From: Sminthopsis crassicaudata
Lineage: Eukaryota
Length of the DNA: 64,000 nucleotides
Reading direction: 5' to 3'
Assembly (NCBI RefSeq): GCF_048593235.1
Contig: NC_133619.1
Coordinates: 583,413,963 to 583,477,962, forward strand
The notes beneath the pieces are model-generated. The model saw nothing but the letters and a program-made list of their open reading frames with translations, was not told the DNA's origin and ran no database searches. This document shows, piece by piece, positions 1 to 64,000 of the stretch (the first letter of the stretch is position 1; each line of letters opens with the position of its first letter). Both the position numbers and the translations under genes were made by a program.

Positions 1-373
1 TCTAGAGAAAAGCAAAGTTTATTGTACATTCTCGCGAGAAGGGCGTCCCACTCTTCGAGTAGACTATCGAAGAGAGGAAGCGCCTCCTGTGGGCAGGACA
101 GCACCTTTAATCCCTAACGCAAAACGCCCCCTCCCACCACTGACCCTCATCCTCATTGGCTGAGAGTCTTACATTCTAAACGCGAGATCTACCCATGAAA
201 TTGAACTTGACCAATAAGTACATAGTTGCCCATATTTGGATGAAATAGGGAGATGTCATAGGAGGGGAAGGCAATGCCCTTCAGAGTCCTTCAGGCCTAC
301 TCGAACTCTGAAGTAGATGAAGCCTTACTCGATTTTCACAACTGTCTTGAAAGATCTCACCTCATCTCATTCA
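1..373 (-). mobile_element. ERV LTR family A, cut by window edge
   Basis: Near-identical to 24714-25101 (about 8 substitutions and 3 small indels). The minus strand starts TGAATGAG at 373 and has CCAAT, a GC box and AATAAA; CpGs are retained. It interrupts a MIR-like SINE that resumes at 374. Confidence 0.9.
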
Positions 374-760
374 TCTCCATTTCCTCAAATTAAAAATGGG
401 AATAATATTCTTTTTTTCTCAGGATGTTATGAAGAACAAAGGAGATAATATTTATAAAATACTTAGCATACAATAGGCATTTAGTAAATGCTTATATATT
501 TTCTCTTTGTTTCCTATAAATAGATGCTTGATAAATTGAATCCATCAGGAAATAAATTCCTTAAGGGTAGGGACTATGTTTCATTTGGTGTAACAGATAT
601 AGCACTGGACCTGGAGTTAAGAATAAAAAGCAGAGTTCAAATCTAACCTCAGACATCCCTGGACAGCTCATTTAATTGTTATGTACCTCAGTTTCTTCAT
701 TCATATAAACAGAATCAATTAACTCTAAGGTCTCATTTAGCTCTAATTCTGTGATTATTT
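374..760 (+). mobile_element. MIR/CORE-SINE fragments
   Basis: Degenerate core motifs: tttcctcaaattaaaaatgggaataata, gagttcaaatctaacctcagac, cctcagtttcttcatt. Confidence 0.65.
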
Positions 761-904
761 GGATTCTATAATTGTTTGGATTCTTAAGGCTTGGTATAGC
801 ATAAGTACCTAGGTATTTGGAGTTAAATATAATTTTATTGAATCTAAATGAATTGATTTCAATTTGTACAATTCTCCATCCTTCAGAAAAAAAAAATTAA
901 ATAT

Positions 905-1095
905 TTGTTGTTCAGCTGTTTTTCTGTCATGGGTTTTCTTGACAAACATTTTGGAGTATTATGCCATTTTCTTCCCCTCGTTTTGAAGATGAGGAAACTA
1001 AGGCAAATAAGAAATGACAGGTTTAAGTATCTGAGGATGGATTTGAACTCAGGATTTCCTGACTTTAGGCCTGACATGCTATTCTGTATCCATCC
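905..1095 (+). mobile_element. MAR1-type marsupial SINE
   Basis: gttgttcagc...ggttttcttgacaaa...gatgaggaaactaaggcaaa...ggatttgaactcagg. Similar copies at about 6385-6630, 12850-13085 and 29330-29530. Confidence 0.7.
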
Positions 1096-1886
1096 ATTGA
1101 TGATCATGATGATAGTGCGTGATCAATATTAATGATGAAGATAGGGAAAACTCAGATAATATAGGTCTGTCAAGGCCTTTTTCTTGTGTTGGCTTCTAAG
1201 AGTAAATTTTATTAAAGTCTCTGCCCTTTTCCTTTATCTCTTCTCTCTCATTACACTATCCATTGTTGACCATACCTATTTATACAACTTCAGTGATCAC
1301 TTCCATGTTGATAAATTCCATAGAAACACCCTATAAGCTCTTACACCACAATTCTAAAGATCTAATGAATATTTTTACCTGCTTATCCCATAGTGATTTT
1401 AAATTCCACATTTACAAAAAACGTCATTCTCATCCCTGACTTTCCACCCCACAAACACCAAAATAAAAGACCCCTGCCACTCTTCTTAATTGATTCATGT
1501 ATTGATACTATCAACTTCCTAGACTTCCAGCCTCTATGCCTGATGATCCTTTTCAATTCTTTATGTCTAATCAATGTTGTAGATCAGTACTTTTATAGCT
1601 ATAATATTTTTTATCTACTCTCTTTTCTCCACTCATTCAGTCACTACTTAAAACATGCCTTTCTTACATCAGTCCTGGACTATCGAAATCACTGTGTTCT
1701 AAGTTCAAAAGTTCCGTAGATATCTTCAGAGTGCAGTTCATGTATCATCACCTCCTGTTTAAAGTAATAATATTAAATAAATCATTGCTTGAATATAGGA
1801 TACTTCTGAAGAGTCTTCAGCATTTTGCCCATGGCATGTTCTAAGTCCCTTATCAATGTTTCCCCAAAGAGCACCTTGAGGATGGC

Positions 1887-2795
1887 TCAACGGATTTGCT
1901 GGGTCTTGACACTGTAGATCACAGGGTTCATTAAGGGTGGAAAGAGCACTGAGACTGTGCCCATAAGCACATGCACAACGGGAGAAGCATGGTGCCCAAA
2001 GCGGTGAACTATGGACAAGCCAAGTACAGGAACATAGAAGCACAACACAGCCAGGATGTGGGACACACATGTGTTAAGGGCTTTGAGTCTCTCCTTGGCA
2101 GAGGCAATGGAGAGCACAGTGCAGAGGATAATGGTGTAGGAGACCAGGATAAAGAGAACATCAGAGCCCATGGCCAACATGATAATGCACAGACCATAGA
2201 TGCTATTGAAGCGTGTGTCAGAGCAGGACAGCCGGATCATGTCCTGATGTAAGCAGTAAGCATGAGAGAGGGCCCCAGGACGGCAGTACTGGAAAGTGAA
2301 CAAGCGGAGAGAGGGGGCTGCTGTGATAGCAGCACTCCTCAAACCCAGCACTGCCCCAGCCAGTGCCACACGGGGGCCAGAGAGGATGGTGGAATAGCGC
2401 AGGGGGAAGCGAATGGCCACCAGTCGGTCCAGGGACATGGCAAACAGTACAGCAGATTCCATAAAGGAGAAGGAATGGAGGAAATGCTGCTGGAGAATAC
2501 AAGACACCAGCCCAATGGCCCGTGCATCAAACCACAGCACACCCAACACTGTGGGCAGAGTCGACATGCATAGACCCAAGTCTGTCACTGCCAGAATCGC
2601 CAGGAAGTAGTACATGGGCTGGTGCAGGGAGTTCTCAGTGCGCACCAGGTGGAGGATGGTGATGTTGCCCAGCACAGCCACTAGGTAGCCTGCAAAGATG
2701 GGCAGAGAGATCCAGCAGTGAGCCCACTCCAGACCTGGGAAACCAGTCAGCAAAAAGGTGGTAAAGCTGAAATTGGTCCTGGGCAGGTTAGGCAT
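1887..2795 (-). CDS. OR51AI2: Class I olfactory receptor, family 51, Or51ai2 (Olfr632/MOR2-1)-like; C-terminally truncated, possible pseudogene
   Basis: Motifs LHQPMYYFL, MSLDRLVAI, SHAYC, KALNTC and [42 protein letters not shown] and MGSDVLF match my recollection of mouse Olfr632. Start is set at ATG 2795 (MPNLPRTNFS, 302 aa) because the track's ATG 2873 lies in a predicted intron. The ORF ends KTQQIR-TGA. The symbol is recalled and less certain than the OR51 call. Confidence 0.9.
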   Translation of the reverse strand: MPNLPRTNFSFTTFLLTGFPGLEWAHCWISLPIFAGYLVAVLGNITILHLVRTENSLHQPMYYFLAILAVTDLGLCMSTLPTVLGVLWFDARAIGLVSCILQQHFLHSFSFMESAVLFAMSLDRLVAIRFPLRYSTILSGPRVALAGAVLGLRSAAITAAPSLRLFTFQYCRPGALSHAYCLHQDMIRLSCSDTRFNSIYGLCIIMLAMGSDVLFILVSYTIILCTVLSIASAKERLKALNTCVSHILAVLCFYVPVLGLSIVHRFGHHASPVVHVLMGTVSVLFPPLMNPVIYSVKTQQIR

Positions 2796-2809
2796 CCTTG
2801 GAAATTCTT

Positions 2810-2894
2810 CTGAGACAAATTGGTATTGAGTAGTTAGTAAAACAAAAATTTTAAAAAGGCCAATCTCCCCCATTAACCCTACACCATCACTTAC
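2810..2894 (-). promoter_or_regulatory. 85-nt 5' UTR intron just upstream of the OR coding exon
   Basis: Donor AAG|GTAAGT at 2894, branch point TACTAAC at 2839-2833, acceptor ttgtctcAG at 2811-2810, 14 nt before the ATG. Confidence 0.75.
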
Positions 2895-3619
2895 CTTCTA
2901 GTTATCTTGGCAACAGGCTGAGTATCCATAATCATTGCTTTTAGCAGAGGCTTCACTCAAAGTCTTCATACCTCCCCCCCTCCCCTTCTCAATTCTACCA
3001 TCCCTTTCTTTATCCCTGGTCAATCCTTAAGGCTGGATTTTACCTCCATTGTGAATTTTCTCTGCTAGTATTCCCAAACTGCATTGCTGCTGCAAATAAG
3101 TATAGAACTAGGATGATATGACCTTTTTTTTTTTTTTTTTCTTAATCCATTTTTATCTATTCTCCAATAAGCATTCCCTGCTTCTCAGAAATTCTAATAT
3201 CTTTGATTCATTATCCAATAAAAAAAAAATTTTTAACTATCCAGGTTCCTCCTTAAAGGTCTAGACACACTTAACTCTTTGCAAATGAGCACCCATGCAA
3301 AGGCCATCTACAATGAGCTCCTTCATCATTTAGTACCAATCAGTGTTTCTTCTTGAGTAATCCACTGTAAAGTTCTTAACTTCAGTTATTTTATTTGTAA
3401 AATGAGGGAGCTAAATAGTGATTTCTGATGTCCTTTCCAGCTCTAAATTTCTAAGTTTCTCCCATTTAAAAACATATCAGAAATTAACTAAGCTTTTTTT
3501 GTGGGGTTGTGGAAGGGGAAGAAGTGTTTGTAATTGTTGGGAAGTATAAATGTCAAAAAAATGCATCATTATGTTTTTAACATTTAATTTTAAGCAGAGG
3601 CCATGTCTACCTAAACACT

Positions 3620-3870
3620 GTTGTTTGACCTTTGTTTTTGAAGAGGACCATGACATCTGGGAGATGATCCCATGACATGCAAGTGAATGGATTTAAGTAA
3701 AGATGGACTTTGTAAAATCACTAACCTCAATTTTTCCTCCAGAGGCATCTGAATCCAGAAGCAAGCTATAGATTTCTGGAAGATGGCATGCCAGTGGGAG
3801 ATCTTGGCTTTTTTAAAGCTAAGGATTTTAATACTTCTAGATAAGAATTGAGGTAAAGAATGACCTCTCA
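3620..3870 (+). mobile_element. Marsupial RTE-related SINE (family name uncertain)
   Basis: gaagaggaccatgacatc...catgacatgcaagtgaatggatttaagt. Related copies at about 4718-4865 (+) and 11095-11315 (-). Confidence 0.65.
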
Positions 3871-3930
3871 TAGAGTCAAAATAAGGGAGGGGGGGAAATC
3901 ATCCAATTTGAGAGGGGAATCACCCATTTC

Positions 3931-4425
3931 TGCAAGTGAAATGAGCAGAACCAGGAGATTGGATTGTACATGGCAACAACAATATCATACAAAGATCAAT
4001 TCTGATGGACATGATTCTTTCCAACAATGAGATGATTGAGACCTGTTTCATGATCTTGTGATAAGAAAGTAGTGTAGATGGCTATACCCAGAAAGAAGAC
4101 TGTGGGAACTGAGTGTGGATCACAACATAATATTCTCACTCCTTTTGTTGTTGTAAGCTTGCCTTTAGCTTTCTTATTTATTTTCTTTCCTTTTTGATCA
4201 GATTTTTCTTGTGCAATAAGATAATTGTATAAGTATGTTTACATATATTGAATTTAACATATATTTTAACATGTATAACATATATTGGATCACTTGTCAT
4301 CTAAGGGAGAACCTGGGGGAAGGAGAAGAAAATTTGGAGCACAAGGGTATACAAAGGTTAATATTGAAAAATTATCCATGTATATGTTTTGAAAATAAAA
4401 AGCTTTAGTAAAAAGAAAATTTAAA
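3931..4425 (+). mobile_element. L1 3' end fragment
   Basis: agtgaaatgagcagaaccagg (ORF2 end) followed by the 3' UTR also seen at 20521, 37930 and 63224; A-rich tail. Confidence 0.85.
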
Positions 4426-4499
4426 TGATTATGGGGAAAAAATTACATTTCTTTGAATAGAGCACTTGCAAGTAAGTTTGTGATACTCTATGTGGACAA

Positions 4500-4680
4500 A
4501 AAGAAGGGAAAGAAAATTGAAAGAGAAAAAGAAGAGGGAGGGAGGAAAATAGAAAGGAAAGAAGAAAGGAAGAAGGGAAGGGAAGCGGGGAGAGAGGAAG
4601 AGAAGGAGAAAAGAAAGAAGAGAGAGAGAAGGAGGAAGAGAGGAAGAGAAAGCAAAGGTTGGAGGAAGGGAAGAAAGAGA
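4500..4680. repeat. Purine-rich (GA/GAAG) low-complexity tract
   Basis: Almost only A and G. Similar tracts at about 18860-18960 and 36405-36540. Confidence 0.9.
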
Positions 4681-5199
4681 GGCCGTGTTGCTCAACTAAC
4701 AGCTCTACTCATATAAACTGTTTGTCTTTCATTCTCGAAGAGAACATGACATCTGTGAAATGATGTCATAACATGCAAGTGAATTGGATATAAGTGAGAG
4801 TGGGCTGTGCAAAATCAACAGCCTCAAAGCTATCTGTGTCTAGTGGTAAGATATAGATCAGGACTAGAGATAACCCTCACCTTAACTTTATGGCATACTT
4901 CATAAAGTCCTCCAGAACATTTAATGTGATCAGAATTTGATGTTATAATCAATACTTACAACAAAATGAATTTCATACACATAACAATATACATAAATTA
5001 TTATTTTGCTAAACAACTTTAGTATAAATGTATTAAATACATCATTATCCATGGGTACCAACTCCCTTTCCCATATGGGATAAGGACTTTGATAAATCAC
5101 ATATTACCAAAAAGAAAAGACCAAGCAATGTTTCCAATTGTATTCTCCCCCTTACTTCATATCACTCAGATTTCTCATACTTATATTCTTTATTCTGGT

Positions 5200-6170
5200 C
5201 TTAAATGAAGAGATGAGCCTTCTCCTTGCAGAGGCCAGCCCCTTTAAATGTGCCTTTAATCCTATACTATCATATCTTTTGTATTGTCCAGAAAACTGTC
5301 CCCTCTAAAATCCTTGCTCTCTCTTATCTCTAACATTTCCCTATTTTCTAGCTCCAACTCCCTTACCAATAAGTATAATATGTCCTTTATTTTTTTTAAA
5401 GTCTCTTTATTCTATCAACCCTGCTAGCTTTTATCTTATCTGTCCTCATGTTAGCTAAAGAAAGCTGTCTACACTAGATATCTCAATTTCTCTTTCACTA
5501 TCAAACTTCCTGCAGCCTGGCTTTTGATATCATAGACCAAAATTGTTTTCTTCAAAGTTACTAATGATCTCTTAATTACCAGATCAAATGCCCTTTGCTC
5601 AGTTCTCATTATTCTTTTCCTTTCTCTAGCTTTGGGCAGAACTGATCACATTGTGCTATTAGATCTTCTCTCCTCTCTAGGTTTTCATGAAACTATTTAA
5701 TCCGGTTTCTCTCCTACTATTTTCCTGATAAATCCTCATCTCCTTTCCAAGTTCTCTATTAAAAATGGTGTCCCTTAAGGCTCTATCCAAGATCCATTTC
5801 TTATTTCCCTCTATCCCATCCTTGTTGACTAATTTATTAGCTTCCTTATGTTCAATTATCAGCCTAGGAAGATGATTCCAAAATGAACACATATATAATC
5901 CTATTTTTCTCCCATGTTACAGTGACATACAGAAACTGCCTTGGTGATATCACACACTGAATGACCCATATCTATACCAAAGTCAACCTATTTCAAAAAA
6001 ATTTACTTCTCTCTCCAATCCCCCCTCCAAGTCTATCCCATCCCTATCTTCCCTATTACTATTGGAGCCTTACCATTCTCAGTCATTCAGGCTGGAAACC
6101 TCATTGTCATCCTATCTTTCATGATCTACATATCCAATACATTGTAAATTTTACATTGATTGCCTTCTAA
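5200..6170 (+). mobile_element. L2 ORF2 (reverse transcriptase) relic
   Basis: aaagttactaatgatctcttaatt reads KVTNDLLI; ggtgtcccttaaggg resembles GVPQG. Many stops and frameshifts. Confidence 0.8.
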
Positions 6171-7959
6171 TTGAACACTATACCTTGTCCCCTTCACTCA
6201 ATCCAGCATACTCCTACTTAAAAACTGTTAGCTTTATTTTACAAAGTCTAATATTTTGTATGTAGTTTTTTTTTCCAACTTAACCCCTTCTGCTTTTCCA
6301 GTTTTCTCTTTGAAGGCAGGTCCATAATAACTGTTCTCTTCAGTTCTTCCACCTTCTGAAGAGCAAAATTATGCAGAAGAAAAAGGCAAGAATTTGTTAT
6401 TGTTCAAGTCATTTTGGCTATGTCTGCCTCTTTGTGATTCCATTTGGACTTTTTTTTGCAAAGATACTGGAGTAGTTTGCCATTTCCTTCTCCAGCTCAT
6501 TTTATAGGTGAGGAAAATGAAACAAATAGAATTAAGTGACTTGTCCAGGGTCACATAGTTACTAAGTGTCTGATACCAATTTTGAATTCTGGCATTCCTG
6601 ACTCTAAATCCAGAATTGTGTCCAGAAATGTATTAGATGCTTGACTTTCATCATGATCTCATACATTTATAGAATTTAGATCACTAAATTCACATATCAT
6701 ATAGGAAGCTGGTCTGAAGTTAAGAAAACTAGTGTTCAAATTCTATATCTGACACTTATAGTCTGTGTCATCATGGATATGCCACTGAAACTTATTTGTC
6801 AAATGAGGGGATTGCTTTTAGTCACCTTTCCAGCTATCAATCTAAGAATCTCAGCCTCTTTATTGTATAGATCAATAAAATGAGGCTCAGAAAAGATAAA
6901 TGACTTCCTCCTTTACTAGAGAAAGAGAATCTAAACTCAGATCCTCTGATAATATTCTTTCTATCATACCCACTCACTGCAGCAGGTGTCCAAATTGTCA
7001 TTCAAGTCCCAAAGTACAAACATAGTCTACTTCTATAAAGCTTACTACAAACATATTCTACTTCTGTATACCATAGTGATCTGCAACAGTTACTCCTCAT
7101 CCAATTCTTCTACTTGGCAGGACACCCCATTAGTGATTCTTGGTCAGCCTGTGGGTCCTCAACCAATTGCCTTCTTGCATGCATCTCACCTCAATATTCA
7201 TATGTCCTTAGAGAGATTTCTGATTTATTCTGTCATCTATATTTTTTAAACATCTAATTTGTTTCATTTAAAGGCAGAATATTCTTCCATTAGTAGACTA
7301 ATTGCTCAATAAGTAAAAGTTGGTTTCAAAGTCCAGAGGAGTGAAGGTCAAATCCCACCTCATCATATAATGGCTGTGGGATCTTAGGTAAATGACTAAA
7401 TCTCTTGATGACTCTTTAAGACCTGAAGTTGCAACCTTTAAGTTGCTGACCAGCCATCAACAGAAGAAATGTCCTTCACTAAGGGTTCTCTATGCCAATA
7501 AAATCACTCTTCCAGCCCCTTTCCTAATCATGTCTCACATTCTATCCAGTGTCAATGATATAGCTGTGAGACTAAATTTAACTGCTTTTGGTAAAATATC
7601 TAGCATACAATGTAGAAATTTATTTTTACTTGACTATACCTATATGTAACCTGCTTTGTTTTCTTTCTTTCTCAACTGTGGAGTAGGCTGGTAAGTAGAA
7701 GGGATAGCATTCAGAACTGAAAATAAAATAAAATTTTAAAAATCTGTGCTTAAGCACACTTTCTTGCCCATTTTCTGTGCATGGGAATATAAATATGTGC
7801 TCCCATGAACTTTAATTCTCTTTCTTTCTCTCATCATAGCCTCCTTTACTTGTATTTCCACGACAATTAGAGTTTCTTTGGATGAGGCTTATGATCTTAT
7901 TTTTTTCCTGACAATCAAAGTAACTGATTACATTTTGATGTAATTAGTTTGAAATATTA

Positions 7960-8070
7960 TTTATTTTAACATAATCAGTTATTTTTTGCAATCATATTTA
8001 TTTTATTTTATGCATTTAAAAATATTCTTCTGAGGAGCCCATAGGTTTCTTTATACTGACAAAGGAATTC
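7960..8070. mobile_element. hAT-type non-autonomous DNA transposon relic
   Basis: tattttattttatgcatttaaaaatattcttctgaggagcccatagg. A reverse-oriented relative is at about 29030-29180. Family uncertain. Confidence 0.5.
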
Positions 8071-8419
8071 ACATAATTCCTTAATTATATAATATAATCA
8101 TATATAATATAATAATAAGGCAACTTGCTTTAGACAATAATTACATGTAATTTTTTCTGCTCCTGATCCTTTTTCAGTTTAATTTGAAAGTATGTCATCA
8201 TCCACTTCTACTTGACAGCTTTCTCTCACTGGTAGTACAGAGATGGGGCAGAAAAAGAGGTAAATACTCTGGGGTTATGGAGAGGAAAAGCAAAGACCCA
8301 GACTTAGAATAGGAGAAACTGAGAGACAAAAAGCAGACTAAGGAACAGGAAGTAAGACTTTGTTAGGGGAGAAAGCAAGGGAAGACTGAGAAACAGAGAA
8401 AGGGAAGGCTAAAAAGCTG

Positions 8420-8660
8420 GAGTGTGCTGATAAATATCAATCAACTCTCAGGGAGGGAAATGTACCCATGACACACTTTTTACTTTAATTTGCATCACTA
8501 ACATTTTCTCCATCACTTTTTTAAGTGACATCAATCAGCAAAACAATAAATCAAATCAGATTTAGAGAATTTGCTGATTTCTGAGGTATAAATGCTTACA
8601 TACACACACACACACACACAAATAACAATCATCTCTCAAGAACCAATTTGAGCCATTCCT
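8420..8660. mobile_element. MER63-like hAT DNA transposon relic
   Basis: gtgtgctgataaat terminus and caaaacaataaatcaa interior resemble the recalled MER63 consensus; similar to 48361-48590. Confidence 0.6.
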
Positions 8661-9439
8661 TGTAAGGAACATAGGCAGGGGAAGCTGGATAATACTGAGA
8701 GAATAAAATACAGAGATAATGGACATACAATGGTATCTCTCTCCCGGCAGCCATCTTATCCAATCTCCTGTCAGTTGAGAGGATCTTTTTCTCTTGATAA
8801 GTAAGATCTTACTTGGTAAAATCTAAAGTAAAGATCTTACTTTAAATTTATTTTAAATTTACTTTTAAATTTCATGATTCCTCTCTCATTTCCCATGGAG
8901 ATACCATGGCCACCCTCCATTAGAACCCGATTCCCTCTCAGAAAATTTAATTTTGTTCTTTTTTATTTTTATTTTGTAAATGTCCTACAAGTTTCCTGAT
9001 ACAGCTCCACTCCCTTCTCTGTTCTTTAAATTAAGCCTATAGGATTTGAAAATAGTACTAACAGGATTGGTCATACAATCAGAGACCTGAATTTGATCCA
9101 TGATTCCAGGACTGTTAGTGAATAACTGTGTAACTTTCAACAAATTCCTTCATTTCTCTATAGTTCAATCTCCACATAAGATTCAGACCCATCCTCACTG
9201 TACAAAAGTGAGGAATAAATATTACAATGATCCCAAGTTCTCTCTCACCTTTATCCCCTTCTCTTTCCCAAGTTATCAATAGAAAATTCTGTTCCTGCCA
9301 CCAGCCAGGATCCTAACTTAATCTGAATTGCACACTAGATCTTACCCTCTCCAAGCATTCATCTCAGTATTCATTCACCTGCTCTCTAGGATGACTGGAG
9401 TTCACTGCTGCTCACATCTATAGAGCTAGGCCTGTGCTC

Positions 9440-9660
9440 TGCTTACCTGGCACCTTTAAGGCCTTTGTCCACAATACCCTAGAGTCTGTGAGTACCCCTC
9501 CCTTGGTGTGATATTTATATCACCTCCCATTTCATAGATCGTCACTGGGACTTCAGATTCAGCAAGGATTTCTAAATCACTGATGTAATGCTACTTAGGG
9601 AGTCCCTGGTACCTATTACATGCTTGTGAAGCCTATGTCCTCACTTTCCACTCAGGAGAT
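9440..9660 (-). promoter_or_regulatory. Candidate promoter and first exon of the Or51ai2-like gene
   Basis: TATAAA at 9519-9514, donor CAG|GTAAGC at 9446, O/E-like motifs near 9595-9610 and 9650; unique sequence 6.6 kb upstream of the CDS. Confidence 0.4.
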
Positions 9661-9739
9661 TATAGCAATACCGCATTTTGTTCCTAGGATTTGAAGTGAA
9701 AAGATATTTTAAGGATCATCTAGTTTAACTCTACCTTTT

Positions 9740-10020
9740 TATTTTTTTCCTTCAATTTTTTTCTTTAATTTCTTCAGTTACATAAAAAACATTTTTTTAC
9801 ATTTATTTTTCAAAGTGTGAATTCCAGATTCTCTCCTTTCCTCTCTATCCCAACCCCCCTTGGTGAGAAGACATATTTGAAGTTATGAAAAACATTTCAT
9901 TAAAGTCACGTTTCAAAAGAAGATAGATCTTCACCTCCCAAAAAAATCTTCAAGAAAAATAGTTAAAAAAAAAAAAAGTATGTATCAGTCTCTATTTAGA
10001 TCCAATCATTTCTTCCTCTG
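9740..10020 (-). mobile_element. Old L1 3' end fragment
   Basis: T-rich start followed by a reverse-complemented L1 3' UTR (ttccagattctctcctttcctctctatcccaacccc). Confidence 0.55.
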
Positions 10021-13000
10021 TAGCCTGCCTTTTGAGAGAGGAGGAGCCTGAGAAGCAGTATAGAGAAATGTAGAGTAATAATTTGTACACAGCACCTTAA
10101 GTTTTATAAAACTCTTCCAATTCATTTTCTCATTTGAGCCTCAACAATAACTCTATGAACTAGGTGTTATTGTTTCTACTTTTCAAAACAGAACAGTTAC
10201 TAAATGGCTCTGACAGAATTTGAATGCAGACCTTTTTACTCAGATCAGGACTTAGTCCACAATACTACTCTCCATACAACAAAAAGGCAACCAACCTAGG
10301 AAAATGGATTGTTATCTCAACAAGAAATGCCAGATTTGGTGTCCACAGACCTTTGTTCAAATTTTGGCTTTACTATTAACTAGCTGTGTGATGATGGACA
10401 AATCAGGATCCCCTTGGCTTTGGTTTCCTTCTCTGTAAAATTAAGAGTTTTATTTACTTTTGTTTTGCCTATCTATTTTCCTATCTACTAATTTCCCCCC
10501 ATGGGAACAGAGAATATTACCAGAGATCAAAAAATTTGATTGCTTCAGTAGTCTATTTCTTGTCTTCACAATGAGTAGGGGAAGGGTGAGAGGGTGGGAC
10601 TGAAAATTTGGAACAGAAAATTTAAAAAATGACATTTAAAATAAAAAGAAATTTAAAAATTTCATTTCTCCCCTAGAACTGAGTGCAATGTTCAGGACAC
10701 AAGCAACAAATAATTGTTGAATGAATAAGTGAAAAAAATTTTTAAATGTGGAAATTAGAGAATAGAATTGTGAACCCAAGAAAAATCCACTTCTTGGAAC
10801 TAAGAATGGACTATGGCTTGGAATCAGAGAGGAAACAAAAGGACCATTTTTGTTTGCAGTGAAAGTGGCTCCCCCATCTTTCAAATCTACCTAACTTTTC
10901 CTTAAATTATTTTGTATTTATCATGTATTTTTTATTACCATTACATACTTATATCACTGATATCAAAATTAAATCGAAAAAGATCTACATAAGGAGTCTT
11001 GCAATAACATATTGACTTAGTGTTTAAAATGTATTAGTATGTATATTCTATTTTATTTATATTTTATTGTGTTTCCTAATTACTATTGAAGACCATAGCT
11101 TAAAAAGGCCAAAGTCTCCTATTTCATCCAGGGCCACCTCTAATACTCTTGAACTATATCTGGCCACTGGACTCAGATGGCTCTGGAGGGAAAAATGAGG
11201 CAAGTGAGCTTGCACAGTGCCCCTTCAGTGGAATCCAATTCACTTGCATGTCATGGCTTCAACTCCCTAAAGTCATGATCTTCTTGGAGACAATGATCAA
11301 ACAACAACCACAACAGTTTAATCTGGTTCAGGCCACATGTAGGAAAGTTGTAGGGTCACCATATGCCCCTCCCCAGGCTTTGTGATTGCCATTTCTGCCA
11401 TATAGATTTCCTCTTCCACAGAATGTGAATTCCTAGAAAAGAGATTGTTTCATTTTTGTCTTTTTATCCTCAGTGGGTGGCACGGGGCTTAGCTCAGAGA
11501 GCACATTTAATAAATAATTGTTTATTAACTGAAAATGATGGATCAGAGTCCAGGGTCTACTCAAAATTTCACATCCAGACAAGGAGTATGGAACAATAAA
11601 ATCTCTGATCTGTTGCTCCTTACTTGTCTCCTGCAAAAATTCCATCCTGTCTGTAAGACAAAAAACTTGTTGTTTCTCTAATTGAATGAAATGACATCCT
11701 GGCTTCTTCCTTATCTGTACCTTGCTCTCAGAATGTGGGCTGTTATCCTACTTGACTGAAGCCCCAACTTTTCAGAATATAAAGCTCTCCCAAATTTCTT
11801 TTAATTTCCAGACTCTTTCAGAGTTGTCTTTCTGTTTTGGCATTAAGTCTTTTGTGAATATAAGACAATCTCTTTGAATTTTTAAACTATGAACCCTGAG
11901 TAAAAAATGCATAGGTGAAAGCACCGAATATCTAGAAATATGGGTGCTGTAATCCCAATAGTCACTATGAAACAGGGATTCTAGCTGTCCTTTAATTCAT
12001 ATAATGCTTTGGTTTCTGAAGATCTGAGACTCTGTCCCTGTATTAGATAGATTCTTGTTTATCCTACATTGGAATTGTGTGCCAGGGAACTTAATCCTCA
12101 CCCTGATTGATATTTTTCAAAAGAATTCTCCTTCCCCAGGGGCACTTTGTCTATATTCTAATTTTGGGTTTACTTAGGTCTAAGGAAGCCCCACCTATGA
12201 ATTTGTATGGCAGATAGATTAATATGTAAACAGGGTCCTAAGGGGGAGGCTGTCCCCTGAATTTCAGCTCAATCTATGATAGTACAAGGGAAATTAACCT
12301 GACTTCTTATGAGAATAGATGATTTATAAAGAAAGAAAAGGGATTAGTTCTGACTTAGTGTTTCAGCTTTGTAGGATTTGTTTCTATCTTCAATCCCTAC
12401 CACAGTGGTAGAAATACAGTAAATGACCGATGAATCAACTTGAATTGGGGCTAGGAACAAGAGAGATCTGTGATTCTGAATTAAAATACTTCAGTTTGTC
12501 CCAGAAATAGAAAATGCTGTTTGGGAGGCAAGGGCTGCTACTGTCAAGGTTTTGCCCAACTTGACATTTATTTGATCACAGAAGCTGGATCCTTTTTGAA
12601 GTGTTTATGCTGTGGTCAGTTTGTTTTAGTTTGATTTTTGATGACCCTGGGAAGAGCTCTGGCCCGAGTCAGTTTTAGCGAGTGTTTCTCAGAACCACAT
12701 GCCCATCACAGGGCCTTAGGTACCCATGCTGATTATATAAATCTCAATTCCTTCTTTAACCTCACTCTACTTACCAGGAAATATTTACAAGTTTATAATG
12801 TGAAATATATTCCACATTTACTTATAAAAGTAGCATACAATTAGTCACATTTTTGTTGTTCACTTGTGTCTGCCTCTTCATGATTTCATTTGTGATTTTC
12901 TTGGCAGATACGAGCATGGTTTGCAATTTCCTTCTCTAGCTCATTTTACAGATGAGGAAACTGAATTAAACAGGAAAAAAGTGACTAATCATAGCTAGTA

Positions 13001-14583
13001 ATTGTCTGAGCTTAGATTTGAACTTAGGTATTCCTGATTTTAGACCTGTGCTCTATCTACTATGTCACTTAGCTATCCTAATCATAACTACAAACTATTT
13101 CTACTAATCTTCCCCACTTTAACCTAAGTCACACAGTTCCACAATCTGTTCCTTTTCCCACTGGCTCCTCACCTTAACATGAGTCAAATCATAAATTTTG
13201 AACTATAAGGGACTTTCCAGGCCCTCAAATTGAATCCCCTCATTTTGCAAGTGAAGTAACAGACACTGAGAGGTTAATTTGCTCAAAGTCACACAGCTAG
13301 TAAATGTTTCATGCCAGATTTGAATGAAAACATTGCTGATTTCAGGGCCAACACCTCTCCACTGGACTACTCCAATGAGCCTTCTACCGTCTAAGAATTC
13401 CTGGTTTACTCCATAGCGTAGGCTCTGTGCTTTTACAAGTACAATAATTGTTCTTAGTTGTCATCAAAACTCAAGGAATAATATATTCCTGGCATTCACT
13501 GATTCATTTCTGTGGCACTATGATTTGGGAAATCTGAGCTCAGGAACTATTCTGACCACCAAGTTAGAAGTGAACTGGCATAGCAGAAAAGGCAAGTTTC
13601 TTTAATAACCAGGAGAGTTTAGGGGGTGGGTGGTATGCCAGGGAGAAAGATTTAAGCAAATGAGAGGGGAGAAGAAGAGAAGTCCTCTGGGAAAATTTAT
13701 TAATGTTATGGAGAAATAAAGAGGGAAGAAAACTGGGTCAAAAATGTACTGTACTGAAGAAACCCAAAAGGGATCCAAGTCAGAGGGTCTCTGAGTAAAA
13801 CTTCTCTAAGTTGAAATAGCTAGTATCTGTATCTATGATACTAACCTGGATGGAGTCTATCCTCATATATTTCTCACAAATCTGTTCCTTTAAGTCTCTA
13901 TTTCTGAAAAACTTTGACTAATATTATCATCAAAGACCTACACAGTTCAAATGTCATCTTTTACATGAAGCTTCTAGAAAGGCTTAGCCCAGGAATAATG
14001 ATCTTCTGTGCTTTGATCTTACATAGCATTTTGTGTCAACTTTACCATCCTACTCCCAGCTTCAACTTCACAAGTAATCTTTAGTAAGGTGAATAGGCAT
14101 CTTTGCATTAACAGCTAGAATAATAGTTAATAGTAACAATTTAACATCTAGTTCAGAATTGAATTAAACTTAGTTGAATTAAAACATTAGTACAATAAAC
14201 TTATTTTATATTCCATCCCTTATAAACTAACATACAAAGACACCTAGATCAGAGATGTAGGAGAAATAAATCAAATTCAATATTTCTAGATATATCTTAA
14301 TGGGAGTAGAAACTGTTATTATTATTGATATTTCCAAGTATGAAACAGGTCCATCTGTCCACAATGAACACATTATATTTTGTTTTATAGTTACCTGTAT
14401 TAATGTCTTACACATCTACTAAATGCTGAGCTCTACGAGAGTAGAAATTGTTTATTTAAAATGTGTTTTTCCTCAAGATAGAGAACAAAATACAGCTTCC
14501 AGCAGACATTTAATAAAAATTTGTCAAAATTAATTGAATATAAAAGAAATCATGCCCCACTCCCAGGAAGACTTCCATTAACC

Positions 14584-15537
14584 TCAGTGCCTAGAACTCC
14601 ATTTTAGTTGTACCATGAGTTTAATAATCGCCCGGCGTATCTCCTTGGTCTTGATGCTATAGATGATAGGGTTGAGCATAGGAGGCACAAATAGGTAGAT
14701 GTTAGCCATGAGGAGGTGAACAACAGGTGAGGCATGTTTTCCAAAACGGTGTACTAAAGACAGCCCCACCATGGGAACAAAGAAGATCAACACAGCACTG
14801 AGATGTGAGGTGCATGTCTGAAATGCCCGTAGTTGCTCTTCTCGGGAAGCCAGACCCATCACAGTGTGCAGAATGAGTGCATAAGACAAAGCTATGAAAA
14901 CCAAGTCAAGAACCACAGTGAATACCACCAATGTCAGCCCATACAGATTGTTGAAGGTAGTGTCTGCACAGGCCAGACGGATCACATCTTGGTGTAGACA
15001 AAAAGAGTGAGAGAGGATTCTCCGCCCACAGTATGGAAATGTTTGCAGGAGGAGGACAATGGGGAGTAGAGCCACAGGACCCCTGAGAATAATGGCAAGT
15101 CCAGCCCGAGTCACTCTCTGACCTGTGACAATGACTGAATAGCGCAAGGGACGACAGATGGCCACAAAACGGTCAAATGACATGACAAGGAGCACAGCAG
15201 ACTCCATGAAGGAGAAGGAATGGATACAAAACATCTGGAACTGGCAGGTACCAAAATAGATGTCCTGGGAACCAAACCAGAAGGTGACTAGTGTGGTAGG
15301 CAGTGTGGATACTGAGAGGCCTAGGTCATTTAGGGCCAGCAGAGAGAGGAGGTAGTACATGGGTGTATGAAGTTGAGTGTTTGTCTTAATGATGAATAGG
15401 ATGAAGCAGTTGCCCAAGATGGCCAGCAGATACATAAGGCAGAAAGGGATAAGGATCCAATGTTGAATGGCCTCCAAACCAGGGAAACCAATGAGATAGA
15501 AAGTAGGGCGGAAATGGGTAACATTGATTGGGGACAT
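14584..15537 (-). CDS. OR51M1: Class I olfactory receptor 51M1, intact, 317 aa
   Basis: [51 protein letters not shown] and [10 protein letters not shown] match recalled human OR51M1. True ATG at 15537; splice acceptors at 15583 and 15571; AATAAA at 14456-14451. Confidence 0.95.
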
Positions 15538-17089
15538 AGAATGAGGAATGAAGGAAATTGGGCTTCTTTTCTGGAAAGCAAGCTGAAAAGAAAAACAAAT
15601 TTCTCATTTATTAGCAAGAGGCATATCAGAAACAGAACTCATTTTTTGTCTTCATTAACATTTAGATTACTATCCTCCTTAACATACATTTCACCACAGT
15701 CATTACCATCTGCAAGGAAAATGCCATCTGACCACTTATTTCCTTCATCTCCATCCCTTCTTGTAATATTCAGGCTAGCTTTCTGGAGGTCCTTCAGAGG
15801 GACCTTGGTCTCAGCAGGATAGACACCATGAGAATGGTCAGGAATAAAGTCTAGAATCTTTATTCTGGCCCAGTCTTGATCTTAGTGGAGAAGAACAGGA
15901 GGCAAGAGAACCACCAGGAAGCTGGTCAAAAATAGAATGTCCCATTTCCATTCTTTTTCAGCCCTTAAATACCCTATTACAATTGCATCATTACAGCCCA
16001 CTAATTATGTGTGAACTAGAGGACCATTACATCACCATGCTAAGTACTAAATGTATGTATACTAGAGAACCATCATCTCATCAGTTCCACTGAGTTAACA
16101 CCTTGTAAGTATCCTTGTTTCCAGTATATTTCTCCAGAGTTCTGGCCCTCTACACCTTCTTTCTCTATGATTTGTGACTTGTTTGAGTGTTACAAGATTC
16201 ATCACTAATTCACTGGATACTAATAACAGTAAATAAAATATTGTTGCTATATATATGGGAATGAATTTGAACTATGTTATTTTTTGTAGACAGAGTTTCA
16301 AAGTCTAACTTAAAACTTCATAAATAGATTCAATTTCATCTTGAATTTGTACAAAAAAAAAAAAGTAAAATCATTTGGATGATAGTTAGGTGACAGGGAA
16401 TTGGGGATGAGAAATGCGATCAGGAAGAAAAGAACACATTTTCCCATCTTACTCTTTCTTCCCCTCCCCCCCAAATCATCTTTGATCAATCTAAAAAGGC
16501 TGAATCTCCCCGTCTCACAGTGTACAATTCATTTTGGGCTTAGGAAATTCTGCTAAGATCTTATACTCTAATGTTTGGTCTTTTTTATGTTGACACAAAA
16601 ATTATAGTGTGTCTCAGTGCTTTTTAAACATTACCACTCACAATCCCTTTTCGCCCCATAAATTTTTACTTGACTCCATATATGTAGGCATATAAAACAT
16701 ATATGCAAATCAAATATTCACTGATAATAAATCATAATTTTGTGACTTTCACATTGTTATAGCATGCCATATGGGGTTATGAATCATACTTTAAGAAGCT
16801 GGAGACTATTTACTAATAACTGTATGTACCTATTTATTGTATATATTGTGTCCCCCAATTAGAATGTTGCCTCCTTAAGGGCAGAAAAAGTTCTTGCTTC
16901 TTTTATTCCGAGCACTGAATATAGTGCTTGGCACATACAATGTGCTTATTAAATATTCCTTGATTGAGGAGTTAATTATGCTGATAGAGTGCTTTGAGAT
17001 TTGTCTTTGTTTACACTGCTTCTTCAAACTTTTTTTTATTCTTTTTAAAAATTCTCACAGATTAGCCTTCTTCTACCTTCTCAATTAAA

Positions 17090-18120
17090 GAGTTTGCCTG
17101 ATATTTTACTGAACAAAATTATACACTTCCCTCATAATCCCCTTTTCTACCATGAACCTCATTTTACATCATTCAGATGCTTTTGCAACAATGTCCTCAT
17201 ACATTCTACTATCACAGGAGGAGCCTGCATTTCTCCTTGCTAAGACACAAGAATCTGCATGTAATCCCTTGCCAAACCAACTTCTCCAGCAGCTTGCTCC
17301 CTCTATTATCCCCCTCTTCACTTACTTGTCTTCAACATCTCTGAATGGGATTGATTGGATGAAGCTTTTTCAGTTTGAGACTAGGCCTTCCTCACATGAT
17401 CCCTATTCCAGAGCTGGGAAACTAGGCCTTGGAGTCAGGGTCCAAGAAGGACCCTGGAAAGTCACATGATCTCTAAAAGCTCAGACCCTAAGTTACAGGA
17501 AGTAACTTAACCTGTGAGAAGCAGACAACATTAGTGATCATTGATCAAAGATGATTGTGTACTTTTAGTCTATCTAATGAAAAGACTTGAGTCTTTTCCT
17601 ATTTAACTAGGTGTTCTACTTCTGGTTGATCAGGTTCCAGGAGTACATGATGGGAGTTGGGATGGCTCCCAGGTATGTGTCTAGGCCTCTCCCTTCCGGG
17701 ACTAAATAAATGCTTTCTCTTTGTACCTGAAGATGTCTCTGATTAGTTAATTTGGGAAAGGGGTTTAGCATCCATCCAACCCATCTCTCTATGAACTACT
17801 TCCCTACTTCTCACAAACATGCTCTTGTCTCTCTGCCTTCCTTTCAAACAAACCTCATTTGATTTTTTTAATCCCATTAACTATTGTCCCATTTCTCCCT
17901 TTCCTTTTGTGGTTAAACTCCTTGAGAAGACCATCTATAATGCCTTCACTTCCTTTCATTCTTTTTAATTCTCTACAATCTGGTTTTCAACTCTTAACAA
18001 TTAGCTCAAACTTTTCTCTCCAAAGTTACTAATGAGCTCTTAATTGCCAAATTCAATGTCCTTTTCCCAATCCCCATCTTTCTATATCCTCTGTAGTCTT
18101 TGAAACTCATATAATCATTT
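17090..18120 (+). mobile_element. L2 ORF2 relic interrupted by an LTR
   Basis: ctccaaagttactaatgagctcttaattgccaaattc reads SKVTNELLIAK; the L2 sequence resumes after 17783. Confidence 0.8.
17342..17783 (+). mobile_element. Solo LTR family C
   Basis: TG...CA ends with a 4-bp TSD TCTC (17338-17341, 17784-17787); TATTTAA and AATAAA; homologous to 21362-21960. Confidence 0.85.
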
Positions 18121-19159
18121 CTCCATCCAAATATAGAATTCTTTAAATTATTTTGTTGTTTTTTATTATTTAGTGTCTCTGCCTAAACAAGGAAATATGG
18201 AGGGAAAGAGAGTGGGAGCCATGGGAATTCCATATATTCCATGTAGGCAAGAAAAGGTGAGTGTGTAACAGAAAGGGAAAAAAAAAAAGAAGAGAATGCA
18301 GAGAGAGACATATGAGAACAAACAGGAGACTATGGATTTGCTAGCCTAAATAGGGAAATGACTGGAGGGAACCCAGGTGTTCTGGCTCCTAGCCTGTGCC
18401 TTTTTAACCTTCTGAAAAGTGATCAAGCAATAACAGAACCCAAAGCAGTAGACAATAGGCTACTAGGAGATGAATAGGTGGCATGATATAGTGGGAAGAC
18501 TGTAGAATCAGAGAACCTAGGTTACAAATCTCCTCTCTAACATGTACTTTATGTAGGACTTTGGGCAAGTTATTGAAATCTTTCTATCCTCGTTTTCCAT
18601 ATTTATAAAATGAAGGAGTTAGTCTAGATGGCTTATGAGGTTTTTTTTAGCATTATGATCCTATGGAAGCCCAGGACGTTCTCTTGAATGTTCCAAGATG
18701 TCTGGGGTCCCATAAGATTTCTTAGGCTACAGTGTGGTAATTATGCTCCAACTCTCTACTTCTTCTTGTTTCTACCTCTATTTCTGTCATATATTCAAAA
18801 ATGTCAGAACCTAAGTAGTCCTTAGAGGTTAGAATGTCTTATGTTCTTATTTTGCAAAAAAAAAAAAAAGAAAGAAAGAAAAGAAGGAAAGAAGGAAAAA
18901 AGAGAAAGAGAGAGAAAGAAAGAGAAAAAGGAAAAAAATTGGAAAGACAAAGAAAGACAAGTCAGTCTCTGCCTTTGAGAGCTTTACAATCAGAGTTAAG
19001 AAGAGATAGAGCAGGAGATCAAATTCAAGTCCTTTGCTTTCCAATTCAGTGTATTTTCCACTCTTCCTGAAAGTCATATATCCATCCCTTCCCCAGCTTC
19101 TGTCCCTCCCCATCCTTACAGCATGACATGGATAATCAGAACAGATCTGAATTATGAAA

Positions 19160-19370
19160 CACTCACAGGCTGCTCTCCAACTGACCAAGTTTGTGTCCTA
19201 CTGGCTCTTAGTGCAAGATGAAATCAGCAGTCAGACAACAGAAAGTAGAGGTATTGAGAGGGCATGTTCCATTGCCTGTTCTGGGTATATTTATCCTCCT
19301 CCTTTTTCTAACTCCAGGGAAAACTCAGGCCTCAGGTGCTGGAAGCTGAGTACAGAGTCCCAGAGATAAC
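19160..19370 (-). promoter_or_regulatory. Candidate proximal promoter and first exon of OR51M1
   Basis: O/E-like TCCCAGAGA (19358-19366) and TCCAGGGA (19313-19320), TAAATATA at 19293-19286, donor CCT|GTGAGT at 19166; 3.6 kb upstream of the CDS. Confidence 0.45.
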
Positions 19371-19929
19371 ACCAACATCACCCTTGCCTACTCCTCCCAT
19401 TTCATTTTTTCCCTCTCACTTCCCTCCCCCTTTCTTCCCCCCCCCCCTTCTTAATCCTACTTTCCCCCTCTACTCTGATTTTTAATCTGTTTTACTCTTC
19501 CTTTTTCATCCCCACCCACAGGTTAGTTTATAGATTCAGAGTTCGATCCCTGATTTTCTATAGTGTATCCATCAATGTCTCTCTTATAACCTTGCCCGCT
19601 GAGGACTACCAATATCAGCTTCTCTTATTCCTGGTCTGATTTAATTTTCTCTCCTTGATTCTAGTCTCCTTTCTACTACACCATGGGAACCTATGTCTAG
19701 GGATTTTCCTTTCTTCTATGCTTGGGGCCCAGAACTACACTGCCCTATCCTTACACCCTTGCAAAAGACCAGGAGCAATATTAGTCTCACACCCACCTTC
19801 AACTTCTAAATTTTTTTCTTTAATAAACTAATGTTTAGGAACCCATCAATAACCAAACTACCATGAGCAACATTGTTAGCCTTAATTATCAGGGAAGACA
19901 TCCTAACAATTAAAACTCATTTGTTGATA

Positions 19930-20330
19930 TTTATTTATTTATTTCTAATACAAGCCAGTGCTAAGGCATAGTGCTAAGTGAAAGAAAGACAAAAACACAC
20001 AAAAAATAGTCTCTGCCCTCAAGGAGCTTATAATCCAATGAGGAAATAACATGTAAATAGTCACAAAACAAGTTATATTCAAGACAAATAAGAAATACTT
20101 AACAGAAGAAAGATTTGAATTAAGAGGGCATGGAGAAGGCTTTCTGTAGGAGATGGGATTTTAATTGGGACTTAAAAAGCAATTAAGGAGGTCTGTAGAC
20201 AGAGCAGAGAAGGGACAGGATTCTGAGCATGAGAGAAAGTCAAAGAAAATCCCCAGAGCCAATAAATGAAGTGTATATTTTGTGGAACAGTCAAAAAATC
20301 AGTGTTCTGGATAGAAGAGTTATATGTCAG
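19930..20330 (-). mobile_element. L2 3' region
   Basis: gtgctaaggcatagtgctaag...gccctcaaggagcttataatc, a typical reverse-complemented L2 3' end. Confidence 0.7.
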
Positions 20331-20520
20331 GGAATAATAACCTGAGGCAGGCAGATCCACCAGCAGGTTATTACAATTGCCTACACATAAGGCAATGAGG
20401 GCCTGTGAACAGTGGTAGTATCAGAGGATAGGAGCTGGTGGTATATAGGTTTAGAAGGAGACGCCAAGAGGTTGGGGGTCACAGTTTGGTATCTTGAGAT
20501 GCCTCAAAAGAATTTGCAGA

Positions 20521-21114
20521 AAATGTTTGTGGCAGCCTGGTTTGTAGTGGCCAGAAACTGGAAACTGAGTGGATGCCCATCAATTGGAGAATGGCTGAAT
20601 AAATTGTGGCATATGAATGTTATGGAATATTATTGTTCTGTAAGAAACGACCAGCAGGATGAATACAGAGAAGCTTGGAGAGACTTACATGAACTGATAC
20701 TGAGTGAAATGAGCAGAACCAGGAGATCATTATACAACAGCCACAAGATTAGGATGATCAATTCTGATGGACATGGCTCTCTTCAACAATGAGATGATTC
20801 AAACCAGTTCCAATTGTTCAGTAATGAAGAGAATAAGCTACACCAAGAGAGAGACCACCAACATAGCATTTCCACTCTTTCTGTTATTGTTTGCTTGCAT
20901 TTTTTCCTTCTCAGATTTTTTTTCTTTCTAGATCTGTTTTTTCTTGTGCAAGATAACTATATAAATATGCATACATACATTAGATTTAACATATATACAT
21001 TAACATATTTAACATGTATTAGACTACCTGCCATCTAAGGGAGGGAGTGAGGGGAAGGAGGGGAAAGTTGGAACAGAAGGTTTTACAAGGTTCAATGTTG
21101 AAAAATTGCCCGTG
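20521..21114 (+). mobile_element. L1 ORF2 C-terminus plus 3' UTR, cut by gap
   Basis: ORF track reads MFVAAWFVVARNWKLSGCPSIGEWLNKLW...ELILSEMSRTRR. Confidence 0.92.
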
Positions 21115-21361
21115 NNNNNNNNNNNNNNNNNNNNNNNNNNNNNNNNNNNNNNNNNNNNNNNNNNNNNNNNNNNNNNNNNNNNNNNNNNNNNNNNNNNNNN
21201 NNNNNNNNNNNNNNNNNNNNNNNNNNNNNNNNNNNNNNNNNNNNNNNNNNNNNNNNNNNNNNNNNNNNNNNNNNNNNNNNNNNNNNNNNNNNNNNNNNNN
21301 NNNNNNNNNNNNNNNNNNNNNNNNNNNNNNNNNNNNNNNNNNNNNNNNNNNNNNNNNNNNN
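21115..21361. other. Assembly gap (247 N)
   Basis: Run of N. Confidence 1.
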
Positions 21362-21960
21362 TCTCCAAGTCTAGGGGCAAAGTTTATTGTAATTGTAATG
21401 TCAATTGAAGCAGGCTAAGTTTCAAAATGATTTAGCAAAGAGCCAGGAGAAAGAAGATAAATTTATAGAACAAATTTAGAGAGACCAGAACTTCAGATTT
21501 CTTATGAGTGAGACCAGGGGAAATGTTCTCAAAAAGTCTATGAAATGGAATAGGTCAGACTAGGCCTAAGTCACATGATCCCTAATCCTAGGGGTCTGCC
21601 AAACCAGAAGATTAGGCCTTGGGCTCAGGCTGAAGGAAGTCACATGATCTCTAGGCCTAGAAGTCTCTAAAAGTTAGACCCTAGGGCAGCTTTAGGAAGT
21701 GATGTGACCCAAGGGAATCAGACAACTTTGGTGATCATTGGCTAATAAGAGTTACTTCCTCTTTAGTCCATCCAATGAAAAGACTTGGGTCTTTTGCTAT
21801 TTAACTTTCTGCTTGTCAGGTCAGGTTCATGCTGAGCTGAGATGCTTCCCAGGTGTGCTTGGGCCTCTTCCTGCTGGGACTAAATAAATGCTTTCTCTTT
21901 TTACCTGAAGATGTCTCTGGTTAATTAATTTGGGGAAGGGTGTCTAGCACCCATCCCACA
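21362..21960 (+). mobile_element. LTR family C; 5' end lies in the gap
   Basis: CCAAT, TATTTAA and AATAAA; ends CCCACA at 21960 with no PBS following; shares gtcacatgatctct and ggactaaataaatgctttctc with 17342-17783. Confidence 0.85.
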
Positions 21961-22199
21961 TACTTGTGTGCTAGTTTTATAGTTTACAGGTAGGTGTAAG
22001 GGGTGGTCTATTCACTATTGACTCAGTGACTTGGTTATCACTGACCAACAGATTGTCTGACAGTCTGTAATGTTCGTAGGACTATCCTAAGGCCAGAAAA
22101 CTTAGAATTGACAGATTGTTAGACCAACAGCACTCTAAGGTAGGAGGAAGTCAGTATCACTGCTATATTTTTCCTAGATGCTGTACCCCATCAGTGATA

Positions 22200-22380
22200 T
22201 ATTCAAGAGAGATTTCAGAGGTGAAATTGAATGAGCTTAGCAATAGATTGAATATGGGGATGAGAGACAGTGAAGAGTTCAGGATTGCTCTTGGATTGTA
22301 AGCCTGAGAAATTGGGAAGATGATATTGCCTTCCATTGTAATAGGAGAAAGGGGAGAGGGTTTAGGGGGGGAAAATAAAT
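22200..22380 (-). mobile_element. L2 fragment
   Basis: gagcttagcaatagattgaatatgggg...gcctgagaaattgggaagatg. Confidence 0.7.
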
Positions 22381-22565
22381 TCTTTTATAAGGAGAATTTA
22401 GCCTCAAGGTTTTATCTTGGATTTCTGATTGGATTACCTTTAGAACAGGGGACCAAAGAACTAAAATGACCCTCTATTTTCAGAACGTTCTTATTGCTTG
22501 CCAATGAGATTAATTTTTATTAATATCTTTGCTAACCACACCTAACATTGAAAAAAGCCTCATCA
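22381..22565 (-). mobile_element. Truncated LTR (U3 only), family B-related
   Basis: Starts TGATGAGG right after a PPT; CCAAT at 22432-22428; TATAAAA at 22389-22383. The start and TATA context match LTRs at 41961 and 49208. It stops just after the TATA box. Confidence 0.7.
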
Positions 22566-22579
22566 TTTCCCCCTCTTTT
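22566..22579 (-). other. Retroviral polypurine tract
   Basis: AAAAGAGGGGGAAA immediately before TGATG. Confidence 0.75.
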
Positions 22580-24638
22580 AATTTTTAATTTCCTTGCTCT
22601 GAAACAAAGTTTGTGCCTCTTTGGAATCTGGCATGTTTTGGAGGCAGGGGGCTTTCTGGTTCTTAAGTTTTATGAAATTTGGGTCAGTTACTTGCGAACA
22701 TTGAAGTGTAAAGTTTAAAAATATATACATATATATTAAAGACGGGACAGGAAAGATTGATTTGTAAAAGTAATTAATAGTTTAAATGGAGCTATGATAT
22801 ATTGGGTCGGAAAGCATGGTGGTGTGGGGGAAGGGTGACCACGTGGAGAGGTCCCTCCTCCCATTAAGTATAGTGGGGTTTTTTTTGTTTGTTTGTAATA
22901 ACTGCACCTCCTTGCTGATTTAGATATTAATTATTTCTACTGTTTAAAGGAACAGCCTACATTTATATGGTGTTAATAACTGAATGTTTTATTTTTATTT
23001 TTCAAGTCTATAACTGTTCTAAGGAGTTGGAACTGAAGTTTTCTGAAAGCAAGTTATTCAATGTTTATTTACATGCATGATAGTCTCCTTTTTTAAAGAT
23101 TATTTTAATCTGATCTGATAATTTGATAGGGTTATTTGCAAAAATTTTAATCCTTTTCAGAATGAAGAGAGTATTAATGTTAACTCTGAAAGATCTGAAA
23201 GTTTCTTTTCTGTGGAAACGGGATGGACAACATGAGATTTTGAATTTTTCTTGTATTGAGTATTTTGAAGGCAAAATAATCTGTAATGTTAAACCTAGAA
23301 CCATCTACTTTATGAAAGAGACTGTATAATCTGTGAACTTCCTAGGATGAATCTTTACTGTGATTCTTGAGAACTAGATTCACCTGAAGCCTTGATTAAT
23401 GATAATTGCTGTAGGAGATAAAATCTTTTGGGACTGAAGCTAATATTTACTTGGAGTTTTGAATTCAGGTCGTTAAACTCCACCATCTGGAGGTGGGATG
23501 GTTAAAATTAGGACAGCTACCTGAAGTAAAACTGCCTTAAATCATGCCCCTGGTTTTTCCTCTTATGTTTGTAATCAGAGCCAAGTGGGCAGTGAGCCGT
23601 ACAGTGCTAGGACCGCTCCCACTTTGCCTTTCTTTTGGAGACAAAGCTGGCAATCTCTGGAACCCCAATCCTAGACTCCTGACTATAGATCTATATTCAG
23701 ATGTTTTAACTTAAAATCCCAAACACAGCTTTAAATTCCCAATAATATAAAACTACTTTGCTATCATATTTAAAACAATGAACTTCACTAAATAGTGGTT
23801 TCTTTCCCCCGGCCTGCATGGCCCTGCTGCAGTCAGGACATGTGGGAGGAAAAGGAAGGAAGCCACCATCTTCACTGGCTCAATCCCACATACTTCCCCG
23901 TGTACAGGGTTTCTGATCCCAAATGGGATCTACTAACAGGTATTTCTGGCCAGCTGAAACGGCCCCTGCTTCAAAAGACATATTTCTCTTCCCCACCCGA
24001 AGGCCCCTGGAAGGGATAATGGAATTAAATCCTCTCAGGTCCTTCCCTTCAGGTACCATTTAATCCTTTTGGCACCACCAGTCTGCAACAAAACAACAAT
24101 ACCTTATCCGCTTTTTCTTGCTTTTTATTTTTCCTCATATTTTGGCAGTTTGTTCCAATTACTTAATTTATCTCCCAAGGGACTATCTACCGGTATTTTC
24201 TGATATTTTTCTCATTTCTCTCCACAAGGGCTGGCTGGGACTAGGCCACACCCATTGAATTTGGAAGGAGTTTAACAGACTCCTAAACGCCCAAACACGC
24301 TAACCGTCACCGGTTAACTCAGTCACCCAGGAAGGCCTAGCTCTCTTCCTGTCTACCGTCTACAGCCCCCTCCAGAACCTATAACTAGACTCAAGGGGCT
24401 TCACAGGATGCTTACCTCTGGGTTGCTGCGCAGCAAATTTCTTGACTGATCTGTCCTCCACCAACCGGTTGGGATTTTCACCGCGGAGTTTCCGTTGCTT
24501 TTCTCTGAGTTTCTCCACTTCGGGTCCACTCTACGTCAGGGAGCAAGGAGAAGCCCCTGGAAGCTGGCGGGCTGCCTAAATCAAGGCAGGGCGCCTCCCC
24601 GCCAACACCCAGGAGTTCACTTACTCACTGAGTAAAGG

Positions 24639-24655
24639 ATCCGGACTAGCCCCCA
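24639..24655 (-). other. Primer-binding site for tRNA-Pro
   Basis: TGGGGGCTAGTCCGGAT versus canonical TGGGGGCTCGTCCGGGAT (1 substitution, 1 deletion), adjacent to the LTR end. Confidence 0.85.
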
Positions 24656-24660
24656 AACTG

Positions 24661-25101
24661 TGTGGTGCGGAAATGGTGAGGGGTCACCATTTAATAAAAA
24701 AGCTGGAGAGAGCTCTAGAGAAAAGCAAAGTTTATTGTACATTCTCGCGAGAAGGGCGTCCCAACCCTTCGAGTAGACTATCGAAGAGAGGAAGCACCTT
24801 CTGTGGGCAGGACAGCACCTTTAATCCCTAACGCAAAACGCCCCCTCCCACCACTGACCCTCATCCTCATTGGCTGAGAGTCTTACATTCTAACCGCGAG
24901 ATCTACCCATGAAATTGAACTTGACCAATAAGTACATAGTTGCCCATATTTGGATGAAATAGGGAGATGATATCATAGGAGGGGAAGGCAATGTCCTTTG
25001 CTCGAACTTCAGAGTCCTTCAGGCCTACTGGAACTCTGAAGTGGATGAAGCCTTACTCGATTTTCACAACTGTCCTGAAAGATCTCACCTCATCTCATTC
25101 A
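24661..25101 (-). mobile_element. Complete ERV LTR family A
   Basis: TGAATG...CCACA; CCAAT at 24873-24869, GC box, GATTAAAG, AATAAA at 24736-24731. The 3' end could be 24659 instead of 24661. Confidence 0.92.
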
Positions 25102-25490
25102 AACTGGAACAAAATCAAGAAGACTTGGGGCAGAACTATTGTCTTGATACAATCAGAGAAGATCTGAAGAAAGGTCTGGCATTGGGATTAAACTGTCTAA
25201 AGTCCAAATACCCTTAAACTAGCTCAGCAGAATCATCAAGTGAACTGTTTACAAGAAAGTAAAGAAAAAAATGGACATTCATGAATATAATTTCTTCTAC
25301 TAATACAAATATATACTTTCTTGATCTAGTAATTTGTTGTTATATATTTTGAATCATCCCTGATGTTCTGCTGGGCACGATGTGCTCTTTTGCTTGCTTT
25401 ATTTTGTTTTGTATTTGTATTTTTTTTACTCTTTTTTCAAATAAAATAAATTGGAAAAAAACATTTCCAAAAAAAAAAAAAAAAAAAAGG
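25102..25490 (+). mobile_element. LINE-type 3' end with poly(A) tail
   Basis: Ends AATAAA...A-run; interior matches my recollection of a dasyurid LINE 3' UTR. Family uncertain. Confidence 0.55.
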
Positions 25491-25690
25491 AATTCCCTCC
25501 CCCCCCCCCAAAAAAAAAAGGATCTGAAATCAGGTCTTCTGATTTCAAATGCATCAGCTTCTTGAAGATCCTAAATATTTCTCTGGCTGACTAGGAGTCA
25601 AAAAAAGAAAAAGGAAAAAAGAAGAAGCTTTCAAACAATCCCTAATGCTATGAATTGAGTTATCTTTGCCTACTCAGAATCCACTGAGTA

Positions 25691-25725
25691 ACTGCATTTC
25701 AAAGAGTCGCCAGCAGGTGGCAAGA
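25691..25725 (+). promoter_or_regulatory. CTCF site with upstream module
   Basis: Core TCGCCAGCAGGTGGCAAGA (25707-25725) fits CCASYAGRKGGCR; ACTGCATTTC (25691-25700) lies 6 bp upstream. Confidence 0.7.
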
Positions 25726-27027
25726 GAAAGCAGAAGATGGCAGATGGCTTAACAGAATGCGACTTAACAGAAATCTCACCAGGTGAGAATAGAGGAAGAG
25801 AAGCAGGTGACCATAGCAAGGACAATAGCACAACATTGAACATGATTAATGGTATCACTGGACCAACAGATAACAATAGCGACACAAATAGCAACATCAG
25901 ACAAGGAAAGAGATTTTTGTATGGATACCACCCTATTGTTATTTGCCAATGCTATTCCAGTTCTTCTGAGCAACTTAAATTTAGACATTAGTGAACCCCC
26001 TTCAGTCACTTAAAATCTTGTTTCCTCAGTTTCCTCAAATGTAAATGGAGATAATAAGAACACTCATCTTGCAGAGTTGTTCTGTGAAGCAAATGAGACA
26101 AAAATTGTAGAACACTTAGTACAGTGCCTGGTATGTAGTAAGCACTATATAAATATTATTATTATTATGTCATCTATTTTAAGTATATGTTGGCCTCAGA
26201 GTTTGAATATAGATATTAAAATCAAGACTTCCAAGAAAAGAGAAGGCCAAGACCATGCAAACAGGAGGTTCATGACAATGTTTCCTATATGAATGAATGG
26301 ATCCACTAGATGACACAGCTCTGTTCCCAAGACACCCTTAGGTAGAAGCTCTATCTCTGTTCTGGGTACTCAGAACATTCATTTGGTCTAAAAATGTGAT
26401 CATTAATGACACCATAGTGTCAGAGCTGTGTTTTCAAAGCCACAGATAGTGATAAGAATACTCCTAAAACATTATGGAGGCATCATAAGTAGCACCAGAA
26501 CCAACTCTTAATAAGACCTAGTACTGCTAAAATATTTATGACCAGCGGTGTCCCATGTTTTTAGAGTGAATTAGCATCAATCATATGAATTTACTGGGTT
26601 GTGAGATCATAGATTTAGAACCAGAAACAATTATATCAAACTTTTCATTATCCAAAGAGGTTAAGGTATATAGAACAAGAAGCAGAGCTGGAACTCGAAA
26701 TAGTTTTTCTGCTTCCAAATCCAATGTTCTATCTACTAGAGACATGAACATCCATATACAAATATCCTATTATCTTATTCTACTTTTTGTAATGACTCTT
26801 TTTCTCCTTTTCCCCTTCCCTTCAATTCCCTAATTTCTGTACTCAGTTATATTTAATCTCTGGTGTTTTTTAAGAACTCTTTAGCCTCATCAATTTCCAG
26901 AGCTGGTTCATGTTGTATTCCCATTGGAGTTGTGACAGCTGATGTGGCTCTATCAGGCTGGAGGGTGGAGAGAAAGAAAATGAGGCAGTAAGGACAACTC
27001 ACAAAACAGGATAAATAGACCACTTAC

Positions 27028-27082
27028 CAGCCTTATGTCTCAGAACTGACCTCATTGGCGAGGCAGGTAGGTTCTTGTAAGT
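27028..27082 (-). promoter_or_regulatory. Candidate 55-nt non-coding exon
   Basis: Acceptor cttccccctccttcctactctcctAG (27084-27083), branch-like TTTAC 26 nt upstream, donor CTG|GTAAGT at 27027. Confidence 0.55.
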
Positions 27083-27329
27083 CTAGGAGAGTAGGAAGGA
27101 GGGGGAAGTAAACTTTGAGAGGTTTAGGGGGAGTTCTGTACCCAAATGAGGTAGGGTCTGTTAATTCCAGGCAAGTACCCCATGTTTGCAGCTATACAGC
27201 CCTCAGGACAAGGGGATAATGGTTATGCTCTTAGATTTTCAGAGCTTCTTGAGAAAGAATAACTTCCTAGTGAATTACTAGAGAGGCAAATTTGAGATTT
27301 GAGGGATTTTTGCTCTTGTACCAGAATTG

Positions 27330-28380
27330 AGATGGCTGGTCAATCAGTAATGTAGACTTATTAAGGGCCTACTATATTCCAGGCATTGAGCTAAGTGCTA
27401 ACGATACAAAGAATAGCAAAAAACAAACTTCGTTTTCAAGGAGATCACAATACAATGAGGGAGACAACACAATGTAATTACAAAAAAAAAAATGTATATG
27501 GACCATAAATTTTGGGGAAAGCAGTAAAGTTAAGGAAAACTAGGAAAGACTTCTTGCAAAAAGTTGGCATTTAAAGGAAGTCAGAGAAGCAAGAAATCAG
27601 ACATAAGGAAGAAGAGTATTCCAGGAATGGGAACAACCAGTAAAATACATTGAGAGTCATGAAATGAAATATCATGTGAAAGGAATGGCAAGGAAGCCAA
27701 TGTCATTACAGCCCAGAATATATTGAGAAGAGTAAGGTGTAAGAAGATTGAAAAAGGTAAGAAGCAGCCAAGTTATGAAGAGCTCTAAAAGGCAAAGAAT
27801 TTTACATTTGGCACTATGGGAACCATTAGTTTGGAGTGAAGAAGAGCGATGTGATACAATTAAACTTATGTTTTAGGAAACCCAGTTTTCCAACTGAGTG
27901 AAGAATGGATTGGAGTAGGGACAGACAAGGCAGAAAGACCAAGAATCTATTGCAAATTACTACTAAAATAGTAATCTATCATAATATCCTGCTGACATAA
28001 AGTAATGAGGACCTGCACCAACACAATGTCAGCATCAGTTGAGAGAAAGGAGCATTTATGACTGATAATATGAAGATTAAAATGACATAACGACAACTAA
28101 TTGAATAAAAGGGTGAGAGGGGGTAAGAATGAAAAGAGTGAAAGATCATGAGCCTAGATAACTGGAAGAATTGTGATACTCTGGACTGTAAAAGAGAAGG
28201 TAGAATAAGGGGAGGGTTGCCTCGTGGACTGGGAGTGGTCAGATAAGGAGAGAGAACCAAGAGAACACACTATCACAAAAACATAGAGAAAAAGAAACTA
28301 TCAAAGAGAAGAGGGTAATCAGTAGTGTCATATGCTCCAGAAAGGTCAAGAAGAATAAAGACTGAGGCAAGTCATTGGAG
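27330..28380 (-). mobile_element. L2 3' region
   Basis: ttattaagggcctactatattccaggcattgagctaagtgct followed by a long purine-rich L2 body. Confidence 0.75.
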
Positions 28381-28410
28381 CACAGGCATCAAATAAACAC
28401 AGAACAATTA

Positions 28411-28743
28411 AATAAAGGAAATTAAATGTGCAAATCCTGAGGTGAAGAGAATCCAGAAAGAGCAGTGTTCACCTCCAAAGATGGATCTCTTTATTGATGA
28501 AGTTTTGTAGACAGAGGGAGATCAGAGAGTTCTTCCAGTCCTCATCATATCACAACAACAGGTGGTCTGCATATAGGACCAGTCCTACATATGAGTCACT
28601 GAACCATTGGCTAAAAAAGGAACCTCTTTTCCTAGAGCCATCTCTCTGGAAAGAACTCTTGGGAACTGCTGACTGCTTAGAATAAAGGTAGGGAATGAAA
28701 TGATTCAATGTGTCCCCTTCCAGTCTTTCTTCCAATCCTGGAT
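28411..28743 (-). repeat. Left arm of inverted duplication (promoter/first-exon-like)
   Basis: Reverse complement aligns to 30190-30524 with about 17 substitutions and 3 small indels. Confidence 0.95.
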
Positions 28744-30189
28744 ACTTTCCATCTTCTCATACAAACAGTTTTTTGCTCCTTCTAAACCTTTTTTCTATAT
28801 TCACCTCTTACGGGAAGCCTTCCCAGTTTAATTCAGTCTAATTCCAAATGGCTAAGTTATCACAGCCTCCCTACAGGCACATATAATAAAATGTGAATGT
28901 GTCCGTGTTCTTCTGAGCTAATATGGTATATTTTAATGAGCTAAATATGAAATAAAATCAAAGCACCACTCCCTGTTATGCTACCAAGGAGAATTCCTGA
29001 TAGGCTTTTAACCTTTTTGTTTGATTGTCATGGACACCCTTTGACAATTTGATGAAGTCTATGAACCCCTTCTAGAGCAATATAGAATAATAAATAAATA
29101 AAAATAGAAATAATAATAAATATAACATAATAGAAGAATTCAAAGGAAACTAATTATATAGAAATACAATTATCTAACTAACTATAGAGGTATCTATATG
29201 AGTAGGTAGAGTTTAGGAAAGAATGTGGGGATAAGGAGAAAGGTGAGAAAGAATCACCATGAAGAAAATTGAAAGATATGAAGAAAAAAGATTGAAGTTA
29301 GTTTTGGGAAAGGAAGAAAAAACAGGTTTTGTTGTTATTGAGACATATTCAATCATATCCAATTTTTCATGACCCTTTTGGGGTTTTCTTGGCAAAAGTA
29401 TTAAAGTGGTTTGCCACTGATTCAAACAGGGTCAAGTGACTTGTTTAGAGTCATATGGCTAGTATTTGAGTCTGGATTTGAATTGGGGTTTCTTGACTCC
29501 AAGCCTGGAGCTCTACCCACTGCAGCTACCCCTAAGGAATGGGTTTCTAAGCACAAAAGCTCTTTAGGAAGGAGGTTTAATATATGTCTCTCTCTTTACC
29601 TTTGAGAGCCCCTGGAAAAAGCCCAGGTATAAATTCTCCAAAGCATGGAAGGTACTTTTGATGCTTTTCAGATGCTTGTTCTTAGAAATTTCATCCTTCA
29701 GTTTTCAGGTTTAATCTAAGATTGCCTTCTTGTGGCACTGTGAGCCTGTGTTCTTCTGCCCATAAAATTAAGTTTCATTCCTATTCCTTGTAACAGGAAC
29801 ATCAAGAGAATATGAAGATGGCATAGCAAAAAATCATAGCATAATACAGAAAGTAACTGTCTGAGGTGGAATTTGAATTCAGGCTCTCCTGATTCTAAGG
29901 CTACTGTTCACTGCTGGTCCTATCCATAATACTAAACTGCCACTCATTCAGATCAAATTTTAACTTGAAACATAGGTTACCCTCAAAGCTCAAAAAAAAA
30001 AAAAAAAAAAAAAGATACTCTTTTCCATTTAGCTGAACATGAGCCTTCTTGATCTTTGTTTTCTCCTTTTTAACACTGAGGAACACTGAGTTCTTAGAGT
30101 CACTGAACCTATCTATACAAATACCTGCAGTCACAAGGAATGGATGTAGGTGGTGGACAAAGCAGAAGGGAGCTCAGCCTACTGGGTGA

Positions 30190-30524
30190 ATCCAGGATTG
30201 GAAGAAAGGCTGGAAGGGGACACATGAATCACTTCATTCCCTACTTTTATTCTAAGCAGTCAGCAGTTCCCAAGAGTTCTTTCCAGAGAGATGGCTCTCT
30301 AGGAAAAGAGGTTCCTTTTTTAGCCAATGGTTCAGTGACTCATATAAAGGGCTGGTCCTATATGCAGATGACCTGTTGTTGTGATATGATGAGGACTGGG
30401 AAGGACTCTCTGATCTCCCTCTGTTTGCAAATCTCCACCAATAAAGAGATCCATCTTTGGAGGTAAACACTGCTCTTTCTGGGTTCTCTTCACCCCAGGA
30501 TTTGCACATTTAATTTCCTTTATT
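30190..30524 (+). promoter_or_regulatory. Right arm of inverted duplication; candidate promoter/first exon of the OR at 32384
   Basis: O/E-like TCCCAAGAG and TTCCAGAGA, CCAAT, TGACTCA, TATAAA at 30343-30348, donor GAG|GTAAAC at 30463. The duplication is certain; the promoter role is inferred. Confidence 0.6.
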
Positions 30525-31307
30525 ATTATTATTATACCAAAGGAATTTTGGGAAGTGTTAGAGAAAAGAAGAGAGAAGCCCTGCCTGCCTAGAACAGAAA
30601 ATCCAAGACTCACACAAATTCCTCACACTGTAAGTTCTCCCTTCCCTTTATGGAATGCTTATCTATCTCACTCTATTTTCTTGTGGGTAATAATTGTCAA
30701 TGCAGTTGATTCCAGCTATTCACCCTATTTTTACTTCGTCAGGAAGAGGAGATAGATTATAAGAGATTACCCATGAATTCCTTATTCAGTGAAACAGCCT
30801 TTACTCTTGAGGAATTCTCTATCTATGAGAGGAAACTAGGAGAATTGGTCCCAATACTTGGTGAATCTAAGTCTATGTAGAAATTATATATTTTTAAAAA
30901 TGCAGTTGCATCCTCTTTAAAGTATTTTAAAATGTACTTTCTGGGAAAATTATTTTTTTCTAAAATATAAACAAATTTTGGAATTAGCTAGAGTTTTTCA
31001 AAGCTTTTCTAGATGGTTTTGTGAAAAGAGTTCTGAGTCTAGAGTGACAAAGATCTGAGTTCAAATACAGTCTCAGATATTTATTAATTGTAGGCAAAAG
31101 AGAAGGAAATGATAAACCACTTAGGTTTCTTTGCCAGGAAAATTCCATGGACAGGATGGGGTCAGGACACAACTGAGTGACTGAACCACAACAAAAGGAA
31201 TGAATTCTATGGAAATTTAGAATTGCCTAGGAGGAAATGGGGAAACTGGGGGATTTCTCCTTTAAAAGATAAAATCTGGTCTTTCATAGGATCAGAAAAA
31301 TTCTTCT

Positions 31308-31435
31308 NNNNNNNNNNNNNNNNNNNNNNNNNNNNNNNNNNNNNNNNNNNNNNNNNNNNNNNNNNNNNNNNNNNNNNNNNNNNNNNNNNNNNNNNNNNNN
31401 NNNNNNNNNNNNNNNNNNNNNNNNNNNNNNNNNNN
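31308..31435. other. Assembly gap (128 N)
   Basis: Run of N. Confidence 1.
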
Positions 31436-32383
31436 CAAACTCAGAATAATCAGTATTGCTAATGACCATTTAAAAAGGCAACAAGCCTTTCTTTTATCCA
31501 TTTAAATTAAGTCATATGGATCAGAAAGCCACTAACAGAAAATTAATTCACCAATGAATATTTTAGAAATGATGGGCTAAATGAAGCATTTGAGGTTTTA
31601 AGTGGAAATAAGGAGGTAACAATGTTTTTTTTGAGACCCAGACAGATCAAAAGGTGAATTGAAATTTCCTGAAAGTGTGATAGAAGATAGTCTGATACTA
31701 AGATCTTATTTCAATAATTCAAAAGACTGGAGATTTCATCAGTGTAGCTATTTCCTCTATTGATGAAAACCCAGATATGCCTTCATGAGTTATTCTAGAC
31801 AAAAAACACCTCTCAGTGAACTTGCTTTCACTAAATTAAGTTGTCAAAAGACAGAAATAATGTGTGTCCTTAGGCAAACATTCTATATCTTCTTAATTTG
31901 GGAAGCCCTGTTTCCATTTCACTGACACAGTCTTTGAGAACTAGGGGTCATGAATCAGTATGAGTTTTATATTTAGTCCTGATTGCCTAAAACAAAAGTC
32001 AGCTTAAAAATGATTGATAAATGGTTTAATAAGGAAGTATTAAAATGTGCCTAAGTATTTATATTTCTCTAAATCACATACAAAATTATACTTTGCCTTA
32101 AATCACTAAATATATAGGACTATTACAGATTGGGTCATATATATGTGTGTACATATATACATATATATGCTTTGTAAAAATTTGAATAGAAAAATAAATA
32201 ATTGGCTTAAGTGTACTTTTTGATTCACTTCTTGGGAAAGTTCAACTAGCTGAGCCATGATGTTAAGCTCTAGTACCTCTATTATTTAATTGACTCTTCC
32301 ATGACTTACATGCACAATGCTTAAATGTGTTTATCAAACCCCAGATTCCTTCCTGAACACTTCTCAAAGACCTGGCTTTGGGG

Positions 32384-33328
32384 ATGATATTCAACAGTAG
32401 TTACTTCACACCAGAGACCTTCTTCCTCACAGGCCTCCCTGGACTAGAGGCTGTCTACCCCTGGCTCGCCATCCCCTTTTGCTCCATGTACTTTGTGGCC
32501 CTTGTTGGCAATAGCCTGATTCTAGTAGTGATCCATGGCAATCCATCCCTCCATCAGCCTATGTATTTGTTCCTGGGTATGCTGGCCTTCTCTGAGCTTG
32601 GAGTCTCCTCCTCCACACTACCCACTGTGATGAGCATCTTTCTCTTTAACGCCAATGAGATCAGCTTCAATGCCTGCTTGTTCCAGATGTTCTCCATCCA
32701 CTCCTTCTCTATCATGGAGTCAGCTGTCTTGTTGGCCATGTCTGTAGATCGATTTATAGCCATCTACAGCCCACTGCGCTATACAGCCATCTTAACACTG
32801 CCCCGCATTGCCCGCACAGGAGTTGCTATTGCACTGAAGAGTGTGGTGATCATGTTTCCACTGCCATTCCTCCTGAAGCGCCTGCCCTTCTGTGGTCACA
32901 ATACCCTATCCCATTCCTACTGCCTCCATTCAGACCTGATCCAGTTGCCCTGTGGGAATACACGTCCCAATAGCATTCTTGGGCTATGTATTGTCACTTC
33001 CACTTTTGGACTGGACTCATTGCTGATTGTCATTTCTTATGTTCTGATCCTCCATACGGTGCTGGGCATTGCCTCGGGGGAAGGTAGGCGCAAGGCTCTC
33101 AACACATGTGTGTCACACATATGTGCTGTGCTTGTATACTACGTGCCCATGATTGGGGTAGCTATGGTCCATCGCTTTGTGAAACATGCTGCTCCTGCTG
33201 TCCGTCTCCTCCTGGCCAATGTCTATCTCCTTGTGCCCCCTGTGGTCAACCCAATTGTCTACAGCATCAAGACTAAGCAGATCCGTCATGGACTGGTCCA
33301 GATTCTGCTCCAGAAAAAATGTTTATGA
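32384..33328 (+). CDS. Class I olfactory receptor, OR51J-like, intact, 314 aa
   Basis: LHQPMYLFL, MSVDRFIAI, SHSYC, KALNTC, PPVVNPIVYSIKT. The track start 32378 is TTG; the first ATG is 32384 (MIFNSS). Confidence 0.95.
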   Translation: MIFNSSYFTPETFFLTGLPGLEAVYPWLAIPFCSMYFVALVGNSLILVVIHGNPSLHQPMYLFLGMLAFSELGVSSSTLPTVMSIFLFNANEISFNACLFQMFSIHSFSIMESAVLLAMSVDRFIAIYSPLRYTAILTLPRIARTGVAIALKSVVIMFPLPFLLKRLPFCGHNTLSHSYCLHSDLIQLPCGNTRPNSILGLCIVTSTFGLDSLLIVISYVLILHTVLGIASGEGRRKALNTCVSHICAVLVYYVPMIGVAMVHRFVKHAAPAVRLLLANVYLLVPPVVNPIVYSIKTKQIRHGLVQILLQKKCL

Positions 33329-34599
33329 TAATGGATTTTGGAAGGAAAGAAGTCACCCCAACTGGCAAAGCCTGTGCCCAAGAGGTCAAGTCTAAAATCA
33401 GAGAACCCAGTGATAAGGCAATGGAAGTTCTCTTTTCCTAGTAAAAGCACATAGTGGGCAGGATCCCCTCAGTAGAATCAAAGGGTCAATGAGGCATGAG
33501 TCTATAACAGATTGGAATGGCTTCTCTACGACTGATTTTGTATTAGGTATTTGGGAGAGAAATAAAAGAAGGTACACAGTATTTCCTACTTCTGAGAAGC
33601 CTCTAATCCAGTCAGTCAACACACACTTTTTAAAAACTTAAGTGCCAAGCACTCTGCTGAGTGCTTTGAATATAGAGAAAGGTAAAAGACATTCCTGCTG
33701 TGGTGGGAGTCACAGTCTAATGGTGGAGACCACCCACAATCCAAAAGGTCATATTGAAGAAGTCCCAATCTCAGGAATGTAATGTAGCTCCTACCTAACC
33801 TGACAGAATTCTTGTTCTAACAGGAAGACCTAGTTCTGCTCTCTGGAATTTCTGGTCAAAGGAGCTTCTGCCATTTCTTCAGGGAGCCCCTTCCTCCTTC
33901 TCTGCTTTTTAAAAACCACTAATGTTCTTCAAATTCCATGTGAAATGTCTTTTCTCACATGTCCTCACTACTTCCTCTAGCAACCAGCACCTCTCCCTAT
34001 CTCAACATTACTCTGTATTTATTGTGCCTTTTTCCAATATAGTTATATATGTAAATGTTGTCTCTCTCAATATTCTGTAAGTTCCTTCAATTTGGTATCC
34101 CTAGTACCTAGAGCAATTCTTAATGAAAAGTAGGAACTACTTAATTTTTTTGGATTGATTAATAAGAATTTAACCAAAAGGAATATTGGATCCAATGAAT
34201 GAATGATACTCCCTATCCTTAATAGTAATTACTAACATTTATATAACAGTTTTTACAAATATTTTCTCATTTGATCACTCTGACAATTCTAGGCAGCAGA
34301 TGCTATGATCATCCTGATTTACAGATAAAGAAATCGAATCAGAGATTACATAACTTGTTCAGAGTCATACAACTATTGTAGAATGTATTAGAACACTGAT
34401 CTTCCTAAATCCATGTAGTCCTCTATCCACTGCCCCACCTAACTTACTCCTTATAGAGTCTTCTGTCAAGTAGGCTAAAGTCCCTTAAGAATCATTATTT
34501 TGATTGATCTCTGTTCTTCTATTTGGTCAACTTATTTTCTCTGAGGTTTTAATGACTGATAATACTAAAATATGTTAGGTCTCTCCAGAGGTGCTTGAA

Positions 34600-35200
34600 T
34601 TTCCATTTTTTTTAAAGTTTCATTACATTTAGTGATTATTTCCTTATAAGAGGTCTCTTGCAATAAAATAAAAAAGTTAAATAAAATTGACTTCATGCAA
34701 AAGTTCATACAATATTTCATATTTGTTGCAATCCCCATCTTTCTGTTTTTTAATTAGCAAGAATCTATTTTCTTATTTATTTTTCTATCCCAAATTATTT
34801 GAGAAAAAGGAAACAAATGATAAAATTTCTTATAAGAAATATTCATAGTCAAGCAAAAATAAATTTCCCCAATAGATAAGGAAACACACAAACATATACA
34901 CACAAATGCGTGCATCCTAACATCTAGCACCTCTTTGTGATGGAAAACATATTTCAGTGTTCTAATAGGTCTTATGGAATCATGAATTGTCATTAGATTG
35001 AATATAGCATATGACTTTCAATATTGTTTGTTTTTGGTGTTGTTGTTGATGTATAATTATTCTCCTGGTTTTGTTAGTTTCATTATCAGTTTATATTGTC
35101 TTCAAAAATATTAATTTTTATAATATTGATGTTTTGGTATTAATTCCATTTTTGCTCACTGTAGTCTGCATCAATTCATAGAAGTTCATATCCTTACACA
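34600..35200 (-). mobile_element. Old L1 3' region
   Basis: Reverse-complemented L1 3' UTR-like sequence (gttctaataggtcttatggaatcatgaattgtcatt); boundaries approximate. Confidence 0.55.
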
Positions 35201-35759
35201 GAATAATTCTTTTTTTTTTCTTTTTTTTTTTTTTCTGTTTGTGATCTCTACTTCTACCTTTTGCCTTATTTTGATTACTAAAAGAATCCTAGATTGGGAG
35301 ATAGAAAGCTAACTTTCCCAGGGGCTGATGGTATCACTAGCTGTCTGTGTGACATCATATATCTATGAGCCTTAATTTTCTTCTCTATTAATTAAAAAAG
35401 GAGTTTGTCTTTGATCTCTGGTTCTAAGATGCAATAATCCTATGAATCAAAGAAGAGTGAAGAAACAAAAAGTACTGCCTATAATAAAATATGTTGAATT
35501 GTTGAGAAGTGAGCTAAAAGTGTTAAAGAAAAGGCTGAATGATCCCATAAAATATGCTGCCCTTATCTTGGGTGGGATGTTGGGACTAGATATTTCTGAT
35601 GAATTTTGATTTTGATCTTGTAAAGTTATGGTGATTCTTCTTCATCTTTACTGTTATCTCATATGTCCCTCCTCCTGTTCTTAATCATAAGTAGCACATA
35701 CTCAGGTAATTTAGATGCTAAATCTACATGGTGGCACTAAGAGAAATCTGATGATAAAA

Positions 35760-36390
35760 ATTCTTTATAGATAGGAGAATTAGAGATACGTGATTCAGTC
35801 AACATGATCTATCTTGACTTGGTCTAACTCATAAAACTGACTTTCACATTGGATTTGCGTCAATCACAGATCAGTGAACTATAGCCTTGATTCACATGGG
35901 ACATTATTCCTGGTCCTTTCTTGCTGGGTTTTGTAAACATTTTATATATGCTATCTCACTTGATCCTCTGTGCAGTATTTTTGCTAATGTGTTGAATGAA
36001 AGCATAAGTGGAATTCTTGTCAAATACAGAAACCATGGTGGGAAAGCTAACAGGTCAGATGTCAAAACCAGAAACCCCAAATTCTTCCACTACTACTAGA
36101 ATATTGAGTCAAGTCAAATTTAATAGGATGTCATCAAACATGGAGCAATGTAAATTCCTACATTGGGGCCACTTGTGTGAAAGCTAAAAAAAAGTCAACA
36201 TGACTTTAACTGAGGAATAGCATCAAAACAAAGGAAGTGCTAGTTCTGTGGTATTCCATCTTCTTAAATTTAGCACTACATTTTTGAAAGGCTACTGAGA
36301 AGCTGGTGAGCATACAGAGAAGGACATCTCCTATAGTGAAGGCACTCCATACCAGATGAGGATCTGATGAAGGAAACAGGAACAATGGTT
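35760..36390 (+). mobile_element. L3/CR1 relic
   Basis: tgatctatcttgactt, caaatttaataggat...aatgtaaattcctacattgggg, agcactacatttttgaaagg...gagaagctgg. Further CR1-like pieces at about 57490-57750 (-) and 59960-60330 (+). Confidence 0.6.
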
Positions 36391-37929
36391 AGAGATGCTA
36401 AGAGAAAGGGGAAAAAAAAAGGAGGAAAAAGAGAAAGAGGAAAGGAAGGAAGGTAGGAAGCATGGAAGGAAGGAAAGAGGGAGAGAGAAAGGAAACAAGG
36501 AAGGAAGCAAGGAAGGAACAGAGGGTGAAAGGAAGGATTTATTAAGCATTTACTATGACCTGATACTATGCTAAACACTGGACATAAAAATACAATAATC
36601 TCTGTCCATAAGGAACTTATATTCTAGTGGAGAAATACAACATGCAAAAGGGAACTGAAAGGGAGGAGGGGGAGATGCTCATGTCATGAGTATGCCAGGA
36701 GCCAGGAGCAAGACCAAGAGGGAAATGAAAGCCAATCTAGGCTCTTCCAGAAAATGGAGGTCCCAGAAAAAAACTCATCAGTGGGAGAAGGGGGCAGTTT
36801 TTACAGAGGGATAATCCAAGTTAAGAAGACTAGTTGAATGTTCTAGAGTGATGAGAACCTGGGTACTGAGAGAAATTTCAGGATGAGGTCATCACAGAGG
36901 CATGATTTTGAAGTCCCCAATCTAGGAGGAAGATACAGATCAGAAAATAATTTCTATTATCTAATTTAAGGTTCCTTTAACCCCTAAGATTTCAGTGTAT
37001 GACCCAGGCTTGTCTAGGCATTCCCAGTTCACTTAGCATGGAAGTGCTCTTGAAGGGATTTTGGAGCAAGTCCACATAGCCTAACATGGAGTTTTCTGTA
37101 TCCCCATTCTTTGAGTAGGATGGCTTCCTTTGAATGACTACCTGTATCTTTCTGTTGCTCTTACTTGCTACAGCCAGAGGATGAAAATCCAAGTTAATTC
37201 ATAGTGTATACACCAAAAACTTAATTGCTCCCTCTTCTACACCTGTTCCAAGAAAAGGAGTGGGAGTGATTGTACCTATTCAGTTTTTGTTTGACTTTCT
37301 CAGCTTCTAAGTGCCATCTGTAATCTTCATGGGACCCAAGAGTTCAAGCCTGGTGATTCCAGGAGAGATTCCAGGAGGTAATGTTCAGAAGAGCCTCTGG
37401 AATCTTAGTCTTTTTGACCACACACATACACTTCAATGAGAATGGTGCAGGGTTTGGATGTGGTACTTGGACTGTGCTCTATAATAGCAAACTAAGCTAT
37501 GACTTAAACCTCTTCCCCTCCCCAGTGACTGAGATAGTGCAAAGTGAGGGGACAAAACTCTGTACAAGATAAAAACATCATGAATTAATACTGGAGAACT
37601 ATTTGGAAAGTTCCATCCAAAAATCCCTATTTCTTTCTCAGAAAAAAACTTATTAACCAGTTGTTGACTTCCAAAGTCTGCCTTATTCTAACGAAGTCTT
37701 TGACCTTGGCAGCAATCATGAAGGGGACATTACTCCCATAAAGTCTTCAGTTTCTTAATCTGAATTTCATATTTTCAGCAATGCTCTCTGTGTTATTTTT
37801 AGCAGTAGACTTTCTGCCAATGTGAATGACCAGACACATATAGTAATCATCTGTATTTTCTCTTAGTCATGAATAATAGGCACCAGAAGGAAAAAACAGA
37901 TTTTTCTCTTTCCATTGTTGCTTTTAAAT

Positions 37930-38300
37930 CAAGAAATTGTAATCTCCAGTTCCAATGGTCTTGTGATGGAGAGAGCCATCTGCATCCAGAGAGAGATCTA
38001 TGGGGACTGAATGTGAATCACAACATAGCATTTTCACTTTTTGTTATTGTTTACTTGCATTTTGTATTTCTCATTTTTTCTCTTCTGGATCTGATTTTTC
38101 TTGAGCAGCATGATAATGTGGAAATATGTATAGAAGAATTGCACAGGTTTAACATGTGCCATCTAGAGGAGAGAGTGAGGAGAAGGGAGAGAGAAAAAAT
38201 TAGGAAAACAAGGTTTTGCAAAGGTGAATGTTGAAAACTATCTATGCATGTGTTTTGAAATAAAAAAACTTTAATGAAAAAATAAAAATTAAAAAAAAAG
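37930..38300 (+). mobile_element. L1 3' UTR fragment
   Basis: Same 3' UTR as at 3931 and 63224; A-rich tail. Confidence 0.85.
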
Positions 38301-39121
38301 AAATAGTGGGCTCAGTAATACTCAATAGGAAGTCACAAATCACAACTACTAAACTTTTCTTTCAACTCATAAGAAAATCTTCTATCTAGTGCAATTTGTA
38401 GACCTACATTATCATTCCTGAGAGGACAAATGGATTCTCTACACAAGCAGGGAGGTGGTATAGTGTATAGGGCTTCAGGCTTAGAGTCAGGAAGTTCTAA
38501 GTTCAAATTTAGCCCCAAACACTTAGGAGGCTCATAATCCCAAACAAGTCATTTGACCTTTTCCTGCCTCAGTTTCCCCAATTGGAAAAGAGGAAAACAG
38601 TAACATCTACCTGCCAGAATTTGTGAGGATCAAATAAGATGATATTTGTAAAGCACTTGGCATGGTGCTTACTAGATACTTATTTACTTTCCTCCAAAAA
38701 AAAATCTAGTTTCCTCATCTTAAAGAAGAACCACATATAAGTTTATATGCTGCTAGCATACAATCAGAGTTTTATCCCTTAATTCAAGGAAGTCACTGAA
38801 ATTGCCCAGTCCTGGGGTCTAGATCAGAAGTGAGGAGGTGGAGAGTAGCAGGAAGTCAGCATTTTAGTGGGAAGGAAACAAAATGGTGAAGGATAGTATT
38901 GGGGTAAAAGAGTAGATGAATCCTGACTATTTGCTTTTAAGAACAAAAGGGAATAGATAGCAAGAAAACTAAAAGAGAAATATTGGCTATAAGTTCAGCT
39001 GCCAGTCAGATAAATCAATATTGGAATTATACAAAAGGAAAAGTTAGCAAGAAATCTACAAAGGAAATGATATCATGAATAGATGTTACATGAAAAATTA
39101 CAAGAACTATAGTTCCTGACT

Positions 39122-39511
39122 TGTGAGGGTCTGGTCCTCTGCTCAATTATAATCCTTCTCTGGGAGGAGATGTGTAAAATATTTTCCTCTATGCTCAGGT
39201 TTCTTGGGAGCTCTGAATCTCCTCCAGTTCTTGTCCTTCCCCAAATCAGACTGGTCTCCTTATCCCAGAGTTGATTCTCTCAGACCCAATGCTGCGCTTC
39301 TTTTATCCTTCCAGAGAATAGGCATGTGAGAACTCAACGGGGCATGGGGAAATACTTCCACCAATGAACTTGCTCCTCTTAGAATTCCTAAGGTGTAAAC
39401 TCCCTTTAAAGGACCAAACCAAAGGTCTGAGCCAGAGAACTGTCAAGTCAACCTGAGTTCTCACCTTGTAATTGTCCAGACAACCTGAGTTCTCACCTTA
39501 TAATCCTAACA
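39122..39511 (-). mobile_element. LTR (family unnamed)
   Basis: TG...CA ends; internal duplicated unit caacctgagttctcacctt; no clear TSD, so possibly truncated. Confidence 0.65.
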
Positions 39512-40159
39512 AAGAACTGAAAAATTCCAAATAAAAAAATATAAATCAAGGCAATTTGGGGACCTCAGAAATCAATTTATAAATTCATACAGCATAAATC
39601 TAGAGTTAAAAGGAAGTTCCAAGTTTATCTAGCACAAATACTTATTTTACATATGAAGAACCTAAGACCAAGAGAAGGGAAGTGACCCACATCACAAAGT
39701 ATTATCAATTTAGACCTAGAAGACATCAAAGGGATCATCTAAGCAAAATTCCTAATTTTATAGTTGAGGAAACTGAAGTGACTTGCCCAAGAACACTCAG
39801 ATAAGTAAGCATCAAGAACAAGATTTGAATACAAATCTGACATAAAATTCAACTCTCTTTCCACTGAACCATGTGATCCAACCTCTCTTCTTCTCTATAA
39901 TATTTCTGACAAAGAGGTGGTCATCAAGTCTCTGTTTGAATGCTCCCAATATTTTTTTCCTGGTATGGAATAATAATGAATACCTTATCCCAATTCAATA
40001 TGAAAATCTCACGTGAAAGAAAAAAGTCATTTAGAACTTTTTTTATCTGACATTATGTTTCTTGTTGTATTTTCCTTACCTTCCTTCTCTAGTCCTAATT
40101 TTAGCCTAGCTAGCTATTCTCTCAATATCATTGTGTCTCCATGATCAGAGTGAGTAATT

Positions 40160-40372
40160 TTCTAGATAATTGATCCCCAGATGAGTAGAAGATTCTGTTC
40201 TGTAGGCTTTTCTTACTCTATTCCTTGGAGGCTTCATACACTTTCATGGACTCATATAAAATGAAGCTCTTTGCCCACCTTTACATACCTAGAGGGAAGG
40301 AGACACAAATGTCAAAACACCAGAGACCTACATATAGAGTTTCCAAAGAGTTTCCTTTTCTTTCGGTAAGTG
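40160..40372 (+). promoter_or_regulatory. Candidate promoter/first exon of the OR at 42866
   Basis: Homeodomain TAATTG (40167-40172) next to O/E-like TCCCCAGAT, TATAAAA at 40255-40261, donor TCG|GTAAGT at 40366. Confidence 0.55.
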
Positions 40373-41960
40373 TCTGTGATCCAGATTTTGGGACCAAGTT
40401 TTCTTGGAACAAGTCCTGCATCTTAATATCCATCACAGTTCCCATTCTTAGCCTCACATCTTAATTCTTATGTCTTAGACTTTGTCTTTGCTGGAAAAGA
40501 GGATACAATTTTTCCCTTTTTCTTCCCCTTATAGAAGATACAGAGGGACCTGATTGAGATTGAAAAATAATTTAACAGGACTCCTGTCTAGGATTCAGGA
40601 AACGCAGCTCAATCAGGTAGCTGCTGAAGAGAAGGAGGGAGAGGATAAGGAAAGAGAGTAGAACCAGAAAATGTGAGGAAAGAAAAAAAAAAAAAAGATT
40701 AGGGGAATTATTAGCAAGTTTGGCTTTTACAGGGATTTTTTGTTTGTTTATTTTGCTTTTGGGGATGGGGCAGTACTAGCTTCTGAAGCATTGCTAGAGT
40801 ACTTCTGTTTCTCTTTAAAGCACTCCAAACTATCCTCTGCTTCCAGTTTGAAATTGTTTTCTCCATAGGTACCTGAAATTCAGTAGTACTGAATGCAATT
40901 ATCATCCCAGATTATTTTGAGTTCTCTTTCTCTGACTTGATAAAGTTTAAAAAATGCCCCAGTGTTCAAGTTTTTTTCTAAGTTATTTGCCTCTAATTAG
41001 TCAACATCTCAAGATCTCCACAACTGGCTTTGAATTCTGGTAATCGAGTTGAATGTAATCTCTTTGAGAGCAGAGACTGTTTTTCTTTTTATCTTTGTAT
41101 CCCTAGCTACATTAAATAGGTAGATAGATTGCTTGTGTATGTGTGTGTTTTATGGATATAAATTGCTTTGCATACCTTAAATCACTTAGATTTCATGATA
41201 AATATGTGAAATGGTATGTATATAATATAACTCTGTTTCTCATTGAGTGGGAGGGATGAGAGGGAAAAGAAAAATTTGGAACTCAATTTTAAAAAAATGA
41301 ATTAGTATCATTAGTATCATTAACTTCCTTTTACATGTGAAGACACAGATTTAGAATGATGAATGTCACATAAGCAGTAAGTGGGAGAACTGTTCCTCAT
41401 ATTCAGGTATTCTGACTCTTGAGAGCTAACTTAGCACAGTATCTGGCCCATAGTAAGTATTTGATAAATGCTTTCTTCCTTTTTTAATATTTCTTTTTTC
41501 TTTTTTTTTCCATTCTTTTCTCATTCTCCCCTTTCTTTACTCATTCTTATTTTTTCTCTTTTGCAAAACCATTTCTCATAAAATAGGAAAGATACTATGT
41601 AGTGGTAACATTATAATGCTCTAAAACTAAGTCCAGCATCACCTTCTTTTAATTTTTGGATCAAACTTTGAAGACCATTATGTATGTTTACCTATAGGAT
41701 TCTAATGGGAAAGGGAATAAACAATTATTTGCAGGCACAATTATTTGCAGGCACTCTGCTAATTCTCACAACTACCATATATGAGGGAACTGCTAGTAGG
41801 TTTCCTCATATTACAGTTGAGGAAATTGAAGTAGATAGAGATTAAGTGACCTGCCAAGGGACACAGAGCTAATAAGTATCAGTCTAGATTTAAATTTAAG
41901 TATTCTTGACTCCAGGTTCAGCATTCTATCCACCATGCTACCTTGGGATGAGACTCCCTC

Positions 41961-42543
41961 TGATAAGAACTAGATAAGGGGCATCTAAATGAAATTAGGT
42001 TTGAGATCTAGTGGCAGGTTCGGGGTACAGGGAGTCAAATGAAGCTCCCCTGCAACCCCTTTGGATTTGGCCCAAGGATACAGAATTAAATGAGGTCTAG
42101 TAGCAGTGCAAGAGTCCCCTGTAAAGGAATTTACAAACTCGAAAGCCTAGATTGATAAAAGAGGTTTATTATGGGGTTTGGAAGTAAAGTTTAATTAGTA
42201 AAGTTGAAGGTAGAGATAAAAGGCACCAGAACCTGAGTTCCACTGGGCAGAATCCTTTGACATGACAGGTGTAAGGCTACCATGTTTGGGGACCTCTGCA
42301 AATAGAGGATTCTAGTTTGGCTCTTTTATAATAGGGGGCTTTGGACAATTTGAAGGGGCTCGTGAGTCCAGTCCCAGGTTGGCTTCGGGCTGGGTTTCAG
42401 CCAGGGTTAGAATTTGAATAGAATTCAATGGCTTTCTGGACTGAATCAGAGAACAAAGATGAAAATTGTTTGTGTTTAGGGTGGAGTCCCCTCCCTGAGG
42501 CAGAGTCCAAGGAGGTTTTAAGACTTTTGGGGTTTCCTCATCA
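41961..42543 (-). mobile_element. Solo LTR family B
   Basis: TGATG...TATCA ends, 4-bp TSD CCTC (41957-41960, 42544-42547), TATAAAA and AATAAA on the minus strand. Confidence 0.9.
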
Positions 42544-42865
42544 CCTCTACTCCTTTCCTTTCATCTGCCCTGTCTGGACACCCCGTGCATAAGATCTCAG
42601 ATTTCTATATGAATGTTTCTTTGTAGATTAGTTAATCCAAACTTCTCATTTGGACCATTGTAGAACCTGAGAAGTTCACTAATTTATACAAGATCATAAA
42701 GACAGTTAAATGAAAGAGGCAGGATTTGAAGCCTACTCCTCTGGTTCCAAAGTCAGTGTTCTTTACAATACGCCCACAGGAATCCTGTTGGCAGTAGTCC
42801 CTGGCTGATTAACATTTTGCTTACAATCCTTTAGGAAACTCTGGTCTTATAGGACCAGCTCTGCA

Positions 42866-43825
42866 ATGCAAGGTCTCAACAACTCCTTCCCATTCACTCC
42901 TCAGACCTTCATTCTGGTTGGGATCCCTGGACTGGAAGCTGAGCAAGTCAGAATTTCTATTCCCTTCTGCCTGATGTACACGATCATCTTCCTGGGTAAT
43001 GGCATTATTCTTCATGTAATTCGGGTTGACCAAACTCTTCATCAGCCCATGTATCTTTTCTTGGCCATGTTGGCGTCAGTGGAGCTCGGTGTCACCACAT
43101 GTACGCTGCCTACTGTCTTGGGCATCTTCCTTTTTGGCAACAATGAAATCAGCTTTGAAGCCTGTCTGTTCCAGATGTTCTTTATGCATTCCTTTACCAT
43201 GATGGAGTCAGGTGTCTTACTGGCCATGTCTGTGGACCGCTTCATAGCCATCTACAACCCACTGCGCTACATGGCCATCCTGACTCTGCCTCGAATTGCC
43301 TGCACAGGGATTGCCATTGGGCTAAAGACCTTTGGGCTCATGCTTCCACTGCCCTTACTCTTAAGGCGTTTGCCTTTCTGTGGACACAATACTCTGTCCC
43401 ATTCTTATTGCCTACACTCAGACCTGATCAAGTTGCCTTGTGGAAACACCCGCCCAAACAGCATCCTGGGGCTTTTCATTGTCATCTTCACCTTTGGAGT
43501 AGACTCAATGCTTATTGTGGTCTCTTATGTACTTATCCTTCGAACAGTGTTGGGCATTGCCTCCAAGGAAGGTCGATGGAAGGCACTTAACACATGTGTG
43601 TCACATATCTGTGCTGTGCTTGCATACTATGTACCCGTGATTAGTCTTTCTGTGTTACATCGCTTCATGCACCCAATGCCTCCCCTGCTGCAGGTCATGA
43701 TGTCCAATGCTTACCTCTTATTCCCACCTGTGGTCAACCCAATTGTCTACAGTGTCAAGACCAAAGAAATACGCCGAGCTATTATACAAACACTGTCCAG
43801 GAAGAGGGTCACAGTTAGCTCATGA
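42866..43825 (+). CDS. OR51J1: Class I olfactory receptor, OR51J1-like, intact, 319 aa
   Basis: All OR motifs present. TFILVGIPGLE, GNGIILHVIR, FGNNEISFEACLFQM and PLLQVMMSNAY resemble recalled human OR51J1. Acceptors at 42834 and 42852. One-to-one orthology is not resolved against the 55431 gene. Confidence 0.93.
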   Translation: MQGLNNSFPFTPQTFILVGIPGLEAEQVRISIPFCLMYTIIFLGNGIILHVIRVDQTLHQPMYLFLAMLASVELGVTTCTLPTVLGIFLFGNNEISFEACLFQMFFMHSFTMMESGVLLAMSVDRFIAIYNPLRYMAILTLPRIACTGIAIGLKTFGLMLPLPLLLRRLPFCGHNTLSHSYCLHSDLIKLPCGNTRPNSILGLFIVIFTFGVDSMLIVVSYVLILRTVLGIASKEGRWKALNTCVSHICAVLAYYVPVISLSVLHRFMHPMPPLLQVMMSNAYLLFPPVVNPIVYSVKTKEIRRAIIQTLSRKRVTVSS

Positions 43826-44030
43826 TAAATAGTGAGAAGATCACACAGGGAATTGTAGATTAAGCTCAAATAGGCTGATGGCATTCTTGTGAGAATTTTT
43901 TGTGGATTTCCTTTTGAAAGTAAGACTTTGACATCAATCTGGGGAGCCTTTCAGAATATAATAGCAACTCAATTGTTCTGTTGTGACCCAAGTCATTTGC
44001 ATTTATCACCAATTGTTCCATCTTCCACTA

Positions 44031-44055
44031 TGTGTGTGTGTGTGTGTGTGTGTGT
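44031..44055. repeat. (TG)n microsatellite
   Basis: Direct reading. Others: (CA)n ~8601-8620, (AT)n ~50531-50597, (TG)n ~50907-50942, (TTTG)n ~52765-52810. Confidence 0.95.
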
Positions 44056-44799
44056 TGGAAGGCTAGGCAGAGTGGGGGAAGAGGAAAGGAGAAGGATAGA
44101 AGGAAGAATGGATGATTGAAAAAACATTAATTGCTTACTATGTGCAAAGCACATATGTGCTAGGGGTTGGGGATCCAAATAACAAACAAAATAATGTACT
44201 CAAGGATCTCACTTTCTACTAGAGGAGACAACATATAAGGGGGATTTTCACTGTAAGCCAAATGGAAAAGTCCCATAGTTCTTAGGTACCAGCTGCAAAA
44301 TAGTTGGTAATGCATTTTCTTTAATGTTATTTCCACTAACAAAACTACCTCTTTCCATTGTTAAACCATTTGACAGTGCAAAAGGCTGGTGGTAAAAACT
44401 TTCTTTCCCAGATCTTCAGTAACTATGGCTACCAAGGTGGTAAGGGGATGCCATAGCTGCAGAAGCAGCTGTTGAGTAACAATTCCACATGGATTCATCA
44501 CTGAGTGGTGGAAATAAGAGATGATTTGGAAGCAGGGATAAAAATTTGGGGAGAGGATGGTTTGGTACTTTTGTTTATAAATTCTTGAGATTAGAATCTT
44601 GAATTGTCTACCCTGAACTCCTCACCCACTTTCCTTTCCTTCCCTACCTCATCCTTCATCAGCTATATTTTTTATGCTTTCGTCTCTTTCTTGTATGTGT
44701 GTTTCATGTATGTTTTTTGGGGAAGGTTTAGGAGGATCATGTCTGGGAATAAAAATAAAGTTATTAAAATACATAAAATGATTGCTTCAAATCAGTAAG

Positions 44800-45720
44800 A
44801 ATAAGAATGTAAAGCAAAACAATCATAACATCTCATCTTACATGTAGAAAATTGGTAAAGATGAAAAAAGAAGAGAATAATCAGTGTTGGAGATGGAGAA
44901 CCTGTGAAATGACAGGAACATTGATGAACTACATTTAAAACTGTAAAGTGTTCTGACTATTCTGTAAAACAATTTGGAACTATGTTAAGAAATGCAAATG
45001 AAAACAACACTGAACTTTTACTTCAATTGGCAAAGGTGAAAATAAATATTGTAGAGATTGTGAATTGACAAGCAAATTAATACACTGTTGCTGAGGCTAT
45101 AAATTGTTACAAAAGGTGCCTAAAATATTTATATCCTTTGACTCAACTCTTACGGCTAGGAGTACACCAAGGAAGTCAAAGACAGAAATGAAGATTTCCT
45201 GCATACCAAAATATAGATAGTAGTACTTTTCCTCGAAATAAACTGCATATCCATCTGATACCAGTTGAAAACACAGTAAATATCCATCTATTGAGAAATG
45301 GCTACATAAATTTTCATACATAAGTGTAATAAAATATTGCTAAATCATAAGAAAAATGAATGTGAAGAAAAAAAGATGTGAAAACAGGAACTGATGCAAA
45401 GTGAAGTCAGCAGAACCACTTAAATGATTTGAAAATGATTATAATGTAAGTGAAAAAGTATAATAAGCACAAGAATATTATAATTAAAATTACCAAGAAG
45501 ATTTTTAAAAATGCACTTCCCTATCTCCCTTACAGAGATAAAAAAGTTTACTTGAGCATTGTTGCTGTTCTAGTTTTGCTTTAATGTCTTTATCTCTCTC
45601 CTTTTTATATTGTTGCTAGAAGGATAGGAGAAAGGAGCGAGCTATATTTAGGGAAAATGTAATACAAACTTTTAAAAAAATAAATAAATAAAATATTTCC
45701 AAAGTTAAAATAGGACATTT
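44800..45720 (+). mobile_element. Old L1 ORF2 C-terminus and 3' UTR
   Basis: aacaatttggaactatg, atatcctttgac, gaactgatgcaaagtgaagtcagcagaacc. Confidence 0.75.
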
Positions 45721-45844
45721 AAAGCAACTATTAGCTATTGTAATATTTTCAAAATCTTAAAAAATAAAGTTTTTATTTTTATTTTTAAATTGGGTAGAAA
45801 AGTTTAAAAAAGAAATAAGTAATGATTAAGAGTTTACTATGTGT

Positions 45845-46135
45845 CATGCACTGTGTATGCCCTTTGACTTAGCAGTCTCACTGCTAGTTCTGTATCCCAA
45901 GGAGAGCATAAAAGAGGGAGGGTGCACAGGTGTTTGTGGCAGCTCTTTTGTGGTAGCAAGGAACTGGACATTGAGTGGATGCCCTTCAGTTAGGAAATGG
46001 CTAAATTGGATAATAATGTGTGAATGTAATGGAATATTAGTGTTTTATGGGAAGTGATGAGGAAGCCAATTTCAGAGAGGCCCCAGAGACTTTCATGAGC
46101 TGGTGCTGGGTGAGATGAGCAGAACTGGGGTGATA
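45845..46135 (+). mobile_element. L1 ORF2 C-terminal fragment
   Basis: Track ORF PFDLAVSLLVLYPKE...SSFVVARNWTLSGCPS. Confidence 0.85.
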
Positions 46136-46139
46136 GTCC

Positions 46140-46352
46140 ATTCCCTCTCTCAGTGGTCTGACTCTGCCCATGCCTTGGTCTATCCCTTAGCTTGGAGACT
46201 TGTGATTATATATTTCATGGGAACCTCGCATTCCCTGCTGGATGCTTTGAGACATTAGCCCTGGGGACAACATGCCCCTAGCTCAATCTCTTCCTCTCAA
46301 AATATTAAAAACTCTCTAATTTCTACCTTGCCTCAGTTTCTCCTGCATTACA
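46140..46352 (+). mobile_element. LTR 3' fragment, family D
   Basis: Ends cctcagtttctcctgcattaca; inverted relative at 47808-47915. Confidence 0.6.
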
Positions 46353-47193
46353 ATATAGGGAATTTGCATAAGACTAACCAGAAAAAATTAATTTCCCCCA
46401 GGAAGAAACCTAAACTAGACTATAACTTCTATGATTGCAAGCTTTACACACTCACCCCATTTCCATTTTGCCATAGAATGCCACTGTTTGGTCCTGTACT
46501 CCAAGCTGCCCTAAAAAACTATAAAAATCCAAGATGTATTCCAAGAATTTGAAGCTGCTTCAATCACTACAGCTCTTCTTTAGTGCCCTAATAAATTAAT
46601 TTTCTTCCAGTTTAGCTGCTCATTTTTCTATTCATAATTTTGCATATTTCATATTGGATTAAGATCTTCCTTGACTTCCCTGGATTCTGTCTTCCTGGAA
46701 ACTGAGGGTGGGAAACTCCTACAAAACGTGATTAAGTCCTAGAAAAGGGGGCAGGCATATCCACTAGAGATATTTTGAGACATTCACATAGATTTGAGTT
46801 AACTAGACACTTCAAAACAGGTGAAACCTGTACATCCACACAGTCAATAGAACAATCCACACTACGCTCTTCAGTCTATCCTAGAGATGCTGACCTTGGA
46901 AGGGAGATACATGAAGATGAGAATGGAAGAAGAAAGTCATGGAGAACTGACTTTTACTTTCATCTCTAGACACCTATTTTAAAACTATACTTTGACATTA
47001 GTAGAGAATATCATGGTTCTAGCAAAATAAGTCAAAATAAGTTATTTGCAGCCATAATTTCCAACCAACAACTTGAAAGTCCAATCCAAAAAACCCCATT
47101 GCCAGAAATCACACTGGCCTTAACAAAAAGGTGAAAATACAGGAAGTAACAATACTTTCTCCACAAATCCTGTGAAATAGTCAAATAATATTT

Positions 47194-47674
47194 ATGGGGG
47201 TTGAGGTCCCTTTAAGATTCCTTTCTAATTGCCCAATCCATGGCTGACCTTAATTCACAAATCCTGGTCAAAGGCACCCTTTGAATATCCGGGCCCAGCC
47301 CCACTATCAGCTCAGCTTCCCCCAGCCCTCACCTGATCTGAGCTAACTGAAAAGCCCGAGAGAACTTAGGGGTACCGCCCATCTTCTAGGAATAAAGGAG
47401 GTGAGCAGAAACTCCCTCTTTGCATGAGCCCTCCCAGCCAACACATGATATCCTTTCAGCCATGTAAGGGTTCCTGCCCGCCCAGCGGCCACCTTCGGCC
47501 CTGGCGTATTTCTAACTGAGCTTTACTTCCAAATTTCTACAATAAACCTTTTATTTATCAATCTAGGTTTTTGGGCTTATAAATTCATTTACAGGGGACA
47601 CTGCACCTCATGGGATTATCTTACTATCTATGCACTGAGAAATGGGGTTCCTCCCCCTTTCCTTTCCCTCATTA
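47194..47674 (+). mobile_element. Solo LTR family B (diverged)
   Basis: Ends TTATG...CATTA (decayed TGATG...CATCA), TSD ATAT; aataaaccttttatttatcaatctagg corresponds to the reverse complement of the 41961 and 49208 LTRs. Confidence 0.8.
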
Positions 47675-47807
47675 ATATGGCAAAAAGGCAGTATATTTAG
47701 TCAGAGAAACTGGATTCAAATTAAAGGTCTGATTTGCTACATGCTATATAACCTTGGTGTCAGTTAACATATTTAAAATGGGTGAGGAGGTAAAAGAAGA
47801 GAGATTT

Positions 47808-47915
47808 TGTATTGCCAGAGAAACTGAGGCAAGATAGAGATTAGAGAGTTTTTAATATTTTATTTGGATTTCTGAAAGGGAGAGATTGTGCTGGGGGCAT
47901 GATGGCCCCAGTGCT
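47808..47915 (-). mobile_element. LTR 3' fragment, family D
   Basis: tgtattgccagagaaactgaggcaagatagagattagagag is the reverse complement of the 46352 end. Confidence 0.6.
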
Positions 47916-48360
47916 GATGTCTAAAATATATATTTTCTGACAACACATCTACTATCCACTGGTTCTATTTGAATATCACTCAATGTTTCTTTCTTTAAGC
48001 ATTTTCTGTTTTCTTAAAAACTCTATCTGGACATCACCTCCAGAAAACATTTTTCTGATTCTCCAGAAATTAGTATTCTTACCTACTTCCACCCCTCCCC
48101 ACAAATCACCTGATTTTCCTTCTCTGAGCATCTATTGTATTCTCTACCCCTTCTACTCTTAGAATGAATGTAAGCTGTTCTGAAAACAGGAATTGTTTTG
48201 TTTATGGATCCCAACTGGCTAGCATAGAGCATTATAAATATTCTTCACTATTTGAATGAATGTGTGATCTCCTGGATAAGGGATATTTCCTTCCTAGGAG
48301 CATACTGAGACTCATGACTTTTCTTTCTATGCTATTCTTTTCAGGACTATTCAATAGATC

Positions 48361-48590
48361 CACTGGTGTGCTGGTAAATGTAAATCAGCTCTCTAGGGAT
48401 AGTAGAGAGAGGAGAATATTCATGACTCACTTTTAAGTTTAAATTTAATCTACATTATTTACATTTCTTCATTATTTTATTAAGTCTAGACAATCAACAA
48501 AATAATAAATCAAGCCTTGATTTGCAGTGTTGGCCAAAGTCTCAGGCATAAAATGCTCACACTGAAAATTTAAAAATTGACTATAGCATA
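48361..48590. mobile_element. MER63-like hAT DNA transposon relic
   Basis: cactggtgtgctggtaaatgt terminus; aagtctagacaatcaacaaaataataaatcaagccttgatttg. A third piece lies at about 62320-62400. Confidence 0.7.
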
Positions 48591-49207
48591 TCCCTTCAAT
48601 GATCCATCATGGCAATCAGGTGGCAGAATCTAGGATTTGGAATTGAGAAGACCTGTGTTTAAAACATTACTTAGTTATTATTTGTGTGACTCTTACCTTC
48701 TGTCCAGTTTCCTGAGAGGATCAAAAGATATAATACATGAAATGCACTTTAAAGTATTATATGATATTAATCGGCATTATTGTTGCTCTTGTTATTAGTA
48801 TTATATAGGGTTTTTCAACATACTACAACATACTACAAGCCTTACTTTAAGTGGTATTTGGGCTATAATGGCCCAAACATGGATTATCTCTTGCTCTTGC
48901 TACATAATAATCCATCTACTTTTCTGATCATATTTTGCTGAATAATACTTCTTAGGCCATTTCTTCTGTGTAGATTATTGTTAAAATATGCTATAGTCCC
49001 TCTATTGATTTCTCCACATAATTCTCCTTTGACATTTGAGTTAGCTTTAAATTTGATTGTTTGGAACTTGTGGTCCTTCAAGATATGTAATCACAAGGAA
49101 GCACAAATATGTCCTAGTCACCTACTTTTTTCTTCCTATTGAATAATGAGTCCAATTTACTCTCTGTAAGAGTTATCTATTTCAACCACATATAGTGTTG
49201 AACTAAC

Positions 49208-49917
49208 TGATGAGGTTTAGAATTGGGGTACCTAAATAAAATTGGGGTTTAATTGAGGTCTAGTTTCAGGTTCTGGGTACAGCGAATCAAATGGAGCTTC
49301 CCTGCAACCTTTTTGGATTCAGCGCAAGGATATAGAGTTAAATGAGGTCTAGTGATGGCATAAGAGTCCCCTATAAAGGAATTTACAAACCCGAAAACAT
49401 AGATTGATAAAAGAGGTTTAATTGGGGTTTGGAAGTAAAATTAAATTCTAATTAGTAAAAGGTGAAGGTAGAGATAAAAGGGCACTGGAAATAGAATTCA
49501 AGTGGGTAGAGAGGGTCTTTGTTGCCAGGCATGGTGATGGCATGTTTGGAACCTCTGCAAAGAGAAGACTCCAGCTTAGTTATTTTATAATGAGAGATTT
49601 AGCTAAAGGGACCCGTGGGTAGAGTTCCAAGTTGGTTCCTCACTGGTTTTCAGCAAGGACTAGAATTTGCTAGGTGTGGGTTGGGAAACTGAGCAGATCA
49701 TTAGAATGGGGGCTGGGACAGCCCAAGTTGGCTCAGATCCTATGGGGGTTGTGAGAGTTCAGATATCTCCTACTGGAATTCAAAGGGGTGCTTTTGACCA
49801 GGATTTGTGAATCAAAGGTCCCAGCTTCTTGAATTGATCAGCTAGGAGGGACAGAGAATCAGAAAGGAATAAATCAATCTAAAAGGACTAGTTTTAAAGG
49901 AACCACAACCTGCATCA
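49208..49917 (-). mobile_element. Solo LTR family B
   Basis: TGATG...CATCA ends, 5-bp TSD CTAAC (49203-49207, 49918-49922); R/U5 homologous to 41961-42543. Confidence 0.9.
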
Positions 49918-50178
49918 CTAACTTAATGTACTAACCATCTAGTTGATAGTGTCAGCTGGACAATGGGCAATTTTTACACATGTAGTTGATACTATATGGA
50001 TTGTTAGGTCAGTCTCTCTCTTTTTACTTTCCTCTTTACTTTAACACAGCCATATTTGTTGGTTATCTATCTTTTATGTTTAATGATCTTTTTTAAATAT
50101 CACATTTATTTTTGCATATTCCTTCCCTATCCAGAGAACCATCTCTTGTACAACAAAGATTAAAAAAAAAAAAAAGGA

Positions 50179-50315
50179 GGAGCAAGTAAGTGGTGCAATG
50201 GATAGAGCACCAGCCCTGAAGTCAGGAGGATCTGAGTTCAAATTTGTTCTCAGACACTTAACATTTTCTAGCTGTGTGACCCTGGGCAAGTCACTTAATC
50301 TCAATTGGCTCAGCA

Positions 50316-50346
<31 letters not shown>

Positions 50347-50360
50347 CCAAAAAAAAAAAT
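50179..50360 (+). mobile_element. WSINE1-type SINE inside a minus-strand L1 3' relic
   Basis: gtggtgcaatggatagagcaccagccctgaagtcaggagg...gtgaccctgggcaagtcacttaa plus (CAAAA)n tail. Confidence 0.85.
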
Positions 50361-50528
50361 ATCACATCCATAGACCTCAATTCTTCATTAAGCAGGTACA
50401 TTGTTTCATCTCTTCTTTGGGTACAATTTTGATCATTATAATTATGTAATAGTTGGTTTCATTTTTCATTTAATTTCATTATTGTACATATCAATTTTCT
50501 GTTATTACTAAGTTCATGATGAATCAGT

Positions 50529-50598
<70 letters not shown>

Positions 50599-50904
50599 AT
50601 ACTACTCTTGCTTTTTTGAAACAATTCATTGTGTCACAGTAAAATTCCATTATTTTCATGTCACACAATTTGTTTATTCTTTGTCCAGTTGATGGGCATT
50701 CTAATATGTTTCCGGTTCTCTGATATAATTATAAAAAAAGGTATGGTTCTAAATAGTTTTATTGGATAAAAGACCTTTTTTTTTCTCTCTTTTTAACTTT
50801 ATTGGAATATATGCATAGTTGTTGGTTCTGTGATATTTTAGTCATTTTTAGCATAAGTCCAAATTATTTTTTAGAATATCTATAATAAATCATAGTTACA
50901 CAAA

Positions 50905-50943
<39 letters not shown>

Positions 50944-51224
50944 CATTCTTCTTTAGGAAATCTTAGAGAAGGAAGAAAAGAGAGAGAGAAAATATTTTAA
51001 TTTCCTTTGTATTCACTTGTTTGATGACTATTAGGCATCTGCCATTTTTCATAAACTAACAAAATGTTTGGGGCTACAAAACGTATTAAGGATTATCTAA
51101 TCCAACTGGTTCATTTTACAGATTGGGAAACTGAGTCACAAAAAAAAGATTACTTCATATGCTTCTGGTCACTATTGACATTTCTTTTTTAGGCTATTGT
51201 ACAGATGAGGATTTTGACTTCTAG

Positions 51225-51506
51225 TCTCTTGGGGATTCCCAGAGAGCTCCTTAAATCAGTGCAGAAGAAAATAGTAACTAAATGGATAATTATTCCTCCA
51301 AGGACTTCTTCTTCTCTCCATTACCCCACCTACTTATTGCCACAGTGCCTCCGCTGCCCAAGTGAATCTTCCCACATCTGATTTAAGAAGCTGTAGAGGC
51401 CCATTCCATGTGCCCAGAAAGAAGGAGATGTCAGGTGTGAGACAGTGTGAGTGTCGTGTCTCTAACTCAAAAGAAGCTGAATTTGCCTCTTTGATCATGG
51501 TAAGTA
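51225..51506 (+). promoter_or_regulatory. Candidate promoter/first exon of the OR at 55431
   Basis: Paired O/E-like TCTCTTGGGGA (51225-51235) and TCCCAGAGA (51237-51245), ATTTAAG at 51381, donor ATG|GTAAGT at 51500. Confidence 0.5.
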
Positions 51507-51539
51507 TTTGGTTACCAGTCTCATTCATTCATGTATCTT

Positions 51540-53200
51540 TCAATTCAATAAAAATGTATTAATATTTATTATGTTAAATGCCTTCTACTTTATTCTGGGG
51601 TAGAAAAATAAAAAAGACAAAATCCAGGGCCTTAGGGAGGTTCCAACCTATGTATCTAGTAGTAAGTCTACTTATTCATAATAAATCTAATAAAAGGTAC
51701 AACTGGATGGGAGGGAAAAAAAGAGGTTTAGAGAAAACATCATAAAAATATGAGAAAGGAAAAAAACATTTTAAGCTGGTGGGATCAGGAATGGCTGCCC
51801 TAAGAAGATAATACTTAATCTGAGTCTTTGGGGAAAATGATGTTCTTAGTAGGCAGAGAAAGTTGAATGGGTTTTAGATTTGAAGGCCAACCTACTCAAA
51901 AGCAGAATGGTGGGAGAAAGCAGTATGAGATCCCAGAACAATGAGCCTCAGTGTGAATATACAGTGCCTAAAATATGAAATTAGTCTGGAAAGGTAGATT
52001 GGATTCATATTTAGGAAGGCTTTACATTTAAGACTTTTTTCAGGAAGGGGGAATTGATTTTTTTATGATATGCATAGAATAAAAATAGAGGAACTCTAGA
52101 GAGTTTTGAGCTGGAAAGTGTCATGGTCAGATTTGGGAATTAGGCAGTTTACTTGGGTAATCTATTGGGTAAGACCTGCAGGATTGCAGAGATAACTGAA
52201 TATGAGTTAAATATATACAAATATATTTAAATATATTTTATTAATAATACAAATATATTATCATTTAATACAAAAAACAGGTGAATTGGACTTGAACTAA
52301 GACTGTGACAATGGAAGTAGAAATCATAAGACAGAAATGAAAGATATTTCAGAGGTAAAAATTGTCATAATTCATAGATGATCCAACATTTTGAGCCTGA
52401 GTGAGTGGAAGGACTGTGATGCTGCAATAGAATTAGAGAAGTTGGAAAGAAGGGTTTGAGAGGAAGAGGAATATGTTTCATTTTAATCATGTTTAATCAT
52501 GTTGAATTTGGGATGCTTAGAAGGAAAATAGAAAACTGAAGCTTCAGAACAAAATATCAGGAGAGAAGTTAGAACAATGTAGAAATTTTTGAATCATCTT
52601 GATAGAGCTGATAATTAGAACCAAGAAAAAAATATTATAATTATTGAAAAAGGGGGCATATAAAGAGAGGAAGAAAAAAAAAGTGAGGTGTGAATCTTAA
52701 AATAGGATACCCACATATAAAGGTAAAGATACAGAATGTAATCTCCCTGGACTGTTTTTTTTTTTTTTTGTTTGTTTGTTTGTTTGTTTTGTTTTGTTTT
52801 GTTTTTTGTTTTCTCTTTGTATCCCTCCTTCCTCATATACTTTGGAAATAGTACACCATTATTAAATGTTTATTGAATTAAAGAGGCCTCAAGAAATAGG
52901 AGAACGATCAAAGAAGACTATGTAGAGTTTTGATAAAATGGTGAGGAAGGAAAAAAGAGACGATGTGGCAGAAAGAAGGTAGTCAACAGTAGCAAATTCC
53001 GGAGAGTGATTGGAAAAGAAAAGGTCTGAGAAAAGGTTATTGAATTTGGTGATTAATGATGGGAATGGAAGTCAAATTAATAGGACTGAAAACTGAATGG
53101 CTGATAAGAAAAGGCAATGAACGAATGTTGTATACTCTTTCTAAAATTTTTATAGTGAAGAGAGAGTTAATACAACAGCTTGAAGGTTCAAGGGTAAGTA
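51540..53200 (-). mobile_element. Long degenerate L2
   Basis: Purine-rich L2 body (catgttgaatttgggatgc, gaaaaggttattgaatttggtgatta); boundaries approximate. Confidence 0.65.
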
Positions 53201-53904
53201 TTATATGACTTTTTGTTAGTCTGCTTGTTTTTTTTTTTTTTTCTTACTTTCTGGGAGAAAAAGTAAGGAAAAAGCTCAAATAATTATGGAAAGATTGAAG
53301 ATTCATAAGAGAGATTCAGAGAGGCTGGTCAGATGCTTCAGAGACAATTAAACAATTTAAAAACAAAAAGATGGGATCTAGGATATGGGTGGGGGTTTAA
53401 CATTGGGAAAGAGATCTCCCTCATCATGTGAAATTGGAAAAGAAGGGATAATGATGGGAGATATAAAAAAAGAGAGGTTTTATGGCATAAAAAAATAAAG
53501 GAGTCACATTAGATGATTTAAGTCTTTTCAGGAAGGTAGCACACTGGCCTCTAGCTTCAACTCAGTTTCATGATATAGTGGAAAGACCACTGGACTCAGA
53601 GTTGGTTGAGAAGGGTCTTCAAATCCTGCTAGCTATATGACCCTGAGCAAATAATTTCAATCCTCTGTTTACAATGAAAATAACATTCACATAATTCTAC
53701 TTGTCTTACAGTGTTGTCTTGAGGTTCAAATAAGGAAAGAAGTTTGTACAATGTAAAAGCTTATATAAATGTTAGATAATCCTGGCTTCACCCATTTCCT
53801 TGAACCCCATTCCCATGTACCATGTTCCTAACAGTATTCATAGTCCTCATTTTAGCTCCTTTACTAATTCCCACGCCAGTTCTCAATCCAATCTTAATCC
53901 CATA

Positions 53905-54185
53905 TTACCCTTTATGTCTAAATCATGAACCCATTTCGACCTTATCTTGGTATAGGGTGTTAGGTGTTGGTCAATACTTAGTTTCTGCTATACTATTTCC
54001 CAATGTTCCTAGCAATTTTTGCCAAATAGTGAGTTCTTATCCTAGAAGCTGGAGTCTTTGAGTTTATCAAACATTATATTACTATAGTCATTGATTATTG
54101 TGCCTTGTAAATCTAACCTATTCCACTGATCAACTACTCTGTTTCTTAGCCAGTACCAAAGATGCTTTATAATAGTCTGTTTTTT
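53905..54185 (-). mobile_element. L1 ORF2 fragment
   Basis: gaacccatttcgaccttatcttggtatagggtg...ccactgatcaactactctgtttcttagccagtacc. Confidence 0.8.
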
Positions 54186-55430
54186 TTTTTAGGTCTGGTA
54201 TGCTAAGATAAGGTTGGATTTTAGGTAAGACTTAAAGGAACCTGGAGAAGACAGGAGTTTAAGAGGAGGAGAGAGAACATTACAGGCATAGGGGAAGGCC
54301 AATGTTAGGAGACAGAGTTCAGTGGATAGAGTGCTGGACCTGGAGTAAGTCCTGAGTTCAAATCCAGCCTCTGACACTTACTAGCTCTGTAATTTTGGGC
54401 AAGTCATTAACTTCTATTTGTCTTAATCCACTAGAGAAGGAAAAGGCAAATCACCCTGTTATCTTTACCAATAAAACCCCATGGATAGTATGGTCCACAG
54501 GGACATAATTGAACTGCAAAAATTTTTGTGTCAGGTACTAAGCTCAGTACTTTGAAAATATTGTATTCATCTTTATGTGATATTGTAAGGTTTAAAAAAC
54601 GCTTTCTTCAAATGAGTTTTGTGAAGTAGATAATATAAATATTATTATCCCTATTTTACAGATGAGAATATTGATACTCAGAGCAGTGATTACATGTTCA
54701 AAGTTACACATAATTATAAATAAAATTAATAATAATAATTATTATTAATACAATTATAAATAAATTATAATTGATAAAACCTAACTAAAAATTTATGTCT
54801 TAGCATAGTATCCACCAATAGTTCTTTCCCATGCTCTTGGCTTCTGCCAAGGGAATATGGTCTTAGAGAAAAATCAGTCAACTGGCTTATTGTTTTTTTC
54901 ACCCATTCCCCCAATTTTTTGGCTATTTCCCTACACAGAACATAACTTGTTCCTCCCTGCTTCTGAGTATGTCATTCCATCTCCTTTCCATTAACACTGA
55001 ATAGCTGCTTCTCCCCATTGTCAAGCTCCATTGTTCTCTTTCTTTGCTTTCATATTTTCTCAACGCCATAGTTAGTTACTCAAAAGTTTTCAGGCTTTCT
55101 ATGTACCTCTTTGTTCATATACTATCCAGTTCTAGAAAGGGTCTAGCGTGGGACATCATAGCCTTGTGAACATGTGAACATGACCCACTTCTTTCTCATG
55201 ATATTAGATATTCTCAGTGTACAAAGACCACATCTTCCCTATCAGACCAAAAGCAAATATATCATTCCTCTAATAAGATTTAAAGTTTTCAAAGGATGAG
55301 AAGTATGTATTCTCTTTTCTAGTAATTTTTCCAATGCCCAGTCCTGGGTTTTGTCCCCAGGCAGTTCTTTCCATTGTCCTAAACTGACTGGCACTTTGTT
55401 TCTTATTCATTAGGCAAAATTATTTCTGTA

Positions 55431-56408
55431 ATGCAAGGTTCCATCATGCAGACTAGTAATAGTTCTGGTCTAATAGTGGGGTTCACACCTAAAACATTCA
55501 TCTTGGCTGGCATCCCAGGGATGGAGGCTGAACACATCTGGATCTCCATCCCTTTTTGCCTGATGTATATCATCATATTCCTTGGAAATGGAACCATCCT
55601 CCATGTCATCCATATGAATGCCACCTTGCACCAGCCCATGTACTTGTTCCTAGCCATGCTGGCTCTTGCTGAGCTTGGTATATCTGCTTCTACACTTCCC
55701 ACTGTATTGGGAATTTTCCTTTTTGATGCAACTGAGATCGACTTCAATGTCTGCCTTCTCCAGATGTTCTCTATACATTCCTTCTCCATTATGGAGTCGG
55801 GTATCCTGCTGGCCATGTCCATGGACCGCTTTGTGGCCATCTATAGTCCACTGCGCTATACAGTCATATTGACTTTGCCTCGAATCTTTTCAATGGGTGC
55901 TACAGTTACACTCAAGAGTGTGGTGCTCATGGCCCCACTGACTATCCTACTCCAACGCCTGCCTTTCTGTGGACACAATATCCTTTCCCATTCTTACTGC
56001 CTGCATCCCAATCTCGTCCACCTCCCATGTGCTGACACCTCCATCAACAACATCTATGGACTTTTCATTGTAATTTCCACATTTGGGCTGGACTTCCTAC
56101 TTATTGTGGTCTCCTACATACTCATCCTTCACACAGTATTGAGTATCGCCTCTGGGGAAGGCCGGTGGAAGGCTCTTAATACTTGTGGCTCACATGTCTG
56201 TGCTGTACTCGTGTACTATGTACCCATGATTGGTCTATCCATGGTGCATCGCTTTGGGCGACATCTTCCCACTTTGGTACAACCTACCATGGCCAATATT
56301 TACCTCTTCTTCCCACCTGTGGTAAACCCAATTGTTTACAGCATCAAGACCAAGGAGATCCGTCGAGGTATTGTTCGTGTATTCTCTAAAAAGAGGGTCA
56401 GGGGTTAG
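55431..56408 (+). CDS. OR51J1: Class I olfactory receptor, OR51J1-like, intact, 325 aa (second in-frame ATG at 55446)
   Basis: All OR motifs present. HPNL..L.C...NNIYG and KALNTCGSHVCAVL match recalled human OR51J1. Branch CTGAC and acceptor at 55413; AATAAA near 56445. Orthology is shared or uncertain with the 42866 gene. Confidence 0.93.
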   Translation: MQGSIMQTSNSSGLIVGFTPKTFILAGIPGMEAEHIWISIPFCLMYIIIFLGNGTILHVIHMNATLHQPMYLFLAMLALAELGISASTLPTVLGIFLFDATEIDFNVCLLQMFSIHSFSIMESGILLAMSMDRFVAIYSPLRYTVILTLPRIFSMGATVTLKSVVLMAPLTILLQRLPFCGHNILSHSYCLHPNLVHLPCADTSINNIYGLFIVISTFGLDFLLIVVSYILILHTVLSIASGEGRWKALNTCGSHVCAVLVYYVPMIGLSMVHRFGRHLPTLVQPTMANIYLFFPPVVNPIVYSIKTKEIRRGIVRVFSKKRVRG

Positions 56409-59400
56409 CATGGTTAAGAGAAGATGTATCCCAAAAACATGGGGAATAAATAAATTTGAGTGGAGCAGTGCTAAATAAGAGCTAATCTACTACCACTTGA
56501 AGGCAAAATCTAAGAAGCCATGGAAACTAAGGAACTGGAAGAACTAGTCATTCCTGAGAGCAATGGAATATTTTGATTCATTTCGGTGGAGGAGGAATAA
56601 CCTACGAATTTGGTTCATTTCTTTAAAAGAAGGACCAGTTATAGCCAAGGCTGTTATATTTTTAGTTTAATGATCTTAATGAAGATGGGCCCCTCTGGCT
56701 CAGCAGAGGATGTCCAACATAGACTATCAATGAGGCAGCCCAGCACTTTGGATTTTAAGTTTTCCCATTTGATTCATAATTCTAAAGTGTTTTATGGACT
56801 TTATGAAAGCATGCAAGTTTGAGCACTGTGTAATACATCTTCTTTTAATAGTATTGTTTGGAATTTGGTTATCATTGAAAAAAACCTGCTTGGACATTGC
56901 TTTTGTGACATATCAGTTTGAAAGTTTACATTTTAAGATAGATAAAATAAACCTAATCTAAAATTAGGGCTTTTGGTTGCTAGGTTTGTTTTTTATCTTA
57001 ATTAACAGACCAAATGATAACCCTAAAGTTCTAATTGTATTTGTCTGAAGTCAAAGAATTCTTAAATGTAAATATAGCAGAATAATAAAGATAATCTCAT
57101 AGAACTCATTTATTTTACAATTAAGGAAACTGAGAACTGGAATTGCCAAGGATACACAAATTATTATTGGAAAAATGGAGTTTAATAGAGTATTAGTCCT
57201 TTATTGATGATGATGATGATACCTAACATTTATATAATATGTGCCAGGCACTGTGTCATGTACTATATAAACATTATCTCATTTGATCCTCCCAACAAAT
57301 TGGGGAGGTAGGTGCTATTATTATTCCCATTTTACAAAGAAATATACTGAGGCAAACAAAAGTTAAGTCATTTTTCCAAAATCATAAACCTAGCAAATAT
57401 CTGAGTCTAGATTTGAACTTGGGTCTTCTTGACTCCATGGTCCAAGCTCTGTCCATTCTGACACCTCACTGCCCACAGATAAAAATTAGAGGTGACAAGT
57501 GCTACTGAATAAAGAAGAAAATGTAATTCCTGATTTTAAAAGTTGAACTATAAATAAATATAATGTATGGGATGACAATTTTTGCTTTCCAGAGCAAGGC
57601 CTGAATTTGGACTTCAGTGTCATGGTAAAATGTGATGTCCAGAACTGAACGTAATAATTCAAATATGGCCTGACCAAGGTTTTATTTGGTTTATGGCTGA
57701 CTAGGTTTCTTAGGATTAATTTATATTTATCAGAGTTCAAAGGGACAGAATGATGAAATCAGATGTCAACTTTTAAGTTTTGATAGGAATTTAGAAATCT
57801 TCGTAGGATTCACCCTTCCTGGTCCACAGATTCACTATGCAGAGCTGAAAGATCAGAAGGTTATTTAGATATTATAAAATGAGAGCTTACTTTCTACAGA
57901 AAAGAGACATGAGGGAGGCCAACCGACACACCTCAAACTCCCTCTTTCAGTAGTAGAATCTCATAATCACAGAACTGGAAAGGACCTCTAATATATAAAT
58001 GCTGACATTTATTTAGTGGTATAAGCTTTGTGTAGTTTTTTTTTTTTTTTTTCCTCTCTCTCAACACAAAGTAGTAATGTAAGTATTGGTTGGAATAGAC
58101 TGGAGAGCCCTGAAATTTAGTTTGCACAGGAACTTCCTGAAAAGGAATCACTCTGTTGATGCAATCTCTCTGTGTTTACAGTCTAGTCCAACTTCTGCCT
58201 CATCAACAATTCCTTGACAATATCCCCAACAAAAACATGTTTAACCTCTTCTAGAAGAACTCTAGTAACAAGCAACTACCACTTCTCAAAGCAGCTCATT
58301 CTTTTTTTGGATTTCCTTAATTTCTTAGAAGTATTTTCTATCTAACCAAAATTTGCTTCTCAGAAACTTTATATATACTCAAGGATTAGAAAAAATTTAA
58401 AAACAATATATATATACATTGCATTCATTTTTATGAAACTTTCAACTGCAAATTTATATATTTCCCTCGTTCTTATGATACTTCTATTAATGAAACCCAA
58501 GTTCACTTTAACTTTTCTATCTGAAATGTAACACATTGGTAACATCCTCAGGGTTGTAATTCACTAAAATACCTAGATGAACTTTTTCATACCACTCCAT
58601 CCTAAAATTTTTATAGTAATTTACTTATTATAGTAATTTACATTTATCACTATTATATTTTACTTTTTTGTATGTTTCATTGATTCTGTTTTTAATGACC
58701 TTAATGGGTTCTGACTCTTAGCTATTTAACCTAGCTTTCTGTCATCCCTAGCATTGTCATTCCAAGCTGATATTAATCCATTAATCACTACACTGGATCT
58801 GGTTAAACTTGCTCCAAAGCTAACTTACTATCATCTAGACCAAAACTTTTTAAACTGTGGATTGCAATTCTATATGGGGTTGCAGAACTGAATTTGAAAT
58901 TATAACTTATTATCAGCAAATATTTGATTCATGTATCTATTTCATATATTTATATACTCAAGGTCAAGTAAAAATTATTTGGGTAAAAGAGGATTTGAAA
59001 CTGGAAAAAAATTAAGAAGCCTTCATTTAAAATATATTTTCCCATTTATCATGTTATCATTCAAGATGTTGACAAATCCCTTTCTAAATTCTAAGTATAT
59101 AATATGCCAGTTATATTCCCCATCTCTACTTTTTGACTTCCTTTTATATGTTTTTTCCCCCATTAGAATATAAGCTACTTGAGGTAGGAACTACTTTTCT
59201 TTTTCTAATTTAGTGTTGTGCCAAGCACAGGTGCTATATGCATGACACAGAGTCAAGTGTTTGATCAATGTTTACTGACTGCCAACAGCATTTCAAATAA
59301 ACTTACCAAAATGGAGATAAGTTTTATTTGGAATAATCTACTTCTGATGGACTCATTCTGGATATTAGTCACAGCTTTGGTTCTTCATATTTTAAAAAAA

Positions 59401-61385
59401 AGCAGTCTTTCAAAACATATCCTAGTATTTTGCCAAGAACTGAAATGAAACTCACCAGCTAATAGACGGAAGAATGAAATATCTTACCCAATTTTTTTTT
59501 TAAAGCTTGACTTCTGCTCTTCTCAGAGTAGTAACATTTTTCCTTACTTCTCCTTATTTTCAAAGATCACTAGCCCTACAAATACATCTGCCTATCACAT
59601 CAGTACCTTAATAACTTAGTCCATCCAAACCTTGAATTGAACTCTTGAGTAAGGAAGCATTTAGTGCTTATCATGTCAAGTGCTATGCTAAATACAAGTA
59701 TTATTTCATAACAAGCCTGTGATGTAGATGACATTATCTTCTTTTTACGGTTCAGGGAATCAAGACAAATAGAGGTGAAGTGATGTATCCAGGCTCATAT
59801 AGCTAGTAAGTATGTAAGGCTGCATTTGAACTCCATATATCTATTTCAGGTCCAGTACTCAATACATCATACCCATCTGGTTGCTTCCAAGTACAATGAA
59901 TGAATCTCTTGGACCCAACTTAATCGCACAAGGCAAGAAATATGAGATCACAGTCATTAGAAGTTGAAGTATTTTATCTTAGATTACATTGATAAGATCG
60001 GAGTGTCCACAATAAGAAGGTCCACTGCCATGGGAGGACTGCTTCTGTACCACTGCATATTTGGTACCACATTCTAAAAGGAACTCTGATGAATTAAAGA
60101 GCACCTAGAGGCAGCCAGATTTTCAGCCCAGATGTGCTTTGCTTTCCCATACCTGGTTCTTCCTTGCCAATAGTGCCTCTCATAAGGACATTTCATGAGT
60201 TCTTTCTTGTCATTGGTCCCTCTCATAAGGATTCTCATGCACCTGAAACAAAAGCTATATACAATACTTAGGACAAGTGGCCCAAAATTCCCCTTCAGAG
60301 TAGTTATTATGATCCAAAATCTCAATCAGATTCAAAACCTATGATTCTTCAATTGCTTTCTTAGCTCATTAATGCACTCTTCTCTCTTCTCCTGGTGGCT
60401 TTGTGATGACGTTAGTGGTGGAGGAGGAGGAAGAGAGCAAGAATACCTTTGGATCCAGTCCTTTCAGAAGTTCTCAGTTTCTTTTTCATGACTATACTAT
60501 TCCTATTCCTTTGCTATTTTTTCTTTAATGATCATTTTCATAACTTTCACTCATCATTTTCTACTCTGATCATTTGCCCTCCCTCCTCTTAGAGAAACAG
60601 AAACAAAACTAGTGGCATAGAAGATTGAGGCTGGAGTCAGGAAGATATGAATTCAAATACAGCTTCAGATAGTTATTTGTATGATCCTGGGGAAGTTACT
60701 TGACTATTTGCCTCAATTTCCTATGCTGTAAAATGAAGATGATAATAGCACTTGACTCATAGGATTGTTATGAGTCTCAAATGAGATATTTGGTGCCTGA
60801 CTCATAATAGGGAATAATTTCCTTCCTCTTCCCAGACCACTTTTCCTCACTAATTACTTTCTCATAGCTTCTGAAAAATGTAACATACTTGATGTATCTG
60901 GCCAATCCTTAGTACTATTTCCTCAGTACCAGTCATCCAACATATGTTCCTGAGAATGGCCAGAATGCCATATAAAAATCAAGACAAATTTTGCTACCAG
61001 TTTTAATGACAGAAAATTATAATAAAATTGGAGGATAAAACATGATCTTATAGAACTAGAAAAATTCATTTGGAATAAGAAAAGGTTAAGAATATCAAAG
61101 AAATTAATGAAAAATTGTGTTTTTTTGGTGTATGTTTTCCTTTTGGTCTGTTTCTTGACTAATGTAACAATGACTAATAAGATAATGTTTTACAAGACTG
61201 CACATCTAATATAATCGTTATCAAATTGTTTATCATTCTAGGGAGAAGGGAAGAGAGGGAAGAAGATAAATTTGCAGCTGAAAGTTTCGTAAAAATGAAT
61301 GCTAACAATTGTCTTTATATAGAATTGGAAAACAAAAAACTAAGAAAATAGATAAAACATATTAAGTATCTTAACTTTAAAATGC

Positions 61386-61473
61386 TACACAAAGTATCCC
61401 AAAAGTCTTAGTGCCATTCAAAGCAATTTAAACTTAAAATTTAGGCACTAAGACCTTTGAAATGGTTTATATA
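61386..61473. mobile_element. Short hairpin MITE relic (Tc1/mariner-like)
   Basis: Inverted repeat caaaagtcttagtgcc (61400-61415) / ggcactaagacctttg (61444-61459), 1 mismatch; TA-rich flanks. Confidence 0.55.
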
Positions 61474-62908
61474 AGTGAAGGCTATAATAATAATTGTTAG
61501 GGTTTCACCACCATTACTCAGCTTCTCACTCTGTAATGCCCTCAGAGCTTGGGACTCTCTCTGCCATGACAGCCCCCTTTTCTCATCAATGAGTATCTTG
61601 GGTCTATTTTGGGTACAGTAATCCATCAATTCCTTTTCCACCATGTTTCTGTTTGGGTTCTTACTCTTCTACTTTTTCAATTTCCATTTATAGGAATATA
61701 TATATATATAAAAATTTGAGAGCAAAGATTGTTTTTTTCTTTTTTATATTTGTATTCTAAGGTCTGGCATGTAAGCACAATAAATGCTTGTTGTCTTCCT
61801 GTTAATAATTCTTATTTTTTTAAATTTATATACTGCTTTATATAGCTAAGTGTCATTGATATATTATCTCATTTGATCCTGATAAACCTGTGAGGCAAAC
61901 ATTCTTTCTATTCCTGTTTTACAAGGGAGAGAACTGAAGCTTAACTGACTTGTTTTTAAGGGTCACAAGTTTCGAAATGTGAATTCAGACTTTGCTGGAC
62001 TTCCAGTCCAGTTATTTTGAATGAACTTAGCATGGTAGAAGCTCCAGCTATGCCCTATTCCCAAAGATTCTGGAGTACTGATATCAAAGAGATGCTGAAA
62101 TCAACTCAACTAATGAGTAAATTTTCAGGGTGAGCACTCATACCTTGGCAATCAGAAAATGTAATTGCCTAGACCATCAGTGTCAACATTAGCAGAAAGT
62201 GTGCAAGGAAGAATCAGATTAAAATATAAATGGGAAATAAACAACAAAATTAATAAAATATAATAAATAATATTTTTGTTTTTCTAAATAATTAGGCAGC
62301 CATAAAGATTGGCCTTATTATAAAGATCTGACCTTACTGGTCTAGACTTAAGAAAGTAATGAAAAAATATTTTGCTAAAAATGCAGATTAAATTTAATAT
62401 CAGAAGAGTATTAAATGCACCTCTCCTCAGATCATTCCACTTTGGAAGAACTAAAAACCTATTACAGGTCCCTAGATGTATTTCTGAAAACAACTGCATG
62501 AAACTTCTGAAGCTTGGGACAGTGCACCCTCTAACCTGGAAGCAAAGCCTCACTTTATAGCAATGAGTTAAAAGTCAAGAAATAGATTGGAAAAATGAGC
62601 AGACAACTGAAAAAAATTCTGACCATAAAAAGTTACCACGGTGATAAGGATGATCAAAACACACTCAAAAGAAAATAAAGTCCAAAGTCTCCAAGAAAAA
62701 TATGAATTGATCTCAGGGAATGGAAGCTCAAAAAAAAGGATTTTGAAAATCAAGTAGGAGTGGTAGAAGAAAAATTGATAAGAAAAATGCGTAATGCAAG
62801 AAAAAAATGAAAAAAGAGTCAACAGCTTGGCAAAGGAGAAACAAACAATACTGAAGAAAATAACATCTTAAAAAACAGATCTAAGGCAAATGGTAAAAAA
62901 GGCACAAA

Positions 62909-63052
62909 GGGGGCAGCTGGGCAGCACAGTAGATAGAGCACCAGCCCTTAAGTCAGGAGGACCTGTGTTCAAATCTACCTCAGACACTTAATACTTCCTA
63001 GATGTGTGACCCTGGGCAAGTCACTTAACCCCAATTGCCTCAGGGAAAAAAA
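62909..63052 (+). mobile_element. WSINE1 nested in L1 ORF1
   Basis: ggggcagctgggcagcacagtagatagagcacc...ccaattgcctcag; approximate TSD ggcacaaa. Confidence 0.88.
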
Positions 63053-63223
63053 GGAGGCACAAAAAAGCAAATAAGAAGAATGTCCTGAAAAACAGAATTG
63101 GCTAAACAGAAAGGGAGCACAAAGATTCACAGAAGAAAAAACTCCTTTAAAAGTAGAACTGGTCTAATGAAAAAGGAGATAAAAAAAGCTCCCTGAAGAA
63201 AATAATAACTTAAAAATTAGAAA

Positions 63224-63630
63224 TGACTGATGGACATGGCTCTCTTCAACAATGAATTGAGTCAGACTATTCCAATTGTTCAGTAATGAAGAGAGCCATC
63301 TATACCCAGGGAGAGGACTGTGGGAACTGTGGACCAAAACATAGCATTTTCACTCTTTCTGTTGTTTGCTTGCATTTTTGTTTTCCTTCTCAGGTTTTTT
63401 TTTTTTTCCCTTTCTAGATCTGACTTTTCTTTTGCAGCAAGATAACTGTATGGATATGTATACATATATTGGATTTAACATATATTTTAGCATGTATTGG
63501 AATACTTGCCATCTAGGGGAAGAGGAAGGGAAGAGAAGGGAAAATTTGGAACAGAAGGTTTTGCTAGGGTCAATGTTGAAAAATTACCCATGCATATATT
63601 TTGTAAATAAAAAGCTATAATAATAATAAA
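63224..63630 (+). mobile_element. 5'-truncated L1 3' UTR nested in L1 ORF1
   Basis: gatggacatggctctcttcaacaatg...aaaaagctataataataataaaa; approximate TSD aaaa(a/t)tagaa. Confidence 0.85.
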
Positions 63631-64000
63631 AAAAATAGAATTGAGTAAATGGAAGCTAATGACAAATTATGAACAACAACAAAACAAAAGAATGCGGAAC
63701 ATAAGATAATATGAAATATCTTATTAGAAAACAACTAACCTGTGAAATAAATCCAGGAGAGACGATTTAAAGAGTACAGACTTCACCTTTCAAGAAATTA
63801 TGAAGAAAACTATACTGATAGTCTAGTCTAGAGCCAGAGGCTAAAAGAGAAATGAAAAAATCCATCAATTACCTCTTCAAAGAGGTTCCAAAATGAAAAT
63901 TCTCAGGTGAAGGAGAAAATATTGCAAATAGCCAGAAAGAAACAATTTAAGTATTGTAGCGTCACAGTAAGAATGACATTAATATTTAGCAACTTCTACA

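Follow-up and report, generated by a model that had tools for sequence, protein, structure and literature searches.

We found that a promoter-like element of about 335 bp in an OR gene cluster of Sminthopsis crassicaudata has very probably been copied a single time, in inverted orientation and in this lineage only, to a site 1.45 kb away. The window, by which we mean the whole 64,000-nucleotide stretch of DNA that was analysed, is part of the class I OR cluster; the two arms of the inverted pair are about 156 and 183 kb distant from beta-like globin genes. The left arm (28411-28743, minus strand) is the older source element, has an OR-promoter-like anatomy and faces OR51M1; the right arm (30190-30524, plus strand) is the derived inverted copy. 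With moderate confidence we favour a fuller reading, in which the source is likely an OR promoter and the copy would probably give the OR51J-clade gene to its right no more than a minor extra start site.

The arms align over 336 columns, 315 of them identical (93.75%, E 2e-142), and differ by 17 substitutions (14 transitions and 3 transversions) and 3 indels. This agrees with the first-pass annotation, which had described two outward-pointing arms of about 335 bp and about 94% identity at the same positions. In the spacer between them (28744-30189, plus strand) there are remnants of SINEs as well as two candidate 5' exons belonging to the OR51J-clade gene. The promoter and splice motifs named earlier were all found where they had been placed: CCAAT, the AP-1-like heptamer TGACTCA and TATAAAG within 30324-30349 of the right arm (plus strand, starting at 30324, 30336 and 30343); CCAAT, TGACTCA and TATGTAG within 28585-28610 of the left arm (minus strand, starting at 28610, 28598 and 28591); AATAAA at 30440 in the right arm and 28495 in the left; and the candidate splice donors GAG/GTAAAC (30463-30468, plus strand, right arm) and GAG/GTGAAC (28467-28472, minus strand, left arm), each matching the consensus at 6 of 9 positions. 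A second candidate donor, matching at 7 of 9 positions, lies outside the right arm at 30630. The O/E-like sites that had been claimed held up in part. Each arm carries two exact matches to YYYCARRRR, a rule taken from the legend of Fig. 6 of PMC5638857, at 30268-30289 in the right arm (plus strand, starts 30268 and 30281) and at 28643-28664 in the left (minus strand, at 28656 and 28643), whereas neither arm contains an O/E site by a stricter palindromic TCCCNNGGGA-type rule.

The differences between the arms are unevenly distributed. The roughly 100 bp upstream of the TATA position had been said to differ by a 2-nt indel only, and indeed 30246-30345 has zero substitutions and that single indel. 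Three substitutions fall in the 153 bp upstream of the TATA position versus 14 in the 180 bp after it (Fisher P=0.022), and the longest clean run between the arms has a post hoc P of 0.034. This is the sole hint of function and speaks against a merely minor role of the copy, but it is weak and post hoc: constraint could explain it, and so could gene conversion, which is expected to leave such a pattern in inverted repeats lying close together.

The direction of the event comes from a comparison with related organisms. We compared window 26400-31300 with contigs from four of them (X10, X12, X15 and X18), using one run per organism out of 11 runs available for 8 other organisms. Single contigs carry the left arm with both flanks in three of the four, X12, X15 (27427-29073) and X18 (27352-29073), and X10 covers the left arm only in part; the right arm is missing in all four. 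The contigs of X12 and X15 pass from 30146 to 30538 with 47 letters between, and those of X10 and X18 from 30162 to 30538 with 24 letters between. Compared by eye, these 24 letters match window 30166-30189 at 17 of 24 positions, so the ancestral sequence reaches the arm and resumes just past it. Because the left arm is spanned in three of the four relatives and the right arm is absent from all of them, the right arm is the lineage-specific new copy and the left arm is the original. The reverse order of events, with the right arm as original and the left as its decayed copy, is overturned by the empty right site. The whole inserted segment probably runs from 30187 to 30533 (plus strand), and in it 3 filler bases precede the arm and a run of (ATT)3 follows it; neither a target-site duplication nor poly(A) was seen at the insertion when the junction was compared by eye with the empty site of the relatives.

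The K2P distance between the arms (0.053) is smaller than that between the window and the relatives over the left region (0.073-0.077), which places the copying near or after the split from the relatives. This date is loose, and the 17 substitutions could allow an age equal to that of the split. Among the 40 of 511 rows listed in the comparison of the window with the relatives, no difference fell inside the arm.

The most likely pathway is a template switch in DNA repair, of the MMBIR/FoSTeS type or as a polymerase-theta-type templated insertion. Copying would have started from a broken or stalled 3' end near 30186, about 335 nt would have been copied from the opposite strand of the nearby left element, and the copied strand would have rejoined the original sequence near 30534, leaving behind the 3 filler bases, the (ATT)3 run and, to the left of the junction, clustered mismatches. 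We infer the pathway because clear microhomology is not visible at the junctions: at most 2-3 nt can be seen there by eye, among filler, slippage and about 5% of later divergence. The 15 nt left of the junction hold 5 mismatches against a background of about 7% (P=0.003, post hoc and unpolarised), and this cluster fits error-prone repair. A search within 24-34 kb gave no clear template for the 24 nt left of the junction (best match 13/16), and secondary structure at the insertion point was considered and set aside (z -0.36). Several features of a local templated insertion are seen here: the template nearby, the empty site, the inverted copy and the uninverted intervening DNA. We also observed that the insertion point falls in a near-O/E site of the ancestral sequence (30166-30189), about 95 nt upstream of the donor at 30630. 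A second element of regulatory or exon-like character, also old, may have received the copy at this place (30166-30189 and 30538-30630).

What the source was is judged from its anatomy and position, and on these the left arm is likely an OR promoter with its first exon, facing OR51M1. It holds, in order, two O/E-like sites 13 nt apart, CCAAT, the AP-1-like heptamer, the TATA position and a GT donor 120 nt on. The mammalian OR proximal promoters described in PMC3247239 have a comparable layout, with O/E sites no farther than 200 bp from the start, sometimes a TATA-like box, and a short non-coding first exon; in the arms the O/E part of this resemblance depends on the YYYCARRRR rule. According to the same source, TATA was called in 39% of 314 mouse OR promoters, and 78% carry an O/E site that is conserved and lies within 200 bp (PMC3247239). 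The arms differ from the promoters of PMC3247239 in that they have no homeodomain site, in that CCAAT is nowhere mentioned in that text, and in that their start is only predicted. Indeed, no TAATKR homeodomain site lies inside either arm, an absence that is less binding here because Lhx2 is described as dispensable for most class I ORs.

The two exact O/E-like sites stand within 22 bp, and only 0.5% of 40-bp intervals in the 264 kb around the window hold two. A composite of two O/E-like sites, TATA and donor gave 11 matches in the 264 kb, forming 8 loci, one of which is the right arm on which the rule had been built; 20 shuffles gave 1-7 matches (mean 3.4). Of the seven other loci, three precede an intact OR gene in the right sense, at a distance of 4-11 kb. 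The composite pattern is enriched and far from specific. About 85.5-85.8 kb right of the window end such composites occur on both strands within about 320 bp, possibly a bidirectional OR promoter. An nhmmer search detected no paralogous promoter in the 264 kb, and none was found upstream of 16 nearby OR genes; three weak matches, two of them in front of OR51Q-like genes and the third in front of another OR gene, were rejected as not significant, their scores being reached in 40, 4 and 13 of 60 shuffles.

The TATA position is not conserved at the source, as it is altered in the left arm and 2 nt short in two relatives. The left arm had earlier been said to have changed from TATAAAG to TATGTAG; the arms do differ in this way, and the direction of change is not established, two relatives being without 2 nt there. 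The ancestral form was probably TATATAG, which is one step from all three forms, and from this it follows that the right arm may have gained a better TATA box rather than the left arm having lost one.

An unlikely alternative that nevertheless carries real weight keeps the same insertion and denies that the source was an OR promoter: the motifs would be there by chance, or belong to some other element, and the copy would be inert. Matches to YYYCARRRR occur at 2.6 per kb, 6% of 150-bp intervals hold two, and shuffled sequence yields the composite at 3.4 per 264 kb; the missing homeodomain site, the TATA position that is not conserved in the relatives, the beta-like globin genes about 156 and 183 kb away and a CTCF-like motif at 25710 point the same way. 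Against this, the order and spacing of the O/E pair, TATA position and donor match those of OR promoters (PMC3247239), and the OR gene in front of the element has, in its human orthologue, a pair of upstream exons. An erythroid element in particular is disfavoured by the lack of WGATAR inside the arm and by TGACTCA, which is not an NF-E2/MARE match. A counterpart of the hypersensitive sites upstream of beta-globin is likewise not favoured, as the arm has no GATA or MARE. The CTCF-core-like motif (25710-25723, plus strand) has one mismatch to the CTCF consensus, lies beside a modelled exon at 25737-25782 and is one of 12 such matches in the 264 kb. In eutherians, CTCF-bound sites upstream of the beta-globin locus are described as lying among these OR genes.

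To the left, the gene at 14584-15582 (minus strand) has a candidate acceptor at 15582 and an intact 317-aa ORF (15537-14584) that matches marsupial OR51M1 at 93-94% and eutherian OR51M1 at about 80%. It is the OR51M1 orthologue, and the left arm faces OR51M1 as had been claimed. A nearer candidate promoter or second non-coding exon of this gene lies at 19166-19366 (minus strand), with two O/E-like sites, an AT-rich box, a CCT/GTGAGT donor (7/9) and a pyrimidine tract with AG near 19205. In human OR51M1 the ATG is reported to be preceded by two non-coding exons of 106 bp each, at distances of 5.6 and 4.0 kb (PMC7055050). A two-exon leader of this kind would fit a path from the left arm through the 19.2-kb element to the coding exon; judged by its motifs, the 19.2-19.4-kb element could itself be the OR51M1 promoter. 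A transcript from the left arm would cross 9 kb with an ERV-like insertion and, between 28470 and 21300, at least 8 sense AATAAA sites. The insertion (22560-25250, minus strand) is internally deleted, has an LTR, a primer-binding-site-like motif and AATAAA at 24736, and lies in the same sense as a putative left-arm transcript; its LTR is 94% identical to window 1-373.

Two older LTR-like elements (17378-17780 and 21557-21959) also lie upstream of OR51M1. The N-terminal extension of the opossum OR51M1 model (P0259) was considered as a match to the left arm and rejected: its best matches are antisense OR coding ends. The match covers the first 25 residues and falls on the antisense strand at the 3' ends of OR coding sequences, so that the extension is probably an annotation artefact. 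Elsewhere in the cluster, the OR51-family gene at 1887-2873 (minus strand) has a near-identical recent duplicate 12.2 kb left of the window, and the window copy of the pair stops 13 codons earlier. About 4.5-5.4 kb right of the window lies an intronless, open 327-aa ORF, tRNA 2'-O-methyltransferase-like and presumably FTSJ1-like, which is a probable retrocopy inside the OR cluster.

To the right, the receptor gene at 32370-33328 (plus strand) has an acceptor at 32370 and an intact 314-aa ORF from 32384. The ORF (32384-33328) matches most proteins named OR51J1 at 68-71% and a separate eutherian group at 74-83%, and by its sequence the gene is an OR51J-clade paralogue, not OR51J1 itself. As had been claimed, the right arm faces a receptor from an OR51 subfamily other than that of OR51M1. 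In the public S. crassicaudata model P0121 the gene has an upstream coding exon (25737-25782, plus strand); this exon together with 32370 onward encodes the first 45 residues of P0121 exactly. The modelled intron between them (25783-32369) holds both arms, and the left arm lies antisense inside it. Should the P0121 exon be correct and the left arm be a promoter, OR51M1 and the OR51J-clade gene would overlap antisense at their 5' ends by about 2.8 kb, an arrangement that would set up transcriptional interference between two OR genes.

Two further candidate exons lie in the spacer (29645-29852, plus strand), one ending at 29651 and the other at 29797-29852. They match the N-terminal part of the OR51J-clade protein as publicly modelled for Antechinus (tblastn E 2e-7) with a score of 36.7, versus 22.7 and 25.8 in two shuffles, and O/E-like sites at 29599 and 29609 stand just upstream. 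By both models the right arm falls within a 5' intron of this gene and has the same orientation as the gene; its motifs stand 1.9 kb ahead of the acceptor at 32370. Since the gene already had candidate starts, the right arm is an addition and not a replacement. With EBF (O/E) sites, TATA box and donor now in sense upstream, a non-coding first exon of about 90 nt could splice to 32370. This putative exon has two out-of-frame upstream ATGs; uORFs are described as common in OR leaders (PMC7055050). The copy is likely to act at most as a minor extra start site, and the OR51J-clade gene would keep its older starts.

The first-pass annotation had proposed that the two genes may share the same regulatory input. 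So far neither this nor a transcription start in either arm is supported. Further candidate 5' ends exist for both genes, near 19.2-19.4 kb for OR51M1 and, for the OR51J-clade gene, within the spacer and at 25.7 kb. Activity of both arms would still mean two distinct promoters alike in sequence, from which co-expression in one neuron does not follow, and two such promoters would not by themselves break the one-receptor rule.

We think it improbable, though worth stating, that the left arm is the working OR51M1 promoter and that its copy has become the main start of the OR51J-clade gene, so that the two genes use near-identical promoters. The copy does lie in sense with an intact O/E pair, TATAAAG and a GT donor, its 100-bp core has no substitution (P about 0.02-0.03), and about 300 bp of promoter are described as sufficient for OR-like expression in mouse transgenes (PMC12547500). 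However, upstream exons could be mapped for two public protein models, and neither model takes them from the arm, though non-coding exons are invisible in this kind of model, and the arm-difference statistics are post hoc and equally given by gene conversion. We are just as doubtful that an OR51M1 promoter and first exon were moved onto another subfamily with both copies active and under selection. If this were true, OR promoters could move between subfamilies independently, rewiring genes without duplication of coding sequence, and the locus would be a natural swap experiment on whether the proximal promoter alone sets choice frequency and zone in a class I cluster. If both arms start transcripts, species with and without the copy would test how a proximal promoter of about 300 bp sets OR choice frequency.

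The preferred reading, an inverted copy of an older left arm, also has to be weighed against other histories of the pair. It is very improbable that the pair is the scar of a spacer inversion at staggered breaks, that it was duplicated long ago and the relatives then lost the right arm, or that it is a misassembly. Inversions have happened here: human OR51B6, OR51M1 and OR51J1 are shown on one strand (PMC7055050), whereas OR51M1 is divergent from its OR51J-clade neighbours in the window, which points to an older inversion in one lineage. In the relatives, however, the spacer is collinear with both flanks and has the same orientation, which shows that it was not inverted and rules out a spacer inversion. 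Loss of the right arm would need a deletion matching the homology limits almost exactly; the missing segment and these limits agree within 3-9 nt, a coincidence that a random deletion would not produce. The right-arm junctions do rest on one individual, which leaves room for misassembly, but a 6% difference made up of 17 substitutions, biased 14:3 towards transitions, is what evolution and not assembly error produces.

A genome-wide DNA search with the arm, also suggested in the first-pass annotation, gave 2 candidates in the 3.24-Gb genome, which are the two arms, and no dispersed copies. As a control, an LTR-like stretch of the window gave 2,076 candidates, with matches down to 73-85% identity; very old copies of the arm below about 70% identity could escape such a search. 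Two motif searches, allowing 2 and 3 mismatches, returned both arms and one chance match within a SINE, and nhmmer found no third copy within the 264 kb around the window. The module is thus a single local copy and not an LTR, as had been argued, and an LTR family of ordinary size is ruled out by these counts. That the arms are two degraded solo LTRs is scarcely credible: CCAAT, TATA and AATAAA do stand in LTR order, but the genome-wide and motif searches, the empty site of the relatives without target-site duplication, and the failure to find a dispersed family in the genome or TG...CA termini with a target-site duplication at the arms all speak against it. The earlier argument from missing TG and CA ends does not apply, since the arm ends of a new copy are repair junctions. 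The arm was also rejected as a decayed OR coding fragment, as it gave no match with DNA or protein profiles of 15 local OR genes, and an NCBIfam scan gave no match.

Templated insertion is a known class of mutation, of which the dunnart case is a cleanly polarised example that carries a promoter-like module. The MMBIR signature is described as an insertion near and inverted to its template, seen among germline variants too (PMC8421209). The dunnart copy resembles the MMB-TI events of that study (PMC8421209) in being an inverted near-template insertion in the germline with untidy junctions and no target-site duplication. It differs in scale, as templates were sought there within 100 bp (PMC8421209) and here 335 bp came from 1.45 kb away, and in its junctions, which are without the clear flanking microhomology that belongs to the MMB-TI signature (PMC8421209). 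Among the reports that we found in the open-access literature, none described an OR promoter copied at this small scale, and inverted, in front of a neighbouring OR gene. Related ways of sharing 5' sequence are known. Some OR genes have common 5' UTR exons, OR51E2 and OR51C1P for example, with seven such loci each in human and mouse (PMC7055050). There, as may be the case in the dunnart, an OR gene can take its first exon from a class I OR gene next to it, but the exon-sharing genes use one exon by read-through splicing on one strand (PMC7055050), whereas in the dunnart the exon-like module itself was copied and inverted. In primates, LRRC37 promoters were copied from BPTF and DND1 (PMC3371713). 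There too, a promoter segment of one gene was duplicated to the 5' region of another in one lineage (PMC3371713). The LRRC37 cases arose by segmental duplication from unrelated donor genes, with activity demonstrated by RACE and reporters (PMC3371713); the dunnart case is a local 335-bp copy between paralogous OR subfamilies, with putative promoter activity.
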